From contig CAWDPO010000006.1 in NCBI GenBank assembly GCA_963804165.1, positions 160,001 through 224,000 on the forward strand: a DNA stretch of 64,000 nt, given 5' to 3'. The position numbers were made by a program, and so were the translations under genes. Each line of letters begins with the position of its first letter. Position 1 is the stretch's first letter. Below, piece by piece: positions 1 to 64,000 of the stretch. The notes below the pieces were generated by a model that saw only the letters and a list, made by a program, of their open reading frames with translations, searched no databases and was not told the DNA's origin. The stretch comes from an uncultured delta proteobacterium. Its GTDB lineage: Bacteria; Desulfobacterota; Binatia; UBA9968.

Positions 1-101
1 TCGCCCCTACATCTTCTCCGTCGCTGATAGCGGCCAACTTCCGATTCCGAATCTTCGCAGTTTGCGTTCTTTCCGCTCTTTGCGGTTAAATCGTTTTTCC
101 T

Positions 102-1061
102 TCACTTAAGCGCTTGCTGTAGCAAAGTGAAATCCACCAGCTGAGTCGGCGCGACGTTTTTGATGCCGGCCTCGGCCAACATCGTCGTGACGAGCGAATT
201 CAGCATTGATTCTTCCACCATGCCGTTCTTCGTATAGTTGTTTTTCGCCATCTGATAGATATCCGCCGCCATCTCGCGATCGAGCTTGAGCCAACTCATC
301 ATCACCTGCTGCGTGCCCTCGGGGTTCTCTTGCATGTATCTCAATGCCTGCGTCATTGCCTTTAGCATTCGCCGAACCTGATCGGGCTGTTCTTTAAGTT
401 TTTTGGTATTGACCGCGAGACCGCCGGCCAAGAGGGCATGCAGATCGGCGGCATTGACGAGAAACTTCAGACCGGCTTTCTTCGCTCGAAAAGCTTCGCC
501 GTAGTCCATCATCGAGCTATCGATCGCCCCTGAAAGAATCCCGGCAATGCGCGTTCCCGTGTCGACGATGCGGTAAATTACGTCTTTGTCGGGATCCAGG
601 CCGTGATGCTTGAGAATGAACTTCGCGGAAATCTGCTGGGAACCGAGCAAGCCTGGCACGCCCAATGATTTGCCTTTCAACTCCGTCACCGACTTGATTT
701 CGGGACGAACCACCAAGCCCCAAAACGGCCGCATCGTGCCGAGGAGCACGATTTTCACCGGCAAGCCGCGCGCAGCCGAGACGAAGCTGGAGCCTGCTCT
801 GAGCGTATAGTCCACGTTGCCGCTCGCCAACGCGGCCCGGTCGACCTCCGACCGCGTCAGCAGAAACTTGATGTCGAGGTTCTGCTCGCGCATAAAACCG
901 CGCTGGCGAGCAACTTCTGCGGGCAGAAACGTGACGGTTGGCCCGGCGTAGGAGGCGAGGATCTCTTCTAAGGCCAAGGTTCGCGCCGGCCATATGAGCG
1001 AGACGGTCGCCAGTAGAAGAAATACGATCGTCGGAATGCCACTGATTTTAGTGAGCTTCAT
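102..1061 (-). CDS. ABC transporter substrate-binding protein, NMT1/THI5/SsuA-like
   Basis: Signal peptide, ELKGKSLGV motif, typical C-terminal VDFTLL; start set at ATG 1061 with GAGGA RBS rather than the ORF-track start 1130. Confidence 0.85.
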   Translation of the reverse strand: MKLTKISGIPTIVFLLLATVSLIWPARTLALEEILASYAGPTVTFLPAEVARQRGFMREQNLDIKFLLTRSEVDRAALASGNVDYTLRAGSSFVSAARGLPVKIVLLGTMRPFWGLVVRPEIKSVTELKGKSLGVPGLLGSQQISAKFILKHHGLDPDKDVIYRIVDTGTRIAGILSGAIDSSMMDYGEAFRAKKAGLKFLVNAADLHALLAGGLAVNTKKLKEQPDQVRRMLKAMTQALRYMQENPEGTQQVMMSWLKLDREMAADIYQMAKNNYTKNGMVEESMLNSLVTTMLAEAGIKNVAPTQLVDFTLLQQALK

Positions 1062-1140
1062 AATTAGTCCTCGCTGGAATGCGCGCCGTCGAATCAGATA
1101 ATTTGAATTCTGAAATTTGCCATTTGCCATGCGCGTAGCG

Positions 1141-2181
1141 CTAATCGCTCGCGCTCTCCTCGCGATAAAGATCGAGCGCTTTCAGCACCGGGGAGTCGCT
1201 CATGGAGAAAAGAATCGCGTCATCCGATGAAGAAACATTTACGTGCCGATGGTCATACCACAGCGGCACGACGAACGAGTCGCCCTGCTCCCACGCGAAG
1301 TGCTGCTCGCCGATGTGCGTCGCTCCTTTGCCGCGAAACACGTGATAGATCACCGTGCTCGTATGGCGATGCGTGTCCGTCTGATCACCGGGAGGCAATA
1401 GTTGCACAGCGCACTGAATCGTCGTCATCGTCGGCCCGCCGGTAAGCGGATTGCGATACTCTAGCAAATAGCCGTCGAAGCGATTTCGTGCGGTGGGCGA
1501 CTGAGTCAAAGCGCGCAAAGTCTTTTCCGTCTCGCGCCATTTGTAATGAAAAACATCCGTAATCGGAACGCCGTGGCGGGGCGATGCGCCAGGTTGATCC
1601 ATCACCTCTTCGCTGCTTTTCTCGATCGGCTGGCGCCGCTCGGGATAGCGCTCTTGCATGACCTGGTGCAGCGCTGTGACGAGCGGAAAATCCAAACCGT
1701 CGAGCCAAAGCATGGGCTCTTGAGAATCGTTGGAGTGGTCGTGCCAGGTGAGCTTGGGGGTAAGAATCAGATCGCCGGGCTGCATGATGCATTGCTGGCC
1801 ATTGACCGTCGTGTAAGCGCCGTTGCCTTGAATGACGAAACGCAGCGCCGCCGGCGTGTGGCGGTGCGCCCGCGCATTCTCGCCGGGCTTGACGTATTGA
1901 AATGAGATTTGCAGCGTGTGCGTCGCGAAGGCTTGCTGCTGATTGAGCCCTGGATTGACCAGGCGCACGACCCGTCGCTCGCTGTTTTCCAGGCTGATCA
2001 CCTCACCCGCGCGCACAAGGCTTTCATGCACGTCAGCCCACTTCCAGAGACAGGGCTCCACAGACGTCATCGGATAAGGCGGCAACCCTTCCATGCCGAG
2101 GCGCCAATAGCCCGAGAGATTTTTCTCCGCCATCTCGCGGTCCAAGAGTGCCACGCTATCGGTTCGAGCGATCTGAGCCAT
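1141..2181 (-). CDS. Bicupin dioxygenase, gentisate 1,2-dioxygenase family
   Basis: ERRVVRLVNPGL, AHRHTPAALRF, WHDH and WLDGLD motifs; second cupin HRHT. Confidence 0.88.
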   Translation of the reverse strand: MAQIARTDSVALLDREMAEKNLSGYWRLGMEGLPPYPMTSVEPCLWKWADVHESLVRAGEVISLENSERRVVRLVNPGLNQQQAFATHTLQISFQYVKPGENARAHRHTPAALRFVIQGNGAYTTVNGQQCIMQPGDLILTPKLTWHDHSNDSQEPMLWLDGLDFPLVTALHQVMQERYPERRQPIEKSSEEVMDQPGASPRHGVPITDVFHYKWRETEKTLRALTQSPTARNRFDGYLLEYRNPLTGGPTMTTIQCAVQLLPPGDQTDTHRHTSTVIYHVFRGKGATHIGEQHFAWEQGDSFVVPLWYDHRHVNVSSSDDAILFSMSDSPVLKALDLYREESASD

Positions 2182-2404
2182 AACCGATCACCTCCGCATC
2201 GATTCTCTTGCCCTGGATATCCCTTTGCCGCGACGACTGTCAACCGAGACTTCTCTCGTCGTGTCCGTTTTCTAAAGCGACGATACAGCAGAAGCCCGCC
2301 TCGGCTGACCACATCGGGGCGCCTCTACACATTCTTGCGAAACGGAGCCACTACCGAAGGCTTCTCGATTGACAGCTTGCGCAGCCGGCATTAAGACGAG
2401 GACG

Positions 2405-3383
2405 ATGATTGCACGATTCGTTACCATCTTGTTGATCGCGGCTTTGGCAGCGCCGGCGACGTGCACAGCGGCCCAGCTCACAGTCGAAACCATCCGCATT
2501 GGCATTCCCGGCAAGCTCGTCGATTTTTCGCCTTTCTTCGTCGGCGTGCACACCGGCATCTACCGCAGCGAAGGGCTGGAGCCGCAGTTCATCGTCATGC
2601 GCAGCGGGATCATATTTCCCGCGCTGCTCTCCGGCGAGTTGGATTACACGACGCTCTATCAGTCGGCGATGCGCTCGGCGATCAGCGGCTTGCCGGTGCG
2701 CGTCATCGCAACGCTCATTACCAAGCAGAGCTTTTTTCTTTTTTCACAGCGCGAGATTCGCCGCGTTCAAGAACTCAAGGGCAAACGCATCGCGATCTCC
2801 AATTTCGCGAGTTCCACGGAAGCCAGCGCACGGACGGCGCTGAAGCATCATGGCCTCGAACCGATGCGCGATGTCACGCTTATCGCCATGGGCGATACCG
2901 GACTGCGCTTTCAATCTCTCCTTTCGGGCGCCATCGAAGCGGCGATCCTGACGCCGCCTTACACCGTCATGGCGGAGCAGAAGGGATTGAACAATCTGGT
3001 TTGGCTCGGCGACATTGTAGGCGACGTCCCTTCGAACGGCCTGAGCACGACGCTGAGAAAGCTGAAGGAGAATCCCGATCAGGTCCAGCGCATGCTGCGC
3101 GCGTCGCTGCGCAGCATGATCTACACGCGCGCGCATAAGCAGGAAGCGTTGCCGATTCTAGCAAAAGAATTTCCCGGCATGGACCAGAACACGCTGGCGG
3201 GCACGTTGGATTTTTACATGAAGGCGATGAGCCCCGACGGACGCGTCAGCGACAATGTCGTGCGCGAAATGATCAATGAGCAACGCGCATTCCTGAACGT
3301 CAAGAATGAAGTGCCGATTACCCAGTGTTGCCGACTTCGGCCCGCTGCAACGCGTCGTTAAGGAACTAAATCCGAGTCAGTAA
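2405..3383 (+). CDS. NMT1/SsuA-like substrate-binding protein (probable frameshift near the 3' end)
   Basis: Signal peptide, ELKGKRIAIS; the alternative frame after about 3323 reads VADFGPLQRVVKELNPSQ*, matching paralog C-termini. Confidence 0.8.
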
Positions 3384-3431
3384 CGCAGCCGCGAATCAAG
3401 CCTGCTCAAAAAAACCTGATACGCGAAGTCT

Positions 3432-3752
3432 TTAGAAAACCCCGGCGTCAAGCAACGAGTACACGATCTCTTTTAGAGACGGATCGATGGTGTCGAGCCG
3501 GGTGACCGCCGGTCCTCCGGCCAGGGATTCGACGATCTCCGGCAAATCTTCCGGTTTGACGCCCGCGTACCAGTTCTTTTGCGGATGGACAACGATATTC
3601 GGCCCAAAATCGCATCCGCCGAAGCAAATATACGGTTTCACCTCGGCGTCGAGAGACTTTGCCTCTACCTGTTTGGTCAGGTCGTTCATGAGTTGCTCGG
3701 AGCCACGACTTTGACAGTCGACGTTTTGACATACGAAGCAAGTTTGTTTCAT
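3432..3752 (-). CDS. Thioredoxin-like (2Fe-2S) ferredoxin
   Basis: VCQNVDC...ICFGGCDFGPNIVVHP...WYAGVKPED pattern. Confidence 0.85.
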   Translation of the reverse strand: MKQTCFVCQNVDCQSRGSEQLMNDLTKQVEAKSLDAEVKPYICFGGCDFGPNIVVHPQKNWYAGVKPEDLPEIVESLAGGPAVTRLDTIDPSLKEIVYSLLDAGVF

Positions 3753-3834
3753 CAATAAACCCCGTGTCTCTATCTCTTATTTGATTAGCGCAAATGGAAG
3801 CGCAAATGCAATATCCCGCCGCTTGGAAGCTATT

Positions 3835-5019
3835 TTACTTCTGCGGGAGGACTTCTTTGACGAGCTTGAAGATCGGCGTTAGATCCTGGTACTCGGGCTT
3901 GGCGAGGTCGAAGTATTTTTTTTTTTCATCGAGGCGGTTGAAGGCATCGACGTCGTCCTTGGGAATATCGATGCGGCGCGAGTTGTGCGCGTCGGGCCGC
4001 CCGAGCTTTTGCAGCGCCGTTTGTCCCTCGCGCGAGAGAAACCAGTTGATAAACACCTTCGCCGCGTTGGGATGCGGCGCGCGGGTGGGAATCCCGAGCG
4101 TGCCGCCGGCGGCGCTGGAGCTCCCGCCTTCCTTCCAGTCTTCGGTATCGAGATAGCCGATCGGCAATTTCTGTTGCACCGCTTTACCGACTTCGCTGCC
4201 GGCGTTGCAGCGAATGCAGAGAGAATATTTCCCGGCGGCAAGCCAGTCGGTCATCTGGCGCGCATCGCGGCTGATCGCTACTTGCATCTCGCCGTAAAGC
4301 TTTTTAAGGAACGCCGGGCCGAGCTCTGGATTGAAAAAGAAAAACTGCAGCGTCGCGCCCATGCCGAAGGTTGTCGGATCGAGCGAAGCCATTTTTCCTT
4401 TCCACTTCGGCTGAACAAGATCCCAATACGACTTGAACTCCGCGGGATTCACCTGCTTGACGTTGTAGATGATTTGTCCCGACTGGGAATTCGCGACGAA
4501 AGCAAAAATATAACGTTTCTCCGGGTCGATGTAGCGGTGCTCGCCCTCGTACCATTTGGACTGATCCACTACTTCCGGAATCATGAGGTGGGGCTTGATC
4601 GGTTCGAGAATCTGGCCTTTGTAGAGCGCATCGTGCAGCGTGTTCGCGCCGGAGCTGATGACGTCCGGAAGAAACTTGTCGCCGCGACGTTCAGCGAGGA
4701 TCCGCGTCGCCAGTTGATTGCCAGAACCTAGAACCGTGGCGGCTTTAATCTTCGGATACTTTTTTTTGAATCCTTCGATGACGCGATCGAAATCGTAACA
4801 GCAACCGTATAGCGTCACCTGCCCCTCGGACTCCGCCGCACGCAAAGTCTTATCCCACTCCGCTTGCCAATGGGCCTGTCCGAGCGCGTTGGAAGGCAGC
4901 GTTGTCAGCCACGCCGCCACCACGAAAATACCGGCGCAAATGCGGGGTAAACTCACCAAATACCGGTAGATTATTGCACACATCGATATCAAATTACGCA
5001 CTGCGTTCGTCGCTGTCAA
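3835..5019 (-). CDS. Extracellular solute-binding protein (Fe3+/polyamine-type SBP); start uncertain
   Basis: AAESEGQVTLY, SYWDLVQPKWKGK and APHPNAAKVFINW motifs. Confidence 0.82.
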   Translation of the reverse strand: MTATNAVRNLISMCAIIYRYLVSLPRICAGIFVVAAWLTTLPSNALGQAHWQAEWDKTLRAAESEGQVTLYGCCYDFDRVIEGFKKKYPKIKAATVLGSGNQLATRILAERRGDKFLPDVISSGANTLHDALYKGQILEPIKPHLMIPEVVDQSKWYEGEHRYIDPEKRYIFAFVANSQSGQIIYNVKQVNPAEFKSYWDLVQPKWKGKMASLDPTTFGMGATLQFFFFNPELGPAFLKKLYGEMQVAISRDARQMTDWLAAGKYSLCIRCNAGSEVGKAVQQKLPIGYLDTEDWKEGGSSSAAGGTLGIPTRAPHPNAAKVFINWFLSREGQTALQKLGRPDAHNSRRIDIPKDDVDAFNRLDEKKKYFDLAKPEYQDLTPIFKLVKEVLPQK

Positions 5020-5171
5020 ATAAATCGCGGATACCCTTGACTAGCACGCGGTCAATGAAATACCGTTGCGGCGGCTCGGCGGAAATTGACGAATCGACCG
5101 CGCATCGTAAATCGAATGCGGTCAAGAACACTATCGTCGGTTGCAGATTCATAACCCTGAAGGAGGGAAAA

Positions 5172-6185
5172 ATGAAGCATACTCGGACGCAGACAGTGCT
5201 CGCGTTTTTCGCGTGGTTGATATTCTCGGCCGGTTCCGCATGGGGGCAGGCTAACTTTTACGAAGGCAAGACCCTCACGGTGATGATCGGCGCCAAAAGC
5301 GGCAGCCTAGAAATCGCCTCGCAGGTCGTCGCGCATCACTTGGGCAAATACATCCCCGGCAAACCCACTGTGATCGTGCAGCATGTGCCCGGCGCGGCGC
5401 ATCTGCTCGCTACGAATAACGTCTTCAACATTGCCAAGCCCGACGGCCTGACGATTCTCGCGGCAAATCCCAACGTTGCCATCGCGCAACTCTCGAAGGT
5501 CGAGCAGGTTCGCTTCGACGTCCGCAAATTTCAATGGCTCGGCTCGTCGGGCGCCGACGGCGTGATGTTTTCCATCCGATCGGATTTGCCCTACAAAACC
5601 ATCGAGGAATTGAAAAAAGCCGACAAAGAGCTGGTTGCCGGCACGACCGGGCCGGGCTCCAACGCCCACGACTTTCCGCTGCTGCTCAAAGAATTCGCCG
5701 GCCTCAAATTGAAGCTAGTCTCCGGCTATCCCGCCAACAGCGATGTTCTATTGGCGATCGAACGCAAGGAAGTGGACGCATGGTCGGCGCTCGGGACGAC
5801 GATCAAGCTTGCCGCCGACCGTGGCGCGGTGCGACCGCTGGTGCGCGGGCGCACGCCGGTGCCCGGATTTGAGAATCTCCCGACCGATGAGGATCTAGCA
5901 ACCGGCGCGCTCGGCAAATCGCTGATGTCGATCAAGGCGCTGCCGCTCGCGATTGGACGCGCTTTCGCGGCCGCGCCGGGCACGCCGGCCGATCGCGTGG
6001 CGATATTGCGCGAGGCGTTTGCCAAAGCGCTCAAAGATCCGGAACTCTTGGCGGAAGCAAAGAAGGCCAAGATCGATATGAACCTTATTTCTCACGAACA
6101 GGTGCAAAAAGACTTCAACGCACTGCTCAACCAAACACCCGAGACGTTGAAGGAAATGGGCAAATACATCAAGGCGGAAAGCTGA
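5172..6185 (+). CDS. Tripartite tricarboxylate transporter substrate-binding protein (TctC/Bug)
   Basis: FYEGKT, HLGKYIPGKPTVIVQHVPGA, AKPDGLT, GTPADRV motifs; AGGAGG RBS. Confidence 0.88.
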   Translation: MKHTRTQTVLAFFAWLIFSAGSAWGQANFYEGKTLTVMIGAKSGSLEIASQVVAHHLGKYIPGKPTVIVQHVPGAAHLLATNNVFNIAKPDGLTILAANPNVAIAQLSKVEQVRFDVRKFQWLGSSGADGVMFSIRSDLPYKTIEELKKADKELVAGTTGPGSNAHDFPLLLKEFAGLKLKLVSGYPANSDVLLAIERKEVDAWSALGTTIKLAADRGAVRPLVRGRTPVPGFENLPTDEDLATGALGKSLMSIKALPLAIGRAFAAAPGTPADRVAILREAFAKALKDPELLAEAKKAKIDMNLISHEQVQKDFNALLNQTPETLKEMGKYIKAES

Positions 6186-6309
6186 TCTAGTCCCCAAGCC
6201 CGGCGATTTGAACGGCTTGAACGGTTTGAACCTGTTGAACGAGACGCGGCGGCTTAGCTGTGCAGTTCATCGAGCTCAAATCGTTCGAGCCCACGCCGAA
6301 AGTTTCGAT

Positions 6310-6627
6310 TTATTTTTTGATAAACCGCTGCACCGGCATGTTGCCCTGCTCGAAGCGCGGGTCGTAAGCCATGCCCTCGCGAATCCGCGTCAAGTAGTTA
6401 TCCCGATTCACTCCAAAAAGCTCGTAGCGATAAAGATGGTTCAGCAGAAAGGTGTGCACCCCCATCTGGTAGAGCTTGCCCACCGAGCCAGAAGTGAGTG
6501 CGTCGCGCTCTTCCTGGGTTAGGCCAAACTCGTCGATCACCTTTTCCGGCTCTTCCATCATCCTTTTGCGAAAGGCCAGATCGTTATCGGTAAGATAGAG
6601 CAATTTGTTGACTTGATAAACGCTCAT
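6310..6627 (-). CDS. LigA-like small subunit of an extradiol dioxygenase
   Basis: YQVNKL...FGLTQEERDAL...LYQMGVH pattern; directly downstream of the LigB-like gene. Confidence 0.75.
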   Translation of the reverse strand: MSVYQVNKLLYLTDNDLAFRKRMMEEPEKVIDEFGLTQEERDALTSGSVGKLYQMGVHTFLLNHLYRYELFGVNRDNYLTRIREGMAYDPRFEQGNMPVQRFIKK

Positions 6628-6632
6628 AACTT

Positions 6633-7436
6633 CTACTCGAACTTCCACACGGCATAACCGTTGCCGTCGTCGCCTTCCAAAAACAGCGGCTTGGTCTTGC
6701 CCACGGCGCCGGCCACCGTGATCCAGTTGAGCAGCTCGCCGCTGTTGTTACCCGCCGCGTTGATGCGCTCTTCCGTGGCGCGTCGCGCGAGCGTTTGATA
6801 CTGGCCGCGCACGAGCAGCTTAGAAATCGTCTCCGCCCATTCGGTATCGACCCAACCGCGCAGCGGACCACCGACGTCCATGGCGAAGCAGCCGCTGGCG
6901 ATAAGCGCGATGCGCTCTTTACCTTCCCACACATCGATAAAGCGGCGCACCATTCGCCCAAGCGCTACGCATCGAGTCGCCAGCGGCAATGGCGAAGCGA
7001 AACCGTTGGTGTAAATCGGCACGACCGGAAGCCTCATCTCAGGGTTGAGAAAGTGGAGCGGCACCGTCAATGAATGATCGAGACGGAGCTCGTGCGCCGC
7101 GGCGAGATCGAACTTGTCATGCACACCGTATTGGAAAAGCGCCTTGGCAAACGGCACATGGCCGCGCACGGTATAACGCGGCATCGGGCACCAATCTTCC
7201 TGCGGACCCTGCGCCTGCTCCGCCATGCCAATGCAGAACGACGGCAGGTTGTTGTAGAAAAAATTCACGAAATGATCGCTGTCCACCTCGATGATGAGAT
7301 CGGGCTCGGCTTTTTCCACTTGCTCGCGCACCTGCCTCATCAGCGCTTCGCCCTTCATCTTGCCGGGAGACTGCTGCATCTCAAAAACGAGACGGGGCGG
7401 ATGCGGCACGCCGGCGGCGAGTACGAGTTTGGCCAT
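6633..7436 (-). CDS. LigB-family (class III) extradiol ring-cleavage dioxygenase
   Basis: GVPHPP, DSDHFVNFF, LDHSLTVP and GELLNWI motifs. Confidence 0.85.
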   Translation of the reverse strand: MAKLVLAAGVPHPPRLVFEMQQSPGKMKGEALMRQVREQVEKAEPDLIIEVDSDHFVNFFYNNLPSFCIGMAEQAQGPQEDWCPMPRYTVRGHVPFAKALFQYGVHDKFDLAAAHELRLDHSLTVPLHFLNPEMRLPVVPIYTNGFASPLPLATRCVALGRMVRRFIDVWEGKERIALIASGCFAMDVGGPLRGWVDTEWAETISKLLVRGQYQTLARRATEERINAAGNNSGELLNWITVAGAVGKTKPLFLEGDDGNGYAVWKFE

Positions 7437-7527
7437 ATTGCTTCCTCCCTTCGTTAAATCGCGGGCAAAGTTTCCGCCGTTTCTTAACACCGCACCGACA
7501 ATGCGTCAATGAGACTCTGGAGTTTTC

Positions 7528-7630
7528 GTTCAAGTTCAAGGTTCAAGGTTCAATGTTCAAAGGCGGAAAAACAGTCTGAGCGTTGACAATCGGAGCGTTG
7601 GGGGGCCTTTGAACCTTGAACTTTGAACCG
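7528..7630. repeat. Inverted arrays of heptamer repeats (GTTCAAG / CTTGAAC)
   Basis: gttcaagttcaaggttcaaggttcaatgttcaa followed by ctttgaaccttgaactttgaac; similar element at about 34558-34634. Confidence 0.75.
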
Positions 7631-7750
7631 GCAACTCGTGTTGCCGAACGGCTTGAATGGTTTTCAAGCTTGAACTATATTCGCGCCGGTCTCCATGGGA
7701 ATTTGTATCGTCGTTTCAAGCACACCCCTTCGCAAGGAAAACGATAAACG

Positions 7751-9256
7751 ATGCTCGACGCCTTCATCGATGGTCTATTCCTAGTTCTCCAGTGGAAAGC
7801 TTTCAGCTTGATGCTGGTCGGCATGGGCCTCGGTTTCTGCGTCGGCCTGCTTCCAGGCATCGGTGGCGCGGCGACGCTCGCGCTCATGATTCCCTTCGTC
7901 TTCAAGATGGCTCCCGCCGAAGCTTTCGCCTTTTTGCTGGGAATGCATTCAGTCGCCGCGACCACGGGCGATATTACCTCGATACTTTTCGGCGTGCCTG
8001 GCGAGGGACTTTCCGCGGCTACCGTCGTCGACGGTTATCCGATGGCAAAAAACGGCGAAGCAGGCCGCGCGCTCGGCGCCGCGCTGATGAGCTCCCTCGT
8101 CGGCGCATTGATCGGCGCCGTGGCCCTCGCGCTGGCAATTCCCATCGTCCGCCCGCTGGTGCTCACCTTCGGCTCGCCGGAGCTGTTCTTACTTTCGATG
8201 ATCGGCATCGCCTGCATCACCTCGCTCAGCGGCTTGAGCGTGCGCGGTCAGATCCGCGGCTTCGCCATGGGACTACTCGGTCTCTTGCTTTCGACCATCG
8301 GCCAAGAGCGCCAGTCGGGCTCGCTCCGATTCGACATGGGTCTACTGTATCTCTGGGAAGGACTCGATCTGGTACCGGTCCTGGTGGGCATTTTCGCCAT
8401 TCCTGAGCTCGTCGATTTGGCCGTGCGCGGCACTTCCATCGCCGGCGACCGCCCCGCGGAAAATTTGAGCCGCGGCGTGATGGAAGGCATCAAAGATACT
8501 TTCCGTCACTTCTGGCTGGTTGTGCGCTGCTCCGCGGTCGGTGTGTTCGTCGGCATCATGCCCGGCGCCGGCGGCGGCGTCGCTCAATGGATGGCCTACG
8601 CTCACGCCGTGCAAAGCGCCAAGGACTCAAAAGATCGCGAGCGCTTCGGCAAGGGCGACGTGCGCGGCGTGCTCGGACCGGGCGCGGCGAACAATTCCAA
8701 AGAAGGCGGCGACTTGGTTCCGACGATCGCTTTCGGCGTGCCGGGCAGCGGCGCCATGGCAATTCTTCTCGGCGGGTTCATGATCATGGGATTGGTGCCC
8801 GGCCCCGATATGCTGAGCAAACATCTGGCCGTGACCTATTCGATGGTTTGGACACTGGTGATTGCCAACATCATTACCGTCGTGCTGTCGCTTGCGGTGC
8901 TCAACCAACTGGCGAAAGTAACTTACATCAGAGGCGGCCTGATCATACCCTTCGTCCTATTACTCGTGTTCGTCGGAAGTTACACCGCCAACGGTCATAT
9001 CGCCGACCTGATCGTAACTTTCTCTTTCGGCGTGCTCGGCTACCTGATGGTGCTGTGGGGTTGGCCGCGGCCGCCGCTCGTATTGGGCTTGGTGCTGGGC
9101 AAGCTGGTGGAAACCTACCTGTTCATTTCGGTCGCGCGTTACGGCTTTGCCTGGCTGGCACATCCTATCGTCGTTGTTCTGATCCTGCTGATGGTGTTCG
9201 TCATCGTGTATCCCTTCGTGCGTGAAAAGCCGGCTTGGGCCGGCAGTGGCGACTGA
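7751..9256 (+). CDS. tctA: Tripartite tricarboxylate transporter large permease
   Basis: GLLPGIG, GVPG...DGYPMAKNGEAGRAL and AANNSKEGG...PTIAFGVPGS motifs. Confidence 0.92.
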   Translation: MLDAFIDGLFLVLQWKAFSLMLVGMGLGFCVGLLPGIGGAATLALMIPFVFKMAPAEAFAFLLGMHSVAATTGDITSILFGVPGEGLSAATVVDGYPMAKNGEAGRALGAALMSSLVGALIGAVALALAIPIVRPLVLTFGSPELFLLSMIGIACITSLSGLSVRGQIRGFAMGLLGLLLSTIGQERQSGSLRFDMGLLYLWEGLDLVPVLVGIFAIPELVDLAVRGTSIAGDRPAENLSRGVMEGIKDTFRHFWLVVRCSAVGVFVGIMPGAGGGVAQWMAYAHAVQSAKDSKDRERFGKGDVRGVLGPGAANNSKEGGDLVPTIAFGVPGSGAMAILLGGFMIMGLVPGPDMLSKHLAVTYSMVWTLVIANIITVVLSLAVLNQLAKVTYIRGGLIIPFVLLLVFVGSYTANGHIADLIVTFSFGVLGYLMVLWGWPRPPLVLGLVLGKLVETYLFISVARYGFAWLAHPIVVVLILLMVFVIVYPFVREKPAWAGSGD

Positions 9257-9734
9257 TGAAGAGCAAAGGTCATCTCTATTTCAGCGCGTTTCTGATCCTG
9301 GTCTCGGGCTACGCGATCTTGGCTGCCTCCCGCTGGTCGTTCAAAACCGGCTTTTTCCCCTAGCCATTGCCATCCCTCTCTTACTTCTCGTGCTCCTCCA
9401 TCTTTATCTCGAATTCTTCCGCGCCCCCGAGGTCACCAAGGGGCCCGCCGTAGACGCAGATTTCTCCGGCGATGTCGACGAAAACGTCGCGCGGCGCCGG
9501 ATCATCACCATCTTTTCTTGGATCGCCGGTTTCATACTCGCAGTCTATCTGATCGGCTTCCCGTCGACGGTCCCGCTCTTCATGTTTTTCTATCTAAAGG
9601 TTCAGAGCGAGGCGAGCTGGTTTCAATCCCTAGCGCTTACGGCGATCACCTGGGTGTTGTTCCATCTGCTGTTTCAAAAATTGGTACATATCCAGTTCGA
9701 AGGCGGCGCGATCCAGACTTGGCTCGGCATGTGA
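9256..9734 (+). CDS. tctB: Tripartite tricarboxylate transporter small permease (frameshift near 9355)
   Basis: ATG overlaps the tctA stop; four hydrophobic segments when the two frames are joined. Confidence 0.75.
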
Positions 9735-9867
9735 TCTCGCTGCTCGATGAGCAAAGCCGCTTGACATGCGCAGTGGCCGAGGTCGCCGCTTGCTCGCAGA
9801 AGGGTCTGCGGATGTGCTATCACTCGATCTAGCTCTCGTTGACAGTAAATTTTTGGGAGGAAAACGG

Positions 9868-10911
9868 ATGCGGTTTGGAACTTTTAGTTACAACCAAGCC
9901 CGGCCCTGGGTGTCGGAAAAGCAAGCCTTCGAGGAACTGCTCGAACAGATTCTACTCACGGAGCGCCTCGGGTTCGACGAGGCTTGGTTCGCCGAGCACC
10001 ATCACTCCGACTACGGCATGCTGGCGTCGCCTAATTTGATCATCGCCGCGCTCGCGCCGCGTACTAAACGTCTTCGCATGGGAAACTTAGTCAGCGTTCT
10101 GCCGCTTTACGATCCCATGCGTCTCGCTGAGGAGTGCGGCATGTTGGACATCTTGACGGGCGGGCGGCTCAATGTCGGATTGGGCCGCGGCGTACCCAAA
10201 GATGATATGAAGCACAGGCTCGACCGGGAAACGGCCCAGGCGCGCTTCGAGGAGGGCATCGAGATCCTCATGCGTGCCTGGACGGGAGAGACCTTCAGTT
10301 ACTCCGGCAAGGCCTGGGGCTATGAAGATATCTCGTGCCGGCCACAGCCGCTGCAGAAGCCCCATCCGCCGATCTACTACGGCGCCACTTCGCCGGACAG
10401 CCCGGCGATGGTCGCGCGCCGGGGTTGGAATCTCGCTCTCTCACGGCAACCGCTCGCAAATTGCGCGCGGGCGATCAGGGCCTATCGCGAAGAGCGCGCC
10501 AAACATACTGACTTGCCGGGTACCGGCAATGCGATCATGGTGCGCGATATCTACGTCGCCGATACCGATGAACAGGCATCGAGAGAGGCCATCCCGCAAA
10601 TCACCCGCTTCTGGCAACTGGCCACCGACAACGTCTGGCGCGGCGACTCGGTTTCCAGCGACGCCTTGCCGAAGTTCACCGAGCGCTTCCCGTATTTTCC
10701 CGGCGGTCTTAACGTCGAGCGTCTCGACGAATGGGGCACGTCACTCATCGGCAGTCCTGACACCGTCATCAAGAAAGCTCGCGTCATGATCGAGACGGCA
10801 CGACCTGACACTTTAGTCGGAATGTTCAGCTTCGGCGGATTGCATCATGAGCAGGTGATGCATTCCATCGACCTGTTCGCCACAAAAGTGGTGCCGGCGC
10901 TGGGCGCGTGA
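9868..10911 (+). CDS. Luciferase-like (LLM) flavin-dependent monooxygenase
   Basis: GFDEAWFAEHH, DPMRLAEE, GRLNVGLGRG and PQPLQKPHPP motifs. Confidence 0.9.
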   Translation: MRFGTFSYNQARPWVSEKQAFEELLEQILLTERLGFDEAWFAEHHHSDYGMLASPNLIIAALAPRTKRLRMGNLVSVLPLYDPMRLAEECGMLDILTGGRLNVGLGRGVPKDDMKHRLDRETAQARFEEGIEILMRAWTGETFSYSGKAWGYEDISCRPQPLQKPHPPIYYGATSPDSPAMVARRGWNLALSRQPLANCARAIRAYREERAKHTDLPGTGNAIMVRDIYVADTDEQASREAIPQITRFWQLATDNVWRGDSVSSDALPKFTERFPYFPGGLNVERLDEWGTSLIGSPDTVIKKARVMIETARPDTLVGMFSFGGLHHEQVMHSIDLFATKVVPALGA

Positions 10912-10997
10912 GGGAATTGGAGAGCGGGTTTTACGACTCGCCGAGCGGCGGACAATGTTCTGCCCTCCTAAGTGAAAAATTATTACGAGAAGCGCCG

Positions 10998-12107
10998 ATG
11001 GAAACTAAAGTAGAAGCGCCAGTCCAGTGGCTCGACGTGCGCGACGAGCGGTTTGACTGGTTGAATGTCGCAGACTGGGAACCGCGAGACGGTGGCCTTC
11101 AGCCGGTGCGCGTGCCGAAGGTTTGGCGCGATCAATGGCCGGCGCGCACTGCTTGGCGCGGCATGTCGGCGGCCGGAGTGACCGTGCGCTTTTGCACGGA
11201 TTCCAAAAAACTTTTATTTCGAGTCACTTTTATCGATTCAGGGGATTCTCCCGCCACTCCGGCGGTCGCGTGGGAACGTTCTCGTCCCTCCTTCTTTTCG
11301 CTTTATCGCAATGCCAAATACGTGGCGGGCATTCCGGCGCTGACAGTTTTCACTCAACAGGATATCGTGATCCATAACGACGGGGAATTATCCGGCGAAG
11401 CCGAGATTAAGGTGCTGTTTCCGTTTTACTACCGCAACGCCGAATTGATCATGCACAGCATCGGCATCGATGCCGACGCTACGTTTCTGCGCACTGCGCC
11501 GGACAATCGTCCGCGGGTTTTGTTTCACGGCGATTCGATCACCCATGGCCATGGAGTGACCAGTCCGAGAGAAACCTACGTTTCTCAGGTAGCGGACAAA
11601 CTCGGCTGTGTACCGCTCAACTACGGTTTCGGCGGCACCGCCTGGGCAGACAACATCGTGGCGCAAACGATCGCCGCCCGGCAGGACTGGGATGTTCTTA
11701 CGATCATGCTCGGAGCCAATTCCTTACCTGGCGCAGATTCGGCGGGCAAACCGGAAACAGCGGCGCAGTACGCCGCGAAATACGACGCTTATCTCGCAAC
11801 CATCCGTGCCGCCGCTCCCGCCAAGCCAATCCTCTGTATCACACCGATTCTCAATCGCCTGGATCTGACCCGCGGCGGCAATCAGAACAGCGAGATACCA
11901 AACGCGTATCGGGAAGGCATCAGCCGCGTCGTGCGACAACGCCAGGCATCGGATAAAAATCTGTACTTACTCGATGGCTTATCCATGGTCGACGACCCGA
12001 TCTATCTGCTCGTCACCGACACGGTGCACCCCAACGATCTCGGCATGCACCGCATCGCCGAAGGCGTCGCTGACGCGCTCAAGCCGTTGCTCGCCAATCT
12101 AGCCTAG
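10998..12107 (+). CDS. SGNH/GDSL hydrolase
   Basis: FHGDSITHG, NYGFGG, LGAN and DTVHPN blocks. Confidence 0.88.
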   Translation: METKVEAPVQWLDVRDERFDWLNVADWEPRDGGLQPVRVPKVWRDQWPARTAWRGMSAAGVTVRFCTDSKKLLFRVTFIDSGDSPATPAVAWERSRPSFFSLYRNAKYVAGIPALTVFTQQDIVIHNDGELSGEAEIKVLFPFYYRNAELIMHSIGIDADATFLRTAPDNRPRVLFHGDSITHGHGVTSPRETYVSQVADKLGCVPLNYGFGGTAWADNIVAQTIAARQDWDVLTIMLGANSLPGADSAGKPETAAQYAAKYDAYLATIRAAAPAKPILCITPILNRLDLTRGGNQNSEIPNAYREGISRVVRQRQASDKNLYLLDGLSMVDDPIYLLVTDTVHPNDLGMHRIAEGVADALKPLLANLA

Positions 12108-12251
12108 TAGTCGCCACAGGCTAAACGACCACACTATTTTGAACCTTTTGAACGTCTTTCATCATCGTCTTCGTACTTGACAGAATCCGCCGCGCTTCTT
12201 ATAAGCGGATGAATTCACCGTTCACTTGTGAATCAAAAAGGAGCTTTACCG

Positions 12252-13016
12252 ATGACCGACTACGCAAGCAAACTTATGCCGCGTTTTCGCTATGGGGTGA
12301 TCCAGCCACGCGCCCATGAAGACGTCCAGCGCGCTCGCAGCTATCAGCTTTATCGCCTCCTGCCGCTCGATTTCATGGAAATCTCAACGGGGCTCGGGCT
12401 GGAGAACTACACGGAAGAAGGCGTCGAGAAAGCGATCAAGAATTATTGGACCTGTGTCGATCGGCTGGCCAAAGAAAAAGTGGATCATATTATATTTAGC
12501 GGTGCGCCGATTTCCGCTGTGTTGACCCGTGCGCGGGTACTCGAATTATTGCATCAAACCAAGGAAAAAACCGGCATATCGGCGGACGCGCCGCTGGAAG
12601 CTTTGATCGCCGCAATGAAGCACTTGAAGCTTTCCAAGCTCGCTGTCGGTAGTCGGTGGGCCGATCCGGTCAATAACGCGATTATCCGTTACCTCGAAGC
12701 GGGCGGCATCAAAGTCGTCGGCATCACGAAGCGAAATCAGTGGGCGTCGGACTCTTTCGCCATGACGATGGAACAAGGCTTGGAAATGGCGCTCGATGTC
12801 GGCCGCGAGGCGGCTAAAACTTGGCCCGAGGCCGAAGGTATCTCAGTGCCAGGTGGCGCGGCAATGGCACTGCACGTCATCCCGGCTTTGGAAGAAGAAT
12901 TCGGTAAACCGGCTTTTACAAACATGAGCGCTGAAGTTTGGAACGACCTCGTGCGCCCCGGCATCATTCCGCCGGTGCAAGGTTGGGGTCGTCTGCTCGC
13001 CGGATCTAACCGCTAA
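12252..13016 (+). CDS. Maleate isomerase / arylmalonate decarboxylase-like (Asp/Glu racemase superfamily) protein
   Basis: Overall pattern, LEEEFGKPAFTN and C-terminal GWGRLL. Confidence 0.7.
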   Translation: MTDYASKLMPRFRYGVIQPRAHEDVQRARSYQLYRLLPLDFMEISTGLGLENYTEEGVEKAIKNYWTCVDRLAKEKVDHIIFSGAPISAVLTRARVLELLHQTKEKTGISADAPLEALIAAMKHLKLSKLAVGSRWADPVNNAIIRYLEAGGIKVVGITKRNQWASDSFAMTMEQGLEMALDVGREAAKTWPEAEGISVPGGAAMALHVIPALEEEFGKPAFTNMSAEVWNDLVRPGIIPPVQGWGRLLAGSNR

Positions 13017-13111
13017 CTGCGACAGGCGAAGATCCAGAGAATCACCCGTCGACGCAACCTAATCGGTGTGACTCGCGCAAAGGTGCAAAGGGCGCCAAGG
13101 GACAAACGAGT

Positions 13112-13282
13112 AATTTCGAAGCTCGAAACCTGTCCTGAGCCATGTCGAAGGATCCGAATCTCGAAACAAGCTTAAATGACAAAAAGACGCAATGTTCCAA
13201 ACAAAGTCGATTCGGACTTGAGCTTCGAGTTTTATTTCGAATTTTGAAATTGTTTCGGTTTTCGATATTGGATTTCGAATTT
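13112..13282. repeat. AT-rich imperfect palindromic intergenic element containing a REP half-site
   Basis: Recurrent TTTCGAA/TCGAAA units in opposite orientation; TGTCCTGAGCCATGTCGAAGG motif related to other repeats in the window. Confidence 0.5.
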
Positions 13283-13445
13283 GGGAAGCAAGATTGGCGC
13301 AAGTTAATCCCTACGCCCTGAAGTTGCGGACCGTCGAGAAATTTGCGCAAGCCGCAAAAACTTTGACGGATCGCAATACAGAAATAACGCAGAGTCGGCG
13401 CAAGCCAATCCGCCTAAAGGTTGGATCAAAAACCTTGTGCTTGGC

Positions 13446-13799
13446 TCAGTTAGCGGACGGAGCCGAAGACATCTCGACACGCAGGGAAAAAATCCTAGGC
13501 TCCCCCTGGCGAATTGCCCCGACGCCAATGATTTGCCGGGACAGCAACTTGCCGGTGTGATCGCGGACCTCCATCAACACGTTGTATTCCAACGGCACTC
13601 CATCGCCGGGATGCTCGAGGGTGCCTTCCACCAATAGCGGGCATGTGGTCGGCCGCGACCGCGGCGGTTCATAGCCAAACGCAGTAAATTTCAACACATG
13701 GCGGCACATCGGGCACGATGCGGCGCTTTGAAGTATCGTCGCCTTGCAGTGCGGACAGGTGCGCGACTCCCCCGCCACCGGCGCGCGCATGATTTTCAT
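13446..13799 (-). CDS. Hypothetical protein with N-terminal zinc ribbon
   Basis: CPHC...CPMC; GGAGG RBS; cotranscribed with the bactofilin gene. Confidence 0.7.
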   Translation of the reverse strand: MKIMRAPVAGESRTCPHCKATILQSAASCPMCRHVLKFTAFGYEPPRSRPTTCPLLVEGTLEHPGDGVPLEYNVLMEVRDHTGKLLSRQIIGVGAIRQGEPRIFSLRVEMSSAPSAN

Positions 13800-13816
13800 C
13801 CCGCGGTTCCCTCCTT

Positions 13817-14335
13817 TTAGCTCTTCTCGTCGTGGATCTTGCCGTTGACGAACTTGGAGATTTCGGTCGGGCTCCAGCCGAACTCGACGTGGCCGCGCAT
13901 GCGCGAACCGGCCGCGACGGTCAACGTGTTCGCCTTCAGATCCCCGGTCAGTTGAGCCGATTCCAGAAGGTTTACCTGGCCGTTTGCTGCCACATTCCCC
14001 ACCAGCTCACCGCCGATCGTCACATTCGCCGCGCTGATCTTAGCTTCAAGATGCGCGCCTTTTTCTAAACTTAAATCTCCCTTGATTTGAATATCCCCTT
14101 TGAACTTTCCGGCAATCCGCACATTGGCGTCACCCTCGATTTTGCCTTCGATGGTCACGCCCGCACCGAAGACCGATTCGCCGCGCTCTTTGGTTACGCT
14201 TTCCTTGGGCGCGGTAATCGGCGCGGCTTGAATGGGGACCGCCACTGCTGCTACAGGTGCGGGGGGCGCCACGGGTGACTTTTCAGAGGGTTTTTCGTTG
14301 GTCTCTTCCGGATTCGTCTGATTCCACAATGCCAT
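13817..14335 (-). CDS. Bactofilin (polymer-forming cytoskeletal protein, CcmA family)
   Basis: VFGAGVTIEGKI...VRIAGKFKGDI...VTIGGELVGNV beta-helix repeats. Confidence 0.9.
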   Translation of the reverse strand: MALWNQTNPEETNEKPSEKSPVAPPAPVAAVAVPIQAAPITAPKESVTKERGESVFGAGVTIEGKIEGDANVRIAGKFKGDIQIKGDLSLEKGAHLEAKISAANVTIGGELVGNVAANGQVNLLESAQLTGDLKANTLTVAAGSRMRGHVEFGWSPTEISKFVNGKIHDEKS

Positions 14336-14469
14336 GATTGCCTCCCTATTAAATTAAAGGACGCTACGACCAAACCGAGTTACAAATATTATAGGTAAAT
14401 TTAGACCGCAGGGATTAGTCGCAAGGTAGGTGCCAGCAATTGACATTAGCACTGCTTCGATGAAAATAA

Positions 14470-14726
14470 CCCGGCGACGATGTAACACTCGCGATCATCT
14501 TAGCGAAGCCAATGATATTCCGATACCTTACGCGTGGTGCGCGAGCCCGGCAGAGCTCGTCTGCTGGCTCCGATCACACGCGGGGCTTGAACCACGGATA
14601 ACGTCTGCAAAGAGTGTCTGGGAACCACTCTAGTCCCGCGCAGGGAATTCCGGTCACGAGGTGAATGCTAAAATGTGCGGTTTGGAGCGCCAGGCCGAAC
14701 CTCACGCTGCGTTCGCTGCCGCCACC
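14470..14726 (+). ncRNA. Structured sRNA, resembles the sX9 family
   Basis: No credible ORF; 5' CGGCGACGAUGUA pairs with 3' UGCGUUCGCUGCCG; internal hairpins; segments CGCGTGGTGCGCGAGCCC, GTGTCTGGGAACCACT and CCCGCGCAGGGAAT match my recollection of sX9 (not verified by search); TTGACA at 14440. Confidence 0.65.
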
Positions 14727-14752
14727 CTCTCGGTACCGCGAATGTAAAATCG

Positions 14753-15046
14753 CTAGATTGCGGCGGCGTTATAGTACCCACCGGAGCTTGGTTTCGACTG
14801 CCAGCCCTCGACGGCACGGCGAAAACGCGTATGCGGCGGCGTGCCGCGCCAACGTTGATGATGCTCCTTGCTCTCCCACTCGAGCAGTACCATCACGCGC
14901 TCGGGATCATCCTCGCTGCAGAGTATCAAGCCGCTCTTGCAACCGGCTTGCTTAATTTCCTGGATCGCCTGCGTATACATCTTGACGTATTCTTCGCGTT
15001 TTTCCGGCGGCACAGTTTGGAAGCGCACTTCGTAAGTTGCGGCCAT
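14753..15046 (-). CDS. Antibiotic biosynthesis monooxygenase (ABM)-fold protein
   Basis: GC...DDPERVMVLLEWESKEHH pattern; AGGAGG RBS. Confidence 0.8.
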   Translation of the reverse strand: MAATYEVRFQTVPPEKREEYVKMYTQAIQEIKQAGCKSGLILCSEDDPERVMVLLEWESKEHHQRWRGTPPHTRFRRAVEGWQSKPSSGGYYNAAAI

Positions 15047-15246
15047 TTGCTTCCTCCTATCCGAATCTGTTGCTGGATAACTATCTCACCACGGGAGCGA
15101 CGGGCAGGCCGCCGGCTCTTTCATAGCTCGGCGTGGGGGACCGTCACGAGAACAGGCGCAGCGCTCATGCTCTGTCGGCATCAACTTCGGCTGAAAGTCT
15201 TCTGGGTGCCGATGGCACGATCTGCCATCGGGTCGGTCCGCTGCCT

Positions 15247-15909
15247 TCAGAACCCGATGCCGACGCCGACGGAAAGCCCGCGGCGCCGGTCGAACTCTCT
15301 GTCGTACCTGCGGCGCTCGTCGCGGCGCGCGCGATCGATCTCACTCTCCATCCGTTGCCCCAGCCATTCAGCGTCGGCAAGCTGCTGCTGCGGATCGATG
15401 TCTTTGGCAGAAATCTTCTCCAGGTCTTTTTCGATAGCGCCGCGAATCTCGCGCGACGGATCCCAGTAAGCCTCGAAGGGCCGGGTGCGCTCGATATATT
15501 CGAGCCATTCATGCAGCCCTTTCATGGCGGCTTCGATCTCTTTCACGCCCCTGGTGGTGTCGCCGCTGCGTGCGAGCGTTAAACCGAGATACAGGCGCGC
15601 CATGTGATCATCTTGATCCTTGGCCAGCGCCCGCTCGAGCGACTGGCGAGCGTCATTGAATTTTCCTGTGGCGTACTGCGTGCGTCCTACGTAGGTCCAG
15701 ATGCCTTCGCGAAAATAGACCGACTGGTAGATGAAGTCGGGGTCGCGGTCGGCGGCAGCGAGAAAATACACCAGCGCAGTCTCCGGCTGATTGACCAACA
15801 GCGCCTGCCGTCCAGATTGAAATTGGCCGGCGGTCTGGAAACCGGCGCATCCCGCTAAAAGACTGGCAAACGACAGTATCACGAGCCGACTTGCAACACC
15901 CATATACAT
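15247..15909 (-). CDS. TPR-repeat lipoprotein
   Basis: LLAGC lipobox; TPR-like helices (ARQSLERAL...ARLYLGL). Confidence 0.8.
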   Translation of the reverse strand: MYMGVASRLVILSFASLLAGCAGFQTAGQFQSGRQALLVNQPETALVYFLAAADRDPDFIYQSVYFREGIWTYVGRTQYATGKFNDARQSLERALAKDQDDHMARLYLGLTLARSGDTTRGVKEIEAAMKGLHEWLEYIERTRPFEAYWDPSREIRGAIEKDLEKISAKDIDPQQQLADAEWLGQRMESEIDRARRDERRRYDREFDRRRGLSVGVGIGF

Positions 15910-16019
15910 ACCTACACGCTAGGTCGCGGCGAGGATGAAGTCAATTGGGAACAAAACCGCTCACAACCGAGACATCCGCTCAAATTTCCTCAAAGCATCT
16001 CCACGCCGGTAAGACTATC

Positions 16020-16967
16020 CTATTTTTGCCCGAGTTCAGCCATGACTTCGTTGACGAAGCGGAGATCCATGTATTCCGTGGGCCGGCGCTTGGGTTTTAC
16101 ATTCAGCGCGATCGCTTGCCACTGCGCCATCAAATCCACACCTTTTTCGGTCGGCACCGGCACCAACGCTTCGCGAATCATTTGGTACGCGTCCTGCGCC
16201 GCGTCGCGGTCGAGCTTGAGGCTCTTCATCGTAATTTGAAGAACGTCCTCAGGATTATCACGAGTGTAGATCACCGACCGGACGATCGCGCGTACCATTC
16301 GTCTTACCATTTGCGGGTTTTCAGTGATCGTCTTACGCGTCGCCGCAAGTCCCGTAAACGCCGTGTCTTTGAAAACATCGGCAAGGCTCACCAGGCGCTT
16401 GAGACCCGACTTCATCGCCAGATAGTCCGCCGGCGGCGCCAGTAGCGCACCGGAAATCAATCCTTGCTTCATGGCGGCGATCTTGGGTTCGTTGCCCGGC
16501 AGACCGATATACTCCACGTCCTTGTCCGGATTGATTTTGTTGAGCTCCAATAGGGCCTTGGTCCCGGCGGCGGTCGAACCGCCGAAGGTGACGCCGAGTT
16601 TTTTGCCTTTGAGATCCGCGATCTTTTGAATATCCGGCGTCACCACCAAAGAAAACGTCGGCCGGCCCACCTGCTGCGCCAGGATCATGATGTCGTTGCC
16701 TTCCCATACCGCCGGCATTTGCGGCCCGATGGAAAAAATAAAGTGGATCTGATTGGCGATCAATGCCTGCACTGCCGTCGCCGCACCGCGCACGAAGATC
16801 AACTCCAGGTCGAGCCCCTCGCGCTTGTAGAACCCTTTCTCCGCCGCCACCATCATCGGCAGGATTTGAATGCTCGGCGAGGGAAACGCGCCGCGCACCG
16901 GTTGGCCGATGGACTGATCGGCGCCGGCCAATAAGCAGATCCATGATATGAAAACGACCCGCCACAT
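16020..16967 (-). CDS. NMT1/SsuA-like substrate-binding protein
   Basis: EKGFYKREGLD, DLKGKKLGV motifs. Confidence 0.87.
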   Translation of the reverse strand: MWRVVFISWICLLAGADQSIGQPVRGAFPSPSIQILPMMVAAEKGFYKREGLDLELIFVRGAATAVQALIANQIHFIFSIGPQMPAVWEGNDIMILAQQVGRPTFSLVVTPDIQKIADLKGKKLGVTFGGSTAAGTKALLELNKINPDKDVEYIGLPGNEPKIAAMKQGLISGALLAPPADYLAMKSGLKRLVSLADVFKDTAFTGLAATRKTITENPQMVRRMVRAIVRSVIYTRDNPEDVLQITMKSLKLDRDAAQDAYQMIREALVPVPTEKGVDLMAQWQAIALNVKPKRRPTEYMDLRFVNEVMAELGQK

Positions 16968-17126
16968 AAGCTTCTCCCTTCACGCCCTCTGATATCGCCC
17001 CAATAGAACGGACGACGGCTCGCGTCAAGGAGAATATCACGCCGATCGGCTCGCGATGGACTTCGAATGATTTGACTTGCCCAACCGATCTACGCTAACA
17101 GTCATCGCCAGCGACGGAGGTGGCTT

Positions 17127-18215
17127 CTGAAAATTACTGACGTAAAAGCGACACTGCATCGGGTGCCGATCGAAGTACCGCTGTTGAAGGAAAAGATCAC
17201 CACGTCGATCTTGTTCGCGGTCGTCGAAACGGATCTCGGCGTGACGGGCTACGGCCTGACGCGCGGATCGCAACGCTTCGGCATGAACGAATTTATCAAT
17301 CGCGAGTTGGCGCCTTTCCTCACGGGCAAAAATCCACTTGAGACCGAGCGCGTCTGGAACCAGCTTTATAAGCAATTCAACCCGCGCGCTCAGACCGGCA
17401 TGTGGAGCTCGGCCGTGAGCGCCATCGACATCGCGCTGTGGGATATCAAAGGCAAGCACTACAAAGAACCGGTCTGGCGCCTGCTCGGCGGCGCACAGAA
17501 TCCGGTACAGGCTTACGTTACCTTCGGCCTCAAGCAATATTCCAAGGAGCAATTGGTCGAAGTCGCAAAACAACTCGTCGCCCAGGGCGAGAAGCGGCTC
17601 AAGATGGTCGTCGCCGTCGATCCGGAAAATCCAAAACTCGATGCCGACCGCGTGCAAGCGGTGCGCAAAGCCGTCGGCGACGAAGTTGAATTGATGATCG
17701 ACGCCAATTACCTTTTCTCGTTCAACCGCGCGCTCGAACTGTGCAAGCTGGTCGAGCCCCTGGGTATCACCTGGTTCGAAGAGCCGGTCTATCAGAACGA
17801 CGCTGCTTTGCTCGCCGACTTGCGCCGGCATACAAATATTCCGCTCGCCGCCGGCCAGAACGAAGGCCACCGTTTTCGCCATCGCGAGCTCATCGTCAAC
17901 CACGCCGTCGATATCGCCCAACCCAATGTCTGTTCCGTCGGCGGTTATACGGAAGCCGTAAAAGTCGCGGCGCTGGCGCAAGCGTTTAATCTGCCGATCG
18001 CCAACGGCGGCGGCTGGCCGCATCACAACATGCATCTGCAGGCGGCGATGGCGAACGGTTGGCGCGTCGAGTTTCACTTCGAAATGTGGGGCGTCGGCGA
18101 CAAGATCTACAAAGAACCGGCGGCGCCGGACCACGGCTGGGTGACCTTGCCGGAAACGCCCGGCTTAGGCTTGGAGCCGCGCTTCGATGCGCTTGGAGAG
18201 TACGAGGAAAGATAG
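17127..18215 (+). CDS. Mandelate racemase / muconate lactonizing enzyme family protein
   Basis: SAIDIALWDIKGK, LMIDAN, WFEEP and PGLG motifs; in-frame CTG-KITDVKA N-terminus after a GGAGG RBS. Confidence 0.88.
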   Translation: MKITDVKATLHRVPIEVPLLKEKITTSILFAVVETDLGVTGYGLTRGSQRFGMNEFINRELAPFLTGKNPLETERVWNQLYKQFNPRAQTGMWSSAVSAIDIALWDIKGKHYKEPVWRLLGGAQNPVQAYVTFGLKQYSKEQLVEVAKQLVAQGEKRLKMVVAVDPENPKLDADRVQAVRKAVGDEVELMIDANYLFSFNRALELCKLVEPLGITWFEEPVYQNDAALLADLRRHTNIPLAAGQNEGHRFRHRELIVNHAVDIAQPNVCSVGGYTEAVKVAALAQAFNLPIANGGGWPHHNMHLQAAMANGWRVEFHFEMWGVGDKIYKEPAAPDHGWVTLPETPGLGLEPRFDALGEYEER

Positions 18216-18252
18216 CCAAAGCCACCCAAAGGCTTTTTTGGAGGGGGATCCG

Positions 18253-19221
18253 ATGACCCGTGCGATAAGTTGTTTAGCGAGCGTTCTTGCGGCGATCTTC
18301 TTGAGTCCTTCGTTCCATTCTTTCGCCGCCGACAAGATTACTTTGAGCTCGACCAATCCCACGGCCTTCGACATCGATTATGTCGCCGCGAAAGAAAAGG
18401 GGTTCTTTGCCAAAGAAAATCTCGACGTCGAGCCCACCTACATGACGCCGGATCTGGTCGTCAAGGCGCTGATCGCCGGCACCGTCGACATGGCGCGATC
18501 GGGCACCCACTTTGGCGTGATCGCTGCCGCGCGCGGCGCCGAGATCAAGATCATCGGCGGCTCGAACTACGGTTATCCCTATCAGGTCATCGGCAACCCA
18601 CAGTTCAAAACGCTGACTGATCTCAAAGGTCAGAGAATCGCCGGCGCCTCTCTGGCAAGCATAACCACGACGATATTCAAAGATGTCATGCAACGCCGTG
18701 GCATTCCGCCGTCGGCCTACACGCTGCTTTTCGTCGGCGGCAGTCCGGAAAGGTTTCAAGCAGTGGCGTCCGGCCAGGTCGCCGCCTCCTTGGCCGAAGC
18801 GCCACCTTATAATTTCAAATCTGTGGAAGCCGGCAGAAGAGTTCTGCTCAACTATTCCGACGAGATCAAAAATCTACAGTACACGTCCTTTTTTGTCACG
18901 ACTAAATCGCTGGCGCAGAACCGGCCGCTGTTCACCCGCTACATGCGGGCCATCGGTCAAGGCATGCGCTGGCTCAACGATCCGGCCAATGAGAAGGCGG
19001 CGATCGAGCTCATGATCCAGCGCTTGAAAGTCGATCAAGCGATCGCGGCTCAGACCTACAAGTTCATGATACCGGAGAACAAAGCCTTTCAGCACGAGGG
19101 CATGATCGACGGTCCGGGCATAGCGGAAATGATCCGCCTGCTCGAGTCGGACAAAATGATTCCCAAGCGCGAGCCGTGGGAATCGTTTGTCGATCCGGCG
19201 TTTATGCCGGCATCGAAGTAG
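18253..19221 (+). CDS. NMT1/SsuA-like substrate-binding protein
   Basis: AKEKGFFAKENLD, DLKGQRIA motifs; signal peptide. Confidence 0.86.
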   Translation: MTRAISCLASVLAAIFLSPSFHSFAADKITLSSTNPTAFDIDYVAAKEKGFFAKENLDVEPTYMTPDLVVKALIAGTVDMARSGTHFGVIAAARGAEIKIIGGSNYGYPYQVIGNPQFKTLTDLKGQRIAGASLASITTTIFKDVMQRRGIPPSAYTLLFVGGSPERFQAVASGQVAASLAEAPPYNFKSVEAGRRVLLNYSDEIKNLQYTSFFVTTKSLAQNRPLFTRYMRAIGQGMRWLNDPANEKAAIELMIQRLKVDQAIAAQTYKFMIPENKAFQHEGMIDGPGIAEMIRLLESDKMIPKREPWESFVDPAFMPASK

Positions 19222-19265
19222 TTATCCAACGCGTAGTTATTGTGGGGATGCTCGTTCTCGTACGT

Positions 19266-19419
19266 GAGACTGTGCCGCAATGTCATCCTGAGGCCCTTCG
19301 ACCTTGCTCAGGATAAACTCCGCCGAAGGATCTCGTCTTCGTAAGCCACAGGAAGGCGAGATTCTTCGCTAACGCTCAGAATGACATTCATGTGATTTTC
19401 GCGATTACAACACAGTCCG
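19266..19419. repeat. MITE/REP-like element (GTCATCCTGAG...CTCAGAATGAC family)
   Basis: Palindromic core with outer GAGACTGTG...CACAGTC; followed by a GTAG-type REP at 19441. Confidence 0.75.
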
Positions 19420-19517
19420 CTTGGGGAATCGAGGAATCTTGTAGGGGCGCATGGCATGCGCCCACTCTGGATGCCGGTTTGCACCAGAATGACGCCCATT
19501 GCGCGAAATAACGAGCT

Positions 19518-20501
19518 TTACGGTTTCCAGCCGCTTGCTCTGATCTCTTCACTGGCTTTCTTTACGAAGCTCAAATCGAAGATATCGGCGACTTTGATGT
19601 CGCGCTGCACTTTCGTTGTTCTTTTCATGTCGTCGATCATCGTTTGCAGGGATTTATCATCGCTGTAGCCTTCCCTGAGAAGCAGCGGGGTCTGGATGTC
19701 GTAGATCGTCCTTGCCAGCTCGCGGTCTTTCAATCGCAAAGCGTCCATCATGTATTTGAGCGCCGGTTCCGGTTTGCTGACCAAGAAATTCAAACCTTTC
19801 AGTGCGCCGCGAACAAATTTAAAGACTTTGTCCGGATTCTGTTTAATCTTTTCGCTCGATGTCGCCACTCCGCCTTCGATCAGGTTGGCATATTCACCTG
19901 CCGTCGCGAGCTTGGAAAATCCCTCCTTTTGAGCCTTGATACTCATCGCAGTATTGAACAGCGTCGCTTGGATGGACTTGGTTTGCAGCGCCGGAAAGCG
20001 AACCTCGTCGCCGCCCATCACCACGAGATTAACGTCTTTCGTTGGGTCGATGCCGTTTTTCCGCAAGATCTCGCGCGCGACCACGGCAAGCGACCCTTCG
20101 GGAGACATAATCGCAATGTTCTTTCCGCGCAATTGTGCAATCGACTTGATATCGGGCGTCGCGATCAGGTCCCAGCCGGGCTTGTCCTGGAAAACAGTGA
20201 CAATCTTAACCGGAACGTTTCTCACCGCCGCTGCCAAAGCGCTCCCGGCGTTTGTGAAAAAGTCGACTTCGCCGGCGAGCGTCGTCCGGATCGCGATCTC
20301 GCCGCGGATGCTCAGCAGCTCCACATTAAGCCCTTCCTCTTTGAAATAGCCTTCCTTCTGCGCGATGATCAGGGAATATACGGAAGGATTCATCGAAGGA
20401 TAGGCGACGCGAAGATTTTCGATGGCAAAGGAAGCTTTGCCATTGAAAGCCGCGACGATCGCGCAAACAAAAAGCCAACGAGCTATCTCTCCGAGTTTCA
20501 T
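19518..20501 (-). CDS. NMT1/SsuA-like substrate-binding protein
   Basis: AQKEGYFKEEGL, QLRGKNIA motifs; AAGGAG RBS before ATG 20501. Confidence 0.86.
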   Translation of the reverse strand: MKLGEIARWLFVCAIVAAFNGKASFAIENLRVAYPSMNPSVYSLIIAQKEGYFKEEGLNVELLSIRGEIAIRTTLAGEVDFFTNAGSALAAAVRNVPVKIVTVFQDKPGWDLIATPDIKSIAQLRGKNIAIMSPEGSLAVVAREILRKNGIDPTKDVNLVVMGGDEVRFPALQTKSIQATLFNTAMSIKAQKEGFSKLATAGEYANLIEGGVATSSEKIKQNPDKVFKFVRGALKGLNFLVSKPEPALKYMMDALRLKDRELARTIYDIQTPLLLREGYSDDKSLQTMIDDMKRTTKVQRDIKVADIFDLSFVKKASEEIRASGWKP

Positions 20502-20682
20502 AGAAAGCTCCTTTCGCTGACGTTGGTTGCCACGCAGTGCCACCGGACACGCACCAGTCTGCCGCGTTCTATCTCGCGGCAGCTTTTCGGTCAAACGAAA
20601 ATAGAGGATTCAATGATATCTTGGCAATCGTTTCAGCCAAACGATTTGAACGGCTTGAACAACTTGAACGGTTTGAACGCAT

Positions 20683-21388
20683 TTATCCTAGAGTTAGAGC
20701 CACGCGAAACCCGTAATCTGCGTATTTGAAACTCGGCGGCAGTGAGCTGCGCGCGGCGCAGCGGCTGAACTTGATGCGGTGACGCCATGAGCCGCCGCGC
20801 GACGCATGACGCTGTCCGGTAGTCGGACCGAGCGGGTTTCGCTCCGGCGAATAGTGATAGTAGTTGTAATCGTAGAAATCGGCACACCACTCATGCACGT
20901 TCTCGCTCAGATCGAACAATCCGAAATCGTTCGGCTCATTGACGCCGACTTTCGCCGGGCCGCCGGTTTGAGGATCGCAACCTGTGAAGTGTTCCTCTGA
21001 AGGTGGCTCATCGCCCCAGGGATAGAGCGCGCCCTCTTTGCCGCCGCGTGCCGCGCGTTCCCACTCTGCCTCAGTCGGCAAACGGAACAGCCGCGTCGGT
21101 TTTTTCGCTCAGCCACTGACAATATGCCGCCGCCTCGTCCCAGCTCACGCCGACTACCGGCTGGTTTTCGTCGGAGAACATCGGATCACGCCAAAACGGC
21201 GGCGGTGGTATTTGCGTCGCATCGAGAAATCGCTTGTAGTCTCTATTCGTGACGGGAAATCTGGCGATGCCGAAGCTGTCGAGCCACACTCGATGGCGGG
21301 GCCGCTCGTTTTCCTGTTCTTGCTCGCTCCCCATTAAAAATGAACCTTCGGGAATTATGACGATGTCGGGAGCGGGTGGAGCCGTCAT
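20683..21388 (-). CDS. FGE/SUMF1-domain protein (frameshift near 21080)
   Basis: IPEGSFLMGS, PVVGVSWDEAAAYC, LPTEAEWERAARGG and RGGSW motifs split over two frames. Confidence 0.85.
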
Positions 21389-21495
21389 ATCTGCAAGAAA
21401 CTAAAGCCGCAGTGAACCGTCTGTCAAGCCGGCGATTGCATGGAGTTGAGCTATTACCGTATAAGCGGGTGTTCGGAAAATTGATGGAGGCAGGC

Positions 21496-22566
21496 ATGAC
21501 ACCACGATCTAATTTCGACCGAGTCACTAGTTATAAAGCGATATTTGCGACGGTCATCATTTCGGCGCTATTTATCTCGGCAGTCCCGGTTTCAGGCCAG
21601 ACCACGCCCTTTTACAAGGATAAGACGATCCGCATCATCGTCGGCTTCACGTCCGGCGGTCTTTACGACCAGTACGCGCGTCTGCTGGCGCGTTATATGG
21701 GCAAACATATCCCCGGCAATCCGAGTATCATCGTGCAAAACATGCCGGGCGCGGGCGGCATCATCGCGACCAATTATGTTTCCGGCGTCGCCAAACCGGA
21801 CGGATTGGCCCTCGGCATGATCGGCAGCGGCATCTATCTAGACCAACTGCTCGGCGTCAAAGAAGCTCAGTACGACGTGCGCAAAATGCCTTTCATCGGC
21901 AGCGTCGATCAGCGGGACTTGCTGTTATATATGCGCGCCGACGCACCCTGGAAATCCGTAGAGGATATCCTCAACGCCAAGGAACTGCCCAAGTGCGGCG
22001 CGACGGGCACTTCCGATCTCACCACCATCATGATTAACATCATGGAGGAAACCCTCGGCACGAAGTTCACTAACGTGCGCGGCTATCCCGGCGGCGTCGA
22101 GATCGATCTGGCCATCGAGAAGGGCGAGCTCCACTGCCGTGGCACCGGTATCACGACGCATTTCGCCCGCGAGCCCTATCACACGTGGCACAAAAACGGC
22201 TTCGACCGGCATATTCTGCAAACCGGCAGCAAAAAGGATCCGCGCATCGCCGACGCACCGACGCTGGTCGATCTGATGGACAAAAGAAAAACACCGGCGC
22301 TCGGCCGCAGCGTCGCCAAGCTCTTGCTGCTTTCCGCCACCGTCGGCCGCCCACTGATCACCACTCCCGGAGTTCCCGCCGACCGGGTGCAGCTGCTGCG
22401 CGAAGCCTACGTCAAAGCGTTCAAAGAACCGGAACTTCTGGCGGAAGCCAAGAAAGCGCGCGTGGAGGTTGAATTGCTCCCCGGCGAAGACGTTGAAAGA
22501 GACATGCGCGACGCAATCACTCAACCCAAGGACGTCGTGGCACGAGTCAAGAAATTGATGGAATAG
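21496..22566 (+). CDS. TctC/Bug-family substrate-binding protein
   Basis: GFTSGGLYD, HIPGNPSIIVQNMPGAGG and AKPDG motifs. Confidence 0.88.
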   Translation: MTPRSNFDRVTSYKAIFATVIISALFISAVPVSGQTTPFYKDKTIRIIVGFTSGGLYDQYARLLARYMGKHIPGNPSIIVQNMPGAGGIIATNYVSGVAKPDGLALGMIGSGIYLDQLLGVKEAQYDVRKMPFIGSVDQRDLLLYMRADAPWKSVEDILNAKELPKCGATGTSDLTTIMINIMEETLGTKFTNVRGYPGGVEIDLAIEKGELHCRGTGITTHFAREPYHTWHKNGFDRHILQTGSKKDPRIADAPTLVDLMDKRKTPALGRSVAKLLLLSATVGRPLITTPGVPADRVQLLREAYVKAFKEPELLAEAKKARVEVELLPGEDVERDMRDAITQPKDVVARVKKLME

Positions 22567-22634
22567 CGGCAGCGGTGTCTTAGCGCCTGCGGCAGAGCCC
22601 GGCCCCCACCCCACGCGCTCGTATCGAGCCTCCG

Positions 22635-22871
22635 ATGAAACCCGTCTTCGTCTATGCGGCACTTCTGCTCGCGCTGGTTTTTCTTGCCGGCGCGGCCGTC
22701 GCAGGAGTGGAGTTGCTGCGCGAAGGAAATAGTTTCACCGACCCAAAAGTCAAGCCTGCGCTGGGATTCCTCGTGACCGGGATGATATTTTTGGGCATCG
22801 GCTTGCGAGGCTTGCGATCCCGCAAACGCCGCGCCTTGCCACGTTCAGAAACCCTGCCGCGGCCGCAATAA
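22635..22871 (+). CDS. Small hypothetical membrane protein
   Basis: Two hydrophobic segments and a basic tail; fills the intergenic gap. Confidence 0.55.
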   Translation: MKPVFVYAALLLALVFLAGAAVAGVELLREGNSFTDPKVKPALGFLVTGMIFLGIGLRGLRSRKRRALPRSETLPRPQ

Positions 22872-22915
22872 CTCGCGTCGACCGCGAACCTTGAATGGAT
22901 TTGACGTAGCTCAGG

Positions 22916-23884
22916 TTACTTTCCCTGTTCCAGCTCTTTCCAAGCCTGGCGCACGAAAGAAAAATCTCGGACTTCGTCCAGCGGGCGTTTTTTATCGGAT
23001 AGGCGATCCAAGAAATTCTCCATGTCGGCGTCGCTCATGATCCCGTCACGCAGAATCGATTTCAGCTCGACGTCATAAGACCGCGCGGCGATCTCTGGGC
23101 TTTGCTTCAGCCACTGCAATAGCACGCGAATCGTTTCTTGGCGGTTCTCGTCGATGAAACGGTTAGCTTTTAGAATGGCGCGCACGCCGCGCCTGACGAA
23201 TTGCGGATTGTCCTTGATCAAGCGATCCGAGGTAATCATGCCCGAAGCCGGCATACCGATCTCCGGCGGTCCAGCCAATACTTTTCCGCCCAATTTTTGC
23301 GCCATGAGATCGTGCGGCGGCGATAACGTGGTTACTTCGACCGCGCCCGTGATGATGGACTGCGCGCGCACCGAGGTATCGCCCAACACAACCGGCTGCA
23401 GCAGCGCCGGATTAAATCCCTTAGACCGCAGCAGCTCTTCCGCCACCAGATGATCCGAGCCGCGCAGGCTCGACACTCCGAGCTTCTTTCCTTTCAAATC
23501 TTGAACGTCTTTAATGCTTGGGTGTGCGATCAGGTAATAGACGCCTTTCTTGAAGGCAACGACAATGATCTTCAAAGGAAATCCCGATAGAATACCCCGC
23601 ACCGTGCTGACGAAGGTGCCGGTAAATGCGACGTCGCCATTCATCAACGCCATCACGCCCAAGCGCGGATTGGCCTGGATGATCTCCACGTCCATGCCCT
23701 CTTCGCGGAAAAAACCTTTGCTCGCTGCCACGTAAAACGGTACCGAGGTGTTGCTGCGACTGGAGATCGATATGGGCACCTTCTGCATCTGCGCACGAGC
23801 GAGCGGCTGCCAGATCATGAGCCCGAACAAAATCGCCGCCGGCAGAATCCGTGTTATCGGAGGCTCGCGGCCCACCCTAATCAT
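22916..23884 (-). CDS. NMT1/SsuA-like substrate-binding protein
   Basis: KGFFREEG, DLKGKKLGV; paralog of the adjacent gene. Confidence 0.86.
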   Translation of the reverse strand: MIRVGREPPITRILPAAILFGLMIWQPLARAQMQKVPISISSRSNTSVPFYVAASKGFFREEGMDVEIIQANPRLGVMALMNGDVAFTGTFVSTVRGILSGFPLKIIVVAFKKGVYYLIAHPSIKDVQDLKGKKLGVSSLRGSDHLVAEELLRSKGFNPALLQPVVLGDTSVRAQSIITGAVEVTTLSPPHDLMAQKLGGKVLAGPPEIGMPASGMITSDRLIKDNPQFVRRGVRAILKANRFIDENRQETIRVLLQWLKQSPEIAARSYDVELKSILRDGIMSDADMENFLDRLSDKKRPLDEVRDFSFVRQAWKELEQGK

Positions 23885-23950
23885 CTGAAGAACTCTCGCC
23901 GAATCCGAAGCCCATTACTCCAACACTCCATCACTCCATTTCCCGTTTTC

Positions 23951-24937
23951 TCACTTCCCCACCTCCAGCTCCTTCAGCGCCTGGCGGGCGAAGGAAAAAT
24001 CGCGGACCTCATCGAGCGGGCGTCTCTTTTCGGCAAGGCGATCCATCTGAAACTCGATTTCTGCGTCGGTCATTTGGCCGTCCTTGGCGAGCGCTTTCAG
24101 CTCGGTGTCGTAGGACCGGCCTGCGATCTCGGTCGATTGTGGCACAAACTTCATCATGACGCGGATCGTTTCTTCCCGGTTCTCTCCAATGAATCGATTG
24201 GCTTTGAGCAGCGCGCGTATCGTGCGTCTGAGAATCGGCGGCTGCTCTTTGATCAACTTATCCGCTGCGAATAGACCAGAGGATGGCACGCCGATTTCCG
24301 GCGGGCCGGAAATGGCCTTCAGGCCCTTTTGCTCCAGCATTAAATCATACGGCGGTGGTACCGAAACAGCCTGCACCACGCCTGAGACCGCAGCTTGAAA
24401 TCTTAGCGACGGGTCACCGACAGCGATCGCTTGAACCAGGTTCGGATCCAGTCCTTTCATGCGCAGCAGCTCCCGGCCGATGATGTGATCGCCGCCATTG
24501 ACCGCGGTCACGCCCAATTTTTTGCCCTTCAAATCCTGAATGTCTTTGATGAGGTCCGGGCGCACCATCAAATAATACGTGCCCTTTTTCAGAAGAACGA
24601 AAACCGTCTTCATCGGCAGGCCCTGCACGATGCCGCGAAAGGTGCTGACGAAGGATGTCGTGAAGGTCACGTCGCCGTTCAATACCGCCATGGCGCCGAG
24701 GCGAGGATTGATTTGGATAAATTCGACTTCCAACCCCTCGTCTTTGAAGAAGCCCTTGGCTTGAGCCACGTAGTACGACGCATTGGTGTTGCTTCGGCTC
24801 GACAGCGAGATGCGGACCTTTTGGCTTTGTGCGTTGATGCCAGGGGCGGCACGAAGGAAACCGCTTAAAAAAATCGCTAGCATTACCAAACAACGCACGT
24901 GGAATCGCATCGAGTTCATTCGTCGCTCCATCTGCAC
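23951..24937 (-). CDS. NMT1/SsuA-like substrate-binding protein
   Basis: KGFFKDEG, DLKGKKLGV; shares SSRSNT and RPLDEVRDFSF with its neighbour. Confidence 0.86.
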   Translation of the reverse strand: MQMERRMNSMRFHVRCLVMLAIFLSGFLRAAPGINAQSQKVRISLSSRSNTNASYYVAQAKGFFKDEGLEVEFIQINPRLGAMAVLNGDVTFTTSFVSTFRGIVQGLPMKTVFVLLKKGTYYLMVRPDLIKDIQDLKGKKLGVTAVNGGDHIIGRELLRMKGLDPNLVQAIAVGDPSLRFQAAVSGVVQAVSVPPPYDLMLEQKGLKAISGPPEIGVPSSGLFAADKLIKEQPPILRRTIRALLKANRFIGENREETIRVMMKFVPQSTEIAGRSYDTELKALAKDGQMTDAEIEFQMDRLAEKRRPLDEVRDFSFARQALKELEVGK

Positions 24938-25045
24938 CTCGCGTCCGGCTAAAAATAGGTCAGCGTACCATTGAGCGTCAAGCAGAATCGACGCGCGGAC
25001 TTGCTATTTACACTTTGGCGCCATTTGGAATAGAGTTCTGACGAC

Positions 25046-26068
25046 ATGAACAAATTGGGAATCGTTGCGTTCCTTCTTTTCCTCTTCGACGCCAGCGCCT
25101 TCGCTAACCCTTTTCTGCCGAGCCCCGGCGCCCGACCGACGATGCTTCGAGTAGCCACATCCGCTGTCACGGGTGGCTTTGTGCATTTGTACGCCGGGCT
25201 CGATTATGGAATTTTTGAAAAGTACGGCCTCAAATGCGAGCATATCTATATCCGCGGCTCATCACCGACTCTCTCCGCGCTCGCAAGCGACCAAGTCCAA
25301 TTCACCTACGGGGCGGCTGACGGTAGTCTTCCCGGGCTGGCGACCGGTGTCGAGGCCAAATTCATTGCTTCTCCTCTAGTCAAGCTTCCCTACGTCATGG
25401 TTGCGCGCAAAGAAATTCGCCGACCCGAAGATCTCAAGGGAAAATCCATCGGGGTGACAAGACCAGGCGACTTGAGCGCCCGTCTGTCGCGGCAGGTCGT
25501 AAGAAAATTTGGCCTGACGACCGATGACGTGACGATCCACCCCATCGGTGGCAGCCAATCAGAACGGTATCAAGCCATGCTGGGCAACGTCGTTCAAGCC
25601 ATCCTCGTTACCCCGCCATTGGACGTCCGCGCCAAGCACGACGGCTTCAATGTGATCTACCGGTTGATCGATCTCGACATTCCCTTCATCTATAGCTCCT
25701 TGCTCACCAGCTATAAGATGCTGCGCGAAAGGCAGGAAATCGTGCAGCGCATGGTAGCCGCTCTCGCCGAGGCCGTGCACTTCGTCGAGAAGAATCCCGA
25801 AAAAGCCAAAGCCGCCATCGCCAAAGCGATGCGTGTGAAGGACGAAGAAGCCCTCCAATCGTCCTACAACGTCTACGCCAAAGAAATTGTCGACCGCACC
25901 ATGGTCGTCCCGGCGAAATCCGTAGGTGAGGCTCTAGAAATCGCCCGCGAGACGGGAACCCTGATCAGAAGAAAGCCGGAAGAACTTTACGACAACAGTT
26001 TCGTCAATAACCTGGAGAAAAGCGGCTTTCTCAAAGAGCTTTGGGGAAACGAGAATTACCGGCGATAA
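25046..26068 (+). CDS. NMT1/SsuA-like substrate-binding protein
   Basis: EDLKGKSIGV; tandem paralog of 26362-27381. Confidence 0.86.
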   Translation: MNKLGIVAFLLFLFDASAFANPFLPSPGARPTMLRVATSAVTGGFVHLYAGLDYGIFEKYGLKCEHIYIRGSSPTLSALASDQVQFTYGAADGSLPGLATGVEAKFIASPLVKLPYVMVARKEIRRPEDLKGKSIGVTRPGDLSARLSRQVVRKFGLTTDDVTIHPIGGSQSERYQAMLGNVVQAILVTPPLDVRAKHDGFNVIYRLIDLDIPFIYSSLLTSYKMLRERQEIVQRMVAALAEAVHFVEKNPEKAKAAIAKAMRVKDEEALQSSYNVYAKEIVDRTMVVPAKSVGEALEIARETGTLIRRKPEELYDNSFVNNLEKSGFLKELWGNENYRR

Positions 26069-26361
26069 ATATCTTTGCCGTTCAGTATCGCACCGAAAGA
26101 GAATTGAAATATTTTGCGTAGCTCGCTGTGGACGCAAAGCTCAAACGTTCCAAAACTATTTAGTCCCGTCAATTAGCTCAGGACACACTTTGAGTTGGAT
26201 CGAATAACTTCGAACAAAGGTTCCAGGCGCTTTTCGCGAAGTTTGTTGTTCGACCTCGCATTCCTCCCTTTTGGCAAAGGGAGGTCAGGAGGGATTTTTG
26301 AGTTGCCGAATCTATCTTTGCCTGTTTACAAGCGTCCGGTGTTTGGCATAGAGTCCGCCGC

Positions 26362-27381
26362 ATGAAGCTAGGAATCATTGCGTTTCTACTTTCACTTCTC
26401 GGGGCTACCGCCTTCGCCAATCCCTATCTGCCCAAGCCGGGCGAGAAAACCCTTTCGATGCGCGTATCCACCTGCGCCGTGTCGGGCGGATTCGTGCATC
26501 TCTACACCGCCCTCGACAACGGACTGTTCGACAAGTACGGCATCAAGTTGGAGAATATCTTCATCCGTGGCAGCGCCCAAAACTTGACCGCGCTCGCCAC
26601 CGACGAAGTCCAGTTTACCTACTGCGCTTCCGACGCCATTATCCCCGGAATGGCGGCGGGGATCGACGTGAAAATCGTCGCTTCACCCCTGGTGAAGCTG
26701 CCGTATGTTTTGGTGACCCGAAAAGAGATCAGGCGGCCGGAGGACCTGAAGGGCAAAGCTTTGGGTATCGCGCGGGCGGGCGACTTGAGCGACCGGCTTT
26801 CCCGAGCCGTCGTGAAAAAATTGGGCTTGGCTCCCGATGCAGTGACCATCCGGCCCATCGGCGGCAGCCAGGGCGAGCGCTATCAGGCGATGGCCGCCGG
26901 CATCGTCCATGGCGTGATCATCACACCGCCGCTCGATGTCCGAGCCAAGAACGAAGGCTACAACGTGATGTATCGCCTGATCGATCTGAATATTCCGTTC
27001 ATCTACAGCTCGCTCCACGCCAGTTACAAAATGCTGCGCGAACGTCCCGAGATCGTCCAACGCATGGTCGCCGCCTTTGCCGAAATCATCTACTTCGTCG
27101 AGAAAAATCCCGACAAGGCCAAAGCGTCGATCGGCAAAGCCATGCGCACCAAGGACCCCGAGGCACTGCAATCCGCGTACGACGTATATGCTAGGGAAAT
27201 CCTCGACCGCACCATGGTCGTCCCCGGTAAAGCGGTCGCCGAAACCGTCGAACTCGCCCGCCAAGAAGGAGCTCCCATCAGAAGAAAACCGGAAGAGATC
27301 TACGACAATAGCTTCGTCAACAATCTGGAAAAAAGCGGCTTCCTGAAAGAGATCTGGGGGAATGAAAATTATAAACGGTAG
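26362..27381 (+). CDS. NMT1/SsuA-like substrate-binding protein
   Basis: EDLKGKALGI; near-identical C-terminus to the previous gene (YDNSFVNNLEKSGFLKE). Confidence 0.86.
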   Translation: MKLGIIAFLLSLLGATAFANPYLPKPGEKTLSMRVSTCAVSGGFVHLYTALDNGLFDKYGIKLENIFIRGSAQNLTALATDEVQFTYCASDAIIPGMAAGIDVKIVASPLVKLPYVLVTRKEIRRPEDLKGKALGIARAGDLSDRLSRAVVKKLGLAPDAVTIRPIGGSQGERYQAMAAGIVHGVIITPPLDVRAKNEGYNVMYRLIDLNIPFIYSSLHASYKMLRERPEIVQRMVAAFAEIIYFVEKNPDKAKASIGKAMRTKDPEALQSAYDVYAREILDRTMVVPGKAVAETVELARQEGAPIRRKPEEIYDNSFVNNLEKSGFLKEIWGNENYKR

Positions 27382-27404
27382 GAGATGATCAAACGGAAGT
27401 TAGC

Positions 27405-28393
27405 TCACCTTCCCTGCACCTTCCTCAACAAACTCATATCCTCCAAATCATCCGGCGTGAAAGTCTTCGCGATCTTCAGCGACTCGCGGTAGATCTCGAT
27501 TTCTTTTTCCACCGCCGCCCGCGGCTTGGTGCCGTCTTTGCTGTAGCCGAGCATCTGCGCGGTAAAAGCTTTCTCCGCCAGCGCCGGATCGATTTTGTGA
27601 TAGCTCGAAACGTATTGAACGACTTCATTTCGATTCGCCGGATTGAGGATGTAGTTCATCGTCCGGTATAAAGCGGCGACCATGCCGTAAACTTTCTGTG
27701 GATTTTTCTTCATGGTTTCCGTCGCGCTGACCAGGCCGATAAAACTCAGCGGCGCATAGGTTCTCGCTTCCGCGAGCTTGACGTAGCCTTTCGCTTGCAA
27801 TTCTTCCACGTACGGCGGAGCGAGCAGAGTCGCGGCAACTCTCTTCGTGACCAACGATTGGATCAAGTTGTCGGTGACCTGCAAGCCGAGCAATGTAACC
27901 TTCCCGGCTTCAATCCCATTGGCGCGTAGAATCACATTGGCCGACATACCCACCGCGTCGGTCAAGGCCGTCACGCCGACCGCCTTGCCAACCAAATCCT
28001 GGATCGATTTGATCTCCGGCTGGGCGAGTAACACATGGACCGGGTCCTGCTGGACGTAGAATATTCGGCGAAGCGGCAAGCCGCGCATGATAGCCGACGT
28101 GGCCGCGCCAGTCGTTGACGAGAAGTCCAATTCCCCGGCAACGAGTGCCGCGATCGCGGTAGGGGGCGCCATCATGACAAGCTGTGGCTCGATCTGCTCC
28201 GCGGCAAAAAACCCTTTATCCTTGCCGAAGTAGTACGGCATGATCGACAGACTTTTCGACGGGATGTGAATGGTGACTTTCGTGGGAACCGAAGCAGCGT
28301 GAACAGCAGACGCGAAACCGCCGCAACGCAGACGACCACATAGAGAAAAATTCCCCACAACCGACGCTGTTTCTCAACCGTAGACATTATCAC
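27405..28393 (-). CDS. NMT1/SsuA-like substrate-binding protein (probable frameshift in the signal peptide)
   Basis: DKGFFAAE, DLVGKAVGV; the hydrophobic leader lies in a different frame (28172-28393 ORF). Confidence 0.8.
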
Positions 28394-28511
28394 CGCCGTT
28401 TCTCCTCGAGCCTATATCAAAGGCCAGACACCTTCTTCCTTCTCTCCCTTGATGGAAAGGATAAAAGTGAGGTTGATTTTCAGAATCCCCTCATCCTAAC
28501 CTTCTCCCGCA

Positions 28512-28667
28512 GGAGACTGTGCCTTAATGTCATTCTGAGCCCCTTCGACCTTGCTCAGGATAAACTCCGGTGAAGAATCTCATCTTCGCGACTATTGGAA
28601 AATGCGAGATGCTTCGCGGTGCTCAGCATGACATCCGTATGATCGTGCGAAGTGCGACACAGTCTCC
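28512..28667. repeat. MITE-like element with 10-bp terminal inverted repeats, nested in another palindromic repeat
   Basis: GGAGACTGTG...CACAGTCTCC flank the GTCATTCTGAG...CTCAGCATGAC core; outer CCTTCTCCC...GAGAAGG arms. Confidence 0.75.
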
Positions 28668-28705
28668 AAGGTGAGAAGGGATAGCCCCAGCGCCCATCAA
28701 TCCCT

Positions 28706-29296
28706 CTACTCATGAAACCTGCTTGCCGCCGCAGCGGCGACTTCTTTAACCGCCGGCAACGGGCAGAACCCCTGAGCCTCGACGGCAAAGACCGGATTGA
28801 ACTTGCTGCGGAAATTTTCCAGCGCGATGATCGCCGCCAGCTCGACCAACTCTTCCTCGGAAAAATGCCGCTTGAGCCGGTTAAAGAAACGATCCGTCAC
28901 CCGCTTGTTGGTGTAGGTCATCCGCTCGCACAATTCCAGTGCGAGTTTTTCGCGCGGCGAAAACAACGGGCTCTTCTTGTAATCGCCCAAAGCCGCTTCC
29001 ACCTTCTCCGCCGACGCCCCATTGCGCATCCCACTGGATGCGTTGATGTCAATTCAATACGGGCAGCCGTTGATGCTCGCGGCTTTCATGCAGAGCAGAT
29101 GGCGCAAGTCGCCGCCGATCAATCCAGACGCGAGAATGCCCGCTTGCAGCGCTTGAACGCCCTTTTGAATTGTCGGCCGTAAGCCATAGACTTTCGCGGT
29201 ATTCAGAATCGAGCCGTATTGTCTTTCCTGTTCCTCGAATATTTGCCGCGTGTCCTCCGACGCCTCTTCCTTCGCGATACCTTTGATTCTCAGCAT
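28706..29296 (-). CDS. AhpD/carboxymuconolactone decarboxylase-like protein, probable selenoprotein (CxxU)
   Basis: ORFs 29054-29296 and 28706-29029 are in the same frame, separated only by TGA in INGCPY-TGA-IDIN; SECIS-like hairpin follows. Confidence 0.8.
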
Positions 29297-29345
29297 GACG
29301 TAACCTCCGGTTGACTGTAATTATAGGGATCGTCGCGAGCGTCCC

Positions 29346-30299
29346 CTACGCGCCTTTCAATAATCTCGCCGCGGTCCCACCGAGCATGTTCTCTTTGATT
29401 TGTGCATCCAGCAGCAGCTTCCGAATCTCTTCGATATACTCACTGACGCCGTCGACGCTCCTACCTCGGGTCGGATCGCTGTTATTGAAATTCTGCGGAT
29501 AGTCGGTGGCAAAAACTAAGCGCTCCGGGCGAATGCCTTCCAGCGCGCAGCGCAGCGCGATCGGGCTGCCCTCGAATCCCGCCATATCGAAGTAGAGTAA
29601 ATCGAAATATTGCTCAAATGACTTCGGCAGCTTGAAGCGGTACGACGAGCGCGCGATCCGCTCCTTGTAGCCGGCCATTCCGCCGCCGAAGTGAGCAAAG
29701 ACGAATTTTAAATCCGGATAACGCTCGATCACACCGCCGGCGATGAGCCGCGTCACCGCCACGCCGAGATCGAACTCGCGCGTGAGAATGACCGGCAGCT
29801 GGTAATCGTTCATCAAGCTGTAGCCCTTCGGCGCCAGTGCCGGGTGAACGAAGATCGGCACGTCTAACTTTTTGATCAAGTCGTAAAACGACGTGAATTC
29901 TTTAGCGTCGAGCGATAGACCGTTGACTTGCGACGAAATGGTTACACCCTTCAATCCGAGCTCGCCGATGGCGCGCTCCAACTCTAGTAATCCTCCATCG
30001 TCCATGACCGGCGCGTGAGCTAACCCCACGAAGCGACCGGGATAATCCTTTTGCGCCCGTGCCGTGCAGTCGTTGATCAATCGGCAATTCTCCAAGGTCG
30101 TGTCCCAACCAAGAATACAGCTCTGCACGGCCACATCGATGCCGACACGATTCATGTCAGCGATCTGCGCGTCAAGATCGAACAGCTGCGCATGCACGGT
30201 GGCATCCCGCGTCTTCACGGCTTCTTTCTTTGTCGGGTCCAAGCCAAATCGCCGGCCGAGCTCCGCAGGTATATAGTGATGCTCGAAGTCGATGACCAT
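29346..30299 (-). CDS. Amidohydrolase 2 family protein
   Basis: IDFEHH, PIFVHP, FAHFGG and FATDYP motifs. Confidence 0.88.
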
Positions 30300-30323
30300 A
30301 ACTTCTCCTTCGTGGGTCTTGTC

Positions 30324-31184
30324 CTAACTATCCAGCACAAATTTTCCCGAGTCGCTAACCATACAAACCGGCATATGCGTGGTGTTGCGCGCGTAGCCGA
30401 TCTTGCCGTAAGCGGTCGATGAGAATCAGCCCGCCGGTGCTGCCGGTCAGCTTTTCCAGCATTTACGACCGCCATGCGCGCCGCTTCGCCGGCTTCTAAA
30501 CCGTTTTGCAGCAACTGCACGGCGTCGCGCGCCATGAGAATACGCATGATCGCTTCGCCGTGACCGGTACACGACACCGCGCCGTAGCTATTCGCATAGG
30601 TGCCGCAGCCGAACAGCGGCGAATCGCCGACTCTCCCCGGCAGCTTATTGAAAATACCGCCGGTCGATGTCGCCACGGCGAGCTTGCCTTTGGCATCGAC
30701 GGCAACACATCCGACGGTGCCATGCGTGCTGTTCCAGCGCTTTTTCTCTCGCTCGGAAATCAGTGAATCAGGCGGAACACTCAGGGAATCCGATTTGACG
30801 CGCGAAAAGCAGCGCGCCTTCGCCGGCGAACATCACATGCCGCCCGTCTTCCATCACGCGACGCGCGAGCTTGATCGGATTCTTTATCCCGCTGACCGCC
30901 GCCACCGCGCCGGCGCGAAGCGAGTCCCCTTCCATGATCGCCGCGTCCATTTCAATCTGACCAAGGCTGTTAAGTGTCGAGCCGGTGCCGGCGTTGAAGA
31001 GCGGATTGTCTTCGAGCATGACAACCGCCGCCTCAGCGGCGTCGAGGCCGGCGCCGCCTTGTTGAAGAATTGTCCAACCGCCGACGGCCGCCGCTTTGCA
31101 ACCTTCGAGTCGTGCCGGAAGACTATCGTCTCTGATCGGCCCCGCGCCGCCGTGAACGATGATGGCAGGCTTGAAGTTTGTCAT
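30324..31184 (-). CDS. Isoaspartyl peptidase / L-asparaginase (Ntn hydrolase), several frameshifts
   Basis: [26 protein letters not shown] and ATSTGG...PGRVGDSP motifs over several frames. Confidence 0.82.
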
Positions 31185-31287
31185 GATCTAAGCTCAGCAT
31201 TCGATGATTAAGCTAGTTACAATCTTAATTGAAACAAGCCACCTTCCGCTCGTCGGTGCCGACAAACGTGAGATGATCCCGGTCGAA

Positions 31288-31418
31288 GAGACTCTGTCAT
31301 AATGTCATCCTGAGGTGCTAGCCGAAGGATCTCGTCTTCGCGGGTAGTTGACAATACGAGATGCTTCGCGTTGCTCAGCATGACACCGATGCGGCGTTTT
31401 GTGTTTGCGGCAAGTCTC
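31288..31418. repeat. MITE/REP-like element (same family as 19266 and 28512)
   Basis: GAGACT...TGTCATCCTGAG...CTCAGCATGACA...AGTCTC. Confidence 0.7.
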
Positions 31419-31495
31419 CAACCGCGGAAGAAAGATTACAAATTGATCACATTCAACGCTGAATCGTTTTCGACTCCGCACTGAAATACGTTAAA

Positions 31496-32122
31496 TCACG
31501 CGAGCTCCCGCAGTACCGCCCGGCACGGCGCGCCGTCCGATCCCGCGAGCTTCACCGGCGGACAGAATAGTTCGTACCGACCGGGCGGCACTTCGGACAA
31601 ATCGACGCCTTCGAGCAGGATCACGCCGTGATCGAGAAACGCGCGGTGTACCGGTACCTGTTCATTAGCCGCCGCTGCCGACAGGTAATCCAATCCCACC
31701 AATTTCAAACCGAGATCAACCAGCGCCTTCGCGCCGTCGACGGAAAAAGGCGCGAAGCTCGGATCGTACTCGCCTTTTTTCAATAAACTTGAATTCCGTG
31801 TCTTGAACAAAACTCGCGTCTCGCCTTGCAGCTCAGCCTTTGCAACATCCGCCGCAGTAATACGCGTGCCAGCTTCAACAGCGCAAACCCGCGCAGGACC
31901 GATGAAGGTTTCCAGCGGAAGCGCCTCGATCGTGACACCGTCGGGCACGAAATGAAACGGCGCGTCGACGTGGGTGCCGGCGTGGACACTCGTGTGAATC
32001 GACGATGAATTATTGCCGTCGCCCTTACTCATGCGCTTGCGCCCGATCAGCTCGAGCGGCTGCGCCGTCACCCAGCGAATAGATTCTGGCGAAAGAGTGA
32101 GAGAGATATCATAAATTTTCAC
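31496..32122 (-). CDS. Cyclase family / kynurenine formamidase-like metal hydrolase
   Basis: HAGTHVDAPFH, GLDYLS and DGAPCRAV motifs. Confidence 0.9.
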   Translation of the reverse strand: MKIYDISLTLSPESIRWVTAQPLELIGRKRMSKGDGNNSSSIHTSVHAGTHVDAPFHFVPDGVTIEALPLETFIGPARVCAVEAGTRITAADVAKAELQGETRVLFKTRNSSLLKKGEYDPSFAPFSVDGAKALVDLGLKLVGLDYLSAAAANEQVPVHRAFLDHGVILLEGVDLSEVPPGRYELFCPPVKLAGSDGAPCRAVLRELA

Positions 32123-32175
32123 GGGATCACCTCCTTTATGGGATCTTATTCAAGGCGAAACAAACTGACAAGCGG

Positions 32176-32200
32176 AGGGCGACCCGCCGGTCGCCCCTAC
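32176..32200. repeat. GTAG-family REP palindrome
   Basis: GGGCGACCCGCCGGTCGCCCCTAC; related copies near 57863 and 19441. Confidence 0.65.
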
Positions 32201-32226
32201 ACATCTCTTGTGTACTTTGCGGTTAA

Positions 32227-33102
32227 TCATTTTCCCAGATGAATCGCAAAATTGCCGGCGACGACGCTCAATATACCGGCGATGACCTTCCAATGGATCG
32301 ACTCGACGTCGCGCAGAAAAATCGCCGATTGGATCAGCGACCAAACCGGATAGCTCGCCGCGATGGGCGCGACGATAACGACGCGTCCCATGCTGATCGC
32401 AGTAATGATTAGTAGGATCGAGATCGTTTCACAGAATCCGGTGGCGAGAAACGGTCCGATCGCCCGGCGGTTCCATACCAGACGCAGCGATCGCGGCGAT
32501 AGCGCGTAATAGATCAAAAATCCACCGAGCGACACGGTGCCCATCAGCGCGGAGAAGAACAACGGCTCGTTCGCCATCGTCAAAACATAGCGCCGGATCG
32601 GGTGATTGATCCCTGTAAGAAATGCCGCGCCGATCGGCAACAACAAATGCCAGGTGCGAAAGTCCGGAAACTGCCGCTCGGGTTTCCATGAGATCAAAAC
32701 AATGCCAAGCACGACTAACAAGGTGCCGAGGATGATCAGCAGCGTCGTGGGCTCGCCGAGAAACGTGATCGCGATGGCCGCGCTGATCAGCGGGCTCACG
32801 GACTGCAGCGCGCTGCTGCGCGACGCGCCGATCTTTTCCACGCCCGTATAGGCGAGCAAACGCACGGCCAACTGAAAGAGGCCGACCAGCGTAAAGAGCA
32901 AGACGCCGGCGAGCGGCACGGCGTGAATACCGCCGGTTACAAATATCGCCGACCATAAAAGCAAGTTTTGCATAAGGATCGAAACGAGAGTGACGGTGGT
33001 GGGCGTCGAGTAGCGCAAGCCGGCGCGCGCCGAAACCAGCGCGGAAGCGTAAAAAACGGAACAGATAAGCGCGAGAAGCTGCGCCGTCGCGTCGGATGTC
33101 AT
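32227..33102 (-). CDS. DMT/EamA family transporter
   Basis: About ten hydrophobic segments; FLGE and FLRD motifs closing two EamA repeats. Confidence 0.87.
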   Translation of the reverse strand: MTSDATAQLLALICSVFYASALVSARAGLRYSTPTTVTLVSILMQNLLLWSAIFVTGGIHAVPLAGVLLFTLVGLFQLAVRLLAYTGVEKIGASRSSALQSVSPLISAAIAITFLGEPTTLLIILGTLLVVLGIVLISWKPERQFPDFRTWHLLLPIGAAFLTGINHPIRRYVLTMANEPLFFSALMGTVSLGGFLIYYALSPRSLRLVWNRRAIGPFLATGFCETISILLIITAISMGRVVIVAPIAASYPVWSLIQSAIFLRDVESIHWKVIAGILSVVAGNFAIHLGK

Positions 33103-33180
33103 GTCAGATGCTGATCGCGCACAAGATCATTGATGTGAAGGTCGCAACTGCCACCGCTGCTTTTACGAATCGCAGATTTG

Positions 33181-33296
33181 AATGTCATCCTGAGGCGATA
33201 GCCGAAGGATCTCGTCTTCGCAAGCTGCAGAAGGGCAAGATTCTTCGCTGACGCTCAGAATGACATCTATGTGAATTGGGCGATCGACAAAGTCTC
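33181..33296. repeat. MITE/REP-like element (same family)
   Basis: TGTCATCCTGAG...GAAGGATCTCG...CTCAGAATGACA...AGTCTC. Confidence 0.7.
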
Positions 33297-33452
33297 TTGA
33301 GGGAAGGGATGATTCAGTAAGCATCCTCGTCTTAATCCTCTTCCGTCGCGGGAGAGGAAACAAAAATTGCAATGTTCGAGAAAAGCAAATTTGAAGCTTA
33401 CAACACAGTAGTCGGCGAGAGATGTTACCTGATTGTTCGAACGGGCACGCTC

Positions 33453-34022
33453 CTAGCTCTTCGCCAGCGCCTGGCGAAACTTTTCGCGATACTCGACGTT
33501 GTAGAGACGCGGAAAGTTTTCCGGGTATGCTTCTACGCCGGCCTCGACCTTGAGAGTCACGAAAACCGGCCCCTCTTCTTTAAGAATCTCTGGCAACCTC
33601 CGTTCCCATTCGGCGAGCTCGGAAATTTCAAAAGTTTTCTTGTAGCCGGCCGACTTGGCCAGCTCGGCGAAACGAATTTCCCCGACGCGAGGTATGGGCA
33701 CCGAGCCGTTGGTTTCGTAGCAGCCGTTCTCACACAGGCAATGCACGTAATTTTTCGGTGCTTGATTGGCGATCGTCACCAGACTGCCGAGATTCATGAG
33801 CAGGCTGCCGTCGCCGTCGAACACGACGACCTTCTTGTCAGGCCGGCCCAGCGCCAGGCCCAAAGCATGAGACGAACCTTGTCCCATGGCCCCGACGAAA
33901 GTGTAATTCAGATCGTTAGGCGCGATATGCGTCAGCTCCTGCGCCGCCGTATAAACCGCGACGACGATCTCGTCTTTGCGCTGGCGCGTGAACGCTTTGA
34001 GCATTTCATCTCGTTTCATCAT
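33453..34022 (-). CDS. TPP-binding subunit, sulfopyruvate/phosphonopyruvate decarboxylase beta-like
   Basis: GAMG and DGDGSLLMNLG...NGCYETNG TPP motif. Confidence 0.87.
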   Translation of the reverse strand: MMKRDEMLKAFTRQRKDEIVVAVYTAAQELTHIAPNDLNYTFVGAMGQGSSHALGLALGRPDKKVVVFDGDGSLLMNLGSLVTIANQAPKNYVHCLCENGCYETNGSVPIPRVGEIRFAELAKSAGYKKTFEISELAEWERRLPEILKEEGPVFVTLKVEAGVEAYPENFPRLYNVEYREKFRQALAKS

Positions 34023-34024
34023 GG

Positions 34025-34534
34025 CTAGCGTGGCTCCCTTCCGATGAGAATTGCCGTAGGCGAAGAATTGGCAAAAGCCTTTTCGATGACCGGCGCGATC
34101 TGCTGGCTATCGGCGTCTCGTTCAATGAGATGATGCTCGATGCCCATGACGTCGAGTATCGGTTCGATGATCTTCACTCCGTACTTCTTCGACTTGGTCG
34201 GTGCGATATCCGGCTCCTTACCCAGCAAGCCGACGACCATACAGACCGGAAAATGGCCTTCTACTGCGACGCCGCGGATGGCGTTGATCGAGTCGAGGAA
34301 GCCGGTGTATTGCATCATGAACACCGACTTGTGGCCCGCGGCGTAGAGCCCGCTGCAAATCGACACGCCCTCGTCTTCCTTGCAAACCTGCACGACTTTG
34401 AATTCCGGATCGTTGAGCAAGCCCTTTAACAAATAGTGGCTGGTGACGCGGTCCGGCAGCGCCACGACGAAACGAATGCCGGCGCGCTTGAATTGATTCT
34501 TGATCGACTCCGCCGTCAATGGGTAGTCTGACAT
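34025..34534 (-). CDS. Sulfopyruvate decarboxylase alpha-like subunit
   Basis: VALPD and CKEDEGVSICSG motifs; adjacent to the beta subunit. Confidence 0.82.
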   Translation of the reverse strand: MSDYPLTAESIKNQFKRAGIRFVVALPDRVTSHYLLKGLLNDPEFKVVQVCKEDEGVSICSGLYAAGHKSVFMMQYTGFLDSINAIRGVAVEGHFPVCMVVGLLGKEPDIAPTKSKKYGVKIIEPILDVMGIEHHLIERDADSQQIAPVIEKAFANSSPTAILIGREPR

Positions 34535-34639
34535 AGCCACCTCCAAGTCAAAAATCCGTTCAAGGTTCCATGTTCAAGGTCCCCACCCCCATTCCGAATC
34601 TTTGACTTTGAACGTTGAACCTTGAACTTTGAACAAAAT

Positions 34640-36151
34640 TTACGCGACCTCCTCCACAAAATCCGCTAACCGCTCGCCGATCATGATCGACGTTAAATTG
34701 GTATTGGCGCGGCTCACCACCGGCATGATCGATGCGTCGCCGACCCAGATGTTCTGCATGCCGTGCACGCGCAGCCGCTGATCGACCACCGCCATGTTGT
34801 CCGATGCGGGACCCATCTTACAGGTGCCGACGCCGTGGTGATAGCTGTCGTAAGTCTTGCGCGCGAACGCGCCCCATTCTTCACCCGGGCTGGGTTGAAT
34901 CATCGGGCCATAATATTCTTTGATCTGTGGCTGGCGCACCAGTTCGTCGATAAATTGCATCGCTTCGACCATCGCTTTCAAATCTTCGGGATGTTCGAGC
35001 ATGCGCGAGTCGATACCGACTTGATCATGCGGATCGGCGCTCTGAAGAAAAACCCGGCCTCGATTGCGCTGTTCGAGCAAGTGCGCCGAGATCGGCATCA
35101 TCCTTTTTAACCCCGTCACTTCCGTCGGCGGGCGCATGTTGATGTGAAAATTTGCCGCTTCGCTGATCGGATTTTTGCGAATGATCAAGCGGAAGCGAGG
35201 CACCACCCAGTCCACCTTTGACTCTTTCGGACCTTCGTATGTCATGAAGACCACAGGATGATCCTGATAGTTCTCGCCTATACCGTTTAACTCATGAATG
35301 ATAGCAATGCCGTGTTTCTTGAGCTCCGCCGACGGCCCGATGCCGGAGAGCATCAGAATCTGGGGTGAGCCGTAGACACCGGAGGTAATAAGAATTTGCC
35401 CACCGAGCGCAGTGTGCATCTCCCCGTTCTTTTCATAATTCACGCCTTCGGCTTTCTTGCCGGAAAGCTTGAGCGAATGCACCGCCGCCTCATCGATGAT
35501 CGTCAAATTCTTGCGGCCGCGCGCTTGGTTCAAATAGGCGATGACGGTCGACTGCCTTTTGCCGTCCCTAATATTATACGGCGAGGCGCACACGCCGTAC
35601 GGCTCCGGCACGTTGAGGTCCGGACATTTCGGCAGACCCATGCTGTAGGCCGCTTCGAGAAACGCCCGCACCGGCGGGGCAGCCTCCATGTCGAGCATAA
35701 AATTGCGCTTGACGTAAAGCGGTCCGTCTTTGCCGTGGATCGGGCTATCGGGAAAATCCTGGTCCGACTCGATCTTTTTCATGAAAGGCAAGCAGCGGTC
35801 GTAGGTCCAATCCGGATTTCCCGCCGTTACCCACTGATCGAGATCGTAACGCTGCGGACGGAGCACCGACATCACGTTGACCGACGATCCACCGCCCATG
35901 ATGCGCCCGGCAAGAGCGTAATAAGTGCTGCCGTCGAGGTGGCGCTGCGTCGGAAACATCGCGACGAACTCCGACTCCAGGAGCAACCGGGTTTGCTTGG
36001 ACGCATCGGCGACCAATTCGGGAATCGGCTGCGGATCGGGCCCGGCTTCGAGCAACAGCACTTGCCTATTCGAATCTTCCGAAAGCCGCGTGGCCGCAAC
36101 ACACCCCGCCGACCCGCCGCCGACAATAATTACGTCGTACTTATCCGCCAT
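34640..36151 (-). CDS. GMC oxidoreductase (choline dehydrogenase-like)
   Basis: IVGGGSAG, MGGGSSVN, HGVGTCKMG and DASIMP...NTN motifs. Confidence 0.92.
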   Translation of the reverse strand: MADKYDVIIVGGGSAGCVAATRLSEDSNRQVLLLEAGPDPQPIPELVADASKQTRLLLESEFVAMFPTQRHLDGSTYYALAGRIMGGGSSVNVMSVLRPQRYDLDQWVTAGNPDWTYDRCLPFMKKIESDQDFPDSPIHGKDGPLYVKRNFMLDMEAAPPVRAFLEAAYSMGLPKCPDLNVPEPYGVCASPYNIRDGKRQSTVIAYLNQARGRKNLTIIDEAAVHSLKLSGKKAEGVNYEKNGEMHTALGGQILITSGVYGSPQILMLSGIGPSAELKKHGIAIIHELNGIGENYQDHPVVFMTYEGPKESKVDWVVPRFRLIIRKNPISEAANFHINMRPPTEVTGLKRMMPISAHLLEQRNRGRVFLQSADPHDQVGIDSRMLEHPEDLKAMVEAMQFIDELVRQPQIKEYYGPMIQPSPGEEWGAFARKTYDSYHHGVGTCKMGPASDNMAVVDQRLRVHGMQNIWVGDASIMPVVSRANTNLTSIMIGERLADFVEEVA

Positions 36152-36193
36152 GTGTTATCCTCGCGTTAGACGATCACAGGTCGAATCTAATAC

Positions 36194-36286
36194 GAGATTC
36201 TTCGGCTTCGCCTCAGAATGACATACGAGCAGACACTCAGCACACTGCTTCGGCGGTGTCATCCTGAGCGTTAGCGAAGGATCTCG
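36194..36286. repeat. REP pair of the GTCATCCTGAG family, halves in reversed order
   Basis: GAGATTCTTCG...CTCAGAATGACA then TGTCATCCTGAGCG...GAAGGATCTC. Confidence 0.65.
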
Positions 36287-36316
36287 ACCTGTCTCTTGAC
36301 CTTTCCCATACTAAAC

Positions 36317-36769
36317 TCACGCCTGTTCGCCAAGGCCTTTGCGCAGGCGCCGGGTGAATTCTTGCAGGATCAACGTCGCAGTAGCGCGCAAAACCATGTC
36401 GCCGAGGATCCCTAGGCGGCCTTTGATCTGCACATCGGCCTTGTAATCCATCTGCGATTTGGTTTCCGACATCGAGTGCAAATCCACTGTCATATCCGCA
36501 TTCACCGTGCTTTTGGTTACCGTATCTGTCCCCTGCGTCCGCACAACCATCTGCTCGGGCGGCCGGCTCTCAAGAATCGTCGAGCGAAAGTTGAATTTTC
36601 CCGAGATCGGCCCCACGTTGGCGGAAATAATCCCATCGAAAGTCTTATCGTCGATCTGCTTCACCTCATCGATACCCGGCAAGCAGGTAGAAAATTTGTT
36701 GATATCGATCAAAAACTCCCAGGCTTTTAGCACCGGGACGTCCAAATCGATCTTGCCGTCGAAAATCAT
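36317..36769 (-). CDS. CoxG/SRPBCC family protein
   Basis: WEFL...CLPG...VGPISGKF...GRLG pattern. Confidence 0.85.
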   Translation of the reverse strand: MIFDGKIDLDVPVLKAWEFLIDINKFSTCLPGIDEVKQIDDKTFDGIISANVGPISGKFNFRSTILESRPPEQMVVRTQGTDTVTKSTVNADMTVDLHSMSETKSQMDYKADVQIKGRLGILGDMVLRATATLILQEFTRRLRKGLGEQA

Positions 36770-36874
36770 CGCACCAATTCCTCCAAGCCAAACTCCCGCG
36801 CGATCTTATGTGACAAAAAAATCGGTGACAAGTCCCAAGGAGCCTCGATTAGAATTAATCGGGGTGAACGCAGC

Positions 36875-37444
36875 CTATGGCAGGACGTTTACAATTTTCC
36901 CGGGTAGTCGTTTGGCGGTTCTTTCCCGATGCGACGGCAACCGCGGCTTTGGCCAGCGCGACCGGACTGGCCGATCTGCCGCGCTATCGCTGACGTAGGC
37001 CCACTTCACTTTACCAGAAGGATCGACGACGTAGGTGACCGGAGCGGCAATCAGGCCCGCCCAATGGCCTTCGTTTTCTGTGCCCACCGCTCGAATGAGC
37101 TCTGCATCCGGATCACACAAAAGGCGTACCGGATACGGATCCAACGGAATATGCGGTCGGCCTTCTTAGCAATCGCGGGTGACTCTCTCGAGAAATTTCT
37201 TTCCCTCCTCGGGCGGCTCGACGCTGACACCAAAGATATGCACTTTTCCTTTGAGATAGCGTTCCCACTCGTAACAAAGGCGGTCACCTGGGCCCGGCAC
37301 CAGGGTCACCAGCGGCCGCGGTAAAAGAAAATCACCGTGGAAGGCGCTTTAGCGAAGGTACGGGAAATTCGACCATCGCGCCATTGATATCTTTGAGAGT
37401 TGCTTTGGGGACTGATCTCCGACCTTTAATTTTGCGATCGTCAT
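36875..37444 (-). CDS. Peroxiredoxin-like (AhpC/TSA) protein, probable selenoprotein (UxxC); several frameshifts, 3' end approximate
   Basis: LKVGD N-terminus; FFYRGRW-TGA-PWCRAQ (TGA at 37308-37306); C-terminal LLCDPD...PVTYVVDPSGKVKWAYV...DRP. Confidence 0.72.
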
Positions 37445-37504
37445 TTCTTCCAATATTTGGTGGACGGGTTTCAACCCGCCTTTACGCGCCAACGCCGCGC
37501 CACG

Positions 37505-38053
37505 TTAATCTCGAATCTCGTGTTCCCACTCATTCAGAATCAACTTTCCCGACACCGGCATTCGTTTACGCATAGAGTTAACCGTATGGCAGCCTTTATC
37601 AGCCGCTTGAGCGACTTTGATCACATTCTCAAGTGGCGAGGGGCTCTTGATCCTGAAAACATAACTGATGCCCTGCGCGGCGTCGGAAAAGTTTTTGATC
37701 GGGAACTTACCGGTCAAGTCGTAGGTCATGCGTAGATCCATTTCCAGATCGTCGATGGTCACTTCGGCTTTCGCGGCAAGGCGCCTCAGTTGGCTGAACA
37801 TGCAAAAACCGATGGAGGCAATGAAATACTGCAACGGCGAGGGACGTTTGCCGGCCTGTTTCTTGAAGTTCTCGTCGTCGCAATAAACCGTGTAATCTTC
37901 AGTTTGTTCGATCTTGACCAGCGCTTCGTTCAAACGAATGATGGCGCGCTGCTGCAGCAGATAACCGTCCGAATCACCGGAACCGTGCTCCCGCTCTTCT
38001 TCGTAGACGACCCGAAACTTTCCGAGATCGATGGTTCCCGGAATCGTTGGCAT
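37505..38053 (-). CDS. OsmC-like protein
   Basis: PSPLQYFIASIGFC...ADKGCHTVNS two-Cys pattern. Confidence 0.8.
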   Translation of the reverse strand: MPTIPGTIDLGKFRVVYEEEREHGSGDSDGYLLQQRAIIRLNEALVKIEQTEDYTVYCDDENFKKQAGKRPSPLQYFIASIGFCMFSQLRRLAAKAEVTIDDLEMDLRMTYDLTGKFPIKNFSDAAQGISYVFRIKSPSPLENVIKVAQAADKGCHTVNSMRKRMPVSGKLILNEWEHEIRD

Positions 38054-38056
38054 GGT

Positions 38057-40283
38057 TTACTTTGCGCCGTGCAGTGCCTGATAAATCTTTTCCGCCGTGA
38101 TCGGTAAACTCTTAATTCTCACCCCGCAGGCATCTTCCACTGCGTTGGCAATGGCCGCGGCTGTGGGAATATTGCCGGTCTCGCCGATCGGCATGCTGTC
38201 GTAAGGGCCGGCTCCGTGCGGCTCTTCCGTCACCGAGCCTTTAAAAGCCGGAACATCCTTGATCGTCGGGATCTTGTACTCGCCGAAGTGAGTCGTCGCG
38301 ACTTTACCGTCGTTGATGATCACTTCTTCCATCAGCGTGTAGCCGATGCCCGTCATGCTCGCGCCTTCGATCTGCCCCTGATGCATCAACGGGTTAAGTA
38401 CTGTGCCGGTATTATGCGTCGAAGTGAATTTTTTTAGCTCGACTTGTCCGGTTTCCGGGTCGACTTCCACTTCCGCCACCTGGACACACATGGACGCTGC
38501 GTGAACCTTGGAACTGTCGTTAAAAGTCGCATCGACGGCGATCGGTGCTCCCTTGGCTTTGACAATTTCGCCGTAAGTCATGCGTCGTTCCATGCGCGGA
38601 TGGAGCGCCGCTCCCTTCGCGAGTGTGATTTGATCCGGCGCGGCGCCCATTTGCTCCGCCGCCGATTGCTTGATCGCCTCGACTGCCTTGAGCGCGGCCG
38701 TATAACCGGCGTTACCATAGACCCGCGTCGCCCGGCTGCCGCCGACCCCGGTATCTTTAACGCCCGTTTGCGTATCCAATTGCCGAATCCTGATCTGGCT
38801 CAACGGAATTTTGAGCTCCTCTGCAACGATTTCGCTCAGAACTGTGTAAGTACCCGCACCTTGATCCGCCATCGCGGAGGAAATGGTGGCAATCCCGTTC
38901 TCATCCAGCGAGATCGCCACCGTTCCTATGCCCCCGGCAGGCGTCCATTGCACCAAGGCGACGCCGCGCCCGACATTTTTCGGCTTGGGTCTTCTGGTAG
39001 CCTGAATCATCCAGCGCCTTTTTTAAGGTCTCGTCCGTCTTGATATAGCTGTACTCCTCGCCCGTCGGATCGATATCGCCGTCGTGCATGAAGTTTTTCT
39101 GACGCAGTTTGATCGGGTCCATGCCCAACCGTTTGGCGATCATATCCAACTGGCTCTCATTGGCAAAAAATCCCTGAGGATCGCCGGGTGAGCGCATATG
39201 GCCGCAGGGGATTTTATTGGTGTAGACCATATGTTCTTCGAGAAACACGTGCGGGATCTTGTAAGGTCCGGCCGACAGGTGCGGGCCATTGAGGAAAGCG
39301 TTGGGCTTGAAAGCTCCGTAAGCGCCGCTGTCGAAGATGAAATTCATGTGGTGCGCGACCAAAGTGCCGTCCTTTCTCACGCCGGTTTTAACATGGATGA
39401 TCGAGGCGTGGCGCGGATTGCCGGCGGTGAATTCTTCCTCGTAATCCATCACCAGCTTTACTGGACGGCCGGCTTTTTTGGAAAGAAGATAAACGACGGC
39501 GAGATCCATGAAATCGCCCTTCCCGCCGAAGTCACCACCGATGTAAACGGGATTGAAGTTGAGCTTCTCCTGCGGCAGCTTGAGGGCGTTGGCGACTTGC
39601 TCGCGCACGCCATAGGGGACCTTGCTGCACGACCAGAACTCCGCCGAGCCGTCTGCCGCGGCATTGACCACACAGGAATGAGGTTCGATGTAGCTCTGAT
39701 GAACCACCGGCGTGGTGAACGTATTCTCGACGATAACGTCCGCATGGCGAAAACCGGTTTCGAGATCGCCCTTGCCCCAGGTGACGTAGACAAAATCGTT
39801 GGTAGGCTCCTTCAAGGGTTTGGGTAGGCCCTTGTAGTTGGTGACATCTGGATGAAGTAATTTCGCGCCGGGCTTGAGCGCTTCGACCGGATCGAGCAAC
39901 GGCTCGGTTTCTTCGTATTCGACTTCGATCAGATTGAGCGCCTCTTCGGCGATAAGCTCGTCGTCCGCCGCCACTGCCGCTACCTTTTCGCCGATAAACC
40001 GCACTTCTCCGTCGGCGAGGATCGGCATGTCATAGAGCCGCCGGCCTATTTTCAAACCTGTGCAGTCCTGGCCGGTGACGACCGCGTGCACTCCCGGCAG
40101 CGCTACGGCTTTGCTCGTGTCGATGCGTTTGATCTTTCCCGAGGCGATTGGGCTACGCAGCAACTTCCCCCACAACATGCCCGGCACGGTAATATCAACC
40201 GCGTATTTCGCCGCGCCGCTGACTTTTAGCTCGCCTTCGACTCTTGGGGTTGGATTGCCGACGATTTGTTTCGACGACGCCAT
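38057..40283 (-). CDS. Xanthine dehydrogenase/CoxL family molybdopterin-binding subunit (frameshift near 38990)
   Basis: LRSP, VRFIGE, IGGDFGGK, MRSPG, GQIEG and IGE...AAIANAV motifs. Confidence 0.9.
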
Positions 40284-40621
40284 CAGAAGACCTCCTGGTG
40301 CAGACAAATTCTTGGCATTTCTCCGTGTTGCTTGCGCTTTCGCCGCTCCTCGTCATTCTTCCACGCGTTTAGCCATTTCATTCGCGTGCTCGAACGATCG
40401 GTCGAGAGCAAAGAAGAAACTTAAAGGAAGAGCCCCTAGCGCCACGACAAGCTAACGTAAGACAGCCACAAATTCAACAAATCGCGCAACGTGAGGAATC
40501 TTGAGCTGCGTACCCGCGTGTCGATACGCCGCCCCCGGAACTTGATGAAGATTTTCGCGGAATTTATAGGCATTCGTTGCAATGAGGAGCAGGAGCGGTT
40601 TTGCTTTCGGAATGAAAATCT

Positions 40622-42538
40622 TCAACGCGCAAAGGACGATAAACAATCCTGGAATAATTGCAAACTGGCTGCATCGACCTTTTGTCGGGCGATGGGGAAT
40701 CGCTCGCCGGGATCGAGCTTTAAATCGTACGTCGTGACGATATCATCGCGAATACTGAATAGATGTTTGATCGGGTATCTTAAGAGCACAATGTGACCAC
40801 CCCCAAAAGGCTGAACAGACACGACACAACGTTGCCTTGGTGACTCGGAACGTAACTTAGCAGCGTCCAAAAACGACTTTCCGTAAAATTTAGCGTTTGT
40901 TATTCCATACATTTCCAAAATGGTTGGCATAATATCGAGATGGCTATAAAGAGTCGGGACATGTTTCCCAATCGAATACTTCTGTCGATCCGCGACTGAA
41001 GGAATTATCGCCAAGGATGAAACGAAGTTCTCCTGGAACGCCAAGTTTTCGTTGAAGATGTTTCCTTTGTGGATTCCGATCGGCCAGGAATGATCGCCGA
41101 ACACTATGAGCGTGGAATTTGCCGCGTGCTTTTTCAAATAATAGTCTCGAAACATAGAACCAAAATAGTGATCCTGCAAAAAGGTCGTATTAGACAGCTG
41201 CTCCCTTAACGTCGCGGGACTAGGAAATGGCGGCTTCTGGCCAGCTTTCTGCGTGTCCTCAATGCTTTTCTTCTGATGGTCAAATGGAAAATGATTGGTG
41301 GAGGACATCGTAATATACGCGAATATCTTTTGCCGCGAATAATGGTTTTCCAAGTGATCGAAGACTCTGCGATAAAAGATATCTTCCGCGTAACCCCACG
41401 GAAGAAGCTCATCGCCACTCCGTGCAATATCTGCGCTGTGTAGTTCATCAAAGCCAAGCTGTCTGAAAATGACATCCCGTCTACCGAAACTGAAATCGGG
41501 ATAACTTTGATAGTAAAGGGATTTAAATCCGTGTTTACGTAAGACTTCCGGCAAACAGACCAGGCCACTGCTATGTTTCGATGACTGCGTAATACTTTCC
41601 CGCAGGCTAGGTAGAACGGAGCAAAGAATCGTTTCCTGCGCCCGAATTGTCATAACCGCTGATGACTGAATTCTGGGAAATAAGACGCCGTATTGTTCCG
41701 CGATCTGGATCAAATTAGGGGTAATTTGCTTGTTGACCAACTCCGCGTTTAAACTCTCCAGCTGAACCACGATCAAGTTTCGAGTATCCGCGAAAGATGA
41801 AAAAAGCTGATTAACTTTGTTGACCCGAAGTGAATCGTTGAACCAGCGAGTATAGGTCACAACGAGGTCGGACGGCGGAACAAAAAACTGTAAAACAAAT
41901 CTCTTTGGTTCGCTGTCCAAGCATGTCCCCGTGATCGCAAAAATGACCAATCCGGCGAGCAAATGCGCGACTCCAAGGCTCTCACCAAGCTTGATCGCGT
42001 GATTTCGATAGATATTTTCAACACGGTCCCAGAGGTTGAGAACCCCTCTAAAATGAAGCCACAGTAGAAGCATTAGCCCGATTAGCACCAGATAGACATG
42101 CCCGGTAAGTATTTCGAGAGTTCTAAACGCGTCACCGAGGTGATACCATAGGAAGCCAAAATCCAGCGTGAATTGTCGATGGATCCGATACGAAAGTAAG
42201 AGTATTTCTACCAACGAATAAGTCGTGACTAAACCGGCTATGGTGCTCGTGACCGCCCGGCCAAAATTGCCGGCCAATGCGACGGGCAGAAGCCAAAACA
42301 GCACCACAATCGGAGCCACGGCTGCAGTGATTACAGCAACTAAACCGGCTTCCGATCTCATCGTAAATATTTCGGCTACAATTGAAAGAAGGATGATGAG
42401 CGATTGCAAGACAATTGTCACACTAAACGCGGCTCGATCTACTACTTTCAGATTCACTTTGAAAATCTTCCTGCGGATCCCTGACAATCCGTGACTGACG
42501 CGCTTGCATGCGCAAGCAAGTGGAACAGCGTTCAGCAC
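40622..42538 (-). CDS. LTA synthase-like / sulfatase-fold membrane protein; start uncertain
   Basis: N-terminal transmembrane segments; NLIVVQLES, TMSSTNHFPF, VFGDHS and SHLDIMPTIL motifs; visibly AT-richer than flanks. Confidence 0.8.
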   Translation of the reverse strand: MLNAVPLACACKRVSHGLSGIRRKIFKVNLKVVDRAAFSVTIVLQSLIILLSIVAEIFTMRSEAGLVAVITAAVAPIVVLFWLLPVALAGNFGRAVTSTIAGLVTTYSLVEILLLSYRIHRQFTLDFGFLWYHLGDAFRTLEILTGHVYLVLIGLMLLLWLHFRGVLNLWDRVENIYRNHAIKLGESLGVAHLLAGLVIFAITGTCLDSEPKRFVLQFFVPPSDLVVTYTRWFNDSLRVNKVNQLFSSFADTRNLIVVQLESLNAELVNKQITPNLIQIAEQYGVLFPRIQSSAVMTIRAQETILCSVLPSLRESITQSSKHSSGLVCLPEVLRKHGFKSLYYQSYPDFSFGRRDVIFRQLGFDELHSADIARSGDELLPWGYAEDIFYRRVFDHLENHYSRQKIFAYITMSSTNHFPFDHQKKSIEDTQKAGQKPPFPSPATLREQLSNTTFLQDHYFGSMFRDYYLKKHAANSTLIVFGDHSWPIGIHKGNIFNENLAFQENFVSSLAIIPSVADRQKYSIGKHVPTLYSHLDIMPTILEMYGITNAKFYGKSFLDAAKLRSESPRQRCVVSVQPFGGGHIVLLRYPIKHLFSIRDDIVTTYDLKLDPGERFPIARQKVDAASLQLFQDCLSSFAR

Positions 42539-42826
42539 GATCAGGTCATGCTGACTTTCGCCGCTGCTTGACGGTCACAAATAATCGTAAAGTTACACCC
42601 AGCAAGCGATCGATAAGCTAATAGACCGGTGCTCACGCACCGCTAGGGGGCTCTTGCTCCTTGGTGCGCGTTCGCTCAATATCGTCCACCGGTGGGGTCT
42701 ATTTAACGACGGTTGTAAACTTCTTTGAAGGGCGTGACGTTGTATTCTCCGTATACTGTCCTGGAATGGAACAGATCACACAGCCACAGATACCACATGT
42801 TGGCCAGTGCAAATTGCCAGAAGAAT

Positions 42827-42902
42827 TGGCTCCCCGGGAGGGACTCGAACCCCCGACCAATTGGTTAACAGCCAACTGCTCTACCGACTGAGCTACCGGG
42901 GA
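42827..42902 (-). tRNA. tRNA-Asn (GTT)
   Basis: Reverse complement TCCCCGGTAGCTCAGTCGGTAGAGCAGTTGGCTGTTAACCAATTGGTCGGGGGTTCGAGTCCCTCCCGGGGAGCCA folds as a cloverleaf with GTT anticodon and CCA. Confidence 0.97.
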
Positions 42903-43047
42903 ACATGCTTTCTTTCACGTCTTAAACAGTAGACAGATCCGCCTCCGACTGAACTGCTGCGCTTCAGCTGGCAGCTGATCAGGCTTTGGCTAAGTCTAGA
43001 TTACAAGCAGCCTTTTTTTCTAACATATGCGGACGCCGAATTCCAGT

Positions 43048-43530
43048 TTATCCGAAACCTAATTCCCTCAACTCCTCGAGCATTTTCTGGTGGTGGGTCG
43101 CAGCCCAGTAGACGCGCCGGCAGGTCGGGCAGGAGAAAAATTTTTCTTGCGATGAAAAGACGTAGGGCGGGACGATCGTTTCCAATGTCTCTTTGGGCTT
43201 GGGCTGAAGCACCGTGTTGCATGCGGTGCAGCGGGTAAACAAGTCCCCTTTCAACTGCAAGCCGCATTCGCGGACGACTTGACGCAGTTGTTCGCGAAAC
43301 CGATCGCTTTCGATCAACAAAAAAGCCGGCGGCTGCTTTTTTTTCAAGCTCCGGTCTCGGGTCAGGATCAGGCGGCTCTCGGCGCGTGCGGCGCGGATCA
43401 AGCCATAGCCGGTCAAGTGCCGGCCATAGATCACGTCTTGTCCGATAATGCGCAGCCATTTGGCGAGCCGGCCGAGCATGAAGTCGGCGGCGAATCTCCC
43501 GCCGGATGGTTCACTTTTGATTTCGGTCAT
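43048..43530 (-). CDS. Mut7-C RNase domain protein
   Basis: DFMLGRLAKWLRIIG, LTRD, RCTACN and CPTCRRVYW..TH motifs. Confidence 0.9.
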   Translation of the reverse strand: MTEIKSEPSGGRFAADFMLGRLAKWLRIIGQDVIYGRHLTGYGLIRAARAESRLILTRDRSLKKKQPPAFLLIESDRFREQLRQVVRECGLQLKGDLFTRCTACNTVLQPKPKETLETIVPPYVFSSQEKFFSCPTCRRVYWAATHHQKMLEELRELGFG

Positions 43531-43582
43531 ATTTTGTATTTGAACCCAGCGACCTAAGCCTTTACCATATACGCTCTAACGC

Positions 43583-45034
43583 ATGATTGTGAAGCTATCT
43601 ATCGGTCTGGCGGTCGTGGTGTTTTGGGGCGTGATGAATTTTCTCCTCATAAAGCGCCAGATCAGCGCGCCCGCGCCGGTTCTAACCCTGCATGGCACGG
43701 AGAAAATCACCGACAGCATCGAAGAATGGTGGGGGGTATTTTACCGCGGCGAGAAGATCGGTTATGCGACGCAGACGATTACACCCGAGTCCAAAGGCTA
43801 CAGGCTTAACGACCGATCAGTGTTGAACTTGAATTTGCTGGGCACGGTCCGGCCCGCCATGACCAGTCTGGAAATGGAGGCCAACGAAGATTGGATCCTT
43901 CAAAAATTCGTCTTCGAGCTCAACTCCAAAGAGATCCGCTTCAGCGCGCGCGGGCGAGTTAAGGATCGCCATTTGAGTTTGGAAATCGACTCGGCGGGTC
44001 ACAAATCGACGCGCGACTTGACGTTGACCCAAGCGCCGTATCTGCTCGCTGCCTTAAAACCCTATGTGGTCACCCAGCAGTTGGAGACCGGAAAAAAATT
44101 CCTCTTCAACACCTTCGACCCGTCGACCCTGTCGCAGCAGATAACCATGGTCGTGATCGAAGGCCGCGAACAAATTCGCGTCGGTAATCGCACCGAACCG
44201 GCGATTCGGTTGCGCCAAACCTTTCGCGGAATCTCCGTGGTTTCCTGGGTGGACGGCCACGGGCGCACGCTCAAAGAGGAGTCCCCTGGGGGACTATCGC
44301 TGGTGCGGCAGGAAGTTCAAGAGGCCAAACGCCTCCCGGCGAGCGCGGTATCGCTGGACATGGTGGCCCAAACGGCAATCCCGGTCGCCAAACACATCAC
44401 CGATGCGCAATCAAGAAAGGATATCCAGTTCAAACTCGGCGGCGTCAACCTGGCGAACTTTCCGCTCAACGGCGGAAGACAGACACTCGCATACGATCGG
44501 CTCGATATCCGACTTGAAGACCTGCAACGGCTCAACGTGCCCAAGGTCCCGGTGCGCGGACCGCGCTTCGCCTCGTACCTGCAACCCACGCCATTCCTTC
44601 AAACCGATCATCCCAGCGTCGCTGCGCTCGCCGCAAAAATTGTCCGCGGCGAAAGCGACGCTTACAAAGCGGCGTCAAAAATCAAAGATTGGGTTTACCG
44701 GGAAATCGCCAAAGAACCGACGGTCAGTATCCCCAATGCCCTCGAAGTCCTCCAGACCAAAAAGGGCGACTGCAACGAACACACGGTGCTGTTCAATGCT
44801 TTGGCGCGCGCTGCGGGCATCCCGGCGAAAACGGTCGTCGGAGTGGTCTATCTGCGCGGCGCTTTTTACTACCACGCTTGGTCGGAAGTCTGGCTCGGCG
44901 AATGGGTCTCGCTCGACTCCGTGCTCAATCAATTTCCCGCCGACGTGACTCATATCAAGTTTCTCGAAGGAGAAATCGACCGTCAGCTCGAAATTCTGCA
45001 ATTGATCGGTAATCTCAAAATCGAAGTCTTGTAG
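43583..45034 (+). CDS. Transglutaminase-like domain protein
   Basis: GDCNEH, ARAAGIPA, YHAWSEV and SLD triad motifs; N-terminal anchor. Confidence 0.88.
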   Translation: MIVKLSIGLAVVVFWGVMNFLLIKRQISAPAPVLTLHGTEKITDSIEEWWGVFYRGEKIGYATQTITPESKGYRLNDRSVLNLNLLGTVRPAMTSLEMEANEDWILQKFVFELNSKEIRFSARGRVKDRHLSLEIDSAGHKSTRDLTLTQAPYLLAALKPYVVTQQLETGKKFLFNTFDPSTLSQQITMVVIEGREQIRVGNRTEPAIRLRQTFRGISVVSWVDGHGRTLKEESPGGLSLVRQEVQEAKRLPASAVSLDMVAQTAIPVAKHITDAQSRKDIQFKLGGVNLANFPLNGGRQTLAYDRLDIRLEDLQRLNVPKVPVRGPRFASYLQPTPFLQTDHPSVAALAAKIVRGESDAYKAASKIKDWVYREIAKEPTVSIPNALEVLQTKKGDCNEHTVLFNALARAAGIPAKTVVGVVYLRGAFYYHAWSEVWLGEWVSLDSVLNQFPADVTHIKFLEGEIDRQLEILQLIGNLKIEVL

Positions 45035-45112
45035 GAAGGAAATCATTTTGGATTCTCGGAACGGCAATTCTGTTTTCAATCGAAAATCGGCAATCCAAAA
45101 TCTAAAATTGGA

Positions 45113-45871
45113 ATGATCCAAATCATCAGCCTCAGCAAACATTATGGCAAACTCGCCGCTGTCGATCAGCTCAATCTCACAGTGCCGGCGGGAGAGATCT
45201 TCGGTTTTCTCGGTCCCAACGGCGCGGGTAAGACGACGACCATCCGCGTCATGATGGGGATCTTGAAAGCGACGTCGGGGCAGGTCTTACTCGCCGGCCA
45301 TGACGTCGTGACCGATGCGCAAATCGCCAAGAGCATCGCCGGATTTATCCCCGACCGGCCATTTATCTATGAAAAGCTGAGCGGCGGAGAATTCCTCGAA
45401 TTCGTCGGCAAGCTGCATCGCGTCGAGCCGGGAAGGCTCAAAATGCGCATCGCTGAACTACTCTGCCACTTGGAACTAAGCGCGTGGAAAGACGAGCTCG
45501 TCGAGAGCTACTCGCACGGCATGAAGCAGCGTTTGGTGATCTGCGCCGCGTTGATTCACGAACCGCGCATTCTTATCGTCGACGAGCCGATGGTCGGGAT
45601 GGATCCGCGCGGCGCACGCACGCTTAAGGACCTCTTCTCCGCCCTGGCAAAAAACGGCACGACGATTTTTCTGTCGACGCACAGCATCAGCGTCGCAGAA
45701 GAGATCTGTCACCGCATCGGCATCATTCAGAAAGGCCGGCTCATCGCTTGCGGCACAATGTCAGAGCTGCACCGGCAAGCCGCGGGAAATCACGGCAATC
45801 TCGAAAGCGTCTTCTTGGACTTGACCCGCGAGCAAGTGCACGGCAACGGCAACCTGCAATCTTACTCATGA
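45113..45871 (+). CDS. ABC transporter ATP-binding protein
   Basis: GPNGAGKTT, YSHGMKQR and IVDEP motifs. Confidence 0.93.
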   Translation: MIQIISLSKHYGKLAAVDQLNLTVPAGEIFGFLGPNGAGKTTTIRVMMGILKATSGQVLLAGHDVVTDAQIAKSIAGFIPDRPFIYEKLSGGEFLEFVGKLHRVEPGRLKMRIAELLCHLELSAWKDELVESYSHGMKQRLVICAALIHEPRILIVDEPMVGMDPRGARTLKDLFSALAKNGTTIFLSTHSISVAEEICHRIGIIQKGRLIACGTMSELHRQAAGNHGNLESVFLDLTREQVHGNGNLQSYS

Positions 45872-47559
45872 GTTCCGTCACATTACTGCTTTCCCCGCTC
45901 TGGCTCGGCTGGAAAAATTCGCTTACTCGCGGCGCCGGGTCTTGGTCGCGCCGCTTGCTGATCATAGCACTTGCCGTCTGTTTTTGGATCGGCACGTATC
46001 TCGTGATCCGGCGCGTCTTGCGCTATTTTGAGACGGTTTATGAGCTCGGGCCGGCGCTGGCTTATCAACTTTTGCTGATCATCCTGCTGACCTTTTTGTC
46101 GATGCTTTTGTTCAGCAATCTGGTTGCCGCGCTTTCGACTTATTTTCTCGCGCGCGATCTGGACTTGGTGCATTCAACACCGGTTTCGCCCGACGGGTTT
46201 TTTTTCGCACGCTTGATTCACACCGCGGTCAATTCGTCGTGGATGGTATTGTTTTTTAGCATCCCCATCTTTGCCGCCTATGGCGCGGTGTTCCGCGGCG
46301 GTTGGAGTCTTTATCTCTGGGTCGCCCTGATCTTGCCGCTGTTTTTGCTCATTCCGGCGGCGATAGGAATTTTGGTCACCCACCTCCTGGTCTATTCTCT
46401 ACCAGCGAAAAGAATCCGCGACGTGCTTTTTTTCATCGGCTTGATCGCCTTCATTGTCATGTATTTTTTGTTTCGCTTTTCCCAACCTGAACGCCTTGTG
46501 CATCCGGAGTCCTTCGGCAATTTCATACAATTTTTGACCGCCATGGAAACGCCTTCGTCGCCGTTTTTGCCGAGCAGCTGGTCGGCGGAGATCTTGGCCG
46601 GAATTCTCTTTAGTCGGGAAACCGAACAGGGCTTTTTCTTCGCTCTGCTCGCCAGCTATGCGCTGTTCTTGCCGCTCGTGGCTTCGTGGGTTTCCGGCGC
46701 GGTCTATTTCGACGGCTGGTCCAAGGCCCAGGAGTCGCGCCAAGGCCGGCGCAATCTTGCATGGTTCGATCGCTTACTCGATCGCCTCGTGCAACTGTTT
46801 CCGCTAACGACCCGCGCGATCATGGTCAAGGACATCAAGACCTTTTTGCGCGACACGACCCAATGGTCGCAGATGTTCCTTCTACTCGCCCTGATCGTCG
46901 TCTATCTGTACAACTTCAAAGTGCTGCCTCTGGACCGTTCGCCGATGCCCGCCGGCGTGCTGCGCACTCTCGTTTCATTTGCCAACTTGGCGCTCGCCGG
47001 ATTTGTGCTCAGCGCCGTCGCCGTTCGCTTCGCCTTCCCCGCCATCAGCCTGGAAGGGAAAGCCTTTTGGATTTTGCAGTGTTCGCCGATCTCCCTGCGC
47101 GCCTTGCTCTGGAGCAAATTCTGGTTGATTTTTATTCCACTGCTGGTGCTCGGCGAACTGCTTGTGTTCTTGAGTAACTTGATGCTTCAAGTGCCGCCCT
47201 GGATGATGACGCTTTCGCTCATCACGGTTTGCCTGATGACGTTCGGCATCGCCGCCATCGGCGTTGGCCTCGGCGCGCTTTATCCGAGCTTCGACTATGA
47301 AAATGCCGCAGAAATCCCGACCAGTTTTGGCGGCGCGGTGGCGATGATTATGAGCATCGGATTCATAGCGGCCGCAGTGGCGATCGAAGCCTGGCCGATC
47401 TACCAACTCGCCATGGCGTCCCTTCACCCCGGGCGAGCCGCAGCACCGACACTCTCGCTCATCGCGCCGTCTTTGATCGCTGTCGCAGCACTGACCTGCG
47501 CGGTGGTAGCGCTTTCATTGCGACTTGGGATACGACGGCTCGAACAGCTAAGAGACTGA
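45868..47559 (+). CDS. ABC-2-type exporter permease
   Basis: Many transmembrane segments; ATG overlaps the ATPase stop; KDIKTFLRD and SLEGK motifs. Confidence 0.85.
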   Translation: MSSVTLLLSPLWLGWKNSLTRGAGSWSRRLLIIALAVCFWIGTYLVIRRVLRYFETVYELGPALAYQLLLIILLTFLSMLLFSNLVAALSTYFLARDLDLVHSTPVSPDGFFFARLIHTAVNSSWMVLFFSIPIFAAYGAVFRGGWSLYLWVALILPLFLLIPAAIGILVTHLLVYSLPAKRIRDVLFFIGLIAFIVMYFLFRFSQPERLVHPESFGNFIQFLTAMETPSSPFLPSSWSAEILAGILFSRETEQGFFFALLASYALFLPLVASWVSGAVYFDGWSKAQESRQGRRNLAWFDRLLDRLVQLFPLTTRAIMVKDIKTFLRDTTQWSQMFLLLALIVVYLYNFKVLPLDRSPMPAGVLRTLVSFANLALAGFVLSAVAVRFAFPAISLEGKAFWILQCSPISLRALLWSKFWLIFIPLLVLGELLVFLSNLMLQVPPWMMTLSLITVCLMTFGIAAIGVGLGALYPSFDYENAAEIPTSFGGAVAMIMSIGFIAAAVAIEAWPIYQLAMASLHPGRAAAPTLSLIAPSLIAVAALTCAVVALSLRLGIRRLEQLRD

Positions 47560-47580
47560 AGCCATGAACGGAGATTAACC

Positions 47581-48216
47581 GTGCAGCTTGTTCACACGAT
47601 TTATCAACCCGCCGGCGACGGCCCGTTTCCAACGATCCTGACTCTGCACGGACGCGGCGCCAACGCCTTCGACTTGCTCGGACTCGCGCCCTATCTCTGC
47701 GGCGGAAAGTTTCAGATGATTTGCCCGCAAGGACCGTTGGAAACACCGATCGGTCCCGAGGCCGTCGGCTACGCGTGGTACCCCATGAGCATGGGCGGAC
47801 CGCCGGACGTGGATGCCATTCTGTCTTCGCAAAAAAAACTGCGGGTCGTTCTCGACGAGTGCGTGAAATCCTATCCCATCGACGTCAAGAAGCTTGCGCT
47901 GCTCGGCTTTAGCCAAGGCGGTGTAATGGCGTATGGCCTCGCTCTGTCAGATCCCGGCCGCTTCGCTGCTCTTGCCGTCTTGAGCAGCTGGCTGCCGAAA
48001 GAATTGTTGTCGCAAATCAGCGTGAGCGATGCGGTCCGCTCGCTGCCTACGCTGGTACAGCACGGCACGCAGGATTCGACCATCGAATTAGCGCGTGCGC
48101 GAACTTCAGTAGAAACACTGCGGCAATTTCAAATGCCGCTAGTTTATAAGGAATACGAAATGGGCCACGAAATCAGGCCGAGAAGCCTGTCCGAATTGTC
48201 GACGTGGGCTAAATGA
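47581..48216 (+). CDS. Phospholipase/carboxylesterase (alpha/beta hydrolase); 3' end probably replaced by an insertion
   Basis: LHGRG, GFSQGG, HGTQD and MGHEI motifs. Confidence 0.9.
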   Translation: MQLVHTIYQPAGDGPFPTILTLHGRGANAFDLLGLAPYLCGGKFQMICPQGPLETPIGPEAVGYAWYPMSMGGPPDVDAILSSQKKLRVVLDECVKSYPIDVKKLALLGFSQGGVMAYGLALSDPGRFAALAVLSSWLPKELLSQISVSDAVRSLPTLVQHGTQDSTIELARARTSVETLRQFQMPLVYKEYEMGHEIRPRSLSELSTWAK

Positions 48217-48226
48217 TACCGTACTG

Positions 48227-48264
48227 AAAACGGGGGGTTAGCACATAACCCTCCGTTTTTATTT
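48227..48264 (+). terminator. Intrinsic terminator
   Basis: AAAACGGGGGGTTA-GCACA-TAACCCTCCGTTTT hairpin followed by a T-rich tail. Confidence 0.75.
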
Positions 48265-48289
48265 ACCTTTCCGCCGATACCTCGAAAAA

Positions 48290-48327
48290 CTCATTAGGAC
48301 TGATTAGGACTCATTAAGACTGATTTG
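48290..48327. repeat. Four tandem 10-bp repeats CT(C/G)ATTA(G/A)GA
   Basis: ctcattagga ctgattagga ctcattaaga ctgatttg. Confidence 0.75.
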
Positions 48328-48578
48328 TTTTGAAACGGCTTTGAAACGTGCGTAGCTCAAAAGCCGTTGCCGCTTATGGCCGAGAAGTAGCCCATCGACC
48401 GTTTCAAACGTCTCACCGCGACCGCCGGTCAAGCGGACCCGCCTATTTGACCCGCTTGAACAACACGCCGAGCTTTGATAATAAAATTTTTGCCTAAAAA
48501 GCCGCAGTCGGATGGGGGCGGGCGTCACATCCGGCTGAAATAAGTCTCCCCGGGCAGGTTCCCGCCGATTGCCGGTCG

Positions 48579-48677
48579 AGCCACAAACCTTAGAAAAAAG
48601 GCCGTAACCTCGGTTCACATGTGCTCCGCATGGAGCACTTCCGAAGGTTCGCCTCTGGGGTTTGTGGCTTTTTTTTT
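48579..48677 (+). promoter_or_regulatory. Long stem-loop with poly-U tail (leader/attenuator or sRNA candidate)
   Basis: Nested pairings AGCCACAAACC/GGTTTGTGGCT, AGGC/GCCT, AACCT/AGGTT, GTGCTCC/GGAGCAC, then a run of T. Confidence 0.6.
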
Positions 48678-48700
48678 GGGCAAAACCAAGGAGGGAATTT

Positions 48701-48946
48701 GTGGCAAGAAGGAATCGCGGATTAAAAATGGCGCTCTTGGAACGCTGGAGACAATCAAGGCGATGCCGCCGCCGCGTTGAAAATTAAATTATCGTCTTCT
48801 GTCTCGATTGGTGTCGGGTCAGAAACGACCGTCCAAATCGGAGCGGCAGAAGCTCGCGAATAGTGCTCGGCGCTAAACGAGTCAACGAATTGTTCGCCGA
48901 CCGCGAGCTGCCGAAGAAATCAATTGAGCGAAACAAGCGAATCTGA
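48701..48946 (+). pseudogene. XRE-type helix-turn-helix protein (about three frameshifts; errors or decay)
   Basis: AAGGAGGG RBS plus GTG; joined frames read MARRNRGLKMALLERW...QGDAAAALKINYRLLSRLVSGQKRPSKSERQKLAIVLG...ELF. Confidence 0.6.
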
Positions 48947-49119
48947 GCGAGCCGTCCGGTCAGATTGAGCGATGAACGAGAGCGAGCCGGTACTCTTGAT
49001 TGAGCGCGAGAAAAGAGCGAGCCGTTGCTGCCGATTGAACGTTCTCGCGGAGCGAGCCGAGTCCGAAGATAGAGCACGAACCATGAGCGAGCCGAAGTAA
49101 GCGATTGAGCGTAAATTGG
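48945..49119 (+). repeat. Dual-repeat, dual-spacer array with 35-bp period (TIGR-like guide RNA array candidate)
   Basis: GAGCGAGCCG at 48945, 48980, 49015, 49050, 49085; GATTGAGCG-like at 48963, 48998, 49033, 49068, 49103; ten unique 8-nt spacers. Strand inferred from the flanking genes. Confidence 0.8.
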
Positions 49120-49141
49120 ACGATGGGAAGGGAACAAATTT

Positions 49142-49339
49142 ATGAGTGAATGTGAAAGCTGCGGAAAAGAAACAACAGTCCAAGTTTATACCGTCCCCAC
49201 GAATGGATGGCTCCGACGCGAGACAGCGGCGCTTACCACTGCGATATGGTGCGAATCATGCGCAGAGAAAAACAAGAATTTCATCATCACGGACAAAGAA
49301 ATGCGGTTGCTTGCCGCCTCGCAACGAAGTCGACGATGA
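49142..49339 (+). CDS. Small zinc-binding hypothetical protein
   Basis: CESC...CESC; purine-rich RBS just after the array. Confidence 0.6.
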   Translation: MSECESCGKETTVQVYTVPTNGWLRRETAALTTAIWCESCAEKNKNFIITDKEMRLLAASQRSRR

Positions 49340-49674
49340 GGACGCGGACTAAGTCCGGCAGAGAAAAGCGGAACATAGACGGCGCTGAAACCATCGGAGA
49401 CCTGTTCGAAATTATGCGCACGTCGGCTTATGACATCAGATAGGCAGTCGAGATGACATTACGTATCATCGTCGACGACTGGCGCGCCGATGAATTCGAG
49501 AACGTGCTGCTCTCCGCGATTGGGATACTTGACCGGCCTAAAACACTGCACACAGATACACAGACTCACAAGACACCCAGGAGGAAACACAAGAATTCCC
49601 CGGCGACCGCCGTTCGAAGAGTGAACTGCTTGCGTTTGCGCTCTTGATTGTACTAAACGGACAAGAACTCGAAC

Positions 49675-50185
49675 ATGGACGCGGCGCGCATTTGGCAATT
49701 TATATCGGGAATCAACTGGTGATTCGCTGTCGACGTATTCGCCGCGCTGTTGACGCCTACCATCGCGATAATCACGGTGTATATCGCGTATCAGCAGTGG
49801 AGAGTGAACAAGACGCGGCTCGACCTTGACCTCTACGACCGCCGCTTGTCGATATACAAGGCGTTGGAGGAATTCTACTCCGAATCTTTTGCAAGCGGCT
49901 CTATTAACTATCCGATGGCCGGAAAACTGCGCACCGCGACCGCTGAAGCGCGATTTCTCTTTCCCAGCGAAATCGAAACGTTCCTGGATACGTTACACAA
50001 GAAGTCACTCAGGGTGGCGGGATTGCGTCAACTACTCGACCCAATTTCTGCAATAGCCGGGATTGCCCGTTGGCGACCGGCGCAGTAGAGCGGTCGACGA
50101 AGCGTCAGAATTACTTACTGACATCCAAGAGCAACTCCGAGAGGAAAGTAAGACATTGTTCCGTAAGTATCTAACCCTCGCCTAG
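49675..50185 (+). CDS. Hypothetical protein with N-terminal membrane anchor (frameshifted)
   Basis: TIAIITVYIAYQQW...LDLYDRRLSIY...EARFLF pattern, familiar from mobile-element cargo genes. Confidence 0.6.
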
Positions 50186-50218
50186 CTGGGACCGCAAAAG
50201 AAACCTTGATGCAAAACG

Positions 50219-51110
50219 GTGGCAGATATATTGTCTGGTGACGGAATTAAATTGCTTGGTGACATCGCCGCGCTGTTGTGCGATGCAACCCCGCTACGTA
50301 ATTTGAATTCACCATATGACGCAGTGCATTTTATGGGCAGTCCCCACTATTGTTTTCCCGAATTGCCGCTTGAAAAAAAACGCCTTCAGTCCCGAGTTCT
50401 TGAAGATTACAACAACTTTCTTGCTATCGCCCGTGCTCTTTTAAGGAAGCAACCGGACGCCGTCCGGGTCGAAATCGACGGTTGCGACAAGACCCTTCGT
50501 GAAATTATCGAGCAAGAGCGCGTCTGGCACGCCACGTCGGAGGAAGCCTTAATCGCGGCCACTTCCGCCATCAATGGAATTCTAACGGCGCTTTCGTCTC
50601 TTTACGATTCGAATGAAGGTTCAGTCGTGCTAGTGCCAGACACTAACGCTTTAATTACACAATCGCCGGTAATTCAGAAGTGGCGCTTCAATGACTTCCC
50701 AGAATTCGAAATCCTGCTCGTTCCAACAATCCTGTCAGAGCTGGACAAGCTGAAAATCGAACACCGCAATCCTGCTGTTCGGAAAAAGGCGCAAAGCATC
50801 ATTCGTCAGGTAAAAGAGTACCGGGTGTCGCGGACCACTCTCCGAAGGAGTAACCGTTGTGGCGAATCATATCAGCCTCCGCTCCATCGCGCATGAACCG
50901 CAGGTCAAAGACGCACTACCGTGGCTGGATGCAGATTCGCGAGACGACCGAATTCTAGCCTCATTCGTGGAAGCAATGCGTGCCCATCCTCGTTCAGTCG
51001 TCGCATTGGGTAACGGTGAGATCCCGCCATCAACCTCCAGAACAAAGCCGAGTTCGCCCGAAACGCCTACATTGAGCCGCCCGACCCGCCAGAATCCAAG
51101 GAAACGCGCT
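50219..51110 (+). CDS. PIN-domain protein (frameshifted; 3' end approximate)
   Basis: VLVPDTNALI, VPTILSELDKLK and, in the next frame, DSRDDRILA. Confidence 0.75.
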
Positions 51111-52020
51111 AAACTTGCCCCCGGAATCGTTGCTTTAATTCTATCCGTCAATTGCGTTCTCAAATCCGCTGGTTCTTTCCAGACGATGTGGTTGTATTGG
51201 CGGGTGTCGAAATGAACCGTTCTTTAAGTCGTCCTGGTGACATGACCAAATCACGGGTCGCCCCAAGCCCATAGCGAAGCCTGCTTCGAAATAAACGCCA
51301 GCGCGTTGCAGCGCTGACATCGGCAACGAGAAATTGGCAGGTCCGAATTTCGGCGATGATTTTATCGCAGATTTTTTCGTTGTGATGCTTCTTGTCTATT
51401 CTTACCGCATCCATTTTGCAGTCTATTTTTACCGCTGATTCAATTCCGTTAGTGAACGCGTCATTCATGGATGGGTCGAACGACATAGCGACAAAACATT
51501 TGCCAGGAATGCCGGAAACCGTCGAAGACTGTATTTTCTCCCATCCTTTTGGCTTCACTGTGTATGACCAATTGCCGACGCGCGTCACATATTCAATTTC
51601 GACCAAATTTTCCAACATCCAAGAAAGTTCCTGCCCCCTCGCGGCGTCGACCAGCGCCGGGTCCGTCTTGTCGTCAAACTTCACGGGGAGACCAGGTTTA
51701 GCACGTGCCGCCATTAATTCGAGAAGCCTTTCCAACCTTCTCGCTACGGGGATGTTCTCATGGGATTGCGCGTAAGCTTTCCAATTGTCATCGTCTAGAA
51801 CCACTTCTTCGCCGCGTTCTGATGATTGGCGCGTGTGCGCCGATAGATATGGCAATAGGTCTTTTGTCTCCGCCGTTATACTGTCAGGGCGCAGGGTAGT
51901 GTCGTAAAAACGTCTCGCAATTCTAAAATTTCCACACCCTGCGCACTCTACCCGTGCGTTAACATCTTGGAATAAGCGAGCCTCTCGATTACAAAGCGGG
52001 CATTCATTTGCGGGAAACAT
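51100..52020 (-). CDS. Zinc ribbon + winged-helix-like + nucleoside 2-deoxyribosyltransferase/TIR-like domain protein (frameshifted; 3' end approximate)
   Basis: CPLC...CAGC; KCFVAMSF, ICDKIIAEI...VAD, GVYFEAGFAMGLG and HFDTRQYNHIVW motifs across frames. Confidence 0.75.
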
Positions 52021-52158
52021 TTCTAACAAGACCTCCCGGTATCCGAAATATCGCAATAGGTTTTGGAAGAATTCGAGGACATTTCAGGGACTTTTGTCGT
52101 GCACTTTGGATAGCGACACCAACATGACCGCGTGGGACCGACAAACACAGAAATCTCG

Positions 52159-52848
52159 CTAGCCAAAACGCGACATATAGGTCACAAAGAGCAAAACCAT
52201 GAGAATCATTATCCACACGAGCGTTCTGTGCATCGATTGCAACGCGCCCTTTAGTTCATCCAAGCTAGATGCAACTTGATTAATCTGTGCTCGTGAGGGT
52301 CGCACGCTGTCCTCCGCGTTCCTAGCATCGAGCAAATCGTGAGGGTCACCACCGATTATCGGGACATAGAACTTTATCGATGCAATCGGAAGTTGTGGAG
52401 CGCTTTTGTTGTCCCATATCTTCCCGCTACCATCCGGCTGCCAGTCATAACTCATGCCTGCTACTTTGATTGAAATTCCTGAGGGTAATCGGCCCTGACT
52501 CACTGCGGCAAGCAGAGCATCAAAGCGCCGCCGCGGAATTTGCACATCGAGCGTATAGCTCGCCCTAATATGATACCCTTCGAGTAGTGATTCGCTTTCC
52601 TTGCAGTAGTAGAAAACGCCAATTGGCTTATCGTCATCATCTTTCTCGCCTGTATCCACCAGTCTAAAAATGCCCTCCAGTTTTTCAAAATCTTCTTCGG
52701 TTGACAGTTTCATTGATTCCCGACTCTTTAGTTTCATCTCGCCGACTAAAACGATTTTCTCGTCTTCGCCTTTTTCAACATCCACGAGCAACCGAATTGT
52801 TGTCGGAACCAAATCGAGAATTACTGTGCGGCCAATCACGTCTGTCAT
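52159..52848 (-). CDS. Hypothetical protein with C-terminal transmembrane helix
   Basis: Intact 229-aa ORF in the cargo block; hydrophobic C-terminus. Confidence 0.65.
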   Translation of the reverse strand: MTDVIGRTVILDLVPTTIRLLVDVEKGEDEKIVLVGEMKLKSRESMKLSTEEDFEKLEGIFRLVDTGEKDDDDKPIGVFYYCKESESLLEGYHIRASYTLDVQIPRRRFDALLAAVSQGRLPSGISIKVAGMSYDWQPDGSGKIWDNKSAPQLPIASIKFYVPIIGGDPHDLLDARNAEDSVRPSRAQINQVASSLDELKGALQSMHRTLVWIMILMVLLFVTYMSRFG

Positions 52849-52861
52849 CGTTCGGCTTTCG

Positions 52862-53389
52862 CTACATGTGTGGCGATTGGTATAACTTCTCCAAAATATG
52901 CCTTGCGCCCCTTTCCGCCGCTTCAGTCGGTGAACCCTTTATCAAATCCATGTCCGCTGCCGAAAAATTGAAATTGTCTTGATGAGTAAGAATAAACCAA
53001 CCACGATAAGCGAGAAACAAGGGCGACGTACACCCCGTAAGCTTTTGATACATCACCTCCGCGTCGAAAATTAAATACTCTGTTTGCGTTGGGAAGAAAT
53101 TGAAACTCGCGTCTGCGTCCCTGTCTGCGTGTTTAAAAAAATTTTCTGCGGCATTTAGCGCTTTGCTGACTGCTTTTTGAAATTCTGGCTTAGCGTGTTG
53201 CACCGATAAATCTTTGACAATCATTGCGCCAAGCTTCTTCTTTTTCACGATATCTCGTATCACGTTGTAACTTGCCGCTGCGAGTGTATGAATTGATATC
53301 TCATCGCCTTCGAGGAAATAGAGACGTATGGCTGTCTCTAACTGCCGTTTTGCGGCGTCAAGTTTTGTAATTTCTATGCCCGCTGTCAT
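52862..53389 (-). CDS. Hypothetical protein
   Basis: ITKLDAAKRQLETAI...SIHTLAAAS...NFFKHADRD; the N..KH segment is reminiscent of HEPN-like motifs (inference). Confidence 0.65.
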   Translation of the reverse strand: MTAGIEITKLDAAKRQLETAIRLYFLEGDEISIHTLAAASYNVIRDIVKKKKLGAMIVKDLSVQHAKPEFQKAVSKALNAAENFFKHADRDADASFNFFPTQTEYLIFDAEVMYQKLTGCTSPLFLAYRGWFILTHQDNFNFSAADMDLIKGSPTEAAERGARHILEKLYQSPHM

Positions 53390-53884
53390 AAGTTATCGGT
53401 CGATGAAGCCGAAGGAACCAAGAAGCGAAAACCGCGATTCCTCATGCTCGTAGTTTTTCTATTCTCAAGCCACCAAAAACCTGTGAGCGGAACTAGGAGA
53501 AGAAGCCCGTTCATCGACGATATGGAATATCCTGACCGTCCATGGTCATCTCCTTTGCCGTAAGGGCCGTCTTGTATCGCAGGCGGATAATGGAAACAAC
53601 CGGAGCCGGGGCCGCTCTCTGAGGGGGTCCAAACGATTCGCTCAATTGCATCAAACTGGCGATGAACGGTGGACCTCCATGACCTGGTCTTTTTTTGGAA
53701 TGAACTGCGGCGAGCCGTTTGCAGATCTCGCAGGGCTCGGTAGACCAATGCGCGCTGCCGCCGTTCGTATGCTGGACGACGAAAACATCACGGATATTCC
53801 GTCGCACGAAGGGTTCGCGTTCCTTCAGGAACCGGGTTGCCAGCATGCGGCTGAAATTCTTACCGTGTGACCGGAGGGCCATCG

Positions 53885-54088
53885 TCAATCCCGCACGATG
53901 CGGCGCGTCCTGGACTTGAACGTCGACGATTTCTTTAGCGACCGCGCCATAGACTCAAGGAACTGCTCGCGCTTCTGCCCACAGTTCACGGCTTCCTCCC
54001 GGTCGCTGAACCACCGCCAACCGTCAGCCGAGTAGACGCGCATGGGCTGACCGTGAACAACTATTTCCCGCTCGCGAAATTTGCTCAT
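53885..54088 (-). CDS. Small hypothetical protein
   Basis: MSKFREREIVVHGQPMRVYSADGWRWFS..., the 3' part of the 53885-54505 ORF; lies downstream of the structured region. Confidence 0.45.
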   Translation of the reverse strand: MSKFREREIVVHGQPMRVYSADGWRWFSDREEAVNCGQKREQFLESMARSLKKSSTFKSRTRRIVRD

Positions 54089-54155
54089 CGTCGTCTCGAT
54101 TCTGCCGCCGGAACTGCCGCCATCGGGGTGAGGGACGACGACAGCCCGGCAGGCG

Positions 54156-54400
54156 TTCCGACCAAAAACCATGCGCGGCGAGCGCACGGCGACGACGGCG
54201 CATGGAACGCCGTTGGCCGGAATTCCCCGATTGCGAAAGTGGTCGCAACCGGGAAATCGGGAAAAGTTTTCGCCAGAATCCGCCGCGTAAGTCGGTGAAC
54301 CTTCACGGCGGTCTGGCGTCTCCCCGTGTCCGCACAATTCCACGGAACTCTCGTGGGCGTCGATTTTCTCTGCGGTTGCGAATCGAGACCGCATCGACGC
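54156..54400 (-). ncRNA. Candidate structured RNA (five consecutive hairpins)
   Basis: Back-to-back inverted repeats; G-U pairs work on the minus strand. Confidence 0.45.
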
Positions 54401-54422
54401 ACAGACCCGAGGGAAACCGAAT

Positions 54423-55049
54423 TCATTTGTAGTAGCAATAAATCTTGTCGAGCTCGTCGCCGTACTCTCGCGCAGCCAAGATGCACTCCCCGAATGCTTT
54501 GACATCCGAATCCTCGTCGATGCCCCGTTGCTCGGCGAGTTTCTTGCCGCGACAGTAGAAGCGATTCTCGCCGCAGCGCTTGCAGCGCGTATCGTCGGCG
54601 GCGTATTCCCCCCGCTCGACAGCGCCAGCGACCGCCGGAATCAGCAAGGCGAGCAAATCCCAATCGCTGTCCGCGATGAACCCGTCCGTCGCCGCTCGCG
54701 CTAAACTCGGGTTCGCGCTTCGAACGTTAGCGAGGGCTCGCTTGTATTCGTCGACCGGAAACGCGACGCCGGGGCCGACGTTCTGAAGTTTCCGCCGAGC
54801 GAGACTGTCAAGGACCGAACGGGCGAGCGTTCGAACCTTGTCGAGGTCGGCGAGAAGGCCGGCCATCGCTTGTTGGGCCGGGGACAGCGTCTCGTACGAT
54901 TTCACTACGGCGATGTCGCCGAACGTGTACTGCATCACTAATTCAGGATTCTCCGCGCACGCTCGGCGAAAGGCGGTTCGGTAATCGCCGCCGTAGTTGC
55001 ACGCCTTGGCGTCTAGCTCGCTCTGTGCGTTTTTTTGAATTGTGTTCAC
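54423..55049 (-). CDS. Hypothetical phage-like protein
   Basis: Repeated LD..A....DY..A......NP.L motif; cotranscribed with the terminase block. Confidence 0.6.
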   Translation of the reverse strand: MNTIQKNAQSELDAKACNYGGDYRTAFRRACAENPELVMQYTFGDIAVVKSYETLSPAQQAMAGLLADLDKVRTLARSVLDSLARRKLQNVGPGVAFPVDEYKRALANVRSANPSLARAATDGFIADSDWDLLALLIPAVAGAVERGEYAADDTRCKRCGENRFYCRGKKLAEQRGIDEDSDVKAFGECILAAREYGDELDKIYCYYK

Positions 55050-55075
55050 GTCGTGCTCTTCCCTTCTGTCGGTTT

Positions 55076-55735
55076 TTAACCGACCGCTTCGATAGTCTCC
55101 GTTAGTGCGCCGGTCGTCGTCGATTCGGACCCCGCAACAGCGTCCTTTGCGACAGCGTCCTTTGCGACCGGCATCTGCCGATTGGCGTTCGCGACGATTC
55201 CGGTGAGGAGTTCGTCGTACGGCTGCTTGTAGGCGCGGTCCGCCGAATGCCCGCCGTGGAAAATCGCCGTAATCCGGCGCTCGAGGTGCACCAGGCGGAA
55301 CTGCGCCTGCGCGCCGTGGGTTTCGGTATACGCCTTCATGCGGTTCAATCGCACCGAGTGCAGCGCGGCGCGAGCCGTCAAGGCCAAGACCATCTGCTCG
55401 ATGTCTTTCGCCTCGGCGAGTGCTCCTTCCACGTCGGCGTCGTACTTCGCGCGGTCTTCGAGGGCGTGGGCTCGCTCGCGTTCGGCGAATAAATCCTCGA
55501 TATCGACGCCCGCTTGATTCACGCGGATTTCCAATCGCACGCGGTCGCGGTCGAGTTTGAAAAGCTCCGCGTCTATCCTATCGAGCGTCGGTTCGTCCGC
55601 ACCGTTCCTGACCTTTTCTTCGTAGCCGCCCTTCATCCGCACCAGATTCGTCTCGGTCTCGGCGAGCTGGGTTTTCAAGTCGGCCTGTTTTTTTTTCGCC
55701 TCGTCCAGCTTCTTTTCAACTTCCTGCACTTCCAT
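55076..55735 (-). CDS. Coiled-coil hypothetical protein
   Basis: E/K/A-rich heptads; GGGGG RBS; 15-bp tandem duplication (KDAVA twice). Confidence 0.7.
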   Translation of the reverse strand: MEVQEVEKKLDEAKKKQADLKTQLAETETNLVRMKGGYEEKVRNGADEPTLDRIDAELFKLDRDRVRLEIRVNQAGVDIEDLFAERERAHALEDRAKYDADVEGALAEAKDIEQMVLALTARAALHSVRLNRMKAYTETHGAQAQFRLVHLERRITAIFHGGHSADRAYKQPYDELLTGIVANANRQMPVAKDAVAKDAVAGSESTTTGALTETIEAVG

Positions 55736-55789
55736 GCTTTTCCCCCTTTGTTGGTTTCGGTTTCGGAAAAATGAATTTCACGACGATTC

Positions 55790-55942
55790 TCATCGGTACA
55801 CGCGCCATGCCTTTCTGCGCCGCATCGGAGGTTTCGGAACTGCTCCACGGTCGCGCTGTCTTGCGAGTGTCTTGTCCGCGCACAGCTGGCAATACCGACT
55901 ACGGGGTGACGCCTTTCTCCCGCAACTCGATGCGCATCTCAT
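55790..55942 (-). CDS. Small Cys-rich basic protein (50 aa)
   Basis: MRCASSCGRKASPRSRYCQLCADK...; ATG overlaps the terminase stop; below the ORF-track size cutoff. Confidence 0.5.
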   Translation of the reverse strand: MRCASSCGRKASPRSRYCQLCADKTLARQRDRGAVPKPPMRRRKAWRVYR

Positions 55943-57486
55943 AAATCCCAAAATCCCCGACCGGAGCGAGAGCGGTCGATAAGGACGTGCACGTCATCGG
56001 TCGGCGCGCCTTGGTCGAGCCATCCCACTCCGGCGTTGACCGTTCGTTCGGGCGTGAATTGGTTCATGCGCAAGAATTCCTCGGCATCGAACGAATCGCC
56101 GCCCAAGACACTGGCAAGGCGGGCAACCACCGCCGCGTAGTCGTCGTGCTCGTTGTTGGCATGGTCAATCCGCATCCCGCGCCACAGCAAGCCGAGAAAC
56201 TGATTCTGCAAATCCGCGTTGTCCAGGAGAACGATTTGACCGCTGTTCAACCGGGGTCCGAAGGCCTCGTAAGTCTGATGGGTCGTTAGTTCGGACAACA
56301 CGGCCGAGATGCCGTGCTGCGCGAACGCCGCCTGGAACGTGTTGTGCGCGAATCTATCGACCGTGACGGTGCCGATGCGGTACGGCTTGGCGGTAGCGGC
56401 GAACAAGCCGACCGTTTTCAACGGGTCGAACGGCGTGCCGCATTGCTGGTTGATTATCAAGTCGAGAATGACGCGGTCGTCCTAGTCGAGGTGGCCTACG
56501 GCTAACGTCGCGTCGTCGTTGCTGCCGTCCGACATATCGACGGCTGCGGCATAATCGATGCCGGATACGGGCGGACGGACTTTGATGCCGACGGCGATGC
56601 TGTTGAGGATGCTTTCGGCTGCGAACGCTGCGCCTTGCGGTTGTCCGCCGACGTTCTCGTGCAAACGGCGGAAGAGATGGCCGGGCAAGCGCAACCGCTG
56701 CTGTTCTATGTACTCGTTGAAACCGTTGACGAACGGCAAGGACGGGTTCGCTCGCTCGACCCCGGTCGGCTTGCTGGCGAATTCCGGGTCGGTGCAATAA
56801 TCGGATGCGTACCAGCTGAAATAGAAACGCTTGTCGGTGCCGGCCTTCCCGCGTGCGACATAGTCGAACATCGGGACGCCGGGACGCCGTAATAGCGTGT
56901 CGTAGGATTCGAACCACTGGATGGCGTCGGTTCGATGCGGGTCAAGCGCAAGGCCTTCGAGCAAGGCGTAGTCGCGCTGGGTCTGGAGTTCGTTGACGTG
57001 CAAGAACAGATAAGACTTGCCGTGCTGCCCGAAGATGTCGCGACCGGAGAGGATGCGCAAATCGCCGTTGCCGTCCTTGCGGTAGACGCCGTCGGTCTTG
57101 ATGCTGAGCCGTTTCGAGAGTTCGGGATTCTTGCGGATGAATTTCTTGAGCAAGTCGAGAGCTTCGTTCGCCTGCTCAACGTCGAACGAAACGACGCGGC
57201 AGTCGTTGCCGGTCGTCGTGCGCCACGCCATCAAGCGGTGCAGCCCGGCAAATAAACCGTCGAACGTCTTCCAGCACTTCTTGCCGCGACCGGTGAGCAC
57301 GTTGTTGTACTGCGGGCGGTCTTGCTCGTCGTCCCACGTGTCGATTGCTGCGCTCAAAGTGCGCTGCCGGTAGGGCTCTATCGTTTCGAGCAACGGACGG
57401 CCGTCGAGCCAGTAGAGCGAACGGGCGAACGTCAGGACGGGAATCTGACGCGGCTTGCGGGCGGTGCTATTTGCGGTTGTGGTCAT
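55939..57486 (-). CDS. Terminase large subunit-like protein (frameshift near 56480)
   Basis: PYRQR Q-motif, GRGKKCWKT Walker A-like, LHVNE Walker B-like, ANPSL, VDMSDGSNDD nuclease motif and C-terminal HDD. Confidence 0.75.
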
Positions 57487-57776
57487 TTGCCGTCTGAGAT
57501 GTTCGCTTCGGTCGCCTGCTCGCGCTCCCACGGCGCAAGGTCTATCGTTCGCGCCTGCCGTTCGAGTCCGAGGCGCATCAAGTTGGCGACGATGCGTGTC
57601 TGAATCGGAGCGATGTAGGCGTCAATTTTTGAGAGTGCCGCGATGTTTTTACGGACACTCGGCTTGGTTTCCAAAATCTCGTCGCGGCATTCGTACAGGT
57701 CGTTCAGGGTTTGCTTGTCGCGCTTGAGGTGGTCGATGATTTCCAACTTCTGCGCGGTCAAGACTTCCTTGCCGGG
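57483..57776 (-). pseudogene. Possible terminase small subunit-like gene, apparently 5'-truncated at the element junction
   Basis: Reading frame open back to the junction (PGKEVLTAQKLEII...LMRLGLERQAR); stop overlaps the large-subunit ATG. Confidence 0.45.
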
Positions 57777-57918
57777 CTAGAAGAGAACGTAATGAAGACG
57801 GGGGCTAGCCTATAGCCTGACATTACCGTCACAGCCCTGCGACGGTCGTTGAAATAAAAAAAGGGGCGACCAGCCGGTCGCCCCTACAAGAATAATCGTG
57901 TTAATGCTTCGGGACCTC

Positions 57919-58797
57919 TTACGTGCGCATGTAGCTCAGATCTTTTGCCATCGCTTCGAGCCGGGCAATGCGCTCTTCCATCGGCGGATGAGTGCTGAAT
58001 AGCTTAGCCAAGCCGCCGACCGTCAGCGGATTAACGATAAACATATGTGCCGTCGAGTTGGCAGTCGCATCGCTTACCTGGAGCGGGATATTCTGCGCGC
58101 CCATTTCCAGCTTGCGCAGCGCGCTTGCCAGCGCCAGCGGATCGCCGCTGACCTTGGCGCCGCCTTCGTCAGCCATATATTCGCGCGAGCGCGACACGGC
58201 CATTTGAATCAACATTGCCGCCATCGGCGCCACGATCATCATGAACAGCAAGCTGAAAATATTGCTGCCGCCTTCTTCGCGGTCGCGGCTGCCGCCGCCG
58301 AAGATCGCGGCCCACTGCGCCATATACGCTAGGTAGCTGATCGCGCCTGCGAGCGTCGCCGCGATGCTACTGATGAGAATATCGCGGTGTTTGACGTGGC
58401 TAAGCTCGTGGCCCAAAACACCGGAGAGCTCGCGTTTGTTGAGAATGCGCCGGATACCTTGAGTGACGGCCACGGCCGCATGTTCGGGATTGCGCCCTGT
58501 CGCGAACGCGTTCGGGGTTTCCTCCGGAATGATGTAAACCTTCGGCATCGGCAAACCCGCTCTGACGGTGAGATCGCGAACGATGCCATAGAGCTCCGGA
58601 TCGTCGTTTGCGGTAATTTCTTGCGCGCCGTACATCTTGAGAACAATCTTGTCGCTGAACCAGTAACTGAAAAAGTTCATGGCGCCGGCCATGATTAGAG
58701 CGAGAACGGCTCCGTTCGGACCGCCGACCATGTGGCCGATCCAGACGACGAGCGCCGTTAACGCTGCCAGGAGAATCGTGGTTCGAAAGCCGTTCAT
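57919..58797 (-). CDS. htpX: Zinc metalloprotease HtpX
   Basis: [24 protein letters not shown] and FSTHPP motifs. Confidence 0.95.
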
Positions 58798-58956
58798 AGG
58801 TTTTCCTCCATTTTAGCTGATCCTAGTTACCCTAGAAGTTTAAGTCAAGCTCGATTCGGGTCTATAGTAAATGTGCGTACGCCCGGGACAAAAATCAAGG
58901 GCCGCGCTAGGCAGCTGAAAATACAGGGAATCCCCCTCGGTTGAAAGGAGACTATC

Positions 58957-59829
58957 ATGCGGATCGGCGTCGTTTTCCCGCAAACTGAAATAGGCAGTGA
59001 CCCATCTGCCGTCAAAGATTATGCCCAGGCAGCCGAGGAACTCGGTTTTAGCCATATTTTGGCCTACGATCACGTGATCGGCGCCAATCCCGCAAGCCGT
59101 CCGGGCTGGCGCGCACCGTACAGTCATTTAGACATGTTTCACGAACCCTTGGTTCTTTTTGCCTATCTCGCCGGGCTGACAAAGCAGATTGAATTCGTCA
59201 CGGGCATCATTATCTTACCCCAACGACAGACTGTTCTCGTCGCGAAACAGGCGGCGGCGCTGGATGTCCTGAGCGGAGGCCGCCTGCGCCTCGGCATCGG
59301 TATCGGCTGGAATCCCGTGGAATACGAGGCGCTCGGCGAACCCTTCAAAAACCGCGGTAAGCGATCCGAGGAGCAGGTCGAGGTGCTGCGGAAGCTCTGG
59401 ACCCAGGAGCTGGTCACTTTCAACGGCCAGTGGCACAAAATCACCGACGCCGGCATCAACCCGCTGCCCGTGCAGCGACCGATCCCGATCTGGTTTGGCG
59501 GCACCGACGATCGCGTTCTGCGCCGTTTGGCGAGACTCGGCGACGGCTGGTTCCCGCAGATGGCCCCCGACGAAAATGGCCGCGCCGCTATCGAGAAAGT
59601 CCACCGGTACGCCCGGGAGGCTGGCCGTGATCCGAGCCGGATCGGTATCGAGGGTAGGATTGCTTACGGCCAGGGATCGCCCGGCGCGTGGATGAAAGAC
59701 TTGCAAGCTTGGCAAGACCTTGGCGCCTCCCACGTCGGTTTCAACACGATGAAGGCGGGACTCAACTCAGCGACCGCGCATATCGAAGCGATTCGGCGTT
59801 TTAGCGCGGAGACCACCGGGCACGGATGA
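58957..59829 (+). CDS. LLM-class (putative F420-dependent) oxidoreductase
   Basis: AEELGFSHILAYDHV, LPQRQTVLVAKQAA and GIGWNPVEY motifs. Confidence 0.87.
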   Translation: MRIGVVFPQTEIGSDPSAVKDYAQAAEELGFSHILAYDHVIGANPASRPGWRAPYSHLDMFHEPLVLFAYLAGLTKQIEFVTGIIILPQRQTVLVAKQAAALDVLSGGRLRLGIGIGWNPVEYEALGEPFKNRGKRSEEQVEVLRKLWTQELVTFNGQWHKITDAGINPLPVQRPIPIWFGGTDDRVLRRLARLGDGWFPQMAPDENGRAAIEKVHRYAREAGRDPSRIGIEGRIAYGQGSPGAWMKDLQAWQDLGASHVGFNTMKAGLNSATAHIEAIRRFSAETTGHG

Positions 59830-59836
59830 GTCGATT

Positions 59837-60899
59837 CTAATGCGCCGCTGCGGTCTGTTCCTTACCGTGTTTATCGAGCCATGCGCGCAGCGCGGCGAAA
59901 GGCTCGCCGCCGTCGCCGACCGCGCGACGCAGGGTTTTTATCGTGCGCACGAGATCGCGCCCGCACGAGTCGTAGAGCGCCTCGAACAAATCGAGATCTT
60001 TCAGATAGACAATGTAATGCATCAGCACTGCGTTATTGAGCGGCCGTTGGCTAAAGGCACGAAAGCGATGGTTCGGACGATCGGCGACGCGGCGCAACCA
60101 TTCGGCTTTACTACGGGTGAAAACGTCGTCGCGTAAACGCAACTTGTCGGCGCGTGGAATATCGCGGCCGTAAAGATCGCCGAGCGTGCGCGCGATTTCG
60201 GCGATGAACCCGCCGAACTCCCGTTCATCATTCCAAGCTTCAGCAGCGTTCCGGTATTCCGCGCTGTCTGCGCCGAAACGCGCGCGGAAAAAATCCATCG
60301 CCGAGCGATGACCGACAAAATTGGCCGAGCTTTCGTTGAACGCGCCGGCGCCCTTAATATAGAGCGTATTATGAAATAGCTCATGAAAAACGATTTCGCT
60401 GAGCACCGTCTTGTTATAGCGGAGCAAATGCGACAACAACGGGTCATCAAACCAGCCGAGCGTGCTGAAAGCCGCAGAAGTGCGCAGATGGGTATCGTAG
60501 CCCTCTGCGCTCAGCCGATCGATTTCGGCTTGCGCTTCTTCCTTGGAAAAATAGCCCTTGTAGGGCACCCGGCCGACGATCAAGAACCACCAGGTGTAGG
60601 GGCGCAACTCGGTCTTGGGCGCCGCCACGACGACGTAGGTCAAATCGGGCCGATCGACATAGGAATAACTCGAATAGCTGCCGCCGACGTTGAATTTCAA
60701 GAACGTCCCGCGCATAATCTCGCACCGCCAAGACCAATTGCAATTTTTCCTGGGTGTCCAGCGTCACGTCTGATTTCTGAACAAAATCGGCAATCGGCTC
60801 GCGCCGCCAGAGAATTTTTCCCTCTTCGTAAGCGGCGCGCAGTACATACAGAGGCGAGCAACCGGAAATAGCGCCAGCCACGAGAAGGCTTGCCAGCAA
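59837..60899 (-). CDS. Predicted zinc aminopeptidase lipoprotein (frameshift near 60700; start uncertain)
   Basis: ISGC lipobox; VPYKGYF, AFSTLGWFDDP and FHELFH...FNES motifs. Confidence 0.8.
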
Positions 60900-60982
60900 T
60901 CAACCAGAACAATTGTTTGAGTCCTCTCCGTGTCACCCAACGGACGCGGAAATAGCCGCGTTGAGTTTCATCGCGCGGCAAA

Positions 60983-62802
60983 CTAGGCGAGACGCTGGGC
61001 GGGTTTATCATGGGTCGTGAGCTTCAACTCCTCGCGCTCGTACTGCAACTGGTACAAGCGGTAATAAATCCCCTGCTTTTCCATCAATTCGGCATGGGAA
61101 CCCACTTCGCGAACTTCCCCATGGTGCAGCACGATGATGCGGTCGGCGTTGCGGATCGTCGATAAACGGTGCGCGATCAAAAGACAGGTTCGGTCGCGCA
61201 TCACTTTTTCCATCGCGTCTTGAATCAGCGCTTCGGTCTCGGTATCGATGCTGGAAGTCGCCTCGTCCATCACGAGAATTTCCGGTTGATAAACCAGAAC
61301 TCGCGCCAATGACAGCAGCTGGCGCTGGCCGCCGGAGAAGTTGCTGCCGCGTTCTCGCACGCGGGCATCATAGCCCTCGGGTAGCCGGCGAATAAAGCTC
61401 TCTGCGTTGGCCACCTTGGCGGCCCGTTCGATTCGCTCCAGCGGGATCGAAGGATCACCCAGGGCGAGATTGGCGCGCACGTCGCCGGAAAATAAGAAAA
61501 CATCCTGCAAGACGACCCCGATATGGCGTCTGAGCGCGCGTAGATCCCACTCGCGCACGTCGACGCCGCTGACTTTGATGGAGCCTTGTTGGATATCGTA
61601 AGAGCGATTCAGCAGCTTGATCGTCGTCGTCTTACCCGAGCCGGTGGCGCCGACCACCGCAACTTTCTCTCCCGGTGCGATGCGGAACGATACACCTTTG
61701 AGCACCGGATCTCCCGCCTTATAGTGAAACCAGACATGGTCGAAGACTACTTCGCCGCGAAACGGTTTCGGCACGACGGCGTTTTTCGGGCTCGTGATGT
61801 CGACAGGGATATCGAGCAATTCAAAGATACGCTCTGCGGACGCCATCGCGGACTGCATCACCGTGTATTTTTGACTGAAGTCGCGCAACGGCACAAAGAA
61901 GCGATGGATATACTCCTTGAACGCCACCAGCGTGCCGATGCCGATCGCACCATGCAGCACTTCGCCGCCGCCGTACCAGAGCAATAGCCCGACAGTCACA
62001 GCGCCGGCCGCTTCGACCATCGAGTAGAGTCCGGCTTCATACAAATTCGATAGATGATAGGCGTCGCGATGATCGGCGTTCAGAGCCTCGAATTCGCGAT
62101 AGGTTTTTTCCTCGCGAGCAAATAGTTGGATCACGGCCATGCCGGAAATGGCTTCACCTAGATAGGCGTTGATGCGCGCGATCCGTACGCGGATTTGGCG
62201 GTAGGTGTGGCGCGCTTTGCCGCGAAAAAAATTGATCGCCAGACGCCATGGGCGGGATCAACGCCAGCGATACCAGCGCCAACTTGACGTCGAGATAGAA
62301 CATGATGCCGATGATCCAGATGACCATGACGAAATCCGACAACGAGCGTAATCACACCCGAGGCGAACATCTCCTGCAGCACGTCGACGTCGGTGGTCAT
62401 CCGCGTCACGAGGCGTCCTACCGGGTTTCGGTCGAAGTAGCTCATCGGCAGTTTCTGTACGTGGGAAAAAATCGCCACGCGCAAATCCGCCAGACAACGC
62501 TGCGCCACCAGCATGGAAAAATAATACTGCGCAAATACGGTGACCGTTTCGCCGATCACGGCGACGAGAAAGCACAGCATGACGGTCTGCAAGCCCCAGA
62601 GATTCTTGCCGGCGATGTATTGATCGATGCCGATTTTCATCAAATAGGGCTGCGCCAAGCCGAATGCTTGCTGCAGCGGCAAGAGCAGCAAGCTCAAGTA
62701 AAAGAGCCGTTTGTACGGGATGATGAAATACCAAAGGCGGCGGATCAGCCGAAGATCGTAGGCCTTGCCGAGGATTTCTTCTTGTTGCGCTTCTTCGGTC
62801 AT
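60983..62802 (-). CDS. ABC exporter, fused permease/ATPase (MsbA/MdlB-like), frameshifted
   Basis: YFDRNPVGRLVTR, GATGSGKTT, FSGGQRQ and MDEATS motifs. Confidence 0.88.
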
Positions 62803-64000
62803 CTAGATCTGTTCCAGCTCCTCGCTCAGGCGCTGCTGCTGATAAAGCTCGGCGTAAACGCCGCCGTCGCGCACCAGTTTGTCGTGATTGCCGCGCTCGA
62901 CAATCTTGCCTTCATCGAGCACGAGAATTTCGTCCGCCTCGCGCACGGCGGAAATCCGGTGCGAAATAATCAAGCAGGTTTTTTCTTTGAGAATCGAGCG
63001 GAGCTCGTGGAGAATCTCGGCTTCGGTCTGGGCATCGACGCTGGATAGACAATCGTCCAGAATCAACACCGGGGGATTCATGATCAGGGCGCGCGCCAGT
63101 GTAGCGCGTTGCTTTTGTCCGCCCGACAGCGTGACGCCGCGCTCGCCGACCACGGTATCGAGTCCCAGCGGGAAAAATTTCCACGTCACGGTCCAGCTTG
63201 GCAATCTCGACGGCGCGGGCGACCTCTTCCGCGGATAACTTTCCCGGCCCAGGGCAAGATTCGCCTTCAGAGAGGTGGAAAAAAGAAATGGCTCCTGGGG
63301 CACGTAGCCGATCAAGCGGCGCAGCTCGCGCAATGCAACTTGCGATATATCCTGACCGTCCACGAGAATCGCGCCGGCCGAGACATCGAAGAGCCGCGGC
63401 ACGAATTGCGCCAGCGGTGCTCTTACCCGAGCCGACGCGTCCGACCAAGCCCACTGTACGGCCGACGGAAAGCGCGAAATTGATCTCTTCGACCGCCCCA
63501 CGGCCGTTTTTTTGCCGCTCGTAGGCGAAGGAGACGTCGCGGAATTCGATGCCTTCCTTCAGTCCGTCGATCGCCTGAGGCACCACTCCGTCCCTAATTT
63601 CGGGGTTCGTCTGGAGAATTTCTTCCAGGCGGCGCATAGCGGCGCGGCCGCGCTCGACCAGAGAAAGCATCCAACCGAACGCCGCCGTGGGCCACGCCAG
63701 CACGTTGAGATAGGCGATAAACGCGACGATATCGGCGACCAGCAGGTCGCCGCGCATCACCCGAACGCCGCCGTACCAGATCACGATCACACGGTCAGGG
63801 CGTTGATCCCTTGCATGACCGGATTGACGATGCCGCGCATCTTCGCCAATTCCATGCTTTTGACTTCGTAGTCCTTATTGAAACCGATGAACTGTTGAGT
63901 TTGATAATCCTCCTGCGCATAGGCTTTAACGACGTGCATCCCGCTCAGATTTTCCTGCACATGGCTGCTCAGAACCGACATTTGTTGTTGCACTTCGAGC
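62803..64000 (-). CDS. ABC exporter, fused permease/ATPase (MdlA-like), partial and frameshifted
   Basis: GRVGSGKST, VPQEPFLFS, LSGGQKQR and ILDDCLSSVD motifs; runs off the window end. Confidence 0.85.

What the first reader, a model, noticed from the sequence alone, without database searches (positions are those of the whole stretch)
48945..49119. TIGR-like dual-spacer array with an exact 35-bp period inside a phage-like element
Seen: five units of GAGCGAGCCG-N8-GATTGAGCG-N8. The first repeat is invariant; the second varies in units 3 and 4 (GATTGAACG, GATAGAGCA). Spacer pairs are tccggtca/atgaacga, gtactctt/cgagaaaa, ttgctgcc/ttctcgcg, agtccgaa/cgaaccat and aagtaagc/taaattgg, all different. 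A period of 35 is not a multiple of 3, which argues against a coding repeat. The repeats are far too short for CRISPR, and unique fixed-length spacers are unlike a simple tandem repeat. A degenerate unit precedes it (48904-48944). Established: TIGR-Tas systems use arrays of about 36-nt units with alternating edge and loop repeats and two short spacers, processed into guides for Nop-domain Tas proteins, often in phages. Inference: this is a TIGR-type or related split-guide RNA array with a slightly shorter unit.
Basis: partly seen in the sequence, partly recalled or inferred. Interest (0 to 1): 0.93.

Follow-up and report, generated by a model that had tools for sequence, protein, structure and literature searches.

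The report
Orphan TIGR array in prophage remnant
A five-unit array of the recently described TIGR guide-RNA type lies in a decayed phage-like island of a bacterial chromosome, without the Tas protein that normally uses such arrays, so it is most likely a stranded remnant.

Summary
Window 48945-49119 holds five units of exactly 35 bp: GAGCGAGCCG, 8 variable bases, GATTGAGCG (variant in units 3 and 4), 8 variable bases. It is the only such array in the 7.5-Mb genome.

The TIGR reading is supported. The same 10-nt edge repeat heads 36-nt dual-repeat arrays (GAGCGAGCCG-N8-GAGAGnnCCG-N8) in 201 of 239 fetched metagenome and viral loci. Of those 239 loci, 116 encode a conserved protein on the array strand. 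Its profile matches the solved TasR (9MTY, E 2e-22) and TasH.

The locus is not a complete TIGR-Tas system:
- No Tas of that clade was found in the window, in the 81%-complete genome, or in 30 other genomes of the genus.
- The array has no truncated terminal edge and no terminator.
- A 65-aa zinc-ribbon ORF starts 22 nt after the array, where tas would start.

The array lies in a ~9.6-kb insertion carrying terminase-like fragments. The insertion site is empty in 3 of 5 relatives compared.

Verdict: an orphan, probably inert, TIGR-type array with a 9-nt loop repeat. It is a new member of a known kind, of moderate interest.

The parts
48945..49119 (+). Five-unit TIGR-type dual-repeat array with a 35-nt unit: edge GAGCGAGCCG, spacer A 8 nt, loop GATTGAGCG (9 nt), spacer B 8 nt. 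The + strand is the sense strand, by analogy with Tas-linked arrays.
   Evidence: Searches give the sequence and its uniqueness. link the family to Tas. Orientation: arrays lie on the tas strand in 116 of 116 loci.
48870..48944 (+). One or two degenerate units at the 5' side of the array (starts about 48870 and 48904). The second has a 14-nt instead of an 8-nt second spacer.
   Evidence: Mask score is 12 of 19 at both positions. About 0.1% of window positions score 12 or more. Weak evidence.
49142..49339 (+). 65-aa ORF with two CxxC pairs (zinc-ribbon-like). Its ATG lies 22 nt after the array, in the place where tas starts in canonical loci. It is not Tas-like.
   Evidence: only a weak treble-clef hit, E 6e-4, below the cut-off. 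One search shows the junctions in canonical loci. One search found no relatives in IMG/VR.
48579..48677 (+). Long imperfect hairpin followed by a T-run, upstream of the array. It may be a terminator that insulates the array region from transcription coming from the left.
   Evidence: (inverted repeats I1-I3). Function is inferred.
48271..57842 (.). ~9.6-kb inserted phage-like island carrying the array, between an esterase gene (47581-48216) and an M48 peptidase gene (57919-58797).
   Evidence: The site is empty in 3 of 5 same-genus genomes (G018, G019, G014: flanks 5-33 bp apart). G012 and G024 carry other inserts of 1.5-1.7 kb.
55939..57531 (-). Terminase large subunit-like gene in two reading-frame pieces (56482-57531 and 55939-56460).
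   Evidence: phrog_9 E 5.4e-10 for the N-terminal piece.
50219..51215 (+). PIN_4-like gene in two overlapping frames (50219-50896 and 50859-51215).
   Evidence: Pfam PIN_4 E 1.4e-4, 22.6 bits against a cut-off of 21.9. The frame break is read.

Best explanation
This is a dual-repeat TIGR array: a tandem set of guide-RNA units, each with two 8-nt spacers framed by an edge repeat and a loop repeat. It descends from a phage-borne TIGR lineage whose arrays use the edge GAGCGAGCCG and whose effector is a nuclease-less, TasA-like Nop-domain protein.

Here the array is stranded in a ~9.6-kb remnant of an integrated phage-like element that has no tas gene. If it is transcribed, that would be on the + strand, together with the small ORFs that follow. 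The transcript would be a pre-tigRNA.

In dual-repeat systems the Tas protein itself cuts the edge repeats and then uses the two spacers to bind the two strands of a DNA target. With no Tas present, the array is most likely unprocessed and inert, like an orphan CRISPR array.

Shown: the array, its repeat homology to Tas-flanked arrays, the failure to detect Tas, and the inserted island. Inferred: the strand, the descent, and the lack of function.
For: 1. Abundance of the edge. The same motif read backwards gave 8 single-match stretches in IMG/VR.

2. Array architecture. In the 239 fetched loci there are 1026 units of period 36 in 201 loci. The consensus is GAGCGAGCCG-N8-GAGAGnnCCG-N8. Repeat columns are 75-96% conserved, except the two central loop positions (40% and 58%). 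Spacer columns have a top base of about 27-38%.

3. Link to a protein. 116 of 239 loci encode a conserved protein of about 250-350 aa. It is always on the array strand (116 of 116), with the nearest edge a median 36 bp away.

4. The protein is Tas. A 45-sequence profile hits PDB 9MTY at E 2.1e-22, TasH entries at 2.2e-12 and IS621 at 1.4e-4. Faure et al. name 9MTY as the TasR RNP model.

5. Protein-anchored check. Of 80 loci picked by Tas similarity, 70 have periodic 10-mers. 12 carry at least 3 exact GAGCGAGCCG on the tas strand and 0 on the other strand. Others use close variants such as GAGCGAGCCA and GAACGAGTCA, and GATTGAAACA paired with GAGAGCACCA.

6. Precedent for the window's loop. 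GATAGAAKCG loops and occasional 35-nt units occur in three related phage contigs (L092, L140, L269). Their arrays share flanks but differ in unit content, and end in a truncated edge plus a terminator.

7. Covariation in the loop. Loop position 3 covaries with position 8: G/C in 820 of 933 units, and with T at position 3 a non-C at position 8 in 17 of 28. The window's GAT...GCG and GAT...ACG loops fit this.

8. RNA fold. The + strand RNA is not more stable than shuffles (z +1.34). This agrees with unstructured dual-repeat precursors.

9. No Tas.
- Profile search of the own genome: 0 matches at E<=10.
- Six-frame hmmsearch: window best E 0.97, genome none at E<=10.
- No G[IVLMA]G[PEA] motif in a Nop-like context in the island.
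- hhalign of the profile against 6 island ORFs: all below 1% probability.
- 0 of 31 genus genomes.
- The same profile found Tas in 2 of 3 viral records, as a positive control.

10. The island is an insertion with terminase-like fragments.
Against: - A defining part of a TIGR-Tas system, the adjacent tas gene, is missing.
- The array lacks the 3' truncated edge and the terminator that the paper and the L092-type arrays show. The window ends directly in a ribosome-binding-site-like stretch and an ATG.
- The loop is 9 nt, not 10. It departs from the family's conserved GAG...CCG at two box positions.
- The family was found by searching with the window's own edge, so edge identity is partly by construction. 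The independent support is the shared 8+8 spacing, the loop position and the protein-anchored sample.
- The genome is only 81% complete, so a tas gene could lie in unassembled sequence.
- No spacer is shared with the ~2000 family units beyond chance: 1 exact 8-mer match where about 0.3 is expected.
- No island gene is shared with any fetched TIGR locus.
- Inertness is inferred. No expression data exist.
Confidence: 0.7

Rival explanations
1. The array is functional in trans. It is transcribed and loaded onto a Tas protein made elsewhere, either from an unassembled part of the genome or from a superinfecting phage of the same TIGR clade. It then acts either as extra guides or as a decoy that soaks up the invader's Tas.
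For: - All five edges are intact, the period is exactly 35 in all units, and the loop changes keep the covarying positions compatible. This does not look like random decay.
- In three related phage contigs, arrays lie away from any tas in the sequence held.
- The genome is 81% complete.
Against: - No Tas in the own genome or in 30 other genus genomes.
- No array of this edge in 89 other genomes of the taxonomic family or in 400 of the phylum. There is therefore no sign that such phages are common in this lineage.
- No target for the spacer pairs in the own genome above shuffled controls: 45 hits with at most 1 mismatch, against 18-35 in controls. None in the fetched loci.
Confidence: 0.15
2. 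The repeats act as DNA: iterons or operator sites of the integrated element, bound by a replication or regulatory protein. The likeness to TIGR is then incidental.
For: - Conserved short repeats with variable spacers in a long non-coding stretch at the end of a mobile element also fit iterons (established knowledge, recalled).
- The array sits just upstream of the first + strand ORFs.
Against: - The edge is identical to that of hundreds of arrays that flank Tas genes on the Tas strand.
- The 35-bp period is not a multiple of the helical repeat (inference).
- No Rep, HTH or other DNA-binding family was found in the ORFs scanned.
Confidence: 0.05
3. The array works with a new, non-Nop effector encoded next to it, such as the zinc-ribbon ORF or the PIN-like gene. 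That would make it a TIGR-like system with a swapped protein.
For: - The 65-aa ORF starts where tas starts in canonical loci.
- A PIN-like nuclease gene lies 1.1 kb downstream.
Against: - No relatives of the zinc-ribbon ORF or of the 112-aa ORF in IMG/VR.
- No island protein recurs beside any fetched array.
- The PIN-like gene is split over two frames.
- A 65-aa protein is far smaller than any known guide-RNA effector (inference).
Confidence: 0.04

Closest known systems
Dual-repeat TIGR arrays of TIGR-Tas systems (Faure et al. 2025, PMC12045711). Specifically the phage-borne clade with edge GAGCGAGCCG and a TasA-like protein, for example locus L148.
   Same: Two alternating short repeats (10 and 9-10 nt). 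Two fixed 8-nt spacers. A unit of 35-36 nt. Five or more units. An identical edge repeat. Both repeats start with GA and end with CG. A phage-derived setting.
   Different: No tas gene. No truncated terminal edge or terminator. A 9-nt loop of GAT...GCG type instead of GAGAGnnCCG. Only five clean units. Located in a bacterial chromosome island.
Arrays of the related phage contigs L092, L140 and L269 (G041)
   Same: The same edge. GAT-type loops (GATAGAAKCG). Occasional 35-nt units: L160, the first fetched stretch of the G041 contig later read whole as L269, is the only IMG/VR hit with two consecutive 35-nt periods. No tas in the sequence held.
   Different: Mostly 36-nt units with 10-nt loops. 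They end in a truncated edge plus a terminator. Unit content turns over between the three contigs. No gene is shared with the window.
Orphan CRISPR arrays (recalled, not tested here)
   Same: A guide-RNA array left without its effector genes, often in decayed mobile elements.
   Different: A different repeat architecture, effector family and processing.
Iterons of plasmid and phage replication origins (recalled)
   Same: Short conserved direct repeats with variable spacing sequence in a non-coding stretch of a mobile element.
   Different: Iterons are bound as DNA by a Rep protein encoded nearby. No Rep was found here, and the repeat is shared with RNA arrays of Tas loci.

Membership tests
TIGR dual-repeat array | Two distinct alternating repeats of 8-12 nt | tested here: met
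   10-nt edge and 9-nt loop, alternating in 5 units. Definition taken from PMC12045711 passages.
TIGR dual-repeat array | Two variable spacers of fixed length (8-12 nt) per unit; unit about 36 nt; usually 5-15 units | tested here: met
   8+8 nt, all ten spacers different. The unit is 35 nt in 5 of 5 units. There are five units plus 1-2 degenerate ones.
TIGR dual-repeat array | Edge and loop repeats share covarying start (box D) and end (box C) motifs | tested here: inconclusive
   Both repeats start with GA and end with CG. The loop has T for G at position 3 and G or A for C at the third-last position. In the family these two positions covary, and the last base covaries between edge and loop across clades. 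No structure or binding data are available.
TIGR dual-repeat array | Repeat homology to arrays that flank bona fide tas genes | tested here: met
   The edge is identical to arrays in 201 of 239 loci; 116 of those 239 loci carry a Tas-profile protein on the same strand. 12 of 80 protein-anchored loci carry the same edge.
TIGR dual-repeat array | [quoted passage not shown] | tested here: not met
   After unit 5 come 22 nt and then an ATG. No terminator-like site follows on the + strand before 49864.
TIGR dual-repeat array | Transcribed and processed into ~36-nt tigRNAs | not testable with these tools
   No RNA run holds the stretch, and the one DNA run did not cover the array.
Complete TIGR-Tas system | Nop-domain Tas gene next to the array | tested here: not met
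   - No Pfam Nop in the genome.
- No Tas-profile match in the window or genome.
- hhalign below 1% for 6 island ORFs.
- The genome is 81% complete.
Iterons / DNA operator array | Cognate DNA-binding Rep or regulator encoded beside the repeats | tested here: not met
   No Rep, HTH or similar family in the ORFs scanned with Pfam and PHROGs. Unknown small ORFs remain.

The most novel reading that the evidence does not exclude
The orphan array is kept because it works in trans against, or with, invading TIGR-TasA phages. Its transcript would be cut and loaded by the invader's Tas protein. That would either titrate the protein as an RNA decoy or redirect it with the resident element's own spacers. 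This would be a TIGR counterpart of RNA anti-CRISPRs or of orphan-array hijacking.
Probability: 0.08. Interest if true: 0.75.

Novelty: new member of a known kind. Interest (0 to 1): 0.42.

Why it matters
Published TIGR surveys start from tas genes. TIGRFinder searched around 20,096 tas loci (10.64898/2026.09.09.750476, section 5). Arrays that have lost or never had a neighbouring tas are therefore invisible to those surveys.

This case shows that a TIGR-type array can be found from sequence alone. It can also be assigned to a Tas clade by its edge repeat. And it shows that such arrays can persist as orphans in chromosomal phage remnants.

It gives a concrete substrate for two open questions. 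How much loop length and box sequence can a TasA protein tolerate (9-nt loop, GAT...GCG)? Do orphan arrays have any trans activity?

If it is only a relic, it is an ordinary by-product of prophage decay.

Tried and rejected
**Searches that led nowhere**
- Tandem Repeats Finder gave nothing at the array.
- Rfam at gathering threshold found only a tRNA-Asn in the window.
- The pattern edge-N8-GATTGAGCG gave 14 single matches in genome contigs and 1 in viral contigs. None had an array (0 of 15 loci). I take these as chance hits.
- A DNA search of 40 relatives found only short matches outside the array. The two loci near island genes (L022, L023) hold no array.

**Targets and shared spacers**
- Spacer pairs (A next to the reverse complement of B, both orders, gaps 0-6, also direct orders) against the own genome: 45 hits with at most 1 mismatch and 1 exact, against 18-35 and 0-2 in ten shuffled controls. 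Not significant.
- Against 1.7 Mb of fetched loci: one 1-mismatch hit.
- Spacers shared with family units: 1 exact 8-mer, which is chance level.

**Island genes elsewhere**
- No island protein or DNA is shared with fetched TIGR loci, apart from the repeats themselves.
- No tblastx match between the L092-type phage contigs and the window or genome.
- No IMG/VR relatives of the 65-aa or 112-aa ORFs.

**Sequencing runs**
- No RNA holder is listed. One DNA run holds a small share of the stretch. When laid, it gave two 151-bp contigs at 49103-49253 and 49466-49621, and none across the array.

**Literature**
- 'TIGR array' with 'orphan': one unrelated paper.
- The edge motif together with 'tigRNA': 0 papers.
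- The edge motif alone: 41 papers. The 10 listed are unrelated primer lists.
- Supplements of Faure et al. (figs S4, S5, S14, table S1) are closed. They may already show this repeat family.

**Readings considered and rejected**
- A coding repeat. The period is not a multiple of 3, and the minus-strand ORF 48784-49137 is low-complexity and has no family.
- A homopolymer sequencing error as the cause of the 35-nt period.
- Frameshifted island genes as proof of decay. An ABC transporter gene outside the island (62803-63790) is also split, and the assembly has long homopolymer runs. Assembly indels therefore cannot be excluded.

Full report
**1. The observation**

Window 48945-49119 reads as five head-to-tail units of exactly 35 bp. 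Each unit is GAGCGAGCCG, 8 variable bases, GATTGAGCG, 8 variable bases.
- The first repeat is invariant in 5 of 5 units.
- The second repeat is GATTGAACG in unit 3 and GATAGAGCA in unit 4.
- The ten spacers are all different.
- The exact 10-mer occurs five times in the window on both strands, all in the array.
- Against a 19-position mask the units score 17-19, and nothing else in the window exceeds 15.
- In the whole 7.5-Mb assembly (46 contigs, 81% complete) this is the only chain of four or more 8-mers at a fixed period of 28-50, apart from two homopolymer runs.
- Tandem Repeats Finder misses it.
- Two weak, degenerate units may precede it at about 48870 and 48904 (12 of 19 each).

**2. What the repeats are related to**

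A search with both repeats of the window found only single chance matches in one-genome-per-species contigs and in IMG/VR.

A search with two edges 24-27 nt apart gave a very different result. The same motif read backwards gave 8 single matches in IMG/VR.

In the 239 fetched loci, consecutive edges are 36 nt apart 1026 times (201 loci), 37 nt apart 101 times and 35 nt apart 28 times. The 36-nt consensus is GAGCGAGCCG-N8-GAGAGnnCCG-N8. Repeat columns are 75-96% conserved apart from the two central loop positions, and spacer columns are near random. This is the edge / spacer A / loop / spacer B layout that Faure et al. define for TIGR arrays: two alternating 8-12-nt repeats, short fixed spacers, 5-15 units (PMC12045711, passages read).

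**3. The associated protein**

In locus L148 a 351-aa ORF lies between two such arrays.
- Homologues occur in 116 of the 239 loci. They are always on the strand on which the arrays read GAGCGAGCCG (116 of 116). The nearest edge is a median 36 bp from the ORF.
- Arrays lie upstream only in 30 loci, downstream only in 55 and on both sides in 28 of the 116.
- A 45-sequence alignment (A1) searched as a profile against PDB sequences hits 9MTY at E 2.1e-22, TasH entries at 2.2e-12 and IS621 transposase at 1.4e-4. Faure et al. state that 9MTY is their TasR RNP model.
- The match covers the Nop/C-terminal part of TasR, including the C-terminal GHxxYIxPP stretch. The family has only about 30 residues before it, so it is TasA-like, without a nuclease domain. 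This last point is inferred from the alignment ranges.
- Pfam does not recognise the protein.

As a check that does not depend on the edge sequence, I fetched 80 IMG/VR loci by similarity to the protein.
- 70 of the 80 loci have periodic 10-mers.
- 12 carry three or more exact GAGCGAGCCG on the tas strand, and none on the other strand.
- The rest use close variants: GAGCGAGCCA, GAACGAGTCA, GAGTGAACCC, and GATTGAAACA paired with GAGAGCACCA.
- The last base of edge and loop changes together across these variants.

**4. How the window's array fits**

It shares with this clade the exact edge, the 8+8 spacer lengths and a second repeat that starts with GA at offset 18.

Its loop is one base shorter. 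It reads GAT...GCG where the clade mostly has GAG...CCG.
- GAT-type loops (GATAGAAKCG) occur in three related phage contigs (L092, L140, L269).
- The only IMG/VR hit with two consecutive 35-nt periods is L160, the first fetched stretch of the same G041 contig as L269.
- In the family, loop position 3 and position 8 covary: G with C in 820 of 933 distinct units, and with T at position 3 a non-C at position 8 in 17 of 28.
- The window's loops have T with G (four units) or T with A (unit 3), which fits that pattern.

The three phage contigs also show what an active array of this subtype looks like. They have identical flanks and units gained, lost or duplicated between contigs. Each array ends in a truncated edge and a strong terminator.

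The + strand RNA of the window's array is not more stable than shuffled sequence (z +1.34). This fits the unstructured precursors of dual-repeat arrays.

**5. What is missing**

In canonical loci with an upstream array, the last truncated edge (GAGCG) runs straight into the tas start codon. In the window the fifth unit is followed by 22 nt and the ATG of a 65-aa ORF with two CxxC pairs. There is no truncated edge and no terminator.

No Tas was found:
- Pfam Nop gives nothing in the genome.
- The L148 protein and the A1 profile give nothing at E<=10.
- A six-frame hmmsearch gives a best E of 0.97 in the window, and nothing at E<=10 in the genome.
- The island has no G-x-G-P type motif in a Nop-like context.
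- hhalign of A1 against six unknown island ORFs gives probabilities below 1%.
- The same profile found Tas in 2 of 3 viral records, so the search works.
- None of 31 genomes of the genus has the protein.
- None of 89 other genomes of the taxonomic family, or of 400 of the phylum, has the edge-edge pattern.

The caveat is that the genome is only 81% complete.

**6. The setting**

The array lies in a stretch of lower G+C, between an esterase gene with its terminator (47581-48216, 48225-48261) and an M48 peptidase gene (57919-58797).
- In G018, G019 and G014 these two flanks are 5-33 bp apart.
- In G012 and G024 they are separated by other inserts of 1.5-1.7 kb. The G012 insert reads like the C-terminal part of a tyrosine integrase, by my reading of the printed sequence; I ran no family search on it.
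- The ~9.6 kb from about 48271 to 57842 is therefore an insertion at a recurrent integration site.
- It carries a terminase large subunit-like gene in two frames (phrog_9, E 5.4e-10), a PIN_4-like gene in two frames, a zinc-ribbon plus phrog_16139 gene in two frames, and unknown ORFs.
- No integrase, Rep or HTH family was found in the ORFs scanned.
- A gene outside the island is also split and the assembly has long homopolymer runs. The frame breaks may therefore be assembly errors rather than decay.

**7. Mechanism**

According to the papers read, in dual-repeat systems the Tas protein binds the box motifs of edge and loop. It cuts the precursor inside the edge with a Tyr/His dyad. It then pairs spacer A with one DNA strand and spacer B with the other. 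TasA acts as an RNA-guided repressor (PMC12045711, section 6 and passages; 10.64898/2026.09.09.750476, section 5 and passages).

By homology, the window's array would encode five such guides of 8+8 nt on the + strand. Without a Tas protein they cannot be matured or used.

I therefore read the array as a stranded remnant of a TIGR-TasA phage lineage, probably inert (confidence 0.7). No targets were found in the own genome or in the fetched loci. No spacers are shared with the family beyond chance.

**8. Rivals**

- Trans use with a Tas from unassembled sequence or from an invading phage, as guide or decoy, is not excluded (0.15). The intact edges and the strict 35-nt period argue against random decay.
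- DNA-level iterons are now unlikely (0.05), because the repeat is shared with RNA arrays of Tas loci and no binding protein is in sight.
- A new effector next to the array is unlikely (0.04), because none of the neighbouring genes recurs with arrays anywhere I could search.

**9. Novelty and limits**

TIGR-Tas was described in 2025 and thousands of arrays are catalogued, all anchored on tas loci. This array is a new member of that kind with three unusual traits: no tas, a 9-nt loop, and a 35-nt unit.

I found no paper on orphan TIGR arrays in the searched library. Expression could not be tested.

Noticed in passing
window 48230-48350; L024, L025, L026: About 100 bp are conserved at four places in three genomes of the genus, in two of them at this same integration site. 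The stretch covers the esterase terminator hairpin, AAAAACYCATTAGGAC and TTTGAAACGGCTTTGAAA. It occurs once in the own genome. It may be an attachment-site or element-end sequence.
   Followed up: partly
window 48289-48325: A 10-bp tandem repeat, ACTCATTAGG x3.7, lies at the left end of the island. It overlaps the conserved end motif.
   Followed up: no
L025 (G012:C79), insert between the esterase and M48 peptidase flanks: A 1.55-kb insert at the same site in a relative ends in what reads like the C-terminal part of a tyrosine integrase (my reading of the sequence printed; no family search was run). The site appears to be a recurrent integration spot.
   Followed up: partly
window 48330-48680: About 350 nt of non-coding sequence end in a long imperfect hairpin and a T-run (48579-48677). 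No Rfam family matches at gathering threshold. It could be a small RNA or a bidirectional terminator.
   Followed up: no
window 57854-57897: A terminator-like hairpin (GGGGCGACC...GGTCGCCCC) has many near-identical copies across genomes of the genus. It looks like a dispersed REP-like terminator element.
   Followed up: no
window 50219-51215, 51141-52056, 55939-57531, 62803-63790; genome C12:63722, C36:81529: Several genes inside and outside the island are split over two frames. The assembly also has homopolymer runs of at least 60 G or A. Indel errors in the assembly are as likely as real pseudogenes.
   Followed up: partly
window 51160-52056 and 51141-51326 (- strand): A zinc-ribbon N-terminus is joined to a phrog_16139 domain with a weak nucleoside 2-deoxyribosyltransferase-like hit (E 0.012). 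It could be a defence-type gene of the island.
   Followed up: no
L092, L140, L269 (three related phage contigs): The same TIGR locus has identical flanks but different unit content in the three contigs (units inserted, deleted, duplicated). A 62-aa ORF lies between two sub-arrays. No tas is present in up to 15.3 kb held. This is a natural example of TIGR array turnover.
   Followed up: partly
L183 / G042:C1:17709-19784: In a complete 41-kb viral genome with terminal repeats, the Tas profile matches two parts of a single 731-aa open frame, separated by about 1.2 kb. This could be a Tas with a large insertion or with intragenic array units.
   Followed up: no
L148:4413-7110 (reverse strand coordinates): One 21-kb viral contig carries 41 exact copies of the edge repeat in the fetched locus, grouped in two arrays that flank its tasA-like gene.
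   Followed up: partly
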